Below are positions 1-64,000 of a stretch of 64,000 nt of DNA, one piece after another. Positions within the stretch are counted from its first letter, which is position 1. Each line of letters begins with the position of its first letter. Where the stretch lies: IMG/VR virus record IMGVR_UViG_3300032092_001856. One strand, written 5' to 3'. The notes below the pieces were generated by a model, which was not told the DNA's origin, made no database searches, and was given only the letters and a program-made list of their open reading frames with translations. Source of the DNA: an uncultured virus (IMG/VR IMGVR_UViG_3300032092_001856) (taxonomy: Duplodnaviria > Heunggongvirae > Uroviricota > Caudoviricetes). Position numbers and translations under genes: made by a program.

Positions 1-53
1 TCTAGCTGTGCTATCCAATATTGTGTATCTTCTCTTGCCCAATACTTTGTCAT
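1..53 (-). CDS. hypothetical protein, N-terminal part only (runs off the window edge)
   Basis: ATG at 53 overlaps the iscA stop; reads MTKYWAREDTQYWIAQL to the edge. Confidence 0.55.
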   Translation of the reverse strand, partial: MTKYWAREDTQYWIAQL

Positions 54-376
54 ACTCTAAAACTTTCCCCACATCCACATTTATCACGTTCATTAGGATT
101 GCGAAATTCAAATCCCTCATTGAGCCCATTACGAGTCCAATCAACAATAAGTCCATTTAAATATGGGAGTGATTTGGCATCAACTAGTACTACAAAGTCT
201 AGTTGAGCATAGTTAGTAACTCCTTCTTCAGGAGTGTAACTATCAACGTATTCTAACGTATAAGCTAGACCACTACAGCCTGTGGTTTTAACTCCTAACC
301 GTATTCCTACACCACGTCCACGTTGAGTTAATAAACGTTTGATCTTTTTACTTGCTGTGTCGGTTACGGTAATCAT
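50..376 (-). CDS. iscA: Fe-S cluster assembly A-type carrier IscA
   Basis: GCSGLAY and C-terminal CGCGESF motifs; directly follows iscU. Confidence 0.95.
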   Translation of the reverse strand: MITVTDTASKKIKRLLTQRGRGVGIRLGVKTTGCSGLAYTLEYVDSYTPEEGVTNYAQLDFVVLVDAKSLPYLNGLIVDWTRNGLNEGFEFRNPNERDKCGCGESFRV

Positions 377-734
377 TTACGGCTGCTTTGATGGCATCTT
401 CAGCCAATATGCTACAATGTATTTTAACTGGGGGTAAGGCTAATTCTTCGGCGATTTCGGAGTTTTTAATTGATCCTGCTTCGTCGAGAGTTTTTCCTTT
501 GACCCATTCTGTAATGAGGCTCGAGCTTGCGATAGCCGATCCGCAGCCATACGTTTTAAAACGTGCATCTGTAATAATACCTGTATCATCATCTACCTTT
601 ATTTGTAGTTTCATCAGGTCTCCGCACGCCGGAGCTCCCACTAATCCTGTACCTACATTTTCTTCGTCTTTAGAAAAACTTCCCGCATTTCTAGGATTTT
701 CATAATGATCTAAAACTTTTGCGCTATAGGCCAT
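348..734 (-). CDS. iscU: Fe-S cluster scaffold IscU
   Basis: DHYENPRN, GAPACGD, GCGSAIAS and LPPVKIHC motifs; AGGAGG RBS. Confidence 0.97.
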   Translation of the reverse strand: MAYSAKVLDHYENPRNAGSFSKDEENVGTGLVGAPACGDLMKLQIKVDDDTGIITDARFKTYGCGSAIASSSLITEWVKGKTLDEAGSIKNSEIAEELALPPVKIHCSILAEDAIKAAVNDYRNRHSK

Positions 735-1323
735 AATGACCTCCTGTAATTAATTTTACCACTTCGACAGTTTGATAACTATCCCACTTTTTTCTATTCT
801 CTTCACCTTTAATAAATTGTATATTCTTTTTACTACCGAGTACAGAGGGATCTATACCTAACTCAAAACCTTGTCTGTGCGGAATAATATGATCAATTTG
901 CCAACTGTCTTTATACTTACCTGTTTTCGGAACCCATTCACCGGCTTCTTTCATTTCTTTAAGAGTCCTGTATGTGTGATACCGAACTTTACTACGATAT
1001 AGTTTGAGAGGTTCTGTAATTGGATTCTTTGGACGCAGATTGTTTAATTTACCATCCTTGTTAGGATTATTAGTAATAAAACGATGCCGGGCTATTTCAT
1101 TGGTGCCGCCTTTGTTCCATCCCCACCCCTTGCTAAGTCCAACGGTATTTTGTTTTGCTTTTTGTTCTTCTGTAAGTTTAATACCTTTATTCCAAGGATC
1201 ATACTCTCCCCTATTGAGAGGATTTTTACATTTTTGCGAACAATAATCTAAAAATCTAGGTCTAGTTATAAAACTAGATTCACAAAAAAGGCACACCTTA
1301 CTTAACCCATACTTGTTTTTCAT
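724..1323 (-). mobile_element. free-standing HNH-type homing endonuclease
   Basis: N-terminal CxxC...CSxxC, WNKG (NUMOD-like) motifs, IDHIIP...N...EN HNH-like core; sits between two copies of the iscU start. Confidence 0.75.
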
Positions 1324-1328
1324 ACAAG

Positions 1329-1335
1329 TATTTAT
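1329..1335 (-). promoter_or_regulatory. T4-like late promoter (ATAAATA) for the HNH gene
   Basis: TAAATA 5 nt upstream of the ATG at 1323; the motif recurs before many genes in the window. Confidence 0.6.
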
Positions 1336-1348
1336 CTAGGCGTGCCCG

Positions 1349-1375
1349 TTAGTGTGTTTTGTCTGAGTAGGCCAT
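1349..1375 (-). pseudogene. orphaned 5' stub of iscU (MAYSDKTH*)
   Basis: ATGGCCTACTCAGACAAA versus the functional start ATGGCCTATAGCGCAAAA (MAYSAK). Confidence 0.75.
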
Positions 1376-1449
1376 TATTTCTTTTTCTTAAGAACTCTGC
1401 GAGCAGTAGCTTTTACTGAACGCGGATGATGTGCTTTAAATTTTGCCAT
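1375..1449 (-). CDS. 24-aa highly basic peptide
   Basis: MAKFKAHHPRSVKATARRVLKKKK; AAGGA RBS; TAATG overlap with the iscU stub. Confidence 0.6.
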   Translation of the reverse strand: MAKFKAHHPRSVKATARRVLKKKK

Positions 1450-1459
1450 GTTATGTTCC

Positions 1460-1765
1460 TTATTGTGTGCAAGTTCTTTCTCGATAGATCTGTCCATCGG
1501 ATTTTTGAATTTCCGTCCACTCAGTGCAAACTGTTTGACGTTGAATGATCACTGACTGAGGTTGCTGTACAATCACAGGGGGTTGAGGTTGCTGATTCTC
1601 TTTGGCAATAGCAGCGCCGACTACACCGCCAATAACCAACGGTGCTATCCAGTAACCAAAACCTGGTCCTGCATGACGGTAGCCATGATGTCTCCAGTGA
1701 TGATTATGTTGAGCAAATGCTGTAGCACTAACAGTTAGTAAAAGAACAGTTAAAAGTTTTTTCAT
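1460..1765 (-). CDS. secreted or membrane protein with glycine-zipper-like segment
   Basis: signal peptide ending AFA; hydrophobic IGGVVGAAI segment. Confidence 0.7.
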   Translation of the reverse strand: MKKLLTVLLLTVSATAFAQHNHHWRHHGYRHAGPGFGYWIAPLVIGGVVGAAIAKENQQPQPPVIVQQPQSVIIQRQTVCTEWTEIQKSDGQIYRERTCTQ

Positions 1766-1817
1766 ATTATACCCCTTGTAAGTATATAACGTATTTACCT
1801 GGGGTTTTGTTGACAGG

Positions 1818-2018
1818 TTACTTACCTGCAGATTCTTTTCGAGCGTTCTTAACGGCTGTTACATCGTTACGAACTTCTTTACATAGTTTGGCAAGTTCTT
1901 GTAAGTGTTTACGTACACGAGTACCTGCGGCACCTACTTCTTTGTCGTAGAATTTTTCGAAGTCTCCTTCCATTGATTCTACTAATTTTGCGAAATCTTG
2001 AAATCTATTTGCTGACAT
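1818..2018 (-). CDS. Hc1 / histone H1-like small helical protein
   Basis: DFEKFYDK..AAGTRVRKHLQELAKLCKEVR motif; start at MSANR with AGGAG RBS. Confidence 0.75.
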   Translation of the reverse strand: MSANRFQDFAKLVESMEGDFEKFYDKEVGAAGTRVRKHLQELAKLCKEVRNDVTAVKNARKESAGK

Positions 2019-2043
2019 ATTTGTCTCCTTTGTTATATAGTTA

Positions 2044-2235
2044 TTACCAGTGGCGAATTGTGTTTGCAATAATGAAACAACAAGTTACCACGTGTATGAT
2101 TACCCAGAATGTCTTTAAGAACAATGCTATACGTGCTTCTCTTAAAGTAAGTATAGGTGTGTCCGGACGATCTTCATCAGTTTGCCCCATTAAATGACCA
2201 GTTGCTCTCGCCCAAATTTTCTCTAAACTGTTCAT
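2044..2235 (-). CDS. small membrane protein
   Basis: ORF coupled to the upstream gene; hydrophobic C-terminus. Confidence 0.65.
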   Translation of the reverse strand: MNSLEKIWARATGHLMGQTDEDRPDTPILTLREARIALFLKTFWVIIHVVTCCFIIANTIRHW

Positions 2236-2726
2236 ACTGGACTAACTTGTTCTTCTAACCAAACTTTGCAGTCTGGCCAATTACGATAAATGTGTGCCTT
2301 GCCGCCAGCACTTATCCATTCTTCACAGTTGCTAGTGCGGTCGTCAATTAGAATATCCTCTGGACTAGAGCAATGACGGTATTTGTCGTAACTAAATGGT
2401 CCAAAAAATACAGGGATATTAGGAAAGTGTTCATTAGCCCACCATACTTTATCTTGTGCCGCCCAGGGCATACTATAATCATGCGGTAGTGCTGTTAAAA
2501 AATATACACCACATCCTGTTTTAGCGTGATGTGTCCTGCACCAGTTTACCAAATCATGTGCGCCTTCTTTCAAAGGTAATGTTCGATAAAATCGTTTATT
2601 GTCTTTAAGTCTAACCCAATCTTGATCTGGAATACGTTGTCCATATTCCCAATTGCGTTTAACAATACTGCGGGCATGTTGCATCCAATCGGCTACAACA
2701 TCATCCATATCTAAAAATATATTCAT
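2232..2726 (-). CDS. HAD-family 5'(3')-deoxyribonucleotidase
   Basis: LDMDDV motif I and ILIDD motif IV. Confidence 0.85.
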   Translation of the reverse strand: MNIFLDMDDVVADWMQHARSIVKRNWEYGQRIPDQDWVRLKDNKRFYRTLPLKEGAHDLVNWCRTHHAKTGCGVYFLTALPHDYSMPWAAQDKVWWANEHFPNIPVFFGPFSYDKYRHCSSPEDILIDDRTSNCEEWISAGGKAHIYRNWPDCKVWLEEQVSPV

Positions 2727-2732
2727 GTGTGT

Positions 2733-2761
2733 ATTTTACAATTTTTTTATTGGCAGGTCAA
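2733..2761 (-). promoter_or_regulatory. sigma70-type promoter
   Basis: TTGACC-N17-TAAAAT, ending 6 nt before the ATG at 2726. Confidence 0.7.
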
Positions 2762-2762
2762 G

Positions 2763-3026
2763 TCAATTGACAAATACATTTCCGCTGCCAGACGCTGGGT
2801 GGCCACAAGTTGCAGTATCACCTGCACGACAGGTAGCGATATTGTTTGTAAAAACATTTCCCGAACCTACTGCCATTACCGGAGAAGAGTGAGGGGCCTT
2901 GCCGTGACCGGCGACGGCATCTCCCTTTCGAGCTACTGGCTTATTATTAGCAAACACATTGCCTGATCCCTGTATAATCCCGCCACCTGCAACGTCTGTT
3001 CCTGCATCTCGTGATATACCTGGCAT
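2763..3026 (-). CDS. PAAR-family spike tip protein (T4 gp5.4-like)
   Basis: repeated GSGNVFxN, PVARKGD and CGH motifs. Confidence 0.9.
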   Translation of the reverse strand: MPGISRDAGTDVAGGGIIQGSGNVFANNKPVARKGDAVAGHGKAPHSSPVMAVGSGNVFTNNIATCRAGDTATCGHPASGSGNVFVN

Positions 3027-3027
3027 T

Positions 3028-3426
3028 TTAGAATTCTCTCGGAACGTTGGATCTAATTAGTTGAGCAAGTCTAGTAGCTTCTGTTATTGCAGCCGTTATC
3101 TGGCTTTCAGATGCAGCCTCTGCTGAGTCTAAAATCTTTGCTTGTTCAATCAATAATCGATATAGTGTAATCATACCAAACACATCATATGCACCAATGA
3201 TATGAATTCCAGGGCCTTCACCAAGTTGACGTAGTTTATTTTGATGAGATTCAATACTAGTTATTGCGCCGGCAATCGTTGTAGTTTGCGAAGCTACTAT
3301 TGTAGTTTGGGCAGCAATAGTTTCTAATGCTGTTGCAATTCTTCCTAACTCTGGTGTATAATCTTTACCGGTAAGGGTGCCGCCGCCTGCTCCGTCTAAT
3401 GTTCCAATAGTGTAATTTGATGACAT
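3028..3426 (-). CDS. hypothetical protein, probably virion-associated
   Basis: ORF with upstream TAAATA; adjacent to PAAR. Confidence 0.6.
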   Translation of the reverse strand: MSSNYTIGTLDGAGGGTLTGKDYTPELGRIATALETIAAQTTIVASQTTTIAGAITSIESHQNKLRQLGEGPGIHIIGAYDVFGMITLYRLLIEQAKILDSAEAASESQITAAITEATRLAQLIRSNVPREF

Positions 3427-3447
3427 TTCTAACCCCTAAACTAGTAT

Positions 3448-3738
3448 TTAAGCTAGAGCAATGCCGGTAGTTGACTCAAGGAACTGTTTGGCAAATGCTT
3501 CATCTGTAGCTTCTGCTACTGTTACTGTTGTTTTTAACAAACGAACATCTGTGTTAGGACTAACTGTAAACAAGTATGGCATTAGTCCTGGACCTTTTTG
3601 TCCCATCCCGATGACCATTGGCTTACTGAGTTTATAGTAAGAATCTGTCTCTTCTGCTAGTTTTGCTACAATCTCTTCACCACTTGTAAGTTTAAGAGTA
3701 ATTACTTCGCCTGCTGATACGCCTTTTGAAATGAACAT
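3448..3738 (-). CDS. small phage protein, possible Sm-like fold
   Basis: TLKLTSGEEIVAK N-terminal motif common in T4-like phages. Confidence 0.55.
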   Translation of the reverse strand: MFISKGVSAGEVITLKLTSGEEIVAKLAEETDSYYKLSKPMVIGMGQKGPGLMPYLFTVSPNTDVRLLKTTVTVAEATDEAFAKQFLESTTGIALA

Positions 3739-3739
3739 G

Positions 3740-3967
3740 TTATACCTTTTCTAAATGTTGTTTAAGTTCTGTAAATCCACCAATCAGTTGTTCGCCGATA
3801 AAAATCTGCGGAACTGTTCGTGCTGTTGGAACAGCTTCCAATAGTTCTTCTTTAGTGTAGCCGTCTCCGATTTTCTTCTCTTCAAACGGAATACCACGTT
3901 GTGTTAATAATGCCTTTGCTTGATCGCAATAGGGGCAGTGGTACTTAGACCATACTGTTGCTTTCAT
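3740..3967 (-). CDS. glutaredoxin
   Basis: CPYC, TVPQIF and IGGF motifs; start at MKATV; follows nrdB. Confidence 0.93.
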   Translation of the reverse strand: MKATVWSKYHCPYCDQAKALLTQRGIPFEEKKIGDGYTKEELLEAVPTARTVPQIFIGEQLIGGFTELKQHLEKV

Positions 3968-3977
3968 TTTTCTTTCC

Positions 3978-5078
3978 TTATAATGCTGGTAGTGCGTCGT
4001 AGTCGATACCTTCACCCATAACTCCAATTACATAGTTAGTACTTTCTGATTCTTGTAATGCAGTTTGTTTTTTACTTGTATCACTGTGTTTATTAAACCA
4101 TGGGATAGGAGTCGATCTTGGTGCAGGATTGTTATATTTGATACCAATTTGTTTAAGTGCATCAACTGCGGTATAGTCTACAAAGTCACGTAGAATATTA
4201 GCGTTCAATCCGATAACTGGCCCTAACTTAAACAAATAGGTCGCCCACTCTTTTTCTTCACGTATAACGTCCATGTAAAGTTGATAGACTTCAGCTTGAC
4301 ATTCATCTCTAGCTTCTGCAAAGCGTGGATCTTCTTTAACCACTTGATTGATCAGATAAGCAGTCCAACCTTTGTGCAGTAGTTCGTCTTGCAAGATTAG
4401 GCTGATAATGTTGCCATTGCCAATAAAGATTTTGTTTTCAACCATAGCCAAACTTGTAGCAAAGCTAACCATGAAGCGGAACGCTTCTAGCGCATAGCTA
4501 GCATGTAGTGCCATATAGATTGCTTTGATATGTTCTTTCTCATTAACTGATCCATCCATTTCTTTCATGCAGTTAATTCTATGCAAACGATCATAGTAAT
4601 CACCTACACTTGATGCCATCTCAACAATCTCTTTAGTGTCATGGATAGTATTGAATACATCCTTAGGCACATTGTAAATGTTACGAATGATATGACTGTA
4701 ACTACGACTGTGAATGTTAGTTTCAAAGAATGTCCAGTTGTAGATCAATGCTTCTAGTTCCGGTAATGAACATACAGGAGTAAACACTTGGCTTGGAGCT
4801 CGACCTTGTAAACTATCTAGTGCAGTTTGGCGCAGTAAATTGCTGGTAAAGATATGTTTCACCGCATCACTTGCATCTTTAAAGTCGTTGGCATCTTTGC
4901 TTAGACTAATTTCCTCAGGCACCCAAAAGAATCCTCGTGCAGTTGTTTCAAAGTCTGCAATCTTCTTATACTTGACTTCTTCAAAACGTTGTATAGTTAC
5001 AGGTCCGGATGGATCTAAAAACATCTTACGATTAAGATAGTCTGTCTTTGTGGTTAGGTTGTATTGTTGTTTGCTCAT
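3978..5078 (-). CDS. nrdB: class Ia ribonucleotide reductase beta subunit
   Basis: FFWVPEE, D/ExxxH/E/DExxH iron ligands, HSRSY radical Tyr; start at MSKQQ. Confidence 0.96.
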   Translation of the reverse strand: MSKQQYNLTTKTDYLNRKMFLDPSGPVTIQRFEEVKYKKIADFETTARGFFWVPEEISLSKDANDFKDASDAVKHIFTSNLLRQTALDSLQGRAPSQVFTPVCSLPELEALIYNWTFFETNIHSRSYSHIIRNIYNVPKDVFNTIHDTKEIVEMASSVGDYYDRLHRINCMKEMDGSVNEKEHIKAIYMALHASYALEAFRFMVSFATSLAMVENKIFIGNGNIISLILQDELLHKGWTAYLINQVVKEDPRFAEARDECQAEVYQLYMDVIREEKEWATYLFKLGPVIGLNANILRDFVDYTAVDALKQIGIKYNNPAPRSTPIPWFNKHSDTSKKQTALQESESTNYVIGVMGEGIDYDALPAL

Positions 5079-7411
5079 AGTTTGCATGCCTCGCAGTCTT
5101 CGTCTTCGATTAATTCTCTTTCGTTATGAAATCCATTGTAGTGTACTTCAGGTGTTAATTCTGCTTGTTGTTTGCTGCCAGCTTTGTTAATCAAACTGTA
5201 GTAGAATGTCTTCAGACCCCACATGTGGGCTTGCATCAAGTTCTTGGCAATCAATGTAGTTGGCACTTTACGATCTGCAAAGTGTGCCGGATTGTAAAAT
5301 GTATTTGTTGAAATACTTTGATCAACATAGGCTGCTAATACTGCCGCAGTTTTAATGTAACCGCTGCAATCTTTCTGTTCCCACATGAGTTGATACTTGT
5401 TCTTCAACTTATGATACTCAGGAACAACCTGTGTAAATGATCCAGCTTTGCTTTCTTTAGTACTAATCAAACTCATAGGTAGCTCAATTCCATTAGTGCT
5501 GTTTATAACAACACTACTGCTTTCGACTGGTGCAATAGCCATTAATGTAGCATTGCGAACACCGTACTGTTTCATGTTAGTACGAAGTGTTTCCCAATCA
5601 AGCTCTGGGGCAAAGTCTGCTAATTCGTTAACACCCTCTGCTCGTAATTCCCAAGGGAATATGCCTTGACCGTATCTTGTTTTTTCACTGTGTGTACACG
5701 AACCTCTTTCTTTAGCAAGTTCAACGCTAGCCTCTGTTAAGTAGTAGGCTTGATGTTCCATCCACGTCTTAACTTCAGCCAAGGAGTCTCGTTCTCCGTA
5801 TTTGAAACTGCGTTTGGCGTGCCAGTAGGCAAGGTTGGTGACTCCGATTCCCAAAGGTTGGATTTCGTCGTTGGATAGTTTAGACTGGATGGAAAGAAAG
5901 TCTTGATAGTCAAGAATGTTACACAGGCTACGCTGAAGTATACGACAAGCACGGCGCATGTCTTCTGGGTTACGGAACGCACCCCAATTGATTGAGCCCA
6001 ATGTGCATAGTGCGATACGACCATCGCTGTCATCCAAACGTTTAAAGGATTTAGTAGGTAAAAGTATTTCACAGCAAAGATTACTCTGGTAAATGGTATG
6101 ATACTCGGGATCAAAAGGTCCTTGTTTCATCACGTTGTCAATGAACACTAAGTAGATACGTCCTGTATCAGTGCGTTCTTTAAGAATGCCACTCTTGAAC
6201 ACTTCTTCAGCCGACATAGTTTTTGTACGCAGACCCGGAGTGTTCTCATACTTAACATATAGCTCTTCAAAACGTTTTGTATTTTGATAGAACGCTTCAT
6301 ACAAGTCCGGCACTTCGTTAGGATCAAAGAAAGTTATGTCTTCTTTGTTTTTAAATCGTCTCCAGAAGAAGGCACTAAGCACAACCCCATAATCCATATG
6401 ACGGACTCGGGTTTCGTCGGTTCCTTGGTTGTTCTTAAGTACAATAAGATCATCAAACTGATGATGCCAAATAGGATAAAAAACAGTAGCACTTGCATTA
6501 CGAATGCCTCCTTGACTGCAACTTCTTAAGTCGCCAAACCATTTCTTTAAGAATGGTATCATACCTGTGTGCATAATCTCACCACCTCTGATGGGACTAC
6601 CTAATGGACGTAATCGTCCAATCTCTAAACCAATGCCAGCACGTTTGCTGGCATACTTGGCCATCATTTCACCTGAAGCGAAAATACTATCCAAGTCATC
6701 ATCACTGCGAATAAGTACGCACGAACTGAATTGTTTAGTAGGGGTACCGAGACCAGCAAGGACAGGGGTAGCAAGAGTAAATAGACCATCAGATGCTGCA
6801 TTATAATACTCCTTTATATAACGCATACGTGCGCTATTTGGTTCTTCTTTATGGAAGACTGTTGCGGCAGCAATCATATATCTAATCTGCGGTGTCTCAT
6901 AAGTTTGTTTAGTACTGCGATTTTTAACTAGATACTTTTCAATTAACTGTTCAATGGCTGCATAGCTATACTGCTCGTCTTTGTCATGCTCGAGCATGTC
7001 ATTCATCTTGTTCCAGTCTTCTTCCGTGTACCATTCTAATAACTCTGCTGTATATAAACCAGTAGCCACATTAGTTTTTACAACATCGTAGAGATTTGGT
7101 ACGTCATAACTGCCGTAGACATCTTTACGTAACATACTGAGTCGTTGTTTGCCAGCTACATATTGATAATTTGTGTGTCCAATATCTGGATTAGATTCAA
7201 CGTCAATTAAATTAACAATAGCACGTAAAGTAATTTCGTCAATTTCTTTAGTTGTGATGCCATCGTAGAAATGAGGTTGTGCTTTAATCTCTATCATTGA
7301 TTGACTAACATCAGCAATGCCGCTACACACCTTTGCAACTTGTGACTGCCACTTTTCAATTGTTAGTTGTTCTTTTTTACCGTTTCTTTTTATTACTGTG
7401 ATCTGTGACAT
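5075..7411 (-). CDS. nrdA: class Ia ribonucleotide reductase alpha subunit with ATP cone
   Basis: VIKRNG ATP cone, QFSSC, SNLCCEI, LKTFYY and C-terminal CEAC. Confidence 0.97.
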   Translation of the reverse strand: MSQITVIKRNGKKEQLTIEKWQSQVAKVCSGIADVSQSMIEIKAQPHFYDGITTKEIDEITLRAIVNLIDVESNPDIGHTNYQYVAGKQRLSMLRKDVYGSYDVPNLYDVVKTNVATGLYTAELLEWYTEEDWNKMNDMLEHDKDEQYSYAAIEQLIEKYLVKNRSTKQTYETPQIRYMIAAATVFHKEEPNSARMRYIKEYYNAASDGLFTLATPVLAGLGTPTKQFSSCVLIRSDDDLDSIFASGEMMAKYASKRAGIGLEIGRLRPLGSPIRGGEIMHTGMIPFLKKWFGDLRSCSQGGIRNASATVFYPIWHHQFDDLIVLKNNQGTDETRVRHMDYGVVLSAFFWRRFKNKEDITFFDPNEVPDLYEAFYQNTKRFEELYVKYENTPGLRTKTMSAEEVFKSGILKERTDTGRIYLVFIDNVMKQGPFDPEYHTIYQSNLCCEILLPTKSFKRLDDSDGRIALCTLGSINWGAFRNPEDMRRACRILQRSLCNILDYQDFLSIQSKLSNDEIQPLGIGVTNLAYWHAKRSFKYGERDSLAEVKTWMEHQAYYLTEASVELAKERGSCTHSEKTRYGQGIFPWELRAEGVNELADFAPELDWETLRTNMKQYGVRNATLMAIAPVESSSVVINSTNGIELPMSLISTKESKAGSFTQVVPEYHKLKNKYQLMWEQKDCSGYIKTAAVLAAYVDQSISTNTFYNPAHFADRKVPTTLIAKNLMQAHMWGLKTFYYSLINKAGSKQQAELTPEVHYNGFHNERELIEDEDCEACKL

Positions 7412-7454
7412 ATTTCTTATTCTTTACAAGTTGATTAGCATATTGGAAACGTAT

Positions 7455-7886
7455 TTAGTGCAAAGGTTTCATTGCATATATCTTTTGTATTTTTAACGTT
7501 TTGGGTAACTCTTCTACGCTGGCCCATTCTTCTTCAATATACCCATATACTTTATCATCTACGAATAACAAATAATACACTGTTTTATTGACTGTGTCAA
7601 GAGCAACATTTATCTTCGGCTGACAAAATTTAAAACGCTCAGTTAATTGGAGAGTATAACATATACCAAGAATGATATTGAACTCACAGTATTCATTTTC
7701 ATCTATGAGTTCCCAAGGAGTAGGCCAAGTGATTGAGCTATAGGGGTCTGTATAAAATTTGACTCTGGGTAGTTTTAGAAAGTATGAAGACACATCTCGC
7801 AATGGATCATTAGACTTTTCTAAATGTTCTCTCAGTTTAATCCAAGAGGCGAATCGAACGTGTTGTTGTCTGTCAGCTATTAGCAT
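7455..7886 (-). CDS. hypothetical phage protein
   Basis: 143-aa ORF coupled to the upstream gene. Confidence 0.7.
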   Translation of the reverse strand: MLIADRQQHVRFASWIKLREHLEKSNDPLRDVSSYFLKLPRVKFYTDPYSSITWPTPWELIDENEYCEFNIILGICYTLQLTERFKFCQPKINVALDTVNKTVYYLLFVDDKVYGYIEEEWASVEELPKTLKIQKIYAMKPLH

Positions 7887-9535
7887 TAGCTAATTGTTGA
7901 ATATGCGTAAGTCAATAGCGTAGTACCGACTGTATTGCCATTAATATATTGAACTTCAACACAACCATTTAATATAACTGCAGAAAATATTACTCTAGTG
8001 TCGTGGCCGGCAAAGCCAACATACTCGTAGTCGTCTACAAGTTGAAGTGTTAGGTTAGTACCATCAACGGCAACATTTAGCGTACCTTTTCTCATCTGAG
8101 TATATGCAGATGATTTTAAAGTATATTCTATTTTAAATCCGGTATCACCTGAGAACGGAATTCTAAATGCAGTATATGCGGGGGAGTTTTGAGGAGTATT
8201 TAATGCTACAGTATTAACTTCACTGTTAACAACAAATGCCTTACCTTCGACTTCGTTTAGGTATGTAGCACCCCAGTTAGTATTACCTTCTTCTGTTGCT
8301 AGCTCAAGTTGTCTATCAAAGTTATCTTGTAGAGATGTATTACCTTTTACAGTAAATTTAATTTGACTGTAGTCATTATTGCCATTTCCGCTGCCGTCAT
8401 TACCAACATTGACAAAAGTATTGCCACGAGATTTGTTACCATAGCCGTTATCAATTATAATACCGTGACGCTCAATGTTATAGAAATAACAGTTTTCAAT
8501 TATGTTCTTTCTTGGACCAAACTGTTCGCCAAAGACTGTTGGCGGTGGTATTAATGAAGTTCCAACTCCAAACTCGAAACCATATCTACTGTTTAAGAAT
8601 TCACAATCGACCCATGTGTTATTAAAAATATCGTGTTTAGAAAATACAGCATCTTTAAATCCATCGCAGGTTACTCGAATAAATTTATTACGCTGACAGG
8701 TTACAATTGAGCTAAGTGCATACATACCGATACCATACCCACCACTAAGGAATGTTGAGTCGCCTGCCGAGTCACCGTAACTACCTGTTAGTTCAATATC
8801 TTCAAACACACTGTCTCTTACACAATCTAATTGTATAGCCTGCACATCAGGTTCATTAGTGTTAAGCGTAAATCCTTTTAGCACACAGAACTTTGGTTGT
8901 ATGTTGTATTCCGTAGTTTCGCCAGAATCGCCAGTGCTCGATAATACTTTGTTTGTTGGGGTTGATGTATCATCAACAAATGCAAATGCTGTGCCCACAG
9001 GACCAGTAAAATTAAAAATAGTTTTTTGTTTGCCTGCACCTAGAATAGTTGCATAACTTGGAATATAGATAGTGGTTGAAAATTCATATACACCAGGAGC
9101 AAATTCTAAAGTAACTCTGTCACCTGCACCGTTAACTGTATTAGTAATAAACAAATTGTCAATAGCACGTTGTATTGCCGTTGCTTGATCGCCAGCATTA
9201 GGAAGAATACCATATGAAGCACTGGTTACACGCTCGTCTAATCTTTCTTGTAGTGTTCGGGTAATAGGATAGTTTGGATCCTGGCCTGTTTGAATAAGCG
9301 CAGAGTCAGACTTATAAACATACTGTCCAACAAGATCTAATAGATTATCTGCGTCAGTAAGAATCTTAGTATTACCAACTGCAGGTGACCCTTCGCTGAT
9401 AGCGCCATTACCGATATATAATTCTTGAGTATCGATTGCCCAGGCCATTTCTCCGCTGGCTAACTGTGGAATACCAGTACCGGCGTTTTTTTGTCCTCTT
9501 CGAATTTGAATGCGTGAAATTTGCACAACAGCCAT
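7886..9535 (-). CDS. virion protein with Mtd-N-like N-terminus and beta-helix (pectate-lyase-like) region
   Basis: IQIRRG...LASGEMAWAIDTQELYIGNG; AIQRAID...PGVY; Asn/Cys-rich beta-helix-like repeats. Confidence 0.7.
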   Translation of the reverse strand: MAVVQISRIQIRRGQKNAGTGIPQLASGEMAWAIDTQELYIGNGAISEGSPAVGNTKILTDADNLLDLVGQYVYKSDSALIQTGQDPNYPITRTLQERLDERVTSASYGILPNAGDQATAIQRAIDNLFITNTVNGAGDRVTLEFAPGVYEFSTTIYIPSYATILGAGKQKTIFNFTGPVGTAFAFVDDTSTPTNKVLSSTGDSGETTEYNIQPKFCVLKGFTLNTNEPDVQAIQLDCVRDSVFEDIELTGSYGDSAGDSTFLSGGYGIGMYALSSIVTCQRNKFIRVTCDGFKDAVFSKHDIFNNTWVDCEFLNSRYGFEFGVGTSLIPPPTVFGEQFGPRKNIIENCYFYNIERHGIIIDNGYGNKSRGNTFVNVGNDGSGNGNNDYSQIKFTVKGNTSLQDNFDRQLELATEEGNTNWGATYLNEVEGKAFVVNSEVNTVALNTPQNSPAYTAFRIPFSGDTGFKIEYTLKSSAYTQMRKGTLNVAVDGTNLTLQLVDDYEYVGFAGHDTRVIFSAVILNGCVEVQYINGNTVGTTLLTYAYSTIS

Positions 9536-9575
9536 AAATGTCCCCGTTTTAGATATTTATCCGTAGTTCAAATGC

Positions 9576-9601
9576 AAAAGCCCTAGCGGAACTAGGGCTT
9601 T
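9576..9601 (-). terminator. intrinsic terminator
   Basis: AAAGCCCTAG-TTCCG-CTAGGGCTTTT downstream of 9619..10026. Confidence 0.75.
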
Positions 9602-9618
9602 GTGTAAGTTAGCTATTA

Positions 9619-10026
9619 TTAAGGTACTGTGAAACCAGTTGCGCTTGCGGCTGCTGTAACTACTGTGCCACTAGCATCAATATCATTAGGCCCAATAACT
9701 CCCACAGTGTAAGTGTTTGAACTACGAGTCCATCCGCCACCAATTTGTCTAATTCTGTGTTGTAGATCTTCAGATGAGCTGTTTACATCCATAACAATAT
9801 AGATCAATCCAGTGGAAGCATTTACAACATAGTAAGCCATAGGATTAATTTCTTTGATAATCTGCTCAACTGTTTCATCGATTGCATCATCTTCAACACG
9901 TAAATCAACGTTAGCAGATGCTGCGGTTTTTACCTGTACTTTATATAATTTTGCATTTAATTCTTGGTGTGTTGCTACTGTAGCAACCATACCGTTAACT
10001 CTTGTTACATCTACTCCGTAGGCCAT
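9619..10026 (-). CDS. small virion structural protein (putative)
   Basis: own TAAATA, GGAG RBS and terminator; rich in Ala/Thr/Val. Confidence 0.6.
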   Translation of the reverse strand: MAYGVDVTRVNGMVATVATHQELNAKLYKVQVKTAASANVDLRVEDDAIDETVEQIIKEINPMAYYVVNASTGLIYIVMDVNSSSEDLQHRIRQIGGGWTRSSNTYTVGVIGPNDIDASGTVVTAAASATGFTVP

Positions 10027-10051
10027 AACTATTCTCCATTTAGTTTATTTA

Positions 10052-10738
10052 TCAGATTATTTTGTAGTATTGCTCTACACGCTTGCACCACTCTTCTGTC
10101 CAGTAGTCAAAATCTTTGGGTTCCAGGGTAAATTCCTGATATTCAAAGTCCTTGCTACACATAAGAATAACACCTTTGCGTATGTTTGTACCGTGTACTT
10201 CGTTGTGTGCTAGGGCATAGGCTGTTAGCTGTAGAAAATAATCACTAATATATTCTAGTTTCTTAGGCTTGTTAGTCTGTTTAAAGTCTAGGATACTTTC
10301 GTCACCATTGTGTACGCCCACACAGTCAGTAGTACCCGCATATAGTTCTGGAAAGTACAAGGGTACTTCTGATCCCCACACTTCACTTACATTCTTCATA
10401 CCTTCTGCAATCACAATCTTAGCCATCTTCTGACTTTGCTGTGCAAACGGGTTAGTTACAGCTTCGTTCATAGGCTCGCCCTTGACATAGTCCTCTAAGA
10501 ACTTGTGCATACGTGTGCCACGATTAGCAGCCTCTGTAGTAATCTCTTGTGCTTTCTTTTCACCTACTGCTTTGCGCCAGTTGGCTAGTGCTATGCGACT
10601 TTCTTCTGGTTTAGTTTTATCCAGTACTGTCGTGACACTAGGGACTTTATGCCCTTGTGGTGTAGCGTATAAACGCTTACCAGAGCTTTCGTCCCTAGTT
10701 AGTTTTTCGTATTTAAATTTGTTTATTAGTAGGGTCAT
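10052..10738 (-). CDS. PD-(D/E)XK exonuclease (Cas4/MGME1-like)
   Basis: PSVTTVL, RGTRMH, YAGTTD, ILDFK and QLTAY motifs. Confidence 0.88.
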   Translation of the reverse strand: MTLLINKFKYEKLTRDESSGKRLYATPQGHKVPSVTTVLDKTKPEESRIALANWRKAVGEKKAQEITTEAANRGTRMHKFLEDYVKGEPMNEAVTNPFAQQSQKMAKIVIAEGMKNVSEVWGSEVPLYFPELYAGTTDCVGVHNGDESILDFKQTNKPKKLEYISDYFLQLTAYALAHNEVHGTNIRKGVILMCSKDFEYQEFTLEPKDFDYWTEEWCKRVEQYYKII

Positions 10739-10743
10739 GATAC

Positions 10744-10772
10744 ATTATATAGTATCTTGACCTCTAGGTCAA
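10744..10772 (-). promoter_or_regulatory. sigma70-type promoter with a palindrome over the -35
   Basis: TTGACC-N17-TATAAT 5 nt before the ATG; inverted repeat TTGACCT-NN-AGGTCAA at 10757..10772. Confidence 0.75.
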
Positions 10773-11098
10773 CCGGGTTGTTTGAGCGATTTAGCCGCTG
10801 CTCTACTTGCGGCGGCATTAATACCACTATTGCTCTTTGGCTCACCACGAGTAGCTTCGGGCTTCTCTTTGGTTTTCAATGTAATACCACGGCCATCAAA
10901 CTGTTGCACTATATTCTTTAATTGGGGTAGACTGTCAAACTCAGCTTTAAACGTTTCATAGTCCATTTCTGTACCACTTACATTTTGTAACATGTTAGAA
11001 ATTGCGCCCCAGCTGTATTGACCAGGAACGCCTTTTGAATCAGCGCGAGCTTTAAGTTGAAGAAGAATGCGGATTAAATTATCCGCACCTTCATTTAC
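10769..11098 (-). CDS. 109-aa extension in the -1 frame of the 303-aa gene (probably reached by frameshift)
   Basis: open frame VNEGADNLIRILLQLKARADSKG...QPG starting right at the A9G run; the first ATG (10993) has no evident RBS. Confidence 0.7.
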   Translation of the reverse strand, partial: VNEGADNLIRILLQLKARADSKGVPGQYSWGAISNMLQNVSGTEMDYETFKAEFDSLPQLKNIVQQFDGRGITLKTKEKPEATRGEPKSNSGINAAASRAAAKSLKQPG

Positions 11099-11107
11099 TT
11101 TTTTTTT
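11062..11107 (-). promoter_or_regulatory. -1 ribosomal frameshift signal (slippery site plus stem-loop)
   Basis: TCA AAA AAA AAG TAA, 5-nt spacer, then GAAGGTGCGGAT-AATTTA-ATCCGCATTCTTC. Confidence 0.75.
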
Positions 11108-12006
11108 GAACTTAGAATTGTGCCTAATCTGCGGCTGTATTCAATGCTTTCGCGTTTTGCACGGCCAGCTGCTTCTATGCCGCCTGCGCCTGCTTCAGCT
11201 GCTGAAAACTCGTCGCCTGATGGAAATTCTTCTGCACCCATTTCAGTTGGAGCAGCTTCTTCAGCGCCTGGCATTGCTGCTGGTGCACCTTGTGGGCCTT
11301 CTTCGCCTGTTAGGATTGCCACTGCCTGTGCTAATGTTGTGCGAGTTGTTTCTAATGTTGTGTATAATTCTTCTAATGCTGGTTTAACTTGACCAGAGAA
11401 TTGTGTGCTAATGTCACTGCCTAATTCGTCTCTTATAGAGTCTACTAATTCTAACATGGTTTCTGATTTAAGACTTGCAGTGTCTTCTAACCAGCCTGTG
11501 ACCTTGTCGACCATATCACGTGCGCTCATGATTAACGCAGCTTTTTCTTCTTCGCCTTCTGTTAGAGTTCTTTCAGAAAGAACACCACGTAGTACATCCA
11601 TTGCTTCTTCTAATGATTCTTTCTTGGCCATTTTAGAAGCTGTAGCATGCATTACTTGCTCGCCTTTGTCGCCATAACGCTTTTTAAATTCGCCTGACTT
11701 CTTCTTCATGCCTTTGACAAACTTTTCTTTTTTGCCTTCTTCTTCAGGGCTTAGAGCTCTTTCAGAAATGGCCTGTGTAATAACATCAAGAAACATTCTA
11801 TCCTTTTGATAGTCGTTGCTTTCGTACACAGCGTCATATTCTTTACTGCCTTCAAATGCGACAATTTTGTCTGTTACACGATCACGAGCAACTTGAAGTT
11901 GTTCTAGCGTGAAACTGTCTAGATTTAATTTGTAGCCAAATTTCTTGGCCATGCTTTCATTAAGCGTTTTACTTGTTTTTGGATGCGAAAGTTCTCTTAT
12001 CTGCAT
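11095..12006 (-). CDS. putative prohead core/scaffold-like protein
   Basis: charged helical protein with many [IL]xE sites and an acidic Ala/Glu/Gly linker; function inferred. Confidence 0.55.
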   Translation of the reverse strand: MQIRELSHPKTSKTLNESMAKKFGYKLNLDSFTLEQLQVARDRVTDKIVAFEGSKEYDAVYESNDYQKDRMFLDVITQAISERALSPEEEGKKEKFVKGMKKKSGEFKKRYGDKGEQVMHATASKMAKKESLEEAMDVLRGVLSERTLTEGEEEKAALIMSARDMVDKVTGWLEDTASLKSETMLELVDSIRDELGSDISTQFSGQVKPALEELYTTLETTRTTLAQAVAILTGEEGPQGAPAAMPGAEEAAPTEMGAEEFPSGDEFSAAEAGAGGIEAAGRAKRESIEYSRRLGTILSSKKK

Positions 12007-12040
12007 TTTAGATTCCCTAAATGACTGTTAATTTTATTTA

Positions 12041-12475
12041 TCAAAAGTTGGCCTTGAACATTCTCGAAAGCTCGTCTTTATATTTGGCTGCACGGTCTCG
12101 AGTTAGCTCAAACCGGCAAAGAAATAGGTCTCTACGTTCTAAATCTTTAGTAGTTTTCATGCGTTCTTCAAAAAACGCAGAATCTTTAGAATTATTCCAA
12201 AACGCTAGATCTAAATTCTTTACATCGTTATATCTGCCGAGTCTATTTTTATCATAAAACTTGGCTGCAAGTATAGCAGACGTTTTAGTTCTAAATGTAT
12301 CTATTAGATCGTCAGTTTTTAAGTAACGTAAGTTCCATGTGCCTTGTTTACTTTGTTTGATTTTGTAATTGCCGTAAACAACACTCTTGTCAGCTAGTAC
12401 AAGTAAGGGAATAGATTTTTTAAATTCATCCTCTAAAAACTTTTCTAACTTTTCTGCTTTTTCTTTAAAATTCAT
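12041..12475 (-). CDS. hypothetical phage protein
   Basis: ORF overlapping the upstream stop. Confidence 0.7.
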   Translation of the reverse strand: MNFKEKAEKLEKFLEDEFKKSIPLLVLADKSVVYGNYKIKQSKQGTWNLRYLKTDDLIDTFRTKTSAILAAKFYDKNRLGRYNDVKNLDLAFWNNSKDSAFFEERMKTTKDLERRDLFLCRFELTRDRAAKYKDELSRMFKANF

Positions 12476-12665
12476 TTGCAATTACTCTAGGATTTGTGTC
12501 GCCTATCTTAATTACCAAACTCTTACGTATCAGGCTCTCAATTGTGAACTGATCATGTTCACTAAAACTATTCAACGGTCGTGAGTGTCTAAGCTCTTTA
12601 ATTAGTTTCTTTTCGTCGTTCGACATGTAGATATCAAACTGTCCTAGAATCTCGTTTACTTTCAT
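12465..12665 (-). CDS. hypothetical phage protein (MKVNEIL N-terminus)
   Basis: coupled ORF. Confidence 0.7.
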   Translation of the reverse strand: MKVNEILGQFDIYMSNDEKKLIKELRHSRPLNSFSEHDQFTIESLIRKSLVIKIGDTNPRVIANEF

Positions 12666-13372
12666 TATAGTCCTGCTAATCGTCTTAGTCTGTTTACTAA
12701 TAACTTGCTAACTTCATCGTGGTCTTCGTCGCCGTGTATAGGACTACGACTGTCATTAGGAGGAGCCATCATGTCTTCTGTACTAACTACCGCTGTGCCT
12801 GTTTTGAGTTCGTTCGCGTCCGGAGTGTCCATAGACATCTTACCATCAGGTGTTGGCTTTAATGCAGTACTATCAACTTCCATCGATGAACCGTCTGGTT
12901 TAGTTAATGTTGCTTTCTTTGTAGCAGGATCAACTTTGGTAATCTTTCCCACTTCTGCGCCCATAGCTTCAGCCGTTGGCTCTGCACCTGTTTCATGTAC
13001 TGATGCGTTCTTACCTTTGTTTTGTAATGAACGTGCTACTGCTTGCGCATGATTCTTACTGGCAAACACTTTCCAAGTACGTCCGTCAATTGCCACTGCA
13101 TAGTTGTTGGTCTCGTGGGCTAATTCTTGCTCTAAGCCACGGTGATCACGTGGGCGATCAAATCCTGTTTCACTAGATCGTTTATCTCTGTCATATGCTG
13201 AAGAACTACCACGTTGACGATAGTGTGCTTCGTTAGTTTCTTCTAAAGGTTTCTGCGGAGCTAGTTTTTCTTTAGCTTTAGCATGATCATGTGTAGGGTT
13301 GTTAGGTTTTTTGTTATACTTAACAGCCTTTACCCCTTTTTTAAATTCGCTAATAATTTCGTTGCGTTTCAT
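12665..13372 (-). CDS. hypothetical protein, possible internal head protein
   Basis: MKRNEIISE N-terminus; RLRRLAGL C-terminus. Confidence 0.65.
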   Translation of the reverse strand: MKRNEIISEFKKGVKAVKYNKKPNNPTHDHAKAKEKLAPQKPLEETNEAHYRQRGSSSAYDRDKRSSETGFDRPRDHRGLEQELAHETNNYAVAIDGRTWKVFASKNHAQAVARSLQNKGKNASVHETGAEPTAEAMGAEVGKITKVDPATKKATLTKPDGSSMEVDSTALKPTPDGKMSMDTPDANELKTGTAVVSTEDMMAPPNDSRSPIHGDEDHDEVSKLLVNRLRRLAGL

Positions 13373-14085
13373 CGTTTGTTCTCCAGGCTAAGCCTTCTAT
13401 CTTCTAAATCGTATATATGTTGTCTAAGTCTGTCAATATGACCTTGTGCTCTTAAAACTTTAAATGCTATATTTTCTACGGAAAATTCACCTTCACGTTC
13501 TAAACCTGACTTGCGTAACTTGCTTATTGCATCTTTTATAGCATTAGTTTCTGCAAGGTCTGTTGATCTTAGTGCTCTCTTAATCTTATTTAAGTAATTT
13601 GTTACTTTGAGATTTACATCATTGTCATTAATAGTTACTCGTTGTACCTTAGGTTCTGACAACCACTTGTCGTTTAATATAGAATATATACCAGCTGAGT
13701 GGTGAGTGTCTGTGCTAGGTTGGACATATAACTCTACATCAATATTTTGTATTTTTATGTTGTGATTATAATTATATTGATTTTTCTTTGCATCGAACAA
13801 GGGTCGTAAATGCATTTCGGCTGCTCTAGGAATATCCACAACTAGGTGTAGATCTAAATCACTATGTTCGGTATATGTGTAGGCAGCATTACTTCCGGAT
13901 ATAGTAATGTCTTTTAATTTGATGCTGGGTATGTTTATAAAGTTTATAAAATGCTGTACAATCAGCATGAGCTTGTAGCGAACTTTAGAATTTAATTTTT
14001 TACCTTGAAAAAGTTTTGGATTCAATTCGTTGTGAAATTGAATTGCTTGATCTACTATGCCTTCTTGGAACTCTTTCAAATACAT
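13369..14085 (-). CDS. Pol-beta-superfamily nucleotidyltransferase
   Basis: hhSGS...SDLDLH motif and DVELYV third acidic residue. Confidence 0.8.
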   Translation of the reverse strand: MYLKEFQEGIVDQAIQFHNELNPKLFQGKKLNSKVRYKLMLIVQHFINFINIPSIKLKDITISGSNAAYTYTEHSDLDLHLVVDIPRAAEMHLRPLFDAKKNQYNYNHNIKIQNIDVELYVQPSTDTHHSAGIYSILNDKWLSEPKVQRVTINDNDVNLKVTNYLNKIKRALRSTDLAETNAIKDAISKLRKSGLEREGEFSVENIAFKVLRAQGHIDRLRQHIYDLEDRRLSLENKR

Positions 14086-14088
14086 ACA

Positions 14089-14394
14089 TTACTTTAATAA
14101 ATTTATAACTAGATCAGTGTGAGCACTGATCCAACTTACTACCACTGCACCGCCAGCAATCATGTACAGCCACTTTTGTTTCCATTTTTCTAAGTCTGAA
14201 ATCTTAGTTGCAAGCTCGGCATGCTGATCGCAAGATGCTGAATACATTTGATCTAGCTTACCTAACAAACTATCCCTAGTTTGGTCCAAGCAATCATGCA
14301 TTTCTTTGACATCCTCTTTAAGGTTGTCCATCTTTTCGTTTAAATTCTCTACCTTGGTTTCAACTATACCAAGTCGTTCTACTGTAGTGGCCAT
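14089..14394 (-). CDS. coiled-coil protein with C-terminal membrane helix (holin-like architecture)
   Basis: heptad pattern followed by WLYMIAGGAVVVSWI. Confidence 0.55.
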   Translation of the reverse strand: MATTVERLGIVETKVENLNEKMDNLKEDVKEMHDCLDQTRDSLLGKLDQMYSASCDQHAELATKISDLEKWKQKWLYMIAGGAVVVSWISAHTDLVINLLK

Positions 14395-14483
14395 TTAGGC
14401 TGATTCCTTTTATGTTAAGTCAAGTTCCCGACGGGACATGTGCCTAAGTGTTCTGAATGCCTGGTGTGCCTATAGTATTATAT

Positions 14484-14858
14484 TTATTGTTTAAAATCAA
14501 AAATAATATTTGTCCCTAGCTTAAACATAGGTTTATCAAACTTGGCAGTTTCAGTTAAACCAGTGATAAAGGGTACATATTCAAAACTATCTTTGAGCCT
14601 ATACAGTTGATCGCCATTCTTTTCAAATAGCTCTTCAATTTCCATGTGCCATTCAAAATGCCAGCACTTTTGATCACCTGCACCAAATATGTCTGCAGGT
14701 ATTATTTGTGGAGGTTTTTCGTAGTAAACATTACCACTTAATCCTATAGTTTGGATTACGGTATCAAAGTTCTGTTGCTGTAGTCTTTCCAAATCGTTAC
14801 GCGATCTGTATTGTCCTGTAGCAGTAATATCAACAAGTGTGTATAGGCTATAAATCAT
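14484..14858 (-). CDS. hypothetical phage protein
   Basis: ORF with TAAATA 6 nt upstream. Confidence 0.7.
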   Translation of the reverse strand: MIYSLYTLVDITATGQYRSRNDLERLQQQNFDTVIQTIGLSGNVYYEKPPQIIPADIFGAGDQKCWHFEWHMEIEELFEKNGDQLYRLKDSFEYVPFITGLTETAKFDKPMFKLGTNIIFDFKQ

Positions 14859-14878
14859 CTCAGTTATTTAACAGCCGT

Positions 14879-14906
14879 AAAAAAAGCCCCGCATAAAAGC
14901 GAGGCT
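14879..14906 (-). terminator. intrinsic terminator
   Basis: AGCCTCGC-TTTTAT-GCGGGGCT followed by a T run. Confidence 0.75.
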
Positions 14907-14928
14907 CCCTTCCCATCCCGGGGAAATA

Positions 14929-15288
14929 TTACATACCAAACAAGTCTGTTGGCGCTGTAACTGTTAGTGTACCACCTGCTGTGAATGTCCAAACACCTGA
15001 AGATGTACGTGAACCAGCACCGATAACACGACCAACACGGATTGCTAATGTGTCAATGTCTAGGCTGTGGTTGTCACCGTAAGTGATGATAGCTAAGCCA
15101 TCGCTCTTAACCTGGAATACTGCTGAAGTTGTACCGATTTCGTCAGTAACTGGAGCTGCTGTAGATGCTGTTAAAGCAATAGCGCCGCCTGAACCGCTCA
15201 ATACATACTTGAATACGGTGTGTTGAAATGTTTTTTGTACTGTACCTAACGCTACTGCGGTAGGGTTAACTTTTGTTTGTGTTGCCAT
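14929..15288 (-). CDS. small virion structural protein, probably abundant
   Basis: own late promoter, GAGGAG RBS and terminator; rich in Thr/Gly/Ala. Confidence 0.6.
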   Translation of the reverse strand: MATQTKVNPTAVALGTVQKTFQHTVFKYVLSGSGGAIALTASTAAPVTDEIGTTSAVFQVKSDGLAIITYGDNHSLDIDTLAIRVGRVIGAGSRTSSGVWTFTAGGTLTVTAPTDLFGM

Positions 15289-15374
15289 AATATATCTCCT
15301 CGTTTATGACTGTCTACTCTCTGTAGACGACTTGCAACCTAGCAAGCCTTTGTACTATTATTTACCAAAGAGAT

Positions 15375-15402
15375 AAAAAAACCCCTAGTTATGGGGGTTT
15401 TT
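15375..15402. terminator. intrinsic terminator, possibly bidirectional
   Basis: A7-CCCCTA-GTTA-TGGGGG-T5. Confidence 0.65.
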
Positions 15403-15414
15403 GGCGAGTTAACT

Positions 15415-16563
15415 TTACTTCGGAGTCCAGCGTTTGCGGGGTACTAGTTTAACATTACCAAACTGTTTGCCAGCAGGAGCATAGCGTACACGGCCTTCGC
15501 CTTGTGTATCCCAGATTTCGCCCTGTCCTTGCTCTACTTGTGCAATCACTTGATCTTTAAGATCCATGATACGACCTACCAGTCCAAATATAGCTTCTAG
15601 TGCTGTGGCATATTGTTGTGCCAGATTCTCTATTTTAGACTGTTTAGGCTCGCTAACCTTACTGCTTTTTAGCCAAGCTAGGAAGTTCTGTGCGCTTAGG
15701 TTATCTAGCTGTTTAGCTTTAGCAGTTTGATTAACATAGGTATACAGGATATTCTTTAAATCACCTAGGCCAGTAGTACCTTGTAAGAATCCATCAATAG
15801 CAGCGGCATGTTGGCTTAGATACTGTTCTACACGATCAATGGCTGTAGTGTCAAGTGCAACAGGATTACTGTTATACACAGGACCTTGTACAATTAGTGC
15901 AGGGTTAGTGTTAAACATACTGAAGTCATCTATTGGTTGCTGATCACTGTCATCCATGCCAAACTCTGGAAAGTAAGCATGACCAACTACCATAACTTGT
16001 GCTCTGCTAATTTGTTGTCCTAGCGGGCTGTCTGCACGAACATGATAGGCCGTTTCACTTTTAGGATTAGGAGCAAAGGTATAAATGCCTTGCTTGTCTA
16101 CAGGAGGACGTTTTAAGAACAGTCCATCTGCGTAGACAAATCCCACAAAGTCTTTTGGTGTTGCACGATCAAACAGCGGATATAAGTTAGCAAACTGTTG
16201 TGCAAATGCCTGTCTTGCTTTTACTTCTTCTGGACTTTTTGGCTTACCACTTTGATTGGCAATAAAATCAGCCACTGCCTCTGGACTGTCTGTCATTGCA
16301 CCACGACTCCATCCATTGTGTCCTGCTAGTACTAATGGTCCACCTTTTTCTGCACGACCCCAATAGATCTGGGGATTACCATCCCATTTCATACGAATAG
16401 TTTTACTACCAGCTTCAGTAGTAATTTCTTTTAGGTGTTCCAATGCTTCCATAGTGCCCTTGCTACCGTGGAAGAACACTAAATCTTCTAAGTGATTAAA
16501 GGCACGACCTAGTTTCTTTTTAGCAGCTTCTTCAGCTTCTCTTAGAAATTCATTTGCTCTCAT
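15415..16563 (-). CDS. ligase-like nucleotidyltransferase fold protein (DUF6267-like)
   Basis: HLEDL, KWDG (motif I KxDG), GEG and KLV motifs; start at MRANEF via TAATG. Confidence 0.6.
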   Translation of the reverse strand: MRANEFLREAEEAAKKKLGRAFNHLEDLVFFHGSKGTMEALEHLKEITTEAGSKTIRMKWDGNPQIYWGRAEKGGPLVLAGHNGWSRGAMTDSPEAVADFIANQSGKPKSPEEVKARQAFAQQFANLYPLFDRATPKDFVGFVYADGLFLKRPPVDKQGIYTFAPNPKSETAYHVRADSPLGQQISRAQVMVVGHAYFPEFGMDDSDQQPIDDFSMFNTNPALIVQGPVYNSNPVALDTTAIDRVEQYLSQHAAAIDGFLQGTTGLGDLKNILYTYVNQTAKAKQLDNLSAQNFLAWLKSSKVSEPKQSKIENLAQQYATALEAIFGLVGRIMDLKDQVIAQVEQGQGEIWDTQGEGRVRYAPAGKQFGNVKLVPRKRWTPK

Positions 16564-17093
16564 TAGCAGTTCCACTTTCTTAATGCCAGTGCTTTACGAG
16601 TAGGTTTGCCGTTAGGTTTCTTCATTGGTCCCTTGACTCCGCCCATTCTAGCACAGAATGATTTTCGGCGTTTTGCGGCCTTACTGCCTTTTTTAAGTTT
16701 ACTAGGTTTTGTAGTTACTGCCATTTGTAGTTTGCTACCCGGATTCTCTCTACGATAACTGGCAACACCTTTGGCATTGAGTCCACCCTTTTTACTTTTA
16801 CCTGCACTGCGGCGCCATGCGGCAGTTTCTAATAATTCGTTGTCATCAACACTGTCAAAGTCTTCCCAAATGACATCTGGATCAACTCCGTGTTCTTCGG
16901 CTAGTCGTTCAACTAGATCTTCAATAAGATCAAACTGTTCATCTAAGGTTAATTCTTCTTTAATCTTTTCGCAGTCATTTACACGCTTACCGGCATTTTT
17001 ACCAGTGCCTGGTTTCGTACCAACCTTACGATGTCCAGGCCAGCACTTCTCTGGGCCTGCTACTGATTCTGTTAAAATTTCGTATATTTTCAT
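16563..17093 (-). CDS. basic Cys-containing phage protein (DUF6321-like), putative internal protein
   Basis: CWPGHRKVG module and GGLNAKG...RRKSFCARM...RKWNC module. Confidence 0.65.
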   Translation of the reverse strand: MKIYEILTESVAGPEKCWPGHRKVGTKPGTGKNAGKRVNDCEKIKEELTLDEQFDLIEDLVERLAEEHGVDPDVIWEDFDSVDDNELLETAAWRRSAGKSKKGGLNAKGVASYRRENPGSKLQMAVTTKPSKLKKGSKAAKRRKSFCARMGGVKGPMKKPNGKPTRKALALRKWNC

Positions 17094-17830
17094 GTTAGTC
17101 TATCCATAAAATTACGGAACCATTCGTTAGTTCCCACTGCGTGTTTAGGTTTGCGCTCTGCCCAATTCTTGTCTTGTTTAACATGTGCTAACAATGCCTG
17201 TGCTTGATCATCTGGTAGGCTGGACATGATAGCTTCTACTGAGTCAATGTTGTCACCAGTAGCATCTGGACCAATTAATACACGGGCAATATCATCCCAG
17301 TCATCTGCAACTAACTCACCTTTCTTGTTTTCAGGAGTACGGGCAAATAGTCCTTGCCAAGCTGAGTACATGTAGCCTTTGCTTTTTGCTAATTGTGCTA
17401 ACATTAGTTGCTTGCCTACACCTTTGTATGTAGAACCTTTAGGAATCTTGTGCTGGTGATAGCGGCTAACTTTAGCCACATTAGGAATAGTTTCAAGATC
17501 AACTTGATAGAACTCATCACCTACTGGCAGGCGTACGAATACATTAACACCAGCTTGGCGCACTTGGAATCCACGATCTTGTACAAAGACAGCTAGGGCT
17601 TTACGTGCGTCTTTGTCATCATTTGTTTTAAACTTGGCTTTAACTTCGTCTAGGTCAACTTGCAGATCCATGTCACCACTCATTTCACCGGGTGTAGGAG
17701 TATGTGCGCTGCCAATGGCCACACTGTTTAATCCTAATGGGCCTAGAATAGCATCCATCTTGGCTTTCATTTCCGGAGCTAGTTTCTGGTCGAACTCTTT
17801 AGTGTCCGGAAATATTACATTCTTACTCAT
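17090..17830 (-). CDS. Pol-beta-like nucleotidyltransferase
   Basis: IGS...SGDMDL and QVDL motifs. Confidence 0.7.
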   Translation of the reverse strand: MSKNVIFPDTKEFDQKLAPEMKAKMDAILGPLGLNSVAIGSAHTPTPGEMSGDMDLQVDLDEVKAKFKTNDDKDARKALAVFVQDRGFQVRQAGVNVFVRLPVGDEFYQVDLETIPNVAKVSRYHQHKIPKGSTYKGVGKQLMLAQLAKSKGYMYSAWQGLFARTPENKKGELVADDWDDIARVLIGPDATGDNIDSVEAIMSSLPDDQAQALLAHVKQDKNWAERKPKHAVGTNEWFRNFMDRLT

Positions 17831-18080
17831 TGCCTTTGCTTTCCTGTATTTTTTTCATGCCACGTTTAAATTTAGCTGGCTCGCTAGTGCGGATAGCATT
17901 GATAAATCGTCGCTCTAATTCGGCTGCTGTTTCTAAATCGTAATTTTCTCGAATAAGCGTTAGCAAATTAATAGCAGATTCTATTAAATTACTGCCACGG
18001 CTTTCAATTACGCGATCTTTGTCACGACTAATGCCCAAATCGCTTATTTCTTGCAGAATCGACCTAGTACTTTTACGCAT
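17823..18080 (-). CDS. hypothetical phage protein
   Basis: 85-aa ORF, first of its unit, upstream TAAATA. Confidence 0.7.
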   Translation of the reverse strand: MRKSTRSILQEISDLGISRDKDRVIESRGSNLIESAINLLTLIRENYDLETAAELERRFINAIRTSEPAKFKRGMKKIQESKGNE

Positions 18081-18228
18081 AAACCCTTAAATCCTTTTGT
18101 ATATTTAACCTTTTTGCAAAGTAAAATAAAAATGTTGCAGTGCCAGGCAAAAAAGACTAAATATATTAGTAGAAACACTAATAGTGTAAACCATTAGTAA
18201 CTACATACACTTACACTAAGATTATAAC

Positions 18229-18405
18229 ATGAAATACATATCAGAGCAAATGATTAGGATAATGGAACGTCTATCCGAAATGTTCCCAGGTTCTAGTTAC
18301 CAAAGCCGCTTAGATGCGTATCTAAGCACCAAAGGCATTACCGATGCCGCACAGTTGGAAACTTACATCCGACAATTTAATTCTCAAAAGGAAGGATATT
18401 TATGA
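18229..18405 (+). CDS. 58-aa small protein, possibly DUF3563-like
   Basis: MKYISEQM...RLDAYLSTKGITDAAQLETYIRQF; first of four closely packed ORFs absent from the track. Confidence 0.6.
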   Translation: MKYISEQMIRIMERLSEMFPGSSYQSRLDAYLSTKGITDAAQLETYIRQFNSQKEGYL

Positions 18406-18521
18406 AAACAATTACAAACGCAATTTGGTCATTTTTACAAGCATTTGGGCAAGCCCGTGCTGCCGCAAGTCTTGCTCGTCAAGGCCGTATAGAAGAAGCT
18501 AAAGCTATATACGGAAACTAA
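18402..18521 (+). CDS. 39-aa amphipathic peptide
   Basis: ATGA overlap, GGAAGGA RBS; MKTITNAIWSFLQAFGQARAAASLARQGRIEEAKAIYGN. Confidence 0.65.
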   Translation: MKTITNAIWSFLQAFGQARAAASLARQGRIEEAKAIYGN

Positions 18522-18522
18522 A

Positions 18523-18600
18523 ATGGAATTAGCAGCAATTCAGATTATAATATTTGGGTTAATAATTCTAGTGTATATGGCAGAGGAGTTTAATAAATGA
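18523..18600 (+). CDS. 25-aa single-pass membrane peptide
   Basis: MELAAIQIIIFGLIILVYMAEEFNK, 1 nt after the previous stop. Confidence 0.5.
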   Translation: MELAAIQIIIFGLIILVYMAEEFNK

Positions 18601-18695
18601 ACTTCCTAGATACATTAGTAATGTTGCTACGCTGGCGGCAAGAAGGGTGGGAAGTACATCCTTGCATTGATACTGAATTCAGCGGCTGGTTCTAA
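18597..18695 (+). CDS. 32-aa peptide
   Basis: ATGA overlap, GAGGAG RBS; MNFLDTLVMLLRWRQEGWEVHPCIDTEFSGWF. Confidence 0.55.
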   Translation: MNFLDTLVMLLRWRQEGWEVHPCIDTEFSGWF

Positions 18696-18711
18696 GCTGA
18701 TAAATATTGGC

Positions 18712-19287
18712 ATGAAATTAGTGTACATACACGGTGCCAATGCCACCAGCGAGAGCTTTAACTATATCAAAAGTAAACTAGGCGACGGGCTAGACATCAA
18801 CTACGATAGCCGCAATGGGTTTGAAAATAACCTAAAAGACATGCAGTCAACACTGCAAGCCCATAAAGACCTAGTGTTTGTTGCACATAGCCTGGGCGGC
18901 ATCTATAGCCTGCATCTAGCTAACTCAATGCCCAACGCCGTTAAGGGTGCTGTAACATTGAGTACACCCTATGGTGGTGCTGAAGTAGCGGACTATGCTC
19001 AGTACTTTTTACCGTTTAGTAGACTAATGCGTGACATTGGTCCCAGTTCGTGGGTTATGAAGCAGGCTAGCCGTATTAAGATACAGCATCCTTGGACTAA
19101 CATTGTAACAGTCAAAGGACAAAGTCCGTTTATGCATGAGCCTAATGACGGTGTGGTAACCATTGCCAGTCAAAAGCATCATGAGGACATGGAACTAGTA
19201 GAAGTAGATTATAACCACTATGAGGTTGTGCTTAGTGACGTAGTGGTTAAACTTATTAAAGAACGAGTAAACAAGTTCAGAAAATAA
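18712..19287 (+). CDS. alpha/beta hydrolase (esterase/lipase)
   Basis: YIHG oxyanion motif, AHSLGG nucleophile, NDGVV and NH catalytic His. Confidence 0.88.
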   Translation: MKLVYIHGANATSESFNYIKSKLGDGLDINYDSRNGFENNLKDMQSTLQAHKDLVFVAHSLGGIYSLHLANSMPNAVKGAVTLSTPYGGAEVADYAQYFLPFSRLMRDIGPSSWVMKQASRIKIQHPWTNIVTVKGQSPFMHEPNDGVVTIASQKHHEDMELVEVDYNHYEVVLSDVVVKLIKERVNKFRK

Positions 19288-19288
19288 G

Positions 19289-19317
19289 TTGCTTTTTTAT
19301 CACAAAGCATATATAAT
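19289..19317 (+). promoter_or_regulatory. sigma70-type promoter
   Basis: TTGCTT-N17-TATAAT. Confidence 0.7.
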
Positions 19318-19374
19318 AGTACATAGAGAAAAAGAAGTATCTATGTTAACAGACATTACACACAGGAGATTATT

Positions 19375-19647
19375 ATGTCAGAAATTTTTACAGCACCAAA
19401 GCTACCAGAAGTTAAATTCAACAAAAACGGCTACGAAATCCGTACAGACATCTTGGGCATGGCTAAAAGCCTAGTACAAGAAGACTTTCATGCTAAATTT
19501 CAGGGCTGGGAATTGACTGCTACTCGTGACGAGAAGACTGGTCAAATCGTTAGCAAGGTTGAAATGCCAAGCTATCCAGGATTGGAAAAAGTATTAGAGA
19601 CAGCTGAAAAGATGTACGCATTTGTCAATGCTGGCGCAAAGAAGTAA
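19375..19647 (+). CDS. hypothetical phage protein, monocistronic
   Basis: AGGAG RBS with own promoter and terminator. Confidence 0.8.
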   Translation: MSEIFTAPKLPEVKFNKNGYEIRTDILGMAKSLVQEDFHAKFQGWELTATRDEKTGQIVSKVEMPSYPGLEKVLETAEKMYAFVNAGAKK

Positions 19648-19664
19648 TTTAAAATTACTCAAAC

Positions 19665-19689
19665 AAAAGGACTCTTCGGAGTCCTTTTT
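19665..19689. terminator. bidirectional intrinsic terminator with UUCG loop
   Basis: AAAAGGACTC-TTCG-GAGTCCTTTTT between convergent genes. Confidence 0.9.
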
Positions 19690-20337
19690 CTATATTGTTT
19701 TTTCAGTATACTCTGCTTTGTTCCAACCTATTAGAAACTTAGCTTTCCAATCATTTTGTTCAAAGCCTTTTAGATGCTGCCACTGGTCTCTGTGTTGCCA
19801 AACTTTATTAGCGGCGTCTTTCCAGTCTGTGTGACGCACTATGTGGTCAAAGTGTAACATACGTTTACTAAAATAATCGTAATCGTAATGATCGTACTCT
19901 ATGTGTATAACTTCAAATATCTCTCCGTTGTGTACAGCATCTAAGGCAAAATCAAACCCCCATTTTGGTCGAGTTTTAATCAGTAAGTCTGCCTGCGGTG
20001 TGTATGTTTTAAAGTGTTTGAGTTGTTCTAGTGCTTGTTGTTCATATCCGCATCTACACAAAAACATGCTGTGATCTAAAATCAAATTACAATCTTTTGC
20101 GGTTAATTCAAACCAAGGTTCTTGCCAGCAGCAGTGATTTAATAATGGATGATTGATAGGATGCCCCATGGTTGCGTAAAATTTACGCTCGGCTTGATTA
20201 AGTTCAAATCCATCCTTGTCATAATAGAAAAAATCCTGTTTATCTAAATCAGCTACAGGTTTAGAACAAACAGGACTAGACATTAAATGAATGTCATATC
20301 TAGTAAACATGTTATCTATGCATTCCAAAGTTACCAC
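19690..20337 (-). CDS. hypothetical phage protein (true start probably MFTRY, about 20310)
   Basis: long ORF in the operon. Confidence 0.7.
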   Translation of the reverse strand: MVTLECIDNMFTRYDIHLMSSPVCSKPVADLDKQDFFYYDKDGFELNQAERKFYATMGHPINHPLLNHCCWQEPWFELTAKDCNLILDHSMFLCRCGYEQQALEQLKHFKTYTPQADLLIKTRPKWGFDFALDAVHNGEIFEVIHIEYDHYDYDYFSKRMLHFDHIVRHTDWKDAANKVWQHRDQWQHLKGFEQNDWKAKFLIGWNKAEYTEKTI

Positions 20338-20710
20338 TCATACGGACCTGTTCGATATCATTCTTTTTAGCATAGTTATCTACACGCATGGCCAATTGAA
20401 AATCTAATATTGTTAATCCTTTAACATCAAACGTAGATGTTTTCACAGTAACTTCTGCTACATCCTGAGTTACTTCTGCAAAGTGATCCATTTTTTCGCA
20501 TAGTTGATTGACCCAACTAACAAACTCTAGAGCATGTCTATGATCCTTAGCTACATATTTGGCTTGTAGGTCTTTGTGATCTAACATTTCCCAGTCAGGT
20601 AGGTATTTAGATTTAAGGTCATCTAGGGAATCATTACCGGGTTTAAATTCTTCTACGTCATTAGATCTAAATTGACCTTCTACTATATTAATTAAGTCCC
20701 TAATGTTCAT
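20312..20710 (-). CDS. pterin-4a-carbinolamine dehydratase-like protein with degenerate active site
   Basis: W...ALEFV..V...EKMDH...V.V...T.D..GLT..D..LA pattern of the PCD fold. Confidence 0.7.
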   Translation of the reverse strand: MNIRDLINIVEGQFRSNDVEEFKPGNDSLDDLKSKYLPDWEMLDHKDLQAKYVAKDHRHALEFVSWVNQLCEKMDHFAEVTQDVAEVTVKTSTFDVKGLTILDFQLAMRVDNYAKKNDIEQVRMSGNFGMHR

Positions 20711-21132
20711 TGTGTTCTATCCTTATTGTCTATAGCGCCGCCTGTGACCCATGATGTACATGATCGATCGCCGGCACATTTAAAATGTAAAAAATTACAG
20801 TAGCCTAGATCTGCTCGGTGTATAGTGGCCATAGCATCAGCTGCTTTCTCATCGCCTTTGATACCATCTTCTATACAGGCCCACATCTTATCTGATACAT
20901 CAAAAGCTGCACAGTTTCCACACTTCATAGTTTTAGCAGTCTTTTCTGTAATGCTCCAACGACGGGCTGCGTCCTTCCAATATGATTCTGGCTCCTCAGG
21001 ATTAGCAGGACCGTAGTGATATTCTTCTATGGCCTTCTGACGATTCTTTAAGTTAACGTCAATGTCGTGTGTGGCGATTGGACAGCCCTTGTTGGCTGCT
21101 TCTACTATGCGGATATATTTTCTGTACATCAT
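20707..21132 (-). CDS. Cys-rich phage protein
   Basis: CGNCAAF...GYC...CAGDRSCTSW; possible metal-binding site. Confidence 0.7.
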   Translation of the reverse strand: MMYRKYIRIVEAANKGCPIATHDIDVNLKNRQKAIEEYHYGPANPEEPESYWKDAARRWSITEKTAKTMKCGNCAAFDVSDKMWACIEDGIKGDEKAADAMATIHRADLGYCNFLHFKCAGDRSCTSWVTGGAIDNKDRTQ

Positions 21133-22487
21133 CTCTGTTCAATCCAACTTAGACTGGCCACGGCTTTTTTGTTGGCAGCTTTGGCGGCTATGGCAATAGT
21201 TATAGTATCGCTGACTGTGCCCATACTGCCTCGTCCTAACTGTAGATCTGCCTGGTTACTTAGGTCAATTCTAACTGCGGCGCCTGATGTGACAAATCCT
21301 GAATCAAATTGCGAGCCATCGGTGACAGCGCCTGTTGAAGTGTAGTTGTACTGTGTAAATGCGTTGGCATCTGGCATATCTGTCCAAGTGCCGTTGAGTG
21401 TAGCGTTGCGTAGAACTTTATAATAGATGTCAGTGTTGTCCAGTGTATTGGCCACGAAGTTTGTGAGAATAATAACTGCTTCTAAGTTAGTGGGTTTCAT
21501 ACGAACGCTGACTACAGGATAGAATGTCAATGCTGTGTCTAATGTGATACCAGTCAATGGAGTTAGTATGTTTTCCGGAATACCCTGTTTAACTAGTCGT
21601 CCTTCTACTAGTACGCTGTTAGATCCTTGATATAAATGATGTGTGCCCGCGGCACCACCAAAGTTTTCAATCTCTAATCTAATGGGTAAAAACGGAGTTC
21701 TGCTCCACGGAAATAACAGTCTATTGCCAGTGTTGAATGTGTGTATGACACGGGGCAGGCCGTTCATAATGTAACTGAATGATATCTGTCCAGCGCCATA
21801 CCATTCATAATCCATGGATATCATCTGTTGTGCCAAAGGATTTGCGGTGAAGCCACTTGGACCAGCGCCGTCCAGTTTGTCCCCATTCCAGTTAGCACGA
21901 GTTATGCGTTCAGTGACTAAGGATCCAGATGCTGTACTGATTAGTACCACAGCATATTCTGGTTGGCCGTTAGCATCTAGTGTTCCACTATCTTCAAAAT
22001 AAAATCCATCGGACCCATCAAACAGGCCAAATCTACGTCGAACTCCTACTACTGGCATTTCTAATCTAACTGAGAAAGTCAGTGTGTTCATGCGGCCTGC
22101 TGTATACCTCATTACACTTCTAGTCTGTCTTACCACTTTAGAACCTAGGGTAGATGTTACCGTCATGTCAACAAGGCCTTGGTTTGTGAGAAATGTAGCC
22201 GATGCTCCGTTGTCAGTAGACTCATCCCATACATCAGTTTCTTTACCGTATTGGAATGTGTTGTAGAACAAAGTCTCTAGTGTTTGTACTTTTAGTCGAC
22301 CTTTGCTGTCGATACTGGAACTAACTCCGGAACCTTCTCCTGATCCTACTAGGTTAACATTGGCACGAAGCACAGGTTGCCCAATAGCATTGTACTCCAT
22401 GGTCTTATGCAGATCATTGAGATTAGGTTCTGAACTGTGCTCGTAGCTAGTAGAGTTTACTACACGGCCGTTAACATCTATTGTCAT
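21129..22487 (-). CDS. putative virion structural protein
   Basis: 452-aa beta-rich ORF in a late operon. Confidence 0.6.
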   Translation of the reverse strand: MTIDVNGRVVNSTSYEHSSEPNLNDLHKTMEYNAIGQPVLRANVNLVGSGEGSGVSSSIDSKGRLKVQTLETLFYNTFQYGKETDVWDESTDNGASATFLTNQGLVDMTVTSTLGSKVVRQTRSVMRYTAGRMNTLTFSVRLEMPVVGVRRRFGLFDGSDGFYFEDSGTLDANGQPEYAVVLISTASGSLVTERITRANWNGDKLDGAGPSGFTANPLAQQMISMDYEWYGAGQISFSYIMNGLPRVIHTFNTGNRLLFPWSRTPFLPIRLEIENFGGAAGTHHLYQGSNSVLVEGRLVKQGIPENILTPLTGITLDTALTFYPVVSVRMKPTNLEAVIILTNFVANTLDNTDIYYKVLRNATLNGTWTDMPDANAFTQYNYTSTGAVTDGSQFDSGFVTSGAAVRIDLSNQADLQLGRGSMGTVSDTITIAIAAKAANKKAVASLSWIEQR

Positions 22488-22490
22488 TGA

Positions 22491-23249
22491 TTAGAATCCG
22501 TTAGTTGCTGAGTTATGGAATATTCTACCTGTCCATGTGGATGTTTTGGCAATGGTAGGTGTGGAAAAACTCACTACCATTGTGCCTGGCCCAGTGTTAT
22601 TACCAAACATGATCCTAATAGGGTAATAGATATTTTGTACTAGGCTAATAGTACCGCTTTGTTCAGTGGTACCATGTAGGCCTCCGTTTTGCACCACAGC
22701 GTTGGTATGAGTATATCCTTCAATGGCATTGGGACCTATCCACATGTAACTGGCATCGTCTGTGTTAGTGAAAAAGGTGTATGTTTCTGTTGTTGGAGCA
22801 AGGAAATAACCTATCAACAGAATAGAATTGTATTGAGGTTGCGAAGTGATATTTAATGTGACCAAAGTGCCTTGTGTTTCAGTCACAGGTGCAACCACAG
22901 GGTTGTCGAAGAACTCTAGATCATCATTTGTTGGCGTGAAGTCGAGGCCAAAATACCCATTGGCATTAGTAGTTCCTACTCTGTTGTAGAAATAAATGTC
23001 CGGATCGAATGTGATGCCGGCAATGTTGATCCAGGGGCGTCCTTGAACTAACCCGCCAACGTTAGGATTGTCAACTACAGTATTACCACTATATTTTGTA
23101 GGCAGAGCATCTATGTTGTATGTATTATTCACACGATAATAAGGCTGAGTTATGTTGCCGCCTGCCTGTCTTCTAGTCTGTGCTAAATCTAATTTGGCTG
23201 CTTGTCTTTCTTCTCTAGTTGCTAATTGTGCGATTCCGTTTGCTGACAT
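22491..23249 (-). CDS. PA14/GLEYA-domain carbohydrate-binding protein
   Basis: GYFLAPTTETYTF...DDASYMWIG...YYPIRIMFG. Confidence 0.8.
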   Translation of the reverse strand: MSANGIAQLATREERQAAKLDLAQTRRQAGGNITQPYYRVNNTYNIDALPTKYSGNTVVDNPNVGGLVQGRPWINIAGITFDPDIYFYNRVGTTNANGYFGLDFTPTNDDLEFFDNPVVAPVTETQGTLVTLNITSQPQYNSILLIGYFLAPTTETYTFFTNTDDASYMWIGPNAIEGYTHTNAVVQNGGLHGTTEQSGTISLVQNIYYPIRIMFGNNTGPGTMVVSFSTPTIAKTSTWTGRIFHNSATNGF

Positions 23250-23250
23250 A

Positions 23251-23553
23251 TTAAACCTCTTGTTGATTTGGATACATGCTTGGATCTTTTACACGTAGGT
23301 CATGTGGGTGTTTAGGGCCGTTTGCGCCACCGCCAGCATCTACTGTGACTGCTGTAATATCTGCTATTTTTTCATTAGGACTATTGCTTAATGGGCTCAT
23401 TTCACCAGGCTGTGTAACAATGCCTGCAATCTGCTTGAAACGTGCTAGATCGTCATCGCAATAGCCCTGAGGTGTATCGTCAGGTTGATCTGTGGCCTGT
23501 CCCGCTTGATCTATAAGGTCCAGGACTGTTCTAATAATCTCGTGTGCTCGCAT
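23251..23553 (-). CDS. small acidic protein (MRAHEII N-terminus)
   Basis: ORF with upstream TAAATA. Confidence 0.65.
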   Translation of the reverse strand: MRAHEIIRTVLDLIDQAGQATDQPDDTPQGYCDDDLARFKQIAGIVTQPGEMSPLSNSPNEKIADITAVTVDAGGGANGPKHPHDLRVKDPSMYPNQQEV

Positions 23554-23595
23554 AATATATCCAGTATTAGATATTTAGCCCGTTACTCGCTGCTA

Positions 23596-23848
23596 TTATA
23601 AGATCCTGTGTATAGGGAGATTACTTGGTCCCCAAATAATACGTACGGCGCCACCACCTGCACCGCCTTGGCCGGAGTTTGGCAGCATCCTTCCAGTATG
23701 CCTCCGGTTCATCAGGATTGACTGGGCCGTAGTGATAGCTGTCAATAGCCTTCTGACGATTCTTCAAGTTGACATCAATGTCGTGTGTGGCAATAGGACA
23801 ACCTTTGTTGGCAGCTTCTACTATGTTGATATATTTTCTATAAATCAT
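23596..23848 (-). pseudogene. chimeric relic: truncated paralog of 20707..21132 fused to the tail of a Gly-rich gene
   Basis: first 56 codons match the 141-aa gene; an alternate frame then reads NSGQGGAGGGAVRIIWGPSNLP. Confidence 0.75.
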
Positions 23849-23863
23849 ATTAATGTTTAATAT

Positions 23864-26800
23864 TTAGCGTTTGACAAAGTGATAATCACCATCTGGCCCG
23901 TTGTTGCTGAACAAGCCCTTGCAATCAAACCCTATACTATCCATATACTCAATTACTGTATCTTTTAAAGGTGCACCTTTGTTATATTCTACCGCTTGTA
24001 ATTCTAATATCACATGTTTTGTAGTTTTTAACACTTCGCTGGCACCCTGTAGTACATCTAATTCTGCGCCTTGCACATCCATTTTTATTAAATCTGGCAA
24101 GGGAAATTGTTTCAAATTGACTACCGCATTTAACGTGACTGTTTTCAATATTCGTTTGTGTTGGTCGTTGAAGTAGTTAAGTGCTTCAGGATTGACGACT
24201 TCATTTTCTCTGTAATAGCTATTGCCGCCGGGATGCCAATCGTTTTGATAAAAATCCACAGTATTGCCAGTTTCATTGCTCAATACACCTATATGATATT
24301 TTAAGCCCTGTTCTTTATACAAAAACTCACTAGAGTCCATAGCTTCAAATGCTACAGTTTCGGCATTGGGCCATATCCTTTGAGACTCATTGGTCCAGTG
24401 CAGCACACAGGCACCTATGTCATAGATAACCTGAGGCTCAAACCCCTGTGCTTTTAATGCAGTCAAGTAGTCAACATGATCCTTTGGAATCAATCGTTGA
24501 CTGCCCAACTCTCTAAGTCTTGTTTTGATATCTATTGTCTTAAATTCGGGTGTCGGTATTGCTGTGATGTTATTATCTACTTCAAAAGTAAAACTTCCCG
24601 TATGATTACACTGTATGGTAGTATCAGCATAAAGTTTAAATCCTTTGTTTAAAGCCTTGCGACAAAAATCTACATCTTCCGAAACTGTATGATTGTGATC
24701 CAAGGCACTGTAATATTTAAATTGAGGATATCCTATAGATTTCAGTACTTCGGATTTGACTAAAACACAACCAAATCCACATCCTGCAATTTCCACTAAT
24801 CCACGCCCTTTAATTTTGCCATAAGGAACATTAGACACACCGCCGTGAGCATTATGCTCGTATATTTCTAAAATGTGTTGTCCAGGCTTGCGTTGTATGT
24901 ATAAGCCTGACACCACAGGTTTGTCATGCGCTAAAAGTTTGATAAGTGTGTCAGGTGCAAAGCTGATGTCACTGTCCACACTAAACAGATAGTCGTATCC
25001 TTTAACAGCCCAGTCAGCAATCAAGTTACGCACTTGATCAATATTATAACCGTAGAAGTATTGAAATGTGGTTTGGTAGCCTTCGGGTACTGTTAGGTCG
25101 TAAATGCTCTTGAACGTCTCGGGCTCTATGTTCTTCGCTGTGGGTATGGCTATTAATATTCTTTTTTTTTCGGTTGACATCTTTACTATTTCTCGTGCGT
25201 TTTTATTTTGCTCTTGTGTATTGACTTTATAATCGTTCAAAGGATTGACATCATTGTAGTTGTAAACAACATCTTGCAGGCATTTTACCTTGGTAGGATC
25301 AGCTGCTTCAATCAGTGCGTAGAATACTGAACCATCTCCTCCTGCTTTGTACCATTTTCCTTCTGCATCTTTAAATTGTGCATCATCACAACTGTTTAAC
25401 AAATGCTTTTTAAATGTTCTTAAATGTGTATAGGGCAAGATCCAATTGAAGTGATGCTGTCTATAAGTTTTGTTCTGTTTGATCGACTCAGGATACGGTT
25501 GACTAATCAATGGAATATTGTCCGCCATGCTCCAACAGCTTCCGTAGGTAAATTCTGTTGTGCTATCATAGATAGTATTGTAATAGCTGAACACAGTATT
25601 GTCGTTGATCAAACTGTCATCGCCATCTAGCAACATCACAATGGCAGCATCGTCTAATGGCTTAATGTTTTCTATTTGATTACGCACCGCACCTTTATTT
25701 TCTTTGTTGTTGATCAGTAGAAATTTGCCTTTAAGTTCTTCCGGTAAATTACTTAATACTATTTTGACCACATCGGCAGAATCGTCGGTGCTGGCATCGT
25801 TGATCAGGTAATGTAGATAGTTGTCGTAATCTTGTGCAGCTACACTGGCTATACATTTTTCAATATACTTGCTGCAATTGTAAAAAGGACTGATCACCAC
25901 AATCTGCTGTTCTTTGCCTACTTTGTAGTTTTCCAACTCAACTGTGTTGTGAAACTTGCGATTGTATATCTTATGCAATCTATGATTGATTTTGCTTGCA
26001 GCACGATAGTCTTGTTTGTTAAGATAGTGACCTGCCTTTTTATAAAAGTGCTGTTTCCATTGTAGTGCTACACTATTCCAGCCTGCAATGTCTTTAACGA
26101 TGTTGCAGTAGTATTGTTTCTGTTGATGTAGATAGGTGTTGTGATATGCTTCCACTGTAGTTTTGACAAACTGTTCAACTTGTTGCGGAACATTTATATC
26201 TGCGAATAGGCTGTTGGGTTCTATAGCATAGTCGATTAGATAGCAAGCGCCTTCTACTGCAATTTCTTCAAGTGCGCCAAATCGGCAAGTTATGATAGGA
26301 GTATTGTAACACAGACTCTCCATAGAGGAGATGCCATATGTTTCAGGAAACGCTGCTGGATACAGCATAAAGTTTGCTTTGGTCAATATATCAGCAATCT
26401 CTCGTTGACTGATAACACCCGTAAACTCTATGTCCAGTTTGGCTAATTCAGGATCGTTGGCCATAACTCGCCAATCTTTTTCCTGTTGATCCGGCTCTGT
26501 ATTGGTGCTGAATCTGTAATAGCCGCCTATGACTTTTAGCCTGGCTTGGGGAATGTGCCGCTTGACATGAGGCCATATCAGTTTAACTAACGGTATCATG
26601 CCTTTGGTAACACTTGCATTGTACACAAACAAGTTTTTGTCTTTGGCAGCAATGTCTACTTCGTTGTGATAAAGTCTAACACCATTGCGTGTTATAAACA
26701 GCTTTTTCTTCAACACTTCAAAGTTACGTCTGCGTCCGTGATTACAGTTGGCAATATAAGTTGTGTGCCAATCACTGAGTGTAAAAATGTCGGTAATGCG

Positions 26801-27247
26801 ATTGTTTACCGTCAGCTCTTCGATCATGTTGTCGCCAAGACAAAATGTATCGTGCATCCATAGGATTCTCATTTGAGCTTTGCTGACAATTCTATCATAG
26901 AGATTCATTGTAACAAAACGGTTGCTTCTGCCGTCGGACAACTTGACATAGTCTTTTGGATCAGTAAAGGGAATCACAGTTCTTGAACTGATCACTATGT
27001 CAAATTCATAGTCTTGTGCAAGTGCAGCTAATGGACGGTATGTCACTGTGTCATAAATGCCTGGTTCAGCATGATCCATGTCACAGTTGTTAAAAACTGT
27101 AACTTCAAATCCAATTTGCGATAGCTCTTTGGCCATTAAGGTAACAGCACTTTCGCTGCCGCCTAGACCTTGTTTATCTACAGTGGTACCATCATAGGGT
27201 ATACCGATAATATCAATAATAGCAATCTTCATGCTATTAATTATCAT
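23864..27247 (-). CDS. multidomain glycosyltransferase (GT-B + GT2 + GT2-like) fused to an FkbM-type methyltransferase
   Basis: GGSE...ETYGISSMES (GT-B); SPFYN..DASTD..LDGDD (GT2); VDSD...SED (GT-A); YDIGA...KMDVQGAE (FkbM). Confidence 0.88.
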   Translation of the reverse strand: MIINSMKIAIIDIIGIPYDGTTVDKQGLGGSESAVTLMAKELSQIGFEVTVFNNCDMDHAEPGIYDTVTYRPLAALAQDYEFDIVISSRTVIPFTDPKDYVKLSDGRSNRFVTMNLYDRIVSKAQMRILWMHDTFCLGDNMIEELTVNNRITDIFTLSDWHTTYIANCNHGRRRNFEVLKKKLFITRNGVRLYHNEVDIAAKDKNLFVYNASVTKGMIPLVKLIWPHVKRHIPQARLKVIGGYYRFSTNTEPDQQEKDWRVMANDPELAKLDIEFTGVISQREIADILTKANFMLYPAAFPETYGISSMESLCYNTPIITCRFGALEEIAVEGACYLIDYAIEPNSLFADINVPQQVEQFVKTTVEAYHNTYLHQQKQYYCNIVKDIAGWNSVALQWKQHFYKKAGHYLNKQDYRAASKINHRLHKIYNRKFHNTVELENYKVGKEQQIVVISPFYNCSKYIEKCIASVAAQDYDNYLHYLINDASTDDSADVVKIVLSNLPEELKGKFLLINNKENKGAVRNQIENIKPLDDAAIVMLLDGDDSLINDNTVFSYYNTIYDSTTEFTYGSCWSMADNIPLISQPYPESIKQNKTYRQHHFNWILPYTHLRTFKKHLLNSCDDAQFKDAEGKWYKAGGDGSVFYALIEAADPTKVKCLQDVVYNYNDVNPLNDYKVNTQEQNKNAREIVKMSTEKKRILIAIPTAKNIEPETFKSIYDLTVPEGYQTTFQYFYGYNIDQVRNLIADWAVKGYDYLFSVDSDISFAPDTLIKLLAHDKPVVSGLYIQRKPGQHILEIYEHNAHGGVSNVPYGKIKGRGLVEIAGCGFGCVLVKSEVLKSIGYPQFKYYSALDHNHTVSEDVDFCRKALNKGFKLYADTTIQCNHTGSFTFEVDNNITAIPTPEFKTIDIKTRLRELGSQRLIPKDHVDYLTALKAQGFEPQVIYDIGACVLHWTNESQRIWPNAETVAFEAMDSSEFLYKEQGLKYHIGVLSNETGNTVDFYQNDWHPGGNSYYRENEVVNPEALNYFNDQHKRILKTVTLNAVVNLKQFPLPDLIKMDVQGAELDVLQGASEVLKTTKHVILELQAVEYNKGAPLKDTVIEYMDSIGFDCKGLFSNNGPDGDYHFVKR

Positions 27248-27308
27248 TTTAAATTTTTGTTATTACTATTATTGAGCCAGCTGTTATCATAGTTCATCAC
27301 ACTTAATA

Positions 27309-28886
27309 TTATCCCGCCCATCTTTCTGGAAATGTTAATGGTATTGGATCGGGCACGTTGAAATCTGTGATACTAAAAAAATCTACTGAGTAAAAAACTT
27401 TTCCTGTAAGATCAACACTGCTAGATTGTTGTACAGCATTTTTATATAGATTGTCAGGTGTTAGTATTGTGATACTTAATAAAGTTGAAGTTGAAGTTGA
27501 AGAACTCAAATCAATCAAGTTATAGTCATTTGCTGACGTGTACTTGATAACTGAATCTTGATTAAAAGAAAATTTATATTGATTGCCTACATTTAGAACA
27601 TTAATAGTTGTTAAATTCCCAACAGAAGTCAAATTAACAATAGGTAGGTCTCGAAATGTTGAGGTAATAGATTGAGTTTCGTTCAATACAACTAGGCCAT
27701 ATCTATTTTCCAGTAAAGAAACTGTTTGTGTAAATCCATTTGATGTTATTGTGAAAGTTTTGTTAGCTGAAGTAGATATTAAAAAACTCACACTAGCCGT
27801 TTTGTTAACGATGGTAAAATTACCAGTTAACGATGCTCCATTGATGTCGCTGGAGTTAACTCCTGTTATTGTATAAGGTACAAGGGTATTATCGGCAGTA
27901 GTTGCAGATGTAAAAGTAATTGTAAGTGTTTCTCCACTGGCAGCTGATTGACTATTGGCCGACAATCCATCAGGCAGGACTGTAGAAGTTATAACAACAT
28001 AACCAGCCCCAGTTCTAGTAGCAGCAGTATTTGTTTGATCAGTGCCTGCATTATAAGAACCGCCGCCACCGCCAACAAGCTGACTGGACCAAGTACCGCC
28101 ACCACCGCCTGAATATCCACCACCACCACCGCAAGCTAGACCACCACCACCGCCGCCGCCGCCAAAGCCTCCGTAGATTTCAACGCCGCCCCATGAGAGT
28201 GACTTTCTGCCGCCAACTCCACCGTTAGTAAATGATTTAGCGTTGTCTCCAAGTTGATTTCCACTGAGAGGATCAACAAGACCATTGCCAGTAAATCCTG
28301 CTCCGCCTGGCCCACTTCCGTCACTGCTGCCGCCATCGCCACCGCCACCGCTAGTGCCTCCGGCTTTTCCGCCTTGGCCCGCAACACCATTATTGCCAGC
28401 GCTGGCGCCGAAGCCAGCAGCAGTAGTATATGCGTTTTGTGATGCGCCGCCCCCACCACCTGCAATAGTCAATATTGAAGGTGTAGTATTGTAAGGTGTG
28501 CGTATTACATATGTGCCGCCACCGCCTGCACCCATTGGCTGACCGTCTTGAGTGTGTGCTCCTGATTGACCTTGTTGGCCAACTAGAATTCTAATTATTT
28601 CACCTTCAGTTAGTGAAAAGGTTCCTTTAATCCTTGCACCAAGACCACCTTGCTGACTTCCAGCATTACCGCCTTGAGCACCATAACAGTCTATAGTGTA
28701 CAGTCCCGTTGCAGGCACTGTCCATAGTTGAATACCGTTTGATGTGTTGAAGTATGTAGTATTGTTTTTCCAAGCATCAACTCCTGTGCCAGTTAATCCA
28801 GATACTGCTTGAGCAAGAGTAGGCCCGTTGCGGCCGCTAGCCGCACCAGGTGTAAATGTAGCATTTGTAAATGAGTATAATGGCAT
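27309..28886 (-). CDS. glycine-rich virion fibre / receptor-binding-like protein
   Basis: GIQLWTVPATGLY...GAQGG with poly-Gly tracts; start at MPLYSF. Confidence 0.75.
   Translation of the reverse strand: MPLYSFTNATFTPGAASGRNGPTLAQAVSGLTGTGVDAWKNNTTYFNTSNGIQLWTVPATGLYTIDCYGAQGGNAGSQQGGLGARIKGTFSLTEGEIIRILVGQQGQSGAHTQDGQPMGAGGGGTYVIRTPYNTTPSILTIAGGGGGASQNAYTTAAGFGASAGNNGVAGQGGKAGGTSGGGGDGGSSDGSGPGGAGFTGNGLVDPLSGNQLGDNAKSFTNGGVGGRKSLSWGGVEIYGGFGGGGGGGGLACGGGGGYSGGGGGTWSSQLVGGGGGSYNAGTDQTNTAATRTGAGYVVITSTVLPDGLSANSQSAASGETLTITFTSATTADNTLVPYTITGVNSSDINGASLTGNFTIVNKTASVSFLISTSANKTFTITSNGFTQTVSLLENRYGLVVLNETQSITSTFRDLPIVNLTSVGNLTTINVLNVGNQYKFSFNQDSVIKYTSANDYNLIDLSSSTSTSTLLSITILTPDNLYKNAVQQSSSVDLTGKVFYSVDFFSITDFNVPDPIPLTFPERWAG
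27455..27968. repeat. ~510 bp near-identical copy 1 (shared C-terminal module)
   Basis: matches about 29043..29550 with long identical runs. Confidence 0.85.
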
Positions 28887-28894
28887 TACTGTGC

Positions 28895-30397
28895 TTATGC
28901 TCCTATCCAATATTGTGGAGGATCAAAATCTATAACTTCACTGGTGTTAAATGAAGTTCTGCTGGCAAAGTCAATTGTAATAAAAGATCTAAGCGCAAGA
29001 ATAACACTGCTAGATTCTGCTAAGTTATATTTTGCTTGTTCACCAGGTGTTAGTATTGTGATACTTAATAAATTTGAAGTTGATGAACTCAAATTAATCA
29101 AATTATAGTCATTTGCTGACGTGTACTTGATAACTGAATCTTGATTAAAAGAAAATTTAAATTGATTGCCTACATTTAGAACATTAATAGTTGTTAAATT
29201 CCCAACAGAGGTCAAATTAACAATGGGTAGGTCTCGAAATGTTGAGGTGATGGACGCCGTTTCGTTCAATACAACTAGGCCATATCTATTTTCCAGTAAA
29301 GAAACTGTTTGTGTAAATCCATTTGATGTCAGTGTAAGAGTCTTTTTAGTTGAAGTAGATATTAAAAAACTCACACTAGCTGTGTTGTTAACAACGGTAA
29401 AATTACCAGTTAACGATGCTCCATTGACATCACCGGAGTTAACTCCTGTTATTGTATAAGGTACAAGAGTATTATCGGCTACTTCTGTAGTAGTTAATGT
29501 GACAGTAAGTGTTTCTCCGCTACCAACTGATTGACTATTAGCTGACAATCCCGCAGACGGTGTCGTTGTGACAGCCACAGCAGTAATGGTCACATAACCG
29601 GGCAAACTATAGCCTACTTCACCCGTGTCTACTCTATTTACATCAGTACCTGAAGCATCGACAAAACTGTTTGGACCTGCACTATACAGGCCGTCGTATC
29701 CACCTGCATTACCTTCTGAGTCATCGGATGCACTTCCGCCGCCGAAGCCACCGTATGCAATATATCCACCGTATCCCCCGGCGGCGCCATTAAAGCTCTG
29801 ACCTTTAAAACTAGTAAATCCAGCGCCACTAGTACCGTTAGCTGAACTAGACGCAGTCGGTGTAGCTGGCGAAAATCTAGCTTCTCTTGGGCCTTTGCCA
29901 CCTGCAGCCATTAACAAACAGTTTGTAATATTAGATAATACAGTTCCGCCTGTGCTAGGAGCCTTAGCCACAACAGTGGCACCACCGCCACCGCCACTAC
30001 ACCAGTCAGCACCCGTGGCATTGCCATTACTGCCTGATTGTCCTACGGCAATCCAAATAATTTCGCCCTCAGTCAGTGCAAAAGTAGCAGTCAGCTTGGA
30101 ACCGTTTCGTCCTGTAGCAGATGTTGGTCCTCCGGGTCCTCCGTGTGCAACAATTCTATATGTACCAGTAGCAGGCACTTGCCACCATTGATATCCGTCA
30201 AATGGGACTTTAAAGTATGTATTGGTAGTTAATAAACTAGCCAATGTAGCATCGTTAGTATTATAGTAGGCTTGTAACTCAGACTGAGTAGGGCCGTACA
30301 TGATGGGCAAATTATTATTTCCGCCAGTGTACGTTGGCCCGTTTCGTGGCGATCTAAAGGTAAATGTTGTTCCGTTGTTAATACTGTATAATGGCAT
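28895..30397 (-). CDS. glycine-rich virion fibre protein, paralog of 27309..28886
   Basis: same architecture and shared C-terminal half. Confidence 0.75.
   Translation of the reverse strand: MPLYSINNGTTFTFRSPRNGPTYTGGNNNLPIMYGPTQSELQAYYNTNDATLASLLTTNTYFKVPFDGYQWWQVPATGTYRIVAHGGPGGPTSATGRNGSKLTATFALTEGEIIWIAVGQSGSNGNATGADWCSGGGGGATVVAKAPSTGGTVLSNITNCLLMAAGGKGPREARFSPATPTASSSANGTSGAGFTSFKGQSFNGAAGGYGGYIAYGGFGGGSASDDSEGNAGGYDGLYSAGPNSFVDASGTDVNRVDTGEVGYSLPGYVTITAVAVTTTPSAGLSANSQSVGSGETLTVTLTTTEVADNTLVPYTITGVNSGDVNGASLTGNFTVVNNTASVSFLISTSTKKTLTLTSNGFTQTVSLLENRYGLVVLNETASITSTFRDLPIVNLTSVGNLTTINVLNVGNQFKFSFNQDSVIKYTSANDYNLINLSSSTSNLLSITILTPGEQAKYNLAESSSVILALRSFITIDFASRTSFNTSEVIDFDPPQYWIGA
29043..29550. 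repeat. ~510 bp near-identical copy 2
   Basis: matches about 27455..27968. Confidence 0.85.
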
Positions 30398-30479
30398 TAG
30401 CTGTTCTATTCCTTATACACACTGATTCATTTTTAAGAAATGTAGGTATGAATTTTTATTTTCGATCAATCAACACAAC

Positions 30480-31553
30480 TTACCTAATTGGAACAGCCAA
30501 TGTTAATCCTCCATACTGAGATGCTCTGTTGGTTCTATCATGACTACAAACAAATTTATAATATCTAGAACTTCCCACATAAAAAGTCTGACCTGTTTCA
30601 TGATTTTGTCCACTCAGTATCAATAATCCTTCCATAGTTTGATAGGCATTGCCCTTGATAGGATTACCTATAATGATAGGATACAGTGCTGTGCTTTTTT
30701 TGCCGTCTACGTCAAATCTGTCGAGAAATCCTTGATTACTCAGCGATGAAGGATACAAATTTAAAAAATTGGTAGTGTTAGGCGCGGCAGTACTGTCGCT
30801 GCTTATTCGTTGGTTGAATGAACTCAGTTGATTGTAGGCGAGGCCGGCTCCACTGTCGTATTTGTGTACGTGTACAGTCAGATCATGTCTAGTCAAACTG
30901 GTGCCAAAATCGCCTAGACCAGTTATTCCCAACATAGGTATAGAAGAAGATGTAGCATACTGATGTATGGGCAGAGCAGTGCCGTCGCCCACAAACCAAA
31001 ATGTTCCTTGATCTAAGTTGCCTATAAACATGAATCCTTCTGCGGCTGATATTACAAATCGATCGTTGCTAATAGATCTATTGCTGCTGCTGAGAGTGGA
31101 ATAGTCAACGGTGTTGACGAAGTTGGTGGTAAAGTTGAAGTTTAATGGACGGCCAAAGTCAAAATTGGCAAAAGCGGTTTTGTCGGCAGGATTTTGAAAT
31201 GCTCCCATGTATCCTTGATAATAATTATTATTTGTTGCAGTCAGTGAGTTCCACTGCAGGGCAAACCCCTTGTGAAAAAATGCTTGATCAGCTTTGCCTA
31301 TACATCTCTGACTCCAGGCCCAATGTTGATTGGGCGTGGAGGAGCTGCTGTCAAAATCACCAGTGGTCTCTCTTCTAGTCCAACCACCAGCATTGGCTGT
31401 GCTCCATTCGATGTAGTACTGTAGGCCTTGAGCAATAGCAGTAGTTCTCGATGCTGTTGTGCTGGTCAACACATAGTCCAACATGTAGGCAAATGCCCTC
31501 AAACCGGTTCCTGTTGTTGAACCGCTTGCTGTGGTTCTGAATTCTACAAACAT
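30480..31553 (-). CDS. putative virion protein
   Basis: 357-aa ORF rich in Ser/Thr/aromatics within the fibre cluster. Confidence 0.6.
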   Translation of the reverse strand: MFVEFRTTASGSTTGTGLRAFAYMLDYVLTSTTASRTTAIAQGLQYYIEWSTANAGGWTRRETTGDFDSSSSTPNQHWAWSQRCIGKADQAFFHKGFALQWNSLTATNNNYYQGYMGAFQNPADKTAFANFDFGRPLNFNFTTNFVNTVDYSTLSSSNRSISNDRFVISAAEGFMFIGNLDQGTFWFVGDGTALPIHQYATSSSIPMLGITGLGDFGTSLTRHDLTVHVHKYDSGAGLAYNQLSSFNQRISSDSTAAPNTTNFLNLYPSSLSNQGFLDRFDVDGKKSTALYPIIIGNPIKGNAYQTMEGLLILSGQNHETGQTFYVGSSRYYKFVCSHDRTNRASQYGGLTLAVPIR

Positions 31554-32645
31554 TTAAACTCCTCCTATCGTTGTAGGCACCATGTAGACAGCAGCATTGA
31601 GGTCAGTAGTGCCTGTGCTGCCACAAGCATGTAATCTTACAAATCTATATTCAGTACCACTAACAGTTGCAGCTTGGCCAGTTTGAGCAGCCATGTCGCT
31701 GGTTCTCCATAGGAATGGTATACGCCCGTTCAACAGTCTTCGACTTGCCGGCACGGTGCTGCTGGTATGGTTTTGTGCATAGAAATACACGGGCATCATG
31801 TAGTTTTGTGTGTCGCCAATGTTGTCTCTTGTGGAGAAAAAAGTTGAAAAAGGATCGGGATACAGCATTGGGTTGCCGCTACCTCTGCTGTAATCGTACA
31901 CACCTCGATGCTGAGTACCTGCGTTTGTAAAGGTTCCATCTCCGTTGTACATGAGATTGCTGTGTATCCCTACAATATTTCGTTGTGCGTCAACTTCACT
32001 GAATCTGCTGGTTGATGAGCTTGGCCAACTTCCGCCATGTGAGGTTATAAAAACTTGAGGGCTGTATAGACTGTTGAGTGATCTTGCCCACACATCTTGC
32101 CCTGTGGATTCTACATCATAAATTCCTGCTGTGCCGCCTCGTCCTTGGCCGTCTAAAATGCTCCAAATTACCCAATGACTGCTGATAAAAAATTGCATTT
32201 CGCAGCTCGAGACACCATGAGTAAAATAAATGGCAGAGTTGCTATCATACCACCAATGACTGGTGGTCACCACGGTGGGCGCCATGTTGGTGCCGTTGCT
32301 AGACAGCATTCTAGGTTGCCAGCCCTGGTTGTAGCTTGAGCCCTGGTGAATTCTAAACAAACTTGTAAAGTTGGCGTTTTGACTGTGCGCTTTTGTAAAT
32401 TGAAACCAGTTGTCGTTAATAAATGTTTGCGCGGTGCTGGTTTGGTTGACGCTGCTTTGAACTGTGATTTGACTAGGTAAACTGCCTAATCTCACACAGT
32501 TGCTGATATCAAATGCTGCTGCTGGCAAGGCACTGACTGCTGTTGTTGCATTGATTGCCTCAATGATCCATTGACTGATTGCTTTTGAGCTTATTAAAGT
32601 ATTAAGATGATTGGCGGCGGAGGTGAATTTAAGCCTGAGATACAT
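31554..32645 (-). CDS. putative virion protein
   Basis: start at MYLRL with AGGAG RBS; composition like its neighbour. Confidence 0.6.
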   Translation of the reverse strand: MYLRLKFTSAANHLNTLISSKAISQWIIEAINATTAVSALPAAAFDISNCVRLGSLPSQITVQSSVNQTSTAQTFINDNWFQFTKAHSQNANFTSLFRIHQGSSYNQGWQPRMLSSNGTNMAPTVVTTSHWWYDSNSAIYFTHGVSSCEMQFFISSHWVIWSILDGQGRGGTAGIYDVESTGQDVWARSLNSLYSPQVFITSHGGSWPSSSTSRFSEVDAQRNIVGIHSNLMYNGDGTFTNAGTQHRGVYDYSRGSGNPMLYPDPFSTFFSTRDNIGDTQNYMMPVYFYAQNHTSSTVPASRRLLNGRIPFLWRTSDMAAQTGQAATVSGTEYRFVRLHACGSTGTTDLNAAVYMVPTTIGGV

Positions 32646-32913
32646 CTTGGTCTCCTGACGGATCAAATCCATCTTCTAGTAAACAGCCATCCTGTTTTAT
32701 CACAGTGTTACCACCGTGTAATGCAAGGCAAATCAATTTACCGGACATTTCAGTTGAAAAAATTTGCCCAGGTCCGTCTATTGACAAATTTATGGGGCCC
32801 ACACTGTAGTTCATTTGGTGATAGACAGAATAATTGGCTTGGCCAATTGTGTCCAAATCAATACCAAATGTATTGTTCAACATGTTTTTTTGATCTTCTG
32901 TTAATGAAGCCAT
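32629..32913 (-). CDS. hypothetical protein
   Basis: AAGGA RBS; in operon. Confidence 0.6.
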   Translation of the reverse strand: MASLTEDQKNMLNNTFGIDLDTIGQANYSVYHQMNYSVGPINLSIDGPGQIFSTEMSGKLICLALHGGNTVIKQDGCLLEDGFDPSGDQDVSQA

Positions 32914-32928
32914 TTTGTTTTCCTTTAC

Positions 32929-33843
32929 TTATAAATTTAAAAATTGATATAAAAATATCACACTTAACCCTGATCCTTGGGTAGTTGCACCTGGCGCACC
33001 AGTTGCAGTAACGTCCACTGTGAGATATTCGTCAGTTGTCATGTCAAATTGACTGGTATTTACTGCCTTGACTTGATTCGCTGCTATATTTATGGTTCTT
33101 GTGGCAACTCCATTTTTATTTATTACAATGGTTGCTATCTGATTTGCTGCCACATCCAATCTAAAAGTTATTTCTTGAATGGTCAAATTAGCAGGTGCAT
33201 ACCATCTTACCGAACCTGTTCGAACCACTAATAAACCTTCTTGTATCAAGGCAACACTTCGATTTCCATTAGCTCCTCGGCTACCAGTAAATCCCACATT
33301 GCCTACATTTCCTGAACTTCCTACAAAACCAGTAGTGCCACGACTGCCAGTAAATCCAATACTACCAGTATAACCTATATTTCCTTGGCTACCGGTATAA
33401 CCAATATCTCCTTGGCTACCGGTATAACCAATATCTCCTGTTGATCCAACAAATCCAGTATTGCCCTGACTGCCAGTGAATCCTGCACCTTGACTGCCTG
33501 TAAATCCAGATGACCCAGTATAACCTAGACTGCCAGTATACCCCGGAGTGCCATCGCTACCGCCAACACCATCCAAGCCAGCTGATCCAGTATAACCTAT
33601 ATTTCCTTGGCTACCGGTATAACCTTGACTACCAGTAAAACCTTTAAAATTTTCAGTATAGGTTGTGATGTTTACCCAAGTTCTCGTGCCGTCTGTGTCA
33701 CCTACAAGTATGGATTCATTTATTGTAGGTAATCCTAGGTCAGGTTCAGCGTTGGCTAGATCTAGAAATTCATACCTGTCTTCACTGAGCTGAGGACCAG
33801 TAATTTTTTTTATTTTGCCGCTGGTTAATCTACTTTTACTCAT
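32929..33843 (-). CDS. collagen-like (G[FY]TGS) fibre protein
   Basis: Gly-X-Y repeats flanked by globular ends. Confidence 0.8.
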   Translation of the reverse strand: MSKSRLTSGKIKKITGPQLSEDRYEFLDLANAEPDLGLPTINESILVGDTDGTRTWVNITTYTENFKGFTGSQGYTGSQGNIGYTGSAGLDGVGGSDGTPGYTGSLGYTGSSGFTGSQGAGFTGSQGNTGFVGSTGDIGYTGSQGDIGYTGSQGNIGYTGSIGFTGSRGTTGFVGSSGNVGNVGFTGSRGANGNRSVALIQEGLLVVRTGSVRWYAPANLTIQEITFRLDVAANQIATIVINKNGVATRTINIAANQVKAVNTSQFDMTTDEYLTVDVTATGAPGATTQGSGLSVIFLYQFLNL

Positions 33844-34174
33844 TGCTTGTTTCTAATATGCTTAATACCAAGTTCACTGCGTTGTTGGCGCTAACCACTG
33901 CTTTTACAGAACTGCCTTCTTCGATTACCAATTTGCCTGTGGTCACTTCTGCTGCATCATTAGGCGGAATCACAAACTCTTTTAACATGATAAAGTCTAT
34001 GGCATTTTTAACCAATGTAAATGTAATGGTCACTGCTGCGTTGCTGATGTTGCTGGCCTGTGCTCCCAACACAATAGTGGTCAAGTCGGTAGGAGTAGTA
34101 TAAATTGTTTGATTGGCTGTGGTAAGCTGAAATGCTTTAGTTCTAAACGTGTTTAATGGTAATGCGGTTGCCAT
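33836..34174 (-). CDS. small beta-rich virion protein
   Basis: IYTTP...TIVLGAQASN...KLVIEEG pattern. Confidence 0.65.
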   Translation of the reverse strand: MATALPLNTFRTKAFQLTTANQTIYTTPTDLTTIVLGAQASNISNAAVTITFTLVKNAIDFIMLKEFVIPPNDAAEVTTGKLVIEEGSSVKAVVSANNAVNLVLSILETSNE

Positions 34175-34177
34175 CGA

Positions 34178-36424
34178 TTAATCTCCAATTGCTAATATAT
34201 AGGGTGTCATAACAGCAAATAAACTTTTAGTAAATGTTCTACCTGAAATTGTTCCAGTGTTTTGATTAATCACAAAGTCTTCACCGATTCTAAAGTCTCC
34301 ACGTTGGTCAGTACCTGTGAAATAAACTTTTCCACCGTTAGTCGTTACCACCTGATTTTCTGTTATGGGTACCCCGCCTAAATAAGGCAATGCTGTATTT
34401 ACATTGGTACCAGATCCTACAAATTCAAATGTGTGGCCCGATGCAGTTATTAGACTATATTGGTGGAATGTAACTACTGTGTTGTCAGCAATGTTAGGAG
34501 CAGATTCTTCCAGAGTAATTATGCTGGTATAGGCATTTTCAATAATGTTGACCACTATGTCAAACAACTGTGTTACTAACAATGCTTCCGCAGACGAAGC
34601 AGCCGTAATAGCTGTATTTTGTGTTATTGTGATGTTAAGTGCTGTAACTACGGTATTAGTAACACATGCGCTGGCCACTGATTTAATATAATTAAATGTG
34701 GCTATGGTTGCTGTTTTTTCAGACGTTTCAATTTGTAAAGTTCCTGAACTATAATATTCGTCGGCAGCATCGGCAGTTTGACTATTTCCATTGTATAAAA
34801 CATCGTATGTAACAGCATCAACAATAAAAGAAATGTCTTGTCTACACTTGGTTTGATTGTAAGTTAATCCTGCAAAATTTGCTGTGATGTATGCAATACC
34901 TTCTTCTATCAAGAAATTTTTGTTTGCCTGTAAAATGTCAGCAGCGTTGGCAATGTTGGCAGTTACTCCAGTAGGATCATTAAAAACAAGTGTAGTCGCT
35001 GTGTTGTTTAATCCTGCAATCACTATGTTAAAGTTAGCTGCAGTTCTAGTATACTCTACGTCAGTAACAGCATAGTTAACTGCTAAAATTGCTAGTATTT
35101 TTGTTTTTACAAAATTGATTGCGGCAATAGTTTCGGTTAACTGATCATCTATAACCACACTGGCTGTGGCTCTTTGATAACTGATGCCAGCTAGACGAGA
35201 TTTATAGTTGGTGTTTAACACTAGATCATCTGCAACTGCATCAATAATATATCCCACATCTCTACTACATTTGAATTGATTAAAATCTAAATTTACATAA
35301 GTTTCATTTAAAAAATCTATTGTGTCGACTTGTAATTTGCTTTTAGAATCTAAAATTATATTCCTAGCATTTTTTAATCCTGAAGCTTCTTGACTAAAAC
35401 TGGGATATGTGATATTAGTGGCTCCTGTTGTGAATGCGGATGATGTGGCCACTGTGTAATAATCTGCAAATCCTGTAAACTTGACTGCATCACCTACATT
35501 GGGCTTGACTACCAGGTTGTCCACAGTAAATGTTCGTCCGGCTGTTGTTCCGTTAACTGTTCCTTGATATAATGCAGTGCTTACACCGTCTGCTTTTAAT
35601 CCAAAATTACCAAAGCTGCTGTTACTGTTGGTAATTGAACAGAATCCTCCAGATTCACATAAAAAGGCTATGTCAGTACAGATTGTAAACACTGAAACCA
35701 ATTGTGTGTTTCCTCTATTCAACATATGTATGCCGATACCGCCTTGATTATATTGTGTAAATGCATCTACAACCATGCTCTTTAATCCCAACGCATGATT
35801 TCCGTTGACTCTCATACCAGTACCTGTAGTAGTCATACTGGTGCAATTCTGTACATAAGGACTGGTATGAATAACTCCTGCGGAGCCATCTGTAGGAAAT
35901 GCCACGGCTGCGGCCGGAGCTTCGTGATCTTTAAATGTCATTTGTTCTAGATAACATGCAGATTTTACCCAAAACAAGTCTTGTGTGATGTTTGCTGGTC
36001 TAACAGTAACTGTTCTTAAATTGTCTCCTACTATCGACACACCTTCAGGAACTAATAACGGATTGTCTTCAGTGTAATCTCCACTTTTTACAAAAATTGT
36101 AGTTCCGTAAGTGGCTATTTCAACTGCTGCTTTGATAGTAAGTTTACTAGTGTTCAGTGCTAAACCATTATTGAGATCATTACCGCTTTTACTAACATAG
36201 AGTACATTGGCTACGATCATACTGCCTATACTTCCAGTAAAACCTGTACTGCCTACATATCCTCTTAAACCGCCATAGGGCAAAAGATTCCAGGTACTGA
36301 CACCATTACCAATCTTAAAAAGATTAGTATCTGTTTCTATACACATTTCTGCAAGTGCAAGCACAGGATTAACTGTACTCCACTCTTGAGCTGTGCCTCT
36401 TCTCAGTTGAATATTAATAGCCAT
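34178..36424 (-). CDS. virion protein with Mtd N-terminal domain, beta-helix region and two CxRD-like helical repeats
   Basis: IQLRRGTAQEW...ETDT..FKIGNG; YVSKSGND...TIKAA; KCSRDVGY and KCRQDISF. Confidence 0.75.
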   Translation of the reverse strand: MAINIQLRRGTAQEWSTVNPVLALAEMCIETDTNLFKIGNGVSTWNLLPYGGLRGYVGSTGFTGSIGSMIVANVLYVSKSGNDLNNGLALNTSKLTIKAAVEIATYGTTIFVKSGDYTEDNPLLVPEGVSIVGDNLRTVTVRPANITQDLFWVKSACYLEQMTFKDHEAPAAAVAFPTDGSAGVIHTSPYVQNCTSMTTTGTGMRVNGNHALGLKSMVVDAFTQYNQGGIGIHMLNRGNTQLVSVFTICTDIAFLCESGGFCSITNSNSSFGNFGLKADGVSTALYQGTVNGTTAGRTFTVDNLVVKPNVGDAVKFTGFADYYTVATSSAFTTGATNITYPSFSQEASGLKNARNIILDSKSKLQVDTIDFLNETYVNLDFNQFKCSRDVGYIIDAVADDLVLNTNYKSRLAGISYQRATASVVIDDQLTETIAAINFVKTKILAILAVNYAVTDVEYTRTAANFNIVIAGLNNTATTLVFNDPTGVTANIANAADILQANKNFLIEEGIAYITANFAGLTYNQTKCRQDISFIVDAVTYDVLYNGNSQTADAADEYYSSGTLQIETSEKTATIATFNYIKSVASACVTNTVVTALNITITQNTAITAASSAEALLVTQLFDIVVNIIENAYTSIITLEESAPNIADNTVVTFHQYSLITASGHTFEFVGSGTNVNTALPYLGGVPITENQVVTTNGGKVYFTGTDQRGDFRIGEDFVINQNTGTISGRTFTKSLFAVMTPYILAIGD

Positions 36425-36457
36425 AATTATATCAATTTACTTTGTGTTCTATATTTA

Positions 36458-46951
<10,494 letters not shown>

Positions 46952-46975
46952 GGTATTGTATTTACCCTATCAAAT

Positions 46976-49294
46976 TTATGAAGATCTTACAGTCAAATCT
47001 AGAATATCAAAGTATCCAAGGCCTGTGTCATAACAAATGTATATAGAAGCATTGACATCGTCATAATAATAATCTCCAGGTTTTAGATCGCTCAAACTTA
47101 ATCCGTTAGCTGCATCTGCATTTGTGTACATTTTAGAAGCAGCTGATGTTTGTAAAGAACCATCTGGAAACACAAGTCCGGTAATACTAGTTCCATCTGT
47201 ATAGGCAGGCATGCCCACACTTCCTATATAGAAATTCTTTGCTCTAACAGGTATAGGATCTCCTGCAGAGTCAGTTATATCTAAACTACCGTCGACATTT
47301 ATTGAAATTACGTTGCCGCCGAGATAAATGCTATTACCACTTAAATAAATTTCGCCCCATGCAGCAGTAGGAGAACCTAAACTTTGTAATCCGTCAGTTA
47401 ACGGAACAATACTGTATCCAGTTCCGATAGTAATCGTATTACTACCATCACTTACCATTCCTGGCACAGCACTACCAGTATAACCTATGTCACCTTGTGA
47501 TCCAGTATAACCTATGTCACCCTGACTACCTGTATAACCAATATCTCCTTGTGATCCAGTATAACCTATGTCACCTTGTGATCCAGTATAACCTATGTCA
47601 CCCTGACTACCTGTATAACCAATACTGCCAACAAATCCAGTACTACCTGTAAAACCTCGACTGCCAGTAAATCCAATACTGCCAGTGAATCCCCTGCTAC
47701 CAGTAAATCCCGTGACACCTTGTACTCCTTGTTCTCCTTGGATGCCAGTTAACCCAACGGCTCCGGACAAATCTGTCACATAGCTGTACGCAGTTCCATT
47801 CCATAGATATAATCTTGAATTTTCAGGATCATCGTTATTGCCAGTTTCAATTATAGCAAATTCACCGGCTACTATACCGCTAGGATTAATATCAGCTTCT
47901 AGAGCTGCTACACTCAAATAAATTTTAGCAATCTGGAAGCCCATACCAGTGTCGCCCTGACTACCGGTGTAACCAATATCTCCGTGTGATCCTGTATAAC
48001 CAGTATCCCCAAGTGATCCAGTATAACCTATATCTCCTTGACTACCTGTAAATCCGATATCACCTGTAGATCCAACAAATCCCGTATCTCCTTGACTGCC
48101 AGTAAATCCAATACTGCCAGTAAATCCAATACTGCCAGTGAATCCCCTGCTACCGGTAAATCCTTGACTGCCAGTGTATCCCCGACTACCAGGTTCACCC
48201 ACATCTCCAACACTACCTGTATAACCAATATCTCCTTGACTGCCAGTAAATCCTTGACTGCCAGTAAATCCTTGACTGCCAACAAATCCCCTGCTTCCAG
48301 TATAACCTATATCTCCAACGCTACCTGTATAACCAGTACCCCCAAGTGATCCTGTATAACCGATGTTACCCTGACTACCTGTAAATCCGATATCACCTGT
48401 AGATCCAACAAATCCCGTATCTCCTTGACTGCCAGTAAATCCAATACTGCCAGTAAATCCAATACTGCCAGTAAATCCAATACTGCCAATGTAGCCAATA
48501 TCCCCTTGACTGCCGGTAAATCCAATATTACCTTGACTACCACTAAATCCAATGCTTCCAGTATAGCCAATAGCTGCTGCTTCACCTGGTATGCCCTGAC
48601 TACCCGTATAACCTATATCTCCTTGACTGCCAACAAATCCAATGCTTCCAGTATAACCAATACTTCCAGTATAACCAGCATTTCCTCTACTACCTGTATA
48701 ACCAGTATCCCCAAGTGATCCAGTATAACCTATATCTCCTTGACTGCCTGTATAACCAATATTTCCTCTACTACCTGTATAACCAGTATCCCCAAGTGAT
48801 CCAGTATAACCTATATCTCCTTGACTGCCTGTATAACCAATATTTCCTCTACTACCTGTAAATCCACTAATAGGAGTTTGGGCTGGACCAATATCAATCC
48901 ATTGAGATCCCGACCATATATGAAGGTGAGTATTGTCTATGCTGATAAGTGCATCGCCGTTATCTACATTGTGAGATATTAAATTTAAATCTGCTGCTGT
49001 GTTGACACTACCTACAAGTTTAAAAGAGCTACCTGATGCAGCATCTACGAATTCTAAAGAATCTTCAGTAGAATTTACAGCTAAAAATTTTCCAGCAGCA
49101 TTAGCATAGGAATTAGGTGTATCTGGCAGTTGAAGAAAAGTATCGGTAGCAATAATTATGCCACCGGGGGTAAGACCGTCTCCTAGTCTAAACTCTCCAG
49201 TTTCGACATTAAAAAATATCTCGCCCTCACCGCCTACGTATTCTTCGAAACTAGCCTTAACTAAACCTGCCTTTATTTTACGAAAAAATGCCAT
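46976..49294 (-). CDS. collagen-like (G[FY]TGS) fibre protein with Mtd-N-like start
   Basis: GEIFFN...RLGDG.TPGG N-terminus; long Gly-X-Y tracts. Confidence 0.85.
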   Translation of the reverse strand: MAFFRKIKAGLVKASFEEYVGGEGEIFFNVETGEFRLGDGLTPGGIIIATDTFLQLPDTPNSYANAAGKFLAVNSTEDSLEFVDAASGSSFKLVGSVNTAADLNLISHNVDNGDALISIDNTHLHIWSGSQWIDIGPAQTPISGFTGSRGNIGYTGSQGDIGYTGSLGDTGYTGSRGNIGYTGSQGDIGYTGSLGDTGYTGSRGNAGYTGSIGYTGSIGFVGSQGDIGYTGSQGIPGEAAAIGYTGSIGFSGSQGNIGFTGSQGDIGYIGSIGFTGSIGFTGSIGFTGSQGDTGFVGSTGDIGFTGSQGNIGYTGSLGGTGYTGSVGDIGYTGSRGFVGSQGFTGSQGFTGSQGDIGYTGSVGDVGEPGSRGYTGSQGFTGSRGFTGSIGFTGSIGFTGSQGDTGFVGSTGDIGFTGSQGDIGYTGSLGDTGYTGSHGDIGYTGSQGDTGMGFQIAKIYLSVAALEADINPSGIVAGEFAIIETGNNDDPENSRLYLWNGTAYSYVTDLSGAVGLTGIQGEQGVQGVTGFTGSRGFTGSIGFTGSRGFTGSTGFVGSIGYTGSQGDIGYTGSQGDIGYTGSQGDIGYTGSQGDIGYTGSQGDIGYTGSAVPGMVSDGSNTITIGTGYSIVPLTDGLQSLGSPTAAWGEIYLSGNSIYLGGNVISINVDGSLDITDSAGDPIPVRAKNFYIGSVGMPAYTDGTSITGLVFPDGSLQTSAASKMYTNADAANGLSLSDLKPGDYYYDDVNASIYICYDTGLGYFDILDLTVRSS

Positions 49295-49311
49295 TGTCGC
49301 TCCTGGCTAAA

Positions 49312-49587
49312 TTATCTTCGTGTAAAAAGGTTTCTATTAAGCTGAAGTGGAGGTGTGGGTTCGGCTTCGTCTTGAGTAAGATCTTGAATTATAGGGCTGT
49401 CTTTGCCTGCTTGTGCTTTCTTCAATTCAATATCTTGCTGTAGAGGTGGAACCATTACAGGATTGTCGTCTAGTTCTTGAGGATCTTTAGGTGAATCATT
49501 GTCTTGATCCATGTCAATTTCTGGATCTCCGTCGCCGTTGATCTTGATAGTAATAGGTACGTTGATGACAAATTCTCTAGCTCTCAT
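49312..49587 (-). CDS. small acidic protein (MRAREFV N-terminus)
   Basis: GGAG RBS and upstream TAAATA. Confidence 0.7.
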   Translation of the reverse strand: MRAREFVINVPITIKINGDGDPEIDMDQDNDSPKDPQELDDNPVMVPPLQQDIELKKAQAGKDSPIIQDLTQDEAEPTPPLQLNRNLFTRR

Positions 49588-49605
49588 TTATTTCTCCGCA
49601 TGTGA

Positions 49606-49621
49606 TATTTAGCCTTAAATA
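49606..49621. promoter_or_regulatory. back-to-back late promoters
   Basis: TATTTA-GCCT-TAAATA between the divergent fibre operon and ALA synthase. Confidence 0.6.
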
Positions 49622-49626
49622 GAGCT

Positions 49627-50826
49627 ATGATAGATAAAACACCCTTTGAAACTCTAATAACAGAACTTAAATCTAACGGCAAATATCGTGTGTTTAACGA
49701 TATCATGCGTGAGAACGGCAAGTTCCCCCAGGCTATTTGGTATGGACCATATGCTATAAAGAACATTGTAAACTGGTGTAGCAATGACTACTTAGGCATG
49801 GGTCAGCATAAGGTTGTTATAGATGCTATGCGTACGGCCCTGGACATGACTGGTGCAGGGTCAGGCGGTACTCGCAACATTGCAGGTACCAGTCACTATC
49901 ACGTGGCATTGGAACTTGAGTTGGCTAGCCTACATAAGAAAGAACGGGCATTACTGTTTAGTTCAGCGTATGTGGCCAACGAGTGGACCTTAATCGCATT
50001 AGCCAAGATCATTCCCAACATTGAATACATTAGCGACAGCAACAATCATAACTCAATCATTGTGGGTATTCAGCACAGTCGTGCTAACAAACAGGTCTTC
50101 CGTCATAACGATATGCAGAACTTAGAAGAGTGTCTGCAGGCTGCACAACTCTGCGGTAAGACTCCTTGCATTGTATTTGAGTCAGTGTACTCAATGGACG
50201 GTGATGTGGGCATGATTAAAGAGATATGTGACCTAGCTGACAAGTATGGTGCTATCACCTACATTGACGAAGTACATGCTGTTGGCCTATATGGAGAAAC
50301 AGGTGCAGGCAAAGTTGAGAAGTACGGGCTACAAGATCGTGTTGATATAATCAACGGTACACTTGGTAAGGCGTTTGGAGTACAGGGCGGATACATTGCC
50401 TGTGACTCAATAGTAGCTGATGCTATACGTAGTATTGCTGCTGGCTTTATCTTTACAACATCTATGAGTCCCGTGACCTGTGCTGGTGCGCTGGCTGCTG
50501 TCAAATACTTAAAGAGTCACGGGGAACTACGTGAGCAACATCAAGATCGTGCTCGCAAGCTAAAGTATAGATTGATCAAAGCTGGCATACCTGTCATGGA
50601 GTGCTCAACTACACACATTGTACCTGTACTAGTAGGAGATGCTAAACGTGCCAAAGCTATGAGTGATGCACTATTAAATGAACACAACATCTACTGCCAG
50701 CCTATAAATTCTCCCACAGTAGATGTAGGAACGGAGAGGTTGCGATTTGCTCCCACTCCGTTTCATGATGATGGTATGATCGAGGACCTTGTTCAAGCCC
50801 TCGTCAAAGTGTTTAACACATACTAA
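49627..50826 (+). CDS. hemA: 5-aminolevulinate synthase (Shemin/C4 pathway, PLP-dependent)
   Basis: [40 protein letters not shown] and FIFTT motifs. Confidence 0.92.
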
Positions 50827-51046
50827 GAACTTGTGTAACACCAAATACTAGTGCTGCCCTAAGTTGCAAGTCAGCACCGGCAGCTTCCAGCTTCTCAGTG
50901 TTGATCAAATCTTCAAGTAAAGCGCGAGCTTCGTCAGGTGTGATTTGATTGTTCTGCAGAGCTTCTGCAATGGTCAATGCATATTGGGCACGTTCAGCTG
51001 CCCAAGGTTGCCCCGAGTTGATAACTTCGTGTAGTACGTTGCTCAT
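50813..51046 (-). CDS. hypothetical protein
   Basis: ORF abutting the lipase. Confidence 0.65.
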
Positions 51047-51772
51047 TTATTTGTCCCCTAACTTGCTCAGCTTGGCAATGTAGTTAGCCATCATGTGATC
51101 AAACACACCAATATACTTTTGCCCTTTTGCTCTGGCTTTCAGTCTACTGCGAGCCATGTCTTTTACCTGTTGCCACGGAGTTAGGTCTCTAAACTCTCCG
51201 TAGTAGTTCATGTACTTGTGTGTGCCATGATGATCAAATCCCATTAACTTAAATGGAACTTTGGTTACATCATCGCAGTTGTTCTGTACTCTATAATGCT
51301 CTACTGTCAAACTCTTAACAAACTCAGTGTTGCCAACTCTAGGTGAACCGAATGTTACTAATGCTGTAACACGATCCTGTATACGACTGGCAGCAATAGT
51401 TGCCATGGCAGCACCAAGACTGTGTCCAGTTACATAGACATTACCTGGATTGGCTGCAAGTGCAGCAGAGATACTGGGCCATAGCTTGTTGATCTCACCC
51501 TTGAAACCAACATGAACCTTGCCGCCACAGGCTTCTAGATTCTTACCAGCTTTTAAGTCTGCTAACACATCTGACTTTTGTGTTACTTCAGTGCCTCTAA
51601 ACGACAGCACTGTAATAGTACCATTGGTCAGCAGGTATGCCTGTGCTCCGTCTATGTCAAAGAACTGGACAATAGTATAGCCTAGTGCTTTAAACTTGGC
51701 CTTAGAGTCTTTAGGGTTGTCATAGGTAGTTGCCGCTAGTTTGGCAAACTCTAGTAGTAGTTCTGTTTTCAT
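51047..51772 (-). CDS. class 3 lipase
   Basis: SFRGT, VHVGF, TGHSLGAA, FGSPRVG, DDVTKVP and DH motifs. Confidence 0.92.
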   Translation of the reverse strand: MKTELLLEFAKLAATTYDNPKDSKAKFKALGYTIVQFFDIDGAQAYLLTNGTITVLSFRGTEVTQKSDVLADLKAGKNLEACGGKVHVGFKGEINKLWPSISAALAANPGNVYVTGHSLGAAMATIAASRIQDRVTALVTFGSPRVGNTEFVKSLTVEHYRVQNNCDDVTKVPFKLMGFDHHGTHKYMNYYGEFRDLTPWQQVKDMARSRLKARAKGQKYIGVFDHMMANYIAKLSKLGDK

Positions 51773-52149
51773 TAGAATCTTCCTTGTACTGTTTTAGCAA
51801 TGATATCAGCTTGCTGTATTATCAGCTTACGTTTGATATCACAATAGATAGGACTCACTGGACCTTTATTTGATCTCTCTGCAAATTCTTTAGCAGTGGC
51901 TTTCATTGTGTCTGTTAGTTTAGCAACATCTTTAGTGTTCTTACTTTCAGCATACAAATCAAACCACTGTAGTTGTAAGTTCAGAACAGTTAGCTGTTCT
52001 GTTAGATTGCCTTTGCAATCAAAGTTGGCAGCAGTTTGGCGCAGGTCTGTTGTGACCTTGGCTTGATTAACATCCCACTTACTTGGCCAAGGGCCTAATG
52101 CACTGCATCCTGTAAGTGTTAAAACTAATAGTAAAGATGCTAGTTTCAT
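51772..52149 (-). CDS. lipoprotein
   Basis: lipobox LTGC after a hydrophobic signal. Confidence 0.8.
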   Translation of the reverse strand: MKLASLLLVLTLTGCSALGPWPSKWDVNQAKVTTDLRQTAANFDCKGNLTEQLTVLNLQLQWFDLYAESKNTKDVAKLTDTMKATAKEFAERSNKGPVSPIYCDIKRKLIIQQADIIAKTVQGRF

Positions 52150-52584
52150 TTAGTTGCACCAGCTTTGTTTAGCTTCGCCATAGTACTCACGAGCAAAGCC
52201 ATTAGCAATCAATCCAGCACGTAGGCTTTGGCCATTGATTAGAATATCGCCTAATACTCTTCCACCAAACTTGTCCCAACCGTACATGGTAACTTGGAAC
52301 TTGCCGCCTTGTGCAATTGCCTTCTTAGTGAAGGCACTAGCTGCTTCTCCGCGTTGTGCTTCGCTTGGGCACATGGCTCTGTGGCCTTTCTCTGGAGTGT
52401 CTACACCAAACACACGAATAGCCAATTCTGGCTTAAATGGTGCGGGTAAGAATGGTGCAGAGATTACAACCGTATCCCCGTCAGTGACACGCAGGATCTG
52501 TGCGTCGTAGGTTGCGCCCTGTGGCGTCTTTTGTGCAAATACTAGCAAGGGTAAGCATAGCAATAATAGTAAAAATTTCTTCAT
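52150..52584 (-). CDS. secreted thermonuclease (SNase-like)
   Basis: signal peptide; DGDT, RVFGVDTPE and DKFGGRVLG motifs. Confidence 0.9.
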   Translation of the reverse strand: MKKFLLLLLCLPLLVFAQKTPQGATYDAQILRVTDGDTVVISAPFLPAPFKPELAIRVFGVDTPEKGHRAMCPSEAQRGEAASAFTKKAIAQGGKFQVTMYGWDKFGGRVLGDILINGQSLRAGLIANGFAREYYGEAKQSWCN

Positions 52585-52644
52585 ATATACTCCAATAAGT
52601 GCTAATATTTAGTTATAAAAATAGTATTTTGCAATCCTAGCAAA

Positions 52645-53361
52645 TTAACCCCAATACTTAGATGAATCTAACTTATCCCAGTAGGCTTTGTTGTTGCGAT
52701 TAACAAAATTCTTAACTAGGTATTTGGCCATGCCCATATAGCCCATCTTCTTAAATCTACGAGAGTCTTGTCCAAAGTGATGTCGTATAATTCTAAACTT
52801 TCTTGGGCTGTACTTGCGGGATAAAAAGAAGTCTTCTGATGTTGCAAACTGCTCCGGAAAGCCACCATACTGTTCAAACTTATCCCTGCGTGTCAGCATG
52901 AATGCGCCAACAGCAAAAGGACTAACGTATTTCAATACATGATTAATCAAGTTAAATGCTGTGAATCCAATCTTTGCTCGCAAGTCTTTGTCATAACATT
53001 TAATGTTTAGGCCGATGAGATCTAAATTCTTAGACTCGATCAAATTAACAGCATCATGTATTACAGTGTCCTTGAAGAAACGCACATCCGCATCAATGAA
53101 CAATATGTAAGGAGTAGTGACCAGATGTGCTCCATTGTTCTTGGCTAGTGAGACAGGGCCGCCGTCAATGATTTCAACACGTAATCCGTAGCTGTTATCT
53201 TTAATCACTTGTCTAGTGTTGTCCGTGGAGCAGTCAGCAATGATAACTCTAGTATTGCCTATAGCTTGTCCACGTAGTGAATCTAACAAATGATGAATGT
53301 AGTTCTCTTCATTCTTGCAAGGAACCACTATGGTAATCTTATCGCTTATTGTCGTTTGCAT
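52645..53361 (-). CDS. family 2 glycosyltransferase
   Basis: VPCKNEE, DCSTDNT, FIDAD and SED motifs. Confidence 0.9.
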   Translation of the reverse strand: MQTTISDKITIVVPCKNEENYIHHLLDSLRGQAIGNTRVIIADCSTDNTRQVIKDNSYGLRVEIIDGGPVSLAKNNGAHLVTTPYILFIDADVRFFKDTVIHDAVNLIESKNLDLIGLNIKCYDKDLRAKIGFTAFNLINHVLKYVSPFAVGAFMLTRRDKFEQYGGFPEQFATSEDFFLSRKYSPRKFRIIRHHFGQDSRRFKKMGYMGMAKYLVKNFVNRNNKAYWDKLDSSKYWG

Positions 53362-53516
53362 TGGCCTTCTACCTTAAAATTATTAAACTTTAACTGCCAC
53401 TTCATTGACGCTAGAGCTAGTTCGCAACTCATCTGGTCCTTGAATGCCAGTTCTATTCTTCCCGGAACGTCCTGAGGATTGTTCACGTGAACTGCTATCA
53501 GTATTAGTATCCACAC
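53346..53516 (-). CDS. 56-aa overlapping small protein (GTG start)
   Basis: AGGAG RBS; MWILILIAVHVNNPQDVPGRIELAFKDQMSCELALASMKWQLKFNNFKVEGQCKRQ. Confidence 0.65.
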   Translation of the reverse strand: MWILILIAVHVNNPQDVPGRIELAFKDQMSCELALASMKWQLKFNNFKVEGQCKRQ

Positions 53517-54264
53517 GGTCTTTCTCCTTGGTCCAAGTTATGATTTCCCAACGGCCGGTATGATGCTCAACTAACGCAGTACACGATTCAACCCAGTCAC
53601 CATCATTCATATACATAACACCATTGATCTGTTTAATCTCTGCGTGATGTATGTGTCCACATATAACCCCATCAAAGCCACGTTTCTTACAGTAGTTGGC
53701 TAGATTTTCTTCAAACTTGAACATAAAGTCTACGGCTTTTTTAACACGGTGCTTAAGAAACTTGCTAATGCTAAAGTACCCAAAACCCATGCGATGACGT
53801 AGCCAATTGTACTTACTATTGATACTAAGGATGATATCATATGCTTTATCTCCTAAGAAGGCTAGCCAAGGTGCTAGACGTGTAATGCCGTCAAACAGGT
53901 CGCCATGAGTGACTAGGTAGTGCTTGCCGTCTGCACCTATGTGTTCTATTTGATTGTGTATTTCTACTAGACCAAAACTAAACCCATATGGTATCATTGG
54001 TCTTAAGAATTCGTCGTGATTGCCTGCTACATAAACTACACGAGTGCCACGCTTGGCATGACCTAGCACACGACGAACAACGTTAGTATGACTTTGTTTC
54101 CAACGCCACTTGTTTTGTTGTATGCGCCACGCATCTATTATATCGCCTACTAGATATAATGTGTCGCAAGAGTTGTGTTTGAGAAAATTGTTTAACTTAT
54201 CCGCTTGACAGTCTTTAGTTCCGAGGTGCACATCACTAACAAAGATTGAGCGGTATGTCTTCAT
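53383..54264 (-). CDS. PlcP-like metallophosphoesterase (LpxH/COG2908 family)
   Basis: SDVHLG, VGDIID, GNHDE, THGD, GHIH and NDGDWVES; GNHD rather than the LpxH GNRD. Confidence 0.82.
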   Translation of the reverse strand: MKTYRSIFVSDVHLGTKDCQADKLNNFLKHNSCDTLYLVGDIIDAWRIQQNKWRWKQSHTNVVRRVLGHAKRGTRVVYVAGNHDEFLRPMIPYGFSFGLVEIHNQIEHIGADGKHYLVTHGDLFDGITRLAPWLAFLGDKAYDIILSINSKYNWLRHRMGFGYFSISKFLKHRVKKAVDFMFKFEENLANYCKKRGFDGVICGHIHHAEIKQINGVMYMNDGDWVESCTALVEHHTGRWEIITWTKEKDRVDTNTDSSSREQSSGRSGKNRTGIQGPDELRTSSSVNEVAVKV

Positions 54265-54287
54265 ATACCATATTTACCGCCCAATCG

Positions 54288-54305
54288 ATTACATAATGAT
54301 TACAA
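54288..54305 (-). promoter_or_regulatory. Pho-box-like direct repeat
   Basis: TTGTAAT-CATT-ATGTAAT, 11-nt period, upstream of the PlcP-like gene. Confidence 0.55.
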
Positions 54306-54307
54306 TG

Positions 54308-54727
54308 TTAAAAACTATTGTTGAACCAACCTATTTTGCGGCCTTCAGCAATGCGGTTATCATATTCGGCAACAGAGCCAGGAAAACGCCAAGCCCAACA
54401 AGCGACAAGTCCCATAAAAATTGCGGTACTGATAATTCCAATTGGTTTAACTCCTGTAAAGAACATGATTAGTAGACTAACACTCATGCTGGCCAGCATA
54501 AAGAACTTTAGCTTTAAGGGGAACACACGTTTTTGATTCCAGTTTGTAATAAACGGTCCAAAGGTCTTGTGATTCATAATCCAGGCATGCATACGTGGAC
54601 TGCTCTTGGCAAAGCAATAGGCTGCGAATACCACAAACGGGCTATAGGGAATACCCGGAGTAACAACTCCAATGTAGGCCATACCTAAACTTAAAAATCC
54701 TAAACAATTCCAAAACAGTTTTTTCAT
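54308..54727 (-). CDS. YbaN/DUF454 inner-membrane protein
   Basis: IGVVTPGIPYSPF...CFAKSSPRMHAW...FGPFI.NW. Confidence 0.85.
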   Translation of the reverse strand: MKKLFWNCLGFLSLGMAYIGVVTPGIPYSPFVVFAAYCFAKSSPRMHAWIMNHKTFGPFITNWNQKRVFPLKLKFFMLASMSVSLLIMFFTGVKPIGIISTAIFMGLVACWAWRFPGSVAEYDNRIAEGRKIGWFNNSF

Positions 54728-55593
54728 GCTAATCCCCAACTTCCTTCGCTCTTACGAGCTTGTAAATCAAATCCATTTTTGCACTGCGATTTAGGACATG
54801 CTCTAGGGCCAGTATCTAACGACACAGTCTGTGCAAATATATTTCCCATAGGAGCATGGCTCTTACACCAGCCTCTCCATACATCGCCAAAGTTATCAAT
54901 TACAATCTGTGTTACTCCGGCCCAACAAAGATGTCCAAAATAATTGTTTAAATGATTAACTCTTTTAAACTCTATAGTAGATTCTACTTGTTGCTTATTA
55001 TATATGTCAATTCCTTGCGCTGTATAATATTCATTCCATTGTTCTTTAGAATAGTTTAGGTATTTGTTATTGCCTTTGGTAAAATTGTCGTATAAGAACT
55101 GTAGTTGAACATTTACATTTTTATGTTTAAGAATGTTATAACATTCGTGTTGTTTTGCCCAGTTTTCAGGAGTCACTGCAACATAGACTGTAGAGTTTAT
55201 ATGCTTGTTAACAGCGTTCACAACATTTAAAAAATGATCAAAGTCTTCTGTAGCATGATAGGTAAGAGATAGATCATACAGGTTAGGAGCCATGTGTGTC
55301 CACTGCTCTATACTGGCTTGGCCGTTAGATATTAATTTAAACTTAATTCTAGAATCTTTGTTAGATAGAATAACGTATTGTAAGGCTAGACTAAGTGTAG
55401 GTTCGCCACCATTGACATCTATTCTAACATTAGAGAACGCCTGACTTTGATCAACTAAGTGAGCAAATGCCAGGCTGAGTTTGTCATGGTCCGGAAATAA
55501 GTTATTACCTGCTTTTAATTCCCAACTGCAGTAGGAACAATCTAAGTTACAACTATTGCCAAGACTCCATTCTATTTGTAGTGTATCCGTCAC
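54724..55593 (-). CDS. radical SAM protein with C-terminal twitch/SPASM-like cysteines
   Basis: CNLDCSYC, GGEPT, CWAG...C...C...C. Confidence 0.88.
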   Translation of the reverse strand: MTDTLQIEWSLGNSCNLDCSYCSWELKAGNNLFPDHDKLSLAFAHLVDQSQAFSNVRIDVNGGEPTLSLALQYVILSNKDSRIKFKLISNGQASIEQWTHMAPNLYDLSLTYHATEDFDHFLNVVNAVNKHINSTVYVAVTPENWAKQHECYNILKHKNVNVQLQFLYDNFTKGNNKYLNYSKEQWNEYYTAQGIDIYNKQQVESTIEFKRVNHLNNYFGHLCWAGVTQIVIDNFGDVWRGWCKSHAPMGNIFAQTVSLDTGPRACPKSQCKNGFDLQARKSEGSWGLA

Positions 55594-56102
55594 CTTAAGT
55601 ACTCAAGCCATTCACTATGCCTTACTTGAAAAGGCATTGCTTTACGCTTATTTACTAGTTCGTAGAAGCTGGGCTTGTGTGGCTTAAACTTAGGAACAAT
55701 CTTTTTATTATTACCTTTGCTGGCATTGCAGGGACCGCAGGCGGTAACACAGTTTTCAAATGTAGTCTTACCACCTAGACTGGTTGGTAGTACATGATCT
55801 AATGTACAGTGTTTCTTTTCTAGATTGCAGCCACAATAGGCACAGTGATAGTTGTCACGCAGAAATACATTGCTTTTACTAAATCGAATAGCTATTTTAG
55901 GTTTCATGTACTCTTTGAGAATAACAATACTAGGTACAGCAGTTTCCCAGCGAGCTGATCTTACAATCCAATTATCGTGCCAAGCTAATACTGTGGCTTT
56001 ATCTAAGACCATGTATTTGATTGCGTCCTGCCAAGTAATTGTACTAAGCGGCAGAAAGCTGACTGGTGCGCCGGTGGCGTTGAGTAATAGCGTATCTGAC
56101 AT
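55590..56102 (-). CDS. HNH endonuclease (McrA-like)
   Basis: RDNYHCAYC...TLDHV.P...GG...N...CGPCN..K. Confidence 0.9.
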   Translation of the reverse strand: MSDTLLLNATGAPVSFLPLSTITWQDAIKYMVLDKATVLAWHDNWIVRSARWETAVPSIVILKEYMKPKIAIRFSKSNVFLRDNYHCAYCGCNLEKKHCTLDHVLPTSLGGKTTFENCVTACGPCNASKGNNKKIVPKFKPHKPSFYELVNKRKAMPFQVRHSEWLEYLR

Positions 56103-56140
56103 TTTGGGTAATCATTTCTTTATTGTACGAAACAGCTTGT

Positions 56141-56169
56141 ATTATACAGCCGTTTAGGTATTTACGCAA
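56141..56169 (-). promoter_or_regulatory. sigma70-type promoter with embedded TAAATA
   Basis: TTGCGT-N17-TATAAT. Confidence 0.6.
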
Positions 56170-56710
56170 GTAATTTTTGAACAAATTCCGAACCAGAATG
56201 CTCAATAGAGCTAGTCCATTGGTCTGTTCCGTCTAGTCCAAAAACTCCTTCTTGCGTTGGAGTTGCTGTTAGCCAACTGAACGCATGATTGTAAGGGCTT
56301 ACACCGTTAAGTTCATTTTCTAGTTGGTCCGGAGTCCATGCACATAATCCAACTATGAGTCTCCAGTAGTTTGGACAGTCGCCCATTGCTAGTCTCTGCA
56401 ATAGATCTGCGTGTGAACTAATACTAAACTGATTATTAATTTGCATTGTGTTTTCACAAGCCCATTCTGCACTATGTATCATAGTAAGAGCTTTTACATT
56501 AACTGGACCACCTACATACATAAATCCGTCAATGTCGCAATCTACATTGCAATTTTGTGCAAACTCTCTAATGGGCATTTTACTAACTTTATTAAGCACT
56601 AGCCCCATACTACCGCGGGCATGATTCTCTGTAACATAGATTACAGTCTTTTGCCAAAAGTTTCCCCTCACACTAGGAGGAGCAATTAAAAGTTTACCAG
56701 TTAAATTCAT
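56162..56710 (-). CDS. YqgE/AlgH (DUF179) family protein
   Basis: GKLLIA, GSMGLVLN, GGPV and W..QLENE motifs. Confidence 0.88.
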   Translation of the reverse strand: MNLTGKLLIAPPSVRGNFWQKTVIYVTENHARGSMGLVLNKVSKMPIREFAQNCNVDCDIDGFMYVGGPVNVKALTMIHSAEWACENTMQINNQFSISSHADLLQRLAMGDCPNYWRLIVGLCAWTPDQLENELNGVSPYNHAFSWLTATPTQEGVFGLDGTDQWTSSIEHSGSEFVQKLLA

Positions 56711-57594
56711 TATGCAAATCTTTGTATAGAACTCTTTACGTCAGCGATAGTAATGGATCCATCTTTGTTTTTATCCAAACCTTTATTTTGTTTGTACACC
56801 AAATCACTACTTAGGTTTGTTCCCGGTACTTTGCCGCCGCCTTGTTGTCCTAGTACAAAATCATCAGGATACCCAACAAACTTAGGCATAAACACTGCCA
56901 TATATAAATCACCTAGATCCATTCCTGGTCTAACACCTACCATTTTAAAATACTTGTAGACATAGTCTAGTTGTTCAACTGCAGACATTCCTCGTAATGC
57001 TTCTACACTAGTTCCTAATGATCTAGCTGTGTCTGGCATAAACTGTATAAGTCCTGTAGCTCCTGACTGTTTGTTAACAGCTGCCGGATCAACTCTAGAC
57101 TCCATTTTCATAATAGCTAATAAATTTTTACTGCTTACACCTAATGCATCTGCAATCTTATCTAACTTTTTATTAAAATTAGGATCTTGAATTGCACTAG
57201 TATCTATACTACTTGCACTAGGTGCTGCTTTAACATCTGCAGGTGTACTTTTAATTAGCTTACCAGCAACATCAGGTTTTGATTTTAGAACGTCATTTAA
57301 TTTAGCAACTGTGGCAGGTCCCGGATCTCCATCAACTGTTAATCCGTTATCTGTTTGAAACTTCTTAACTGCATCCACAGTCTCCGGGCCACGGATTCCA
57401 TCAACGCCATGCTTTGGTAGAGGATAACCTAATGCAATCAAAGCTTTCTGTACATCTGCTACTTCTGTGCCACGACGACCTTTAGGAACATCTACAGTAA
57501 ATGATCCTAATTTATCTTTAGTTCTAGGAGCACCGGGTTCAGATCCAGACGGTCCAAACTTTTCATTTATAATTTTAAATTCGTTAAATCTCAT
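56710..57594 (-). CDS. peptidoglycan-binding domain plus lytic transglycosylase
   Basis: DGIRGPET..AV..FQ...GL.VDG; MES...ATGLIQF; C-terminal DKNKDG. Confidence 0.9.
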   Translation of the reverse strand: MRFNEFKIINEKFGPSGSEPGAPRTKDKLGSFTVDVPKGRRGTEVADVQKALIALGYPLPKHGVDGIRGPETVDAVKKFQTDNGLTVDGDPGPATVAKLNDVLKSKPDVAGKLIKSTPADVKAAPSASSIDTSAIQDPNFNKKLDKIADALGVSSKNLLAIMKMESRVDPAAVNKQSGATGLIQFMPDTARSLGTSVEALRGMSAVEQLDYVYKYFKMVGVRPGMDLGDLYMAVFMPKFVGYPDDFVLGQQGGGKVPGTNLSSDLVYKQNKGLDKNKDGSITIADVKSSIQRFA

Positions 57595-57857
57595 TTGCGT
57601 GTGCCCCAGTCTGGTATCTTGCCACCATATTTCTTGCCTTTAACTTTATGTCCGCCCATGGTCATACGACTCTCTGGGCCTTTACCCATTAAGTGACTTT
57701 TGTTGCCTTCTCGGCGGCGCAGGCCTTGACTCTTACATGATGCAAGATTACTGGCCCCTAAATCATTGTTAGGCTTAGTGCTTAAACATAGCTTTCTACT
57801 GGCTTTTTCGTCAATAGCGTCTAGTTCTTCGTCTGTAATAAATTCGTTAATTAGCAT
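57591..57857 (-). CDS. small basic protein (MLINEFI N-terminus)
   Basis: ORF 6 nt after TAAATA. Confidence 0.7.
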   Translation of the reverse strand: MLINEFITDEELDAIDEKASRKLCLSTKPNNDLGASNLASCKSQGLRRREGNKSHLMGKGPESRMTMGGHKVKGKKYGGKIPDWGTRK

Positions 57858-57874
57858 AATACGTATTTATTGTA

Positions 57875-58699
57875 TTAGGCTTCAAGGTCGATCCATTCGT
57901 ATACGTTAAGCCACTTGCGTTTGCCTATTGTAGCTTTTAAGTGTTTAAGATCTGCACAGGTGCGTTGTCTAAATCGTGGTTTTTCGCTATCGGGCATGGG
58001 AATTGTACGTATTTCTACACCTTCTTGTTCTGCAATAGCTTCTGCAATATCTAGAAATGAATGCGATAGTCCAGAGCCTACATTCCATATGCCACTGCCC
58101 ACAACAGTTTTCATAAAGTCTAACTGTAGCTGACAGATATCTCCAACCCAAGTCCAATCTCTAAACACATGTTCTGCGTTGTCCCATACTTCAATGTAGC
58201 CATCTTTCTTGGCCTGCTGGCGCCATTTGTAGATAGCGTTAGCACGTCGGCCTCTTAGGTGCATCCACTTGCCGTAGACGTTATGGTATCTAAAACCCTG
58301 CACCATAATGTGCTGTTCTTGTTGAAAGACCCACCGATCAAATAGATACTTGCTCCATGCGTAGGCTGTTTGTGGATAGCAAGGTGCATACTCACTAGTG
58401 TCTTTAGTATTGCCGTAGACGCTGGATGAACTGGCATACTGTAAGTGTACACTGTGTTTGTTACATTCATTAAATAGACGCTGACTGAACTCTAGATTTT
58501 GTTGTAGTACTTTGTCTACATCCGTTTCGGTCATGTCTGCAATAGCACCTAGATGTATGACCCAGTTATAGGTTCGAACATCCGGAAACTCGTTAGGATT
58601 CCAGTCCCACCCATCTACTTGCCAGTCAGGTTGATGGTTTAAAAACGCCATCATGTTCTTGCCAATGAATCCTTCTGAGCCTGTTATTAACACTTTCAT
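57875..58699 (-). CDS. NAD-dependent sugar epimerase, HldD/GmhD-like
   Basis: TGSEGFIG, YASSSSVYG, YAWSK and RYHNVYG motifs. Confidence 0.82.
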   Translation of the reverse strand: MKVLITGSEGFIGKNMMAFLNHQPDWQVDGWDWNPNEFPDVRTYNWVIHLGAIADMTETDVDKVLQQNLEFSQRLFNECNKHSVHLQYASSSSVYGNTKDTSEYAPCYPQTAYAWSKYLFDRWVFQQEQHIMVQGFRYHNVYGKWMHLRGRRANAIYKWRQQAKKDGYIEVWDNAEHVFRDWTWVGDICQLQLDFMKTVVGSGIWNVGSGLSHSFLDIAEAIAEQEGVEIRTIPMPDSEKPRFRQRTCADLKHLKATIGKRKWLNVYEWIDLEA

Positions 58700-58733
58700 A
58701 AACACCTCTACTGGAGGTATTTATAGATAAGAA

Positions 58734-59204
58734 TTAGCTAAAATAAGTTTTTAGCATTCCTTGATAGAAGCTGTCAAGTTCTTCTCGATTTGACATATCG
58801 CTTTTAAATTGATTTGCTTTTCGACTAACAACTACGTAATTAGACAGCTCATCTTTGCCGCCATTACTCCTAGCAAGACGATGATCTAATGTAGGTTGAT
58901 AGAAGCCTTCATCATTGTTTACACTAGGGTTGAACACTCGGTTAAGTCCTCGGCCATAATCTAACGGAGTTCCGAATACTGGACATACATCAGGACAAAC
59001 TTTAGCTAGGTCAATTTTGTCACAAGGCCAATCTACTCCATAGGCCCAAATTAGTTTAAGAAATCTAGTTTGATTTTTACTAGATTTAAATTTCTCAAAC
59101 AACAACTCAGATCCGTAAGTAGCTTGATCATAGTATGGATGAAACACTCTCGAAGAAAGGGCAGTGTGCCCTTCCTCCGTAAGCATGATTAGCTTATTCG
59201 GCAT
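58734..59204 (-). CDS. HNH-type endonuclease
   Basis: CPVFG...PTLDH...GG...N...SRKANQFK; start at MPNK overlaps the upstream stop. Confidence 0.75.
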   Translation of the reverse strand: MPNKLIMLTEEGHTALSSRVFHPYYDQATYGSELLFEKFKSSKNQTRFLKLIWAYGVDWPCDKIDLAKVCPDVCPVFGTPLDYGRGLNRVFNPSVNNDEGFYQPTLDHRLARSNGGKDELSNYVVVSRKANQFKSDMSNREELDSFYQGMLKTYFS

Positions 59205-60717
59205 TGTCAAACTCATCCATTGCCATAGATAAGTTGTCTTCTTCGTCATCATCTACAGATACTAATGTAGCAAAGTTAGAAGCAACCACAGACTCATTAA
59301 TTGCACTAGGTTTAAATGTACTGAAGTTCTTAACGCACTCAGTTGAAGTATAAGGCATATCCATTTCGAACAACTGACCGCCACTGCTGGCAACAGGTTC
59401 TAATTTAAGATTAAATCCTTTCTTACGACCAGGTTGTGAACGAATCCATGCTTCATGATTTTCAATTAATGTTTTAATAGCAGCCGCAATCATCAATCCG
59501 CGATTGCCTGTGTTAGTATAACGATGGTCTTTCCATTGTGTATACTTGCCTTTTTCCTTTTGAGGGAACTGTACTTTTAACTGTGCATTAACTTCTGGCC
59601 ACACACGTTGTGAACTGGCCCACTTCTCTGCAAGGATCTCTGCAATGGCAACCATAGTTGCATCTGTTCTTGCTTTAGAAGCTTGGCTACTAAGCAATTC
59701 GATTAGACCCCAGACTGGTGCGTGATCAACACTGCCACCGGGCCATGCTTGGCGTACAATCTTTAGAGCCTTTTCAAACACTTCACGGTTCTTGTACTCG
59801 TTCTTACAGTAAGTTTTAAAATGCTTTTGGAACTGACTGGTAAGATTACTTTCTCCAGGTCCTGGCTCTGCGGCATTTGGAACAAGGGTTACATCGCAAT
59901 TAGTTAAAATCTTATCTAAGTAATAGCTAGGCTCGTCTTCTTTCTTTAAAGGAAGACCTGCTGATAACATTTCTTTACCTCGATTAACACGATTCTTATG
60001 AATGTCGTAATCGGTAATAGGCAGTACATCGCCGTTACATGCAATGAACTGATTAAAGTCAATATAGCTGAGTTCTTTAAGCGAGAAGCCTACAGGAGGA
60101 GTCATAACACCGTGGAACACTAACGCCACGGTACCGTGATTACCATCATTGCCGTAGACTTTGTTTTCTAGACTAGAGAATCGACCTTTTGCACCAAATA
60201 CTAGACTAGAGTCAAAGTTGCATAACAGTTTAAAGATACGATCCAATGCAATCTCTCGTTGTGCTTTCATGTTTAACTTTAAGAAGCGAACATGTACAGG
60301 GATACCGCTCATGACAGCTTCGTCAAGATTAAAGGCGCCAAGTTGTAATCCATACAAAACATTCTTACCTGTTTCTGGATCAATAATTTTTTGAAATGCT
60401 CGCAATACTTGTGTAAAGGCTGTAATAAAATCAACAGCACCCATGTGCTCAAGAATCAATTTACCTTTGTTTACGTGCAGGGCAGGAATCTTAGCACGTT
60501 TAATAATGTCCATTTTACGGTCATAGTCTTCTTGGGGAAGTTGGCTAACTGGAATTCGAAACTCCTTCGGGCCAAAGATAAATGCAAGGTCTTCACCAAA
60601 TGCATCTGTAATTTCTTCTGGAAAACCGTATTCAATACTAGAACGCCAAGTGTTAATAACCTGTTGTGCAGTTGTGCCAAGACTAGCTGTTGTAGCCTGT
60701 GAAGGGTTAGTTGTCAT
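59194..60717 (-). CDS. 507-aa protein with ParB/Srx-like core (DUF6551-like)
   Basis: QR...FD...DGNHG...F...N arrangement resembling the DGQH motif. Confidence 0.55.
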   Translation of the reverse strand: MTTNPSQATTASLGTTAQQVINTWRSSIEYGFPEEITDAFGEDLAFIFGPKEFRIPVSQLPQEDYDRKMDIIKRAKIPALHVNKGKLILEHMGAVDFITAFTQVLRAFQKIIDPETGKNVLYGLQLGAFNLDEAVMSGIPVHVRFLKLNMKAQREIALDRIFKLLCNFDSSLVFGAKGRFSSLENKVYGNDGNHGTVALVFHGVMTPPVGFSLKELSYIDFNQFIACNGDVLPITDYDIHKNRVNRGKEMLSAGLPLKKEDEPSYYLDKILTNCDVTLVPNAAEPGPGESNLTSQFQKHFKTYCKNEYKNREVFEKALKIVRQAWPGGSVDHAPVWGLIELLSSQASKARTDATMVAIAEILAEKWASSQRVWPEVNAQLKVQFPQKEKGKYTQWKDHRYTNTGNRGLMIAAAIKTLIENHEAWIRSQPGRKKGFNLKLEPVASSGGQLFEMDMPYTSTECVKNFSTFKPSAINESVVASNFATLVSVDDDEEDNLSMAMDEFDNAE

Positions 60718-60738
60718 ATATTACCTTTAAGTTTGATT

Positions 60739-60766
60739 AAAAACGGGTGGGCACTTTTGCCCACCC
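60739..60766 (-). terminator. terminator-like hairpin inside the leader of the 507-aa gene
   Basis: GGGTGGGCA-AAAG-TGCCCACCC-GTTTTT. Confidence 0.75.
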
Positions 60767-60811
60767 TACCACGCTAGATTTGTACCGGAGTAACTCTCTC
60801 AACGTGCATCT

Positions 60812-60840
60812 AGTATAACACTACAATAATCTAATGTCAA
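60812..60840 (-). promoter_or_regulatory. near-consensus sigma70 promoter
   Basis: TTGACA-N17-TATACT with extended -10 TG. Confidence 0.85.
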
Positions 60841-60848
60841 CAACTATT

Positions 60849-61895
60849 TTAACCAAAGTCAAACAAACGATCAAATTCGCTGTCTGTTTGTTCCATTGCA
60901 CCGTAGTCTGTAGCTTCATGTACTTCGCGTGGTACAAACAAACGGTCCATGTATTTTGGAATTTGCAGATGTTGCATGCCAATATTCTTGCCAAAGAACA
61001 GTCCACGTTGTTGCGGATTGGCTGCTCGTCTAACGGCACATACACATACATAATCTCTTTGAGCAAAGAAGTCATACAGTGCCTGTGGGGTGTAGCCGTA
61101 TTGAGAACATTGCTTAGGAACAATCTCTACTTGTACACTAGGACGATACTTGTCTATTGTAGCAGTAGCACCTTCTATAACAAACAACTCACTACCTTCT
61201 ACGTCAATCTTAATAGCATCAACATCTTCAAAGCCATAGCTGTCAATAGTTCTGCAAGGCACCTGTACTACATGATCACTCTTTTTAATCTGCTTGTCAT
61301 CATAGATAGCAAAGTTGTGTCCGCCGTGTTCAGGATGGTCTTGTATTCCTATAGTGCCGCTGTCTTTGTTAGTCAAGGCGCACTCGTGAACGGTAATGTT
61401 GCCACGAATGTTCATGCTCTGTGGAATACCCTTCCAAGTAAACCAACCGCCTTCTTCGTCGGGCTTGCGATTAACTGCACCTACTTCATCAGTGCCTTCC
61501 CAATAGACACCGTGTAGGTTGCTACGTTTGGCTATTTCAATATTGGCTTTGAGCATGGTCAAAGTAGTCGGCGTGGGCTCAAACGATTCTACATGATCTG
61601 CCCATTCTGCATAGGCAATAGTGTTGTTACCTACATTGGCTCCAACATCTATAATACGTCTAGCCGTTGGATAGATGGTTCTTATTAGTCTAGAATTGTT
61701 GCCTTGATAGTAGACATTGTTACCACTAAATCTAGGACCTTGCAGGTTATCAATTGCTAATAACCAATAGCATCTGCCAAATTTATTAATAACTAAACGG
61801 AATTTATCGTTTTGGTAAAGCCCGCTAGGTTCCGGGAATCCAAAAAGTTGCTCAAATTCTTGAGAGGTGACGGTGGCTGTAATTTTCTGCGGCAT
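60849..61895 (-). CDS. FkbM-family methyltransferase
   Basis: IDVGANVG, FEP and KIDVEGSE motifs; start at MPQK with AAGGAG RBS. Confidence 0.88.
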   Translation of the reverse strand: MPQKITATVTSQEFEQLFGFPEPSGLYQNDKFRLVINKFGRCYWLLAIDNLQGPRFSGNNVYYQGNNSRLIRTIYPTARRIIDVGANVGNNTIAYAEWADHVESFEPTPTTLTMLKANIEIAKRSNLHGVYWEGTDEVGAVNRKPDEEGGWFTWKGIPQSMNIRGNITVHECALTNKDSGTIGIQDHPEHGGHNFAIYDDKQIKKSDHVVQVPCRTIDSYGFEDVDAIKIDVEGSELFVIEGATATIDKYRPSVQVEIVPKQCSQYGYTPQALYDFFAQRDYVCVCAVRRAANPQQRGLFFGKNIGMQHLQIPKYMDRLFVPREVHEATDYGAMEQTDSEFDRLFDFG

Positions 61896-61974
61896 ACTAG
61901 TTCTCCTTCTAATCAATGTTCGCGTAGAATATTTATATACACTTTACTATGCAATAAAATTTCTGTCAAACTAA

Positions 61975-62003
61975 TTGACTTTATCCAAATTATCCTATAT
62001 AAT
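61975..62003 (+). promoter_or_regulatory. sigma70-type early promoter
   Basis: TTGACT-N17-TATAAT at the strand switch. Confidence 0.8.
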
Positions 62004-62035
62004 AACACATCGTCAACTAAAAGAAAGTTTCCAAA

Positions 62036-62212
62036 ATGCGTTTACTGTTAGTTCCAGTCCTTTTGGTTCTATATGGTTGTGCAGGCTACCAACCATTATG
62101 TCCAGGTACTAGATCCTACGATCCGCAGGTATGCCGCGGAGAAAAGTTTCAAAGACTACCTAATTTTCAAAACGAAGCAATTATTAGACATCAACGTGGG
62201 GAGAGATGGTAA
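62036..62212 (+). CDS. 58-aa lipoprotein (absent from the ORF track)
   Basis: MRLLLVPVLLVLYGC lipobox; TAATG coupling to the next gene. Confidence 0.7.
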   Translation: MRLLLVPVLLVLYGCAGYQPLCPGTRSYDPQVCRGEKFQRLPNFQNEAIIRHQRGERW

Positions 62213-62562
62213 TGGAACAGGCATTCAAAGAAATCACCAAATGGGATGACGGTGTAACTACTGTTAACCATACCTATCTGTTCAACGGTGACAAGGCAGT
62301 TGCCTACATTCGATATGGCACCAGCGAACCATTTTGGTTTAAGAATCCAATTAAGATTGACAAGCGTGGTCGCAAGTTTGAACAGGTTAGTAATGATTCA
62401 TTTGCTCTGTCAATAAATGTCTTTACACCTAATAACATTAAAGAAGTAACAGGCAGTAATGGTACTAAGTACATTATTAATTTAGATGAGAATACCTGCA
62501 CATGCCCGGGTTATACATATCGTGGCACTTGCAAACATGTTAAAGAATTGGAACCTGCATGA
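62212..62562 (+). CDS. SWIM zinc-finger protein
   Basis: CTCPGYTYRGTCKH. Confidence 0.8.
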   Translation: MEQAFKEITKWDDGVTTVNHTYLFNGDKAVAYIRYGTSEPFWFKNPIKIDKRGRKFEQVSNDSFALSINVFTPNNIKEVTGSNGTKYIINLDENTCTCPGYTYRGTCKHVKELEPA

Positions 62563-62756
62563 CTTGGACTGTATATTTGTTTTTAGTGTTGGGCAATCAA
62601 GTTATAGACATTATGCACATAGACGAACGACATGACTCTAAAACTGTCTGCGAGTATCATGCCATTACAGCTAAAAACGCTATGGCTACTATGCTTTCAG
62701 CCTTAGGTGATCGTGTGCGGGTTGATCAGGTACTTTGGTCTTGTAAGGGAGAATAA
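62559..62756 (+). CDS. small protein with hydrophobic N-terminus and two Cys
   Basis: ATGA-coupled ORF. Confidence 0.65.
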   Translation: MTWTVYLFLVLGNQVIDIMHIDERHDSKTVCEYHAITAKNAMATMLSALGDRVRVDQVLWSCKGE

Positions 62757-62757
62757 T

Positions 62758-63294
62758 ATGATAGTCAAATCATATGACTATTCTAGTTTAATCACAGACA
62801 ACGATGAAGAAGATGCTTGCCACATTATTAAAGGCATAATCGACGCTGGCAATTACTTTACCAACAGTCCTCCGTTTCAAACCAACGAGAATTTGTTTGG
62901 TAGGTCTGAAGCAGTTTGGCTAAAGTATCGTATGACATTCCTAACCAGTGTGTTCCTCTACTTAGGTAAGGAACACAAAGTAGCCAATATGATGGCTTGG
63001 TCGTTTATGAGTAATAAAGACTCACAACCAGATCCAGAAAAACTTTGGCATCATCATGACAAACACGGCATGAAAGGACTAAGTGGTATATTGTATTTGC
63101 ATGTACCTGACATACACGCAGAGTCCGGAACAGAGATGGCTCCGAACGGTCCTAAGGGCGATGGCAAGTTTTTTGTAGGGCCAAACAAACACTCTTGGAA
63201 TATCTATCCTAGTGAAACTTGGCATAGGCCTGGCCCTATTAGAACTAACGACTATCGTTATACACTAGCAGTTGATGTAGGGTACTACGAATGA
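62758..63294 (+). CDS. putative 2OG-Fe(II) oxygenase / cupin
   Basis: WHHH...SGILYL...GT...IYPS..WH...R pattern. Confidence 0.65.
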   Translation: MIVKSYDYSSLITDNDEEDACHIIKGIIDAGNYFTNSPPFQTNENLFGRSEAVWLKYRMTFLTSVFLYLGKEHKVANMMAWSFMSNKDSQPDPEKLWHHHDKHGMKGLSGILYLHVPDIHAESGTEMAPNGPKGDGKFFVGPNKHSWNIYPSETWHRPGPIRTNDYRYTLAVDVGYYE

Positions 63295-63611
63295 ATATTA
63301 CTGTTAAAAAAACTGACAAGAGATTCACTGGCTCGGACATATTCCATTATGTTGTAGATATTAAAAATGGGTCTTTTCCTGTAATTGCTAATAGATTTAG
63401 TAAAGCTCAAAAACTCAAAAAGTTCCAAGAGGTTAGGGATTGGTGCATACAAACTTGGGGCATGAGTTGTGAGCGTGAACACTACTTACAACTGCTAGGG
63501 GATGAATATGATGTTAATAGTCATTGGTGTTGGCACAGTGAGTTCTACGACACTAAGATCTATCTACGCTCGGACAAAGAGGCCAATTGGTTTAAATTGA
63601 AATGGCTATGA
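63291..63611 (+). CDS. hypothetical phage protein
   Basis: coupled ORF ending FKLKW. Confidence 0.7.
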   Translation: MNITVKKTDKRFTGSDIFHYVVDIKNGSFPVIANRFSKAQKLKKFQEVRDWCIQTWGMSCEREHYLQLLGDEYDVNSHWCWHSEFYDTKIYLRSDKEANWFKLKWL

Positions 63612-63820
63612 CTATTACTATTGAAGATCGAGACCTAACTGCTATACTATGTATAGTTGCAGAACTACGTGCTAGTGGGTTGGTGCAAGGGGTGCATTTT
63701 GACTTTGCCTACAATCAACGCCGTTGGGATCCTATGATTGGTGACGTTAAAGGCTTTACCAATTTTACATTCTACGAAGAAAAGTATTCAACTCTATTTG
63801 CATTAAAATATCTGTCATGA
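63608..63820 (+). CDS. hypothetical phage protein
   Basis: coupled ORF ending FALKY. Confidence 0.7.
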   Translation: MTITIEDRDLTAILCIVAELRASGLVQGVHFDFAYNQRRWDPMIGDVKGFTNFTFYEEKYSTLFALKYLS

Positions 63821-64000
63821 CTTTAGAAGAAGCAATATTAGAAGACGCGGCACAGAAGATATCTGATGATATTGATAAACAGGTGCTTAAAGGTATGGGT
63901 TATGTTTTTGATTACTATCTAGAGCACGGCCGAGGCACAATCTACGGTCAGGAGTATCTCTCAGTGGCTCCAATAAATGCAGAAGGCATGTGGAGTGACA
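63817..64000 (+). CDS. hypothetical protein, truncated by the window edge
   Basis: ATGA overlap; MTLEEAILEDAAQKIS... open to the end. Confidence 0.65.
   Translation, partial: MTLEEAILEDAAQKISDDIDKQVLKGMGYVFDYYLEHGRGTIYGQEYLSVAPINAEGMWSD

Follow-up and report, generated by a model that had tools for sequence, protein, structure and literature searches.

Gene arrangement at the iscU locus and the HNH protein

The DNA analyzed here (the window) is a stretch of 64,000 nucleotides from an uncultured virus of the Caudoviricetes, and all the genes described at the locus lie on its minus strand. The resident upstream neighbor of iscU is a gene for a basic peptide of 24 amino acids (1375 to 1449), encoding MAKFKAHHPRSVKATARRVLKKKK. 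Its stop codon overlaps, as TAATG, the ATG of an orphan iscU start (the stub; 1349 to 1375). The stub reads ATG GCC TAC TCA GAC AAA ACA CAC TAA (MAYSDKTH*), that is, 8 codons ending in TAA, of which six (MAYSDK) are resident and two, with the stop codon (TH*), belong to the adjoining cassette. A preliminary description of this DNA had the sequence of the stub and its TAATG coupling right and placed it one base off, at an implied 1374-1348 rather than 1375-1349. The cassette leader (1324 to 1357), considered the left end of a mobile segment, is followed by a gene for an HNH-type endonuclease of 199 amino acids (724 to 1323). The 3' end of the HNH gene encodes the ribosome-binding site of iscU, AGGAGG (740 to 745), separated by 5 nt from the iscU ATG at 734, which lies 11 nt inside the HNH open reading frame. 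Thus, the coordinates bear out both the MAYSAK start within the HNH 3' end and the HNH-encoded AGGAGG described before.

The working iscU (348 to 734) is intact, a single complete open reading frame of 128 codons beginning ATG GCC TAT AGC GCA AAA (MAYSAK). Its product matched NifU_N (PF01592) over the full length of the domain (residues 2 to 126; 183.9 bits versus a cut-off of 22), and GAPACGD, YGCGS, and IHCS were all found in the translation. We take the hallmarks of an IscU/NifU_N scaffold to be three Cys ligands plus Asp39. Downstream lies iscA (50 to 376; Pfam Fe-S_biosyn, E value of 3.1e-16), and no tRNA genes were found in the window.

The leader contains the hexamer TAAATA (1334-1329), which begins 11 nt upstream of the HNH ATG and ends 5 nt before it. 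Of the 61 genes, 16 had this hexamer in the 40 nt preceding them, compared with about 0.8 expected, an enrichment consistent with the earlier proposal that the HNH gene has a (predicted) promoter of its own. Over the entire window, the 8-mer ATAAATAC showed no enrichment (3 occurrences versus 5.0 expected), and only the positional test of TAAATA is informative.

No intron was detected in an Rfam scan of positions 1 to 2400, whose sole hit was Yfr13 (24.7 bits versus a gathering threshold of 39; E value of 0.49). Contigs from RNA libraries, which cannot in themselves prove transcription, spanned the HNH/iscU junction colinearly, and three RNA-library runs yielded no joint that skips the HNH gene. 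The context of an intein or intron was also absent, with the stub ending in TAA and iscU having its own ribosome-binding site and ATG. The lack of an Rfam intron, the colinear contigs, and the lack of an HNH-skipping joint point to rescue by a second, cassette-borne gene start and not by splicing, as had been claimed from the sequence.

The HNH motif has an Asp-His general base and, after it, Asn ... Asn/His as metal ligands. The protein encoded in the window has an N-terminal four-Cys finger, NUMOD3-like repeats, and a C-terminal DH...N...N motif, and D144, H145, N167, N176, and the four cysteines were invariant in all 27 aligned relatives. Its own match to Pfam HNH (PF01844) was below the cut-off (14.0 bits versus 21.4; E value of 0.059), and the same family matched 12 of the 27 members at an E value of ≤0.1 (best, 0.0014), HNH_4 matched 2, and HNH_5 matched 1. 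Among its neighbor clusters in a language-model embedding (cosine of 0.88 to 0.92), 17 to 100% of the members carried PF01844, which is a lead only. As regards the beta-beta-alpha-metal fold of HNH nucleases, the AlphaFold2 model had a mean pLDDT of 77.6, with 10-residue block means of 77 to 95 in the C-terminal domain (residues 101 to 199). The best VIA-align match of the model was the Gme HNH nicking endonuclease 4h9d (Z of 4.9; 68 aligned residues; rmsd of 5.2), followed by entries that included 8w1p (Z of 3.7), T5 SciA 9qgx (Z of 3.6), and the GVE2 HNH protein 5h0o (Z of 3.6). All Z values were <5, and four of the six top structural matches were HNH nucleases by description. A Foldseek search with the model gave nothing at an E value of ≤0.001, and the 27-sequence profile retrieved nothing meaningful from PDB sequences (best, an Alba DNA-binding protein with an E value of 0.49). 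The only PHROG match was phrog_5104, of unknown function (E value of 1.9e-9). Kinship to the other HNH protein of the window (55590-56102) was rejected, with an hhalign probability of 1%.

Replacement of the iscU 5' end

According to the preliminary description, relatives devoid of the HNH gene should pass directly from the peptide gene into iscU. Six such relatives (L039, L070, L072, L081, L164, and L165) indeed read peptide-TAATG-MAYSDKV..., with the same coupling that the stub shows in the window, and none of them carries the stub. The peptide was 100% identical in amino acid sequence in L039, L070, L072, and L081, and the nucleotide differences visible by eye among relatives in the last 60 nt of its gene were synonymous.

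L164 and L165 are near-isogenic with the window. The first 18 bases of the stub were identical to the iscU starts of both (18/18), and thus the stub is not a chance open reading frame. Upstream, 1,498 of 1,500 bases of the window (2883-1384) matched L165, and downstream, 538 of 540 bases (540-1) matched L164. Within iscU, the window and L164 differed at 6 positions in nt 1 to 18 and 38 in nt 19 to 120 (44 in nt 1 to 120), followed by only 3 in nt 121 to 387, located at nt 141, 144, and 145. Since the tract is divergent up to nt 120 and near-identical thereafter, the event was a replacement. This divergence delimits a donor-derived, HomR-like replacement segment (iscU nt 1 to 120; 615 to 734), a right-hand junction zone (590 to 614) that begins after the last clustered difference at nt 120, and a resident 3' part (348 to 589) with no differences from L164 after nt 145. 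In agreement with the change of origin along the gene, nt 1 to 120 were 89% identical to those of L040 and 84% identical to those of L058, compared with 67 to 69% for resident-type alleles, and nt 124 to 381 were 87 to 90% identical to those of HNH-free sisters.

From these comparisons, a cassette of 743 to 768 bp (1357 down to 615-590), made up of the leader, the HNH gene, and donor iscU nt 1 to 120, overwrote resident nt 19 to 120. At the left junction, nt 18 of the resident iscU is joined directly to the cassette leader without shared homology, so that six resident codons were stranded as a dead stub running into a stop. The junction on the right, immediately past the Cys37-Gly38-Asp39-Leu40 codons, is homologous. 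Hence, the proposed insertion after codon 6 was located exactly as regards its left end, but it was not a simple insertion, resident nt 19 to 120 having been deleted and replaced. Similarly, function is rescued by a duplicate, as suggested, although the duplicate comprises donor iscU nt 1 to 120 and not just a recoded start.

Invaded and empty alleles were both present in one public DNA run (X3), in which one contig covered 531-1387 with no differences from the window and another departed from the window at 1358 to continue, as judged by eye, with L164 iscU nt 19 to 48. In RNA-library run X16, three contigs departed at 614 into consensus-type Cys37 sequence. Two unrelated joints, at 407/601 and 1814/1909, were also seen.

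The cassette family and the Cys37 site

Homologues of the HNH protein (50 to 100% amino acid identity) were found at 75 loci, with iscU directly downstream in 71 of them and the other 4 ending before that point, and the gene was single copy in the five long records searched (5/5). By these counts, the family is confined to the 5' end of phage iscU. Except in L147 and L148, the HNH loci compared have a homologous leader of about 34 to 38 nt before the ATG of the HNH gene, and upstream of it the sequence and neighbor genes vary by lineage. Stubs also vary in length: that of the window measures 18 nt, that of L091 33 nt, that of L121 36 nt, and those of L111 and L113 about 22 to 25 nt, and many other loci have none. 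In the pairs L116/L117 and L106/L107, no differences were found in iscU nt 1 to 111 or 1 to 114, whereas the remainders of the genes were only 72 to 78% identical, the divergence beginning 11 to 20 nt past the Cys37 site. The cassette thus appears to move together with an iscU 5' part while the rest of iscU stays resident. Stages of decay were also observed: 11 loci had HNH remnants, among them L149 and L153, in which the last 33 to 40 codons of the HNH gene still adjoin the iscU ATG on its upstream side, and 2 (L119 and L127) had broken HNH open reading frames. One 525-kb record (G004) conflicts with this picture in having two iscU genes: one is linked to an HNH gene and interrupted, and the other lacks the HNH gene and has the consensus site. 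Their flanks are about 80% identical and inverted, which suggests two related genomes joined in assembly. The hallmarks of a homing gene seen here are presence or absence in near-identical genomes, a single target locus across diverged hosts, and a co-conversion tract.

The features that track the HNH gene sit around Cys37. The consensus VGAPACGDVM was uninterrupted in 77 of 78 HNH-free loci, a set taken from the best 80 iscU matches in 600 stretches and therefore not a random sample, and in none of 62 rows with near-full-length HNH matches, which include the window and two duplicate contigs. In these 62 rows the site had an insert (40 rows) or read ..GDLM (9), ..GDLL (3), TGSPACGDVM (7), or VGAPSCGDVL (3). 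At least five distinct changes fall within ten codons: V40L, A36S with M41L, V32T with A34S, V40L with M41L, and 15 take-off/gap/landing versions. In the window, the site reads TGC GGA GAC CTG (615 to 626), with V40L and no gap. The right-hand boundaries of several cassette pairs fall within 9 to 30 nt of the Cys37 point. The Cys37-Leu40 codons are, by this pattern, the candidate cleavage and immunity site, with V40L as the putative immune variant.

A different kind of change was found in 49 related loci, where a stop-led gap of 3 to 6 bases interrupts the Cys37 site as GGN-stop-gap-GGN, the Gly38 codon being followed immediately by the gap and then by a second GGN. A covarying hairpin of at least 11 bp ends at the take-off codon. 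The position of the gap behind the hairpin suggests that ribosomes hop over a short stretch, as in T4 mobA/gene 60 but in miniature; with peptidyl-tRNA-Gly, they would hop 6 to 9 nt and yield a normal IscU. We lean slightly toward the view that the family has two shields for the Cys37 loop, an amino acid change (V40L) and, in the 49 loci, a miniature translational bypass. A split protein with a restart at Met41 was rejected as a general answer, as 4 of the 15 versions have Leu at 41; in L104 and L111 (both Leu41), no ATG, GTG, or TTG occurs in the first 12 codons past the landing codon. The dN/dS ratio of iscU downstream of the gap was dropped as a test of function because this part is resident DNA whose divergence is older than the cassette. 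For its part, the cassette-borne N-terminal part gave a dN/dS of about 0.1 to 0.3, a value that is based on few changes and only suggestive.

Proposed homing mechanism and comparison with known elements

The locus is probably the product of a free-standing HNH homing cassette that carries a replacement iscU start and has a putative cut and immunity site at Cys37. The ancestral phage read peptide-TAATG-iscU before it received the segment of about 743 to 768 bp. The endonuclease would cut or nick HNH-free iscU within the VGAPACGDVM codons, in the loop of the Fe-S ligand Cys37, and the break would be repaired from a co-infecting HNH-carrying genome, with co-conversion of the sequence between the cut and the HNH gene. 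The donor would have had a different upstream neighbor, so that the far end of the cassette was closed by illegitimate joining within the start of iscU. The allele in the window would escape its own enzyme through the nonsynonymous V40L change (GTN to CTG) on the converted tract.

Three other explanations were weighed against this one. The cut position is predicted from sequence only, so the HNH protein might home to a target elsewhere, at the iscU start or the intergenic junction, with the Cys37 breakpoints marking the ends of repair synthesis or branch migration and the variants hitchhiking. Given that an iscU 5' part travels within the cassette, the association with Cys37 may be confounded by descent: these parts are related, their variants are not independent events, and it is possible that they are lineage markers and not selected immunity. 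Nevertheless, the accumulation of at least five changes in a single ten-codon motif that is otherwise constant in 77 of the 78 HNH-free loci (from the best 80 of 600), together with the clustering of cassette-pair boundaries near the Cys37 point, makes a target elsewhere unlikely. We consider it quite improbable that the event was a simple insertion after codon 6 with a short recoded duplicate start that protects the element from itself. Such an insertion would agree with the left junction and with the 5 to 6 of 18 bases by which the working start differs from the stub, but the divergent tract reaches nt 120 instead of nt 18 (with 38 further differences), in many HNH lineages the stub is missing or differs in length, and the HNH-tracking features sit at the Cys37 loop. 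Moreover, AGC GCA-type starts occur in HNH-free L077-L079, which argues against the earlier suggestion that the recoded start protects against self-cleavage; self-protection most likely sits at Cys37-Leu40, at the end of the tract.

A resident, nonmobile HNH gene, ordinary or domesticated (a replication or packaging nuclease or a regulator of iscU) and deleted in most relatives, would be in keeping with the many nonhoming roles of HNH nucleases and with phrog_5104 as the only match. However, a deletion from stub to start would leave cassette-type nt 19 to 120, and the empty sites carry resident-type sequence common to other HNH-free phages; in addition, identical cassettes occur in diverged iscU backgrounds and the HNH gene is found at one site only. 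We therefore regard this explanation as highly improbable.

The homing cassette has its closest counterparts in arrangement among free-standing endonucleases. According to the Manning and Atkins preprint (10.1101/2022.08.31.505936, where nicking work is attributed to Bonocora et al.), the T4 MobA/gene 39-60 element is likewise a free-standing HNH gene just upstream of a target-gene segment. There too, tens of host-gene bases are deleted and replaced by a divergent, element-encoded homologous region (HomR), insertions recur independently at one place, the endonuclease decays after invasion, and a glycine-flanked, stop-led coding gap lies at the right end of the element, as it does in the 49 related iscU loci. 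This likeness is one of arrangement. The differences are that the target here is an auxiliary Fe-S scaffold gene and not a topoisomerase; that the piece on the left is a dead stub of 8 codons, where T4 has a functional ORF1 bearing a conserved C-terminal extension; that the window iscU is a single open reading frame without a bypass cassette, immunity apparently being conferred by one amino acid change; and that the gaps in iscU relatives measure 3 to 6 nt, compared with 50 in T4. A MobA-type split of the host gene into two functional open reading frames with conserved tails is absent in the window.

The fungal mitochondrial mORFs, as presented by Beaudet et al. 2013 (PMC3630166, which cites the Allomyces atp6 case), also move with a foreign gene end, leaving a working hybrid gene and the native end stranded beside it, with no intron or intein. 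The present case is their mirror image, with the 5' end replaced and an 18-nt native start stranded upstream. The enzymes of the Glomus mORFs are of the LAGLIDADG or GIY-YIG type (PMC3630166), compared with an HNH enzyme in a phage here. MobE and the Seg proteins, other free-standing T-even endonucleases, resemble the HNH cassette, as reviewed in PMC2988022, in their intergenic location beside the target gene, in double-strand-break repair with co-conversion of flanking markers, and in weak or unusual expression signals. They usually lie cleanly between genes, whereas the far junction of the window cassette is inside the start of the target gene. The gene-splitting cases listed in that review are mobE in Aeh1 nrdA and mobA in gene 60 (PMC2988022).

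A literature search returned only unrelated papers and no description of iscU as a phage homing-endonuclease target. Megablast of window positions 1 to 2300 against phage records gave no match, and the nearest record, a 51-kb fragment (G001), likewise had none to this region. In a tblastn search of phage records, the best iscU hit, "Acinetobacter phage MD-2021a," was rejected, its context being actually that of a bacterial isc operon, and phage C48C1 has iscU with no HNH gene annotated beside it.

The locus provides a natural case in which invaded and empty alleles, with flanks identical to within a few bases, occur together in one public run. It indicates that an endonuclease can colonize a gene start without an intron or intein by bringing a replacement start, the scar being a stranded start codon. 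A practical consequence is that iscU genes of this kind will be labeled split or broken by gene callers. It would also extend homing targets to an auxiliary metabolic gene of a phage, putatively at the codons of an Fe-S ligand cysteine. Within a single family, there are two apparent routes to immunity, one through a conservative amino acid change and the other through a micro-gap that begins with a stop codon and follows a conserved hairpin. If the latter is true, the family has a naturally occurring "stop-hop" carried by an endonuclease element, of which the window represents the substitution-type sister. Why T4 gene 60 requires a bypass, a long-standing question, becomes testable in a much simpler system. 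In the freshwater setting from which this phage comes, the cutting gene would act as selfish DNA.

Organization and expression of the HNH-iscU region

All relevant genes of the HNH/iscU region of the window are carried by the minus strand. A predicted secreted protein of 101 aa (1765-1460) is followed by a gene for a 24-aa basic peptide (1449-1375), the stop codon of which overlaps in a TAATG the start of the iscU stub (1375-1349; ATG GCC TAC TCA GAC AAA ACA CAC TAA). Next come a 34-nt leader (1357-1324) with a TAAATA at 1334-1329, the HNH ORF of 199 codons (1323-724), iscU (734-348), whose ATG lies 11 nt within the HNH ORF behind an AGGAGG at 745-740, and iscA (376-50). The working iscU is complete, scoring 183.9 bits to Pfam NifU_N. 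The preliminary description of this arrangement was accurate, except that the stub lies 1 base further left than the coordinates given there would imply. The peptide encoded at 1375-1449 is highly basic and shows 100% amino acid identity across four diverged relatives, and the nucleotide differences that can be seen in the last 60 nt of its gene are, by eye, synonymous; this conservation marks it as a real small gene, translationally coupled to iscU in HNH-free phages.

PHROG matches in the window (nrdA/nrdB, collagen-like tail fibres and a baseplate hub) indicated a large tailed phage, and the runs holding the window are labelled as freshwater, riverine, lake-water or fungus metagenomes. A 66-aa protein encoded at 1818-2018 (minus strand) matched the chlamydial histone H1-like Hc1 family (Pfam PF07432, E 2.6e-19). 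A second HNH endonuclease gene is present at 55590-56102 (minus strand; phrog_16726, E 2.4e-30), and hhalign revealed no relation between it and the iscU-linked HNH.

Assignment of the iscU-linked protein to the HNH nucleases is probable, though not proven. Its Pfam HNH score (14.0 bits) lies below the threshold of 21.4, and the match recurs in 12 of 27 relatives, with NUMOD3 matched in 3 of the 27. Residues D144, H145, N167 and N176 and four N-terminal cysteines are invariant in all 27 sequences. The C-terminal domain of the predicted structure was modelled confidently; four of the six best VIA-align rows were HNH nucleases by description, headed by the Gme HNH nicking endonuclease (Z 4.9, all rows being below Z 5), and the Foldseek matches were weak, none reaching E 0.001, with many HNH domains among them (Cas9 HNH, colicin DNases).

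TAAATA was found within 40 nt upstream of 16 of the 61 window genes, compared to about 0.8 expected, at two preferred distances, approximately -24 and -11/-12. A Shine-Dalgarno sequence often lies between the motif and the gene in the former class and is lacking in the latter, made up of HNH and four other genes, a hint that the mRNAs there are very short or leaderless. This placement fits a T4-type late promoter. In two RNA-library runs, contigs with no difference from the window span the HNH/iscU junction (636-887 in X15 and 682-866 in X16) and lie within HNH; such contigs cannot prove transcription, and DNA carry-over is possible. No joint removing HNH occurred in the RNA-library contigs of the runs compared, in agreement with the initial proposal that iscU is rescued without splicing.

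Comparison of invaded and empty alleles

Among the viral contigs scanned, seven loci had the peptide-stop/stub junction and were sorted by the sequence past it. Two (L159 and L163) had the window's own arrangement, three (L160-L162) were more distant HNH-free sisters, and two (L164 and L165) were near-isogenic HNH-free relatives. L165 matched window positions 2883-1384 at 1,498 of 1,500 bases, and L164 matched positions 540-1 at 538 of 540. In both, iscU opens with the exact 18 bases of the stub and then continues with GTA GTC GAC, so that the peptide-TAATG-iscU organization expected of HNH-free relatives was indeed observed.

Differences between the working iscU of the window and that of L164 were distributed very unevenly: 6 in nt 1-18, 38 in nt 19-120, and only 3 in nt 121-387 (at nt 141, 144 and 145). 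From this pattern, the locus consists of resident nt 1-18 (the stub), an incoming block, and resident sequence again from nt 121-146 on. The block spans 743-768 bp and comprises the leader, HNH and foreign iscU nt 1-120, and resident nt 19-120 were lost. The left junction lies after codon 6, as originally suggested, but the event was a replacement and not a simple insertion, the foreign tract reaching beyond the recoded start to cover nt 1-120. Informative-site tests compared L040, taken as donor-like, with five resident-like references; the break fell at nt 118-121 in four comparisons and between nt 132 and 135 in the fifth. To the left of it, about 30 sites were of donor type and 1-3 of resident type, and to the right the reverse was the case (p 4e-5 to 1.6e-3).

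Invaded and empty forms occur together in public runs. In the DNA run X3, one contig spans 531-1387 without a difference from the window, and a second leaves it at 1358, with a continuation that by eye is that of L164 nt 19-48. In X16, three contigs leave the window at 614, into consensus-type Cys37 sequence. The reference L040 is itself HNH-free: the first 120 nt of its iscU (3001-3387) are 89% identical to the cassette-borne part of the window, and its site reads GDLL. It may represent either a lineage that dropped the endonuclease while retaining the immune tract or the lineage from which this tract came.

The Cys37 site and the gapped alleles

The end of the foreign tract in the window coincides with the breakpoints of related cassette pairs, near Gly38. 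L116 and L117, like L106 and L107, show no differences in iscU nt 1-114 or 1-111, and downstream they are 72-78% identical; their first differences past the Gly38 region appear after 11-20 nt, and after 9-29 nt in other closely related pairs. The cassette-borne part of iscU travels with HNH, the remainder being resident.

The state of the Cys37 site (codons for VGAPACGDVM) followed the presence of HNH. Among the best 80 iscU loci of the 600 stretches listed, 78 were HNH-free, and 77 of these had the uninterrupted consensus, the other (L040) reading VGAPACGDLL. None of the 62 rows with a near-full-length HNH match had the consensus: 40 carried a short insert, 9 ended in GDLM, 3 in GDLL, 7 read TGSPACGDVM and 3 VGAPSCGDVL. 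These 62 include the window, two contigs identical to it and two loci fetched twice, and the association is inflated by shared descent of the cassettes. Of 11 rows with an HNH remnant, 9 had an insert and 2 read TGAPACGDVM; five further rows end before the site.

In HNH-free alleles, the third codon positions of the motif vary freely, and homing endonucleases habitually tolerate wobble changes. The simplest reading is that this enzyme tolerates them as well, so that escape would need a non-synonymous change or an insertion. We infer that the Cys37 site is where the enzyme acts and that the GTN to CTG change of the window (V40L) is its escape.

One 525-kb record, G004, holds both an HNH-free consensus-site iscU (139785-140165) and an HNH-linked gapped one (410493-411468). 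Their 5' parts are 63% and their 3' parts 93% identical, and the flanking regions share about 80% identity in inverted orientation. Probably two related genomes were joined in one record, a real duplication being the alternative.

In 49 related loci (within L095-L157; for example, L095 3156-3215, L105 3153-3215 and L130 3156-3215), a gap of 3-6 nt right behind the Gly38 codon is followed by a second GGN and then by GAY GTN. The gap opens with TAA, TAG or TGA, one version being the exception. Altogether 15 take-off/gap/landing versions occur, with frame shifts of 0, +1 or +2, and in 9 the third base is not the same in the two glycine codons. The downstream frame is open to its normal end in all 44 loci long enough (86-99 codons, or 426-428 in two, owing to an intein-like insert ahead of Cys63), and past the landing GGN all codon variation is synonymous, apart from position 41, which is Met or Leu. 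In each of the 15 distinct versions, the 48 nt up to and including the take-off codon form one common hairpin (mean MFE of -24.7, versus -11.8 for 70 distinct uninterrupted alleles), with 10.8 of 11 outer stem pairs, versus 6.1 in uninterrupted alleles. Pairing cells make up 96.5% of the alignment, and no more than 42.4% with slid partners, and two-sided changes affect four pairs (14 cells), a value reached in 0 of 500 shuffles; these tests are biased in favor of the structure, since it was derived from the same sequences. The gapped iscU is the sole copy in two near-complete genomes (354 and 349 kb). These loci are candidates for a ribosomal hop of 6-9 nt linked to the HNH cassette, in which peptidyl-tRNA-Gly would hop from GGN to GGN, one mechanism covering every gap length. 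Both gap and hairpin are missing from the window allele (6 of 11 pairs).

In L108 (3209-4489) and L109 (3209-4495), an insert of some 340 aa also breaks up iscU immediately ahead of Cys63. It has Cys at its start and His-Asn at its end, followed by Cys, gave weak Hint-module matches (E ~7e-4, below the cut-off) and resembles an intein placed at the second Fe-S ligand. One small gene there combines HNH cassette, gap and intein-like insert.

Spread and loss of the cassette

Within the best 80 of the 600 stretches listed, which are those most similar to the window iscU and not a random sample, only L058 and L060 carried HNH, and four had the same peptide gene TAATG-coupled to iscU. When the HNH protein was used as the query instead, 75 loci with 50-100% amino acid identity were obtained, many of the loci compared being near-duplicates from different metagenomes. 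HNH was directly followed by iscU in 71, the remaining four ending too early to tell, and it was single copy in five long records.

A homologous leader of ~34-38 nt precedes the HNH ATG in nearly all loci, and the sequence further upstream is lineage specific. The stub measures 18 nt in the window, ~22 nt in L113-L115, ~25 nt in L111, 33 nt in L091-L094 and 36 nt in L121, and in many other lineages the stop codon of the upstream gene abuts the leader directly, with no stub. The stub thus does not belong to the element but is the scar of the left junction, formed anew at each invasion of a genome with a different upstream neighbor. In L058, a monothiol-type glutaredoxin gene (1999-2380; Pfam Glutaredoxin, E 3e-19) opens with the first nine codons of iscU (MAYSEKVID), and a second iscU stub, of 11 codons, lies between it and HNH. 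The arrangement suggests that one gene start took up two one-sided insertions in succession, one of them fused in frame.

A full-text literature search for iscU as a phage homing-endonuclease target returned only unrelated papers. The nearest described system is the T4 MobA element, which comprises an HNH gene and an element-encoded homologous region in place of 55-75 host-gene nt, and shows independent insertions that recur, endonuclease loss and a bypass cassette protecting against the enzyme (10.1101/2022.08.31.505936). The window shares the HNH, the homologous replacement region, the repeated insertions and the loss, but in it the host gene is not divided into two functional ORFs, nor is there a bypass. 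The mORFs of fungal mitochondria bring a replacement C terminus and strand the native one (PMC3630166), and the window is their mirror image at the 5' end. [quoted passage not shown]

Only HNH remnants were left in 11 loci; in 9 of these the final 33-40 HNH codons still stand immediately before the iscU ATG. Two more loci have broken HNH ORFs. Remnants and broken ORFs represent the usual cycle of invasion, decay and loss.
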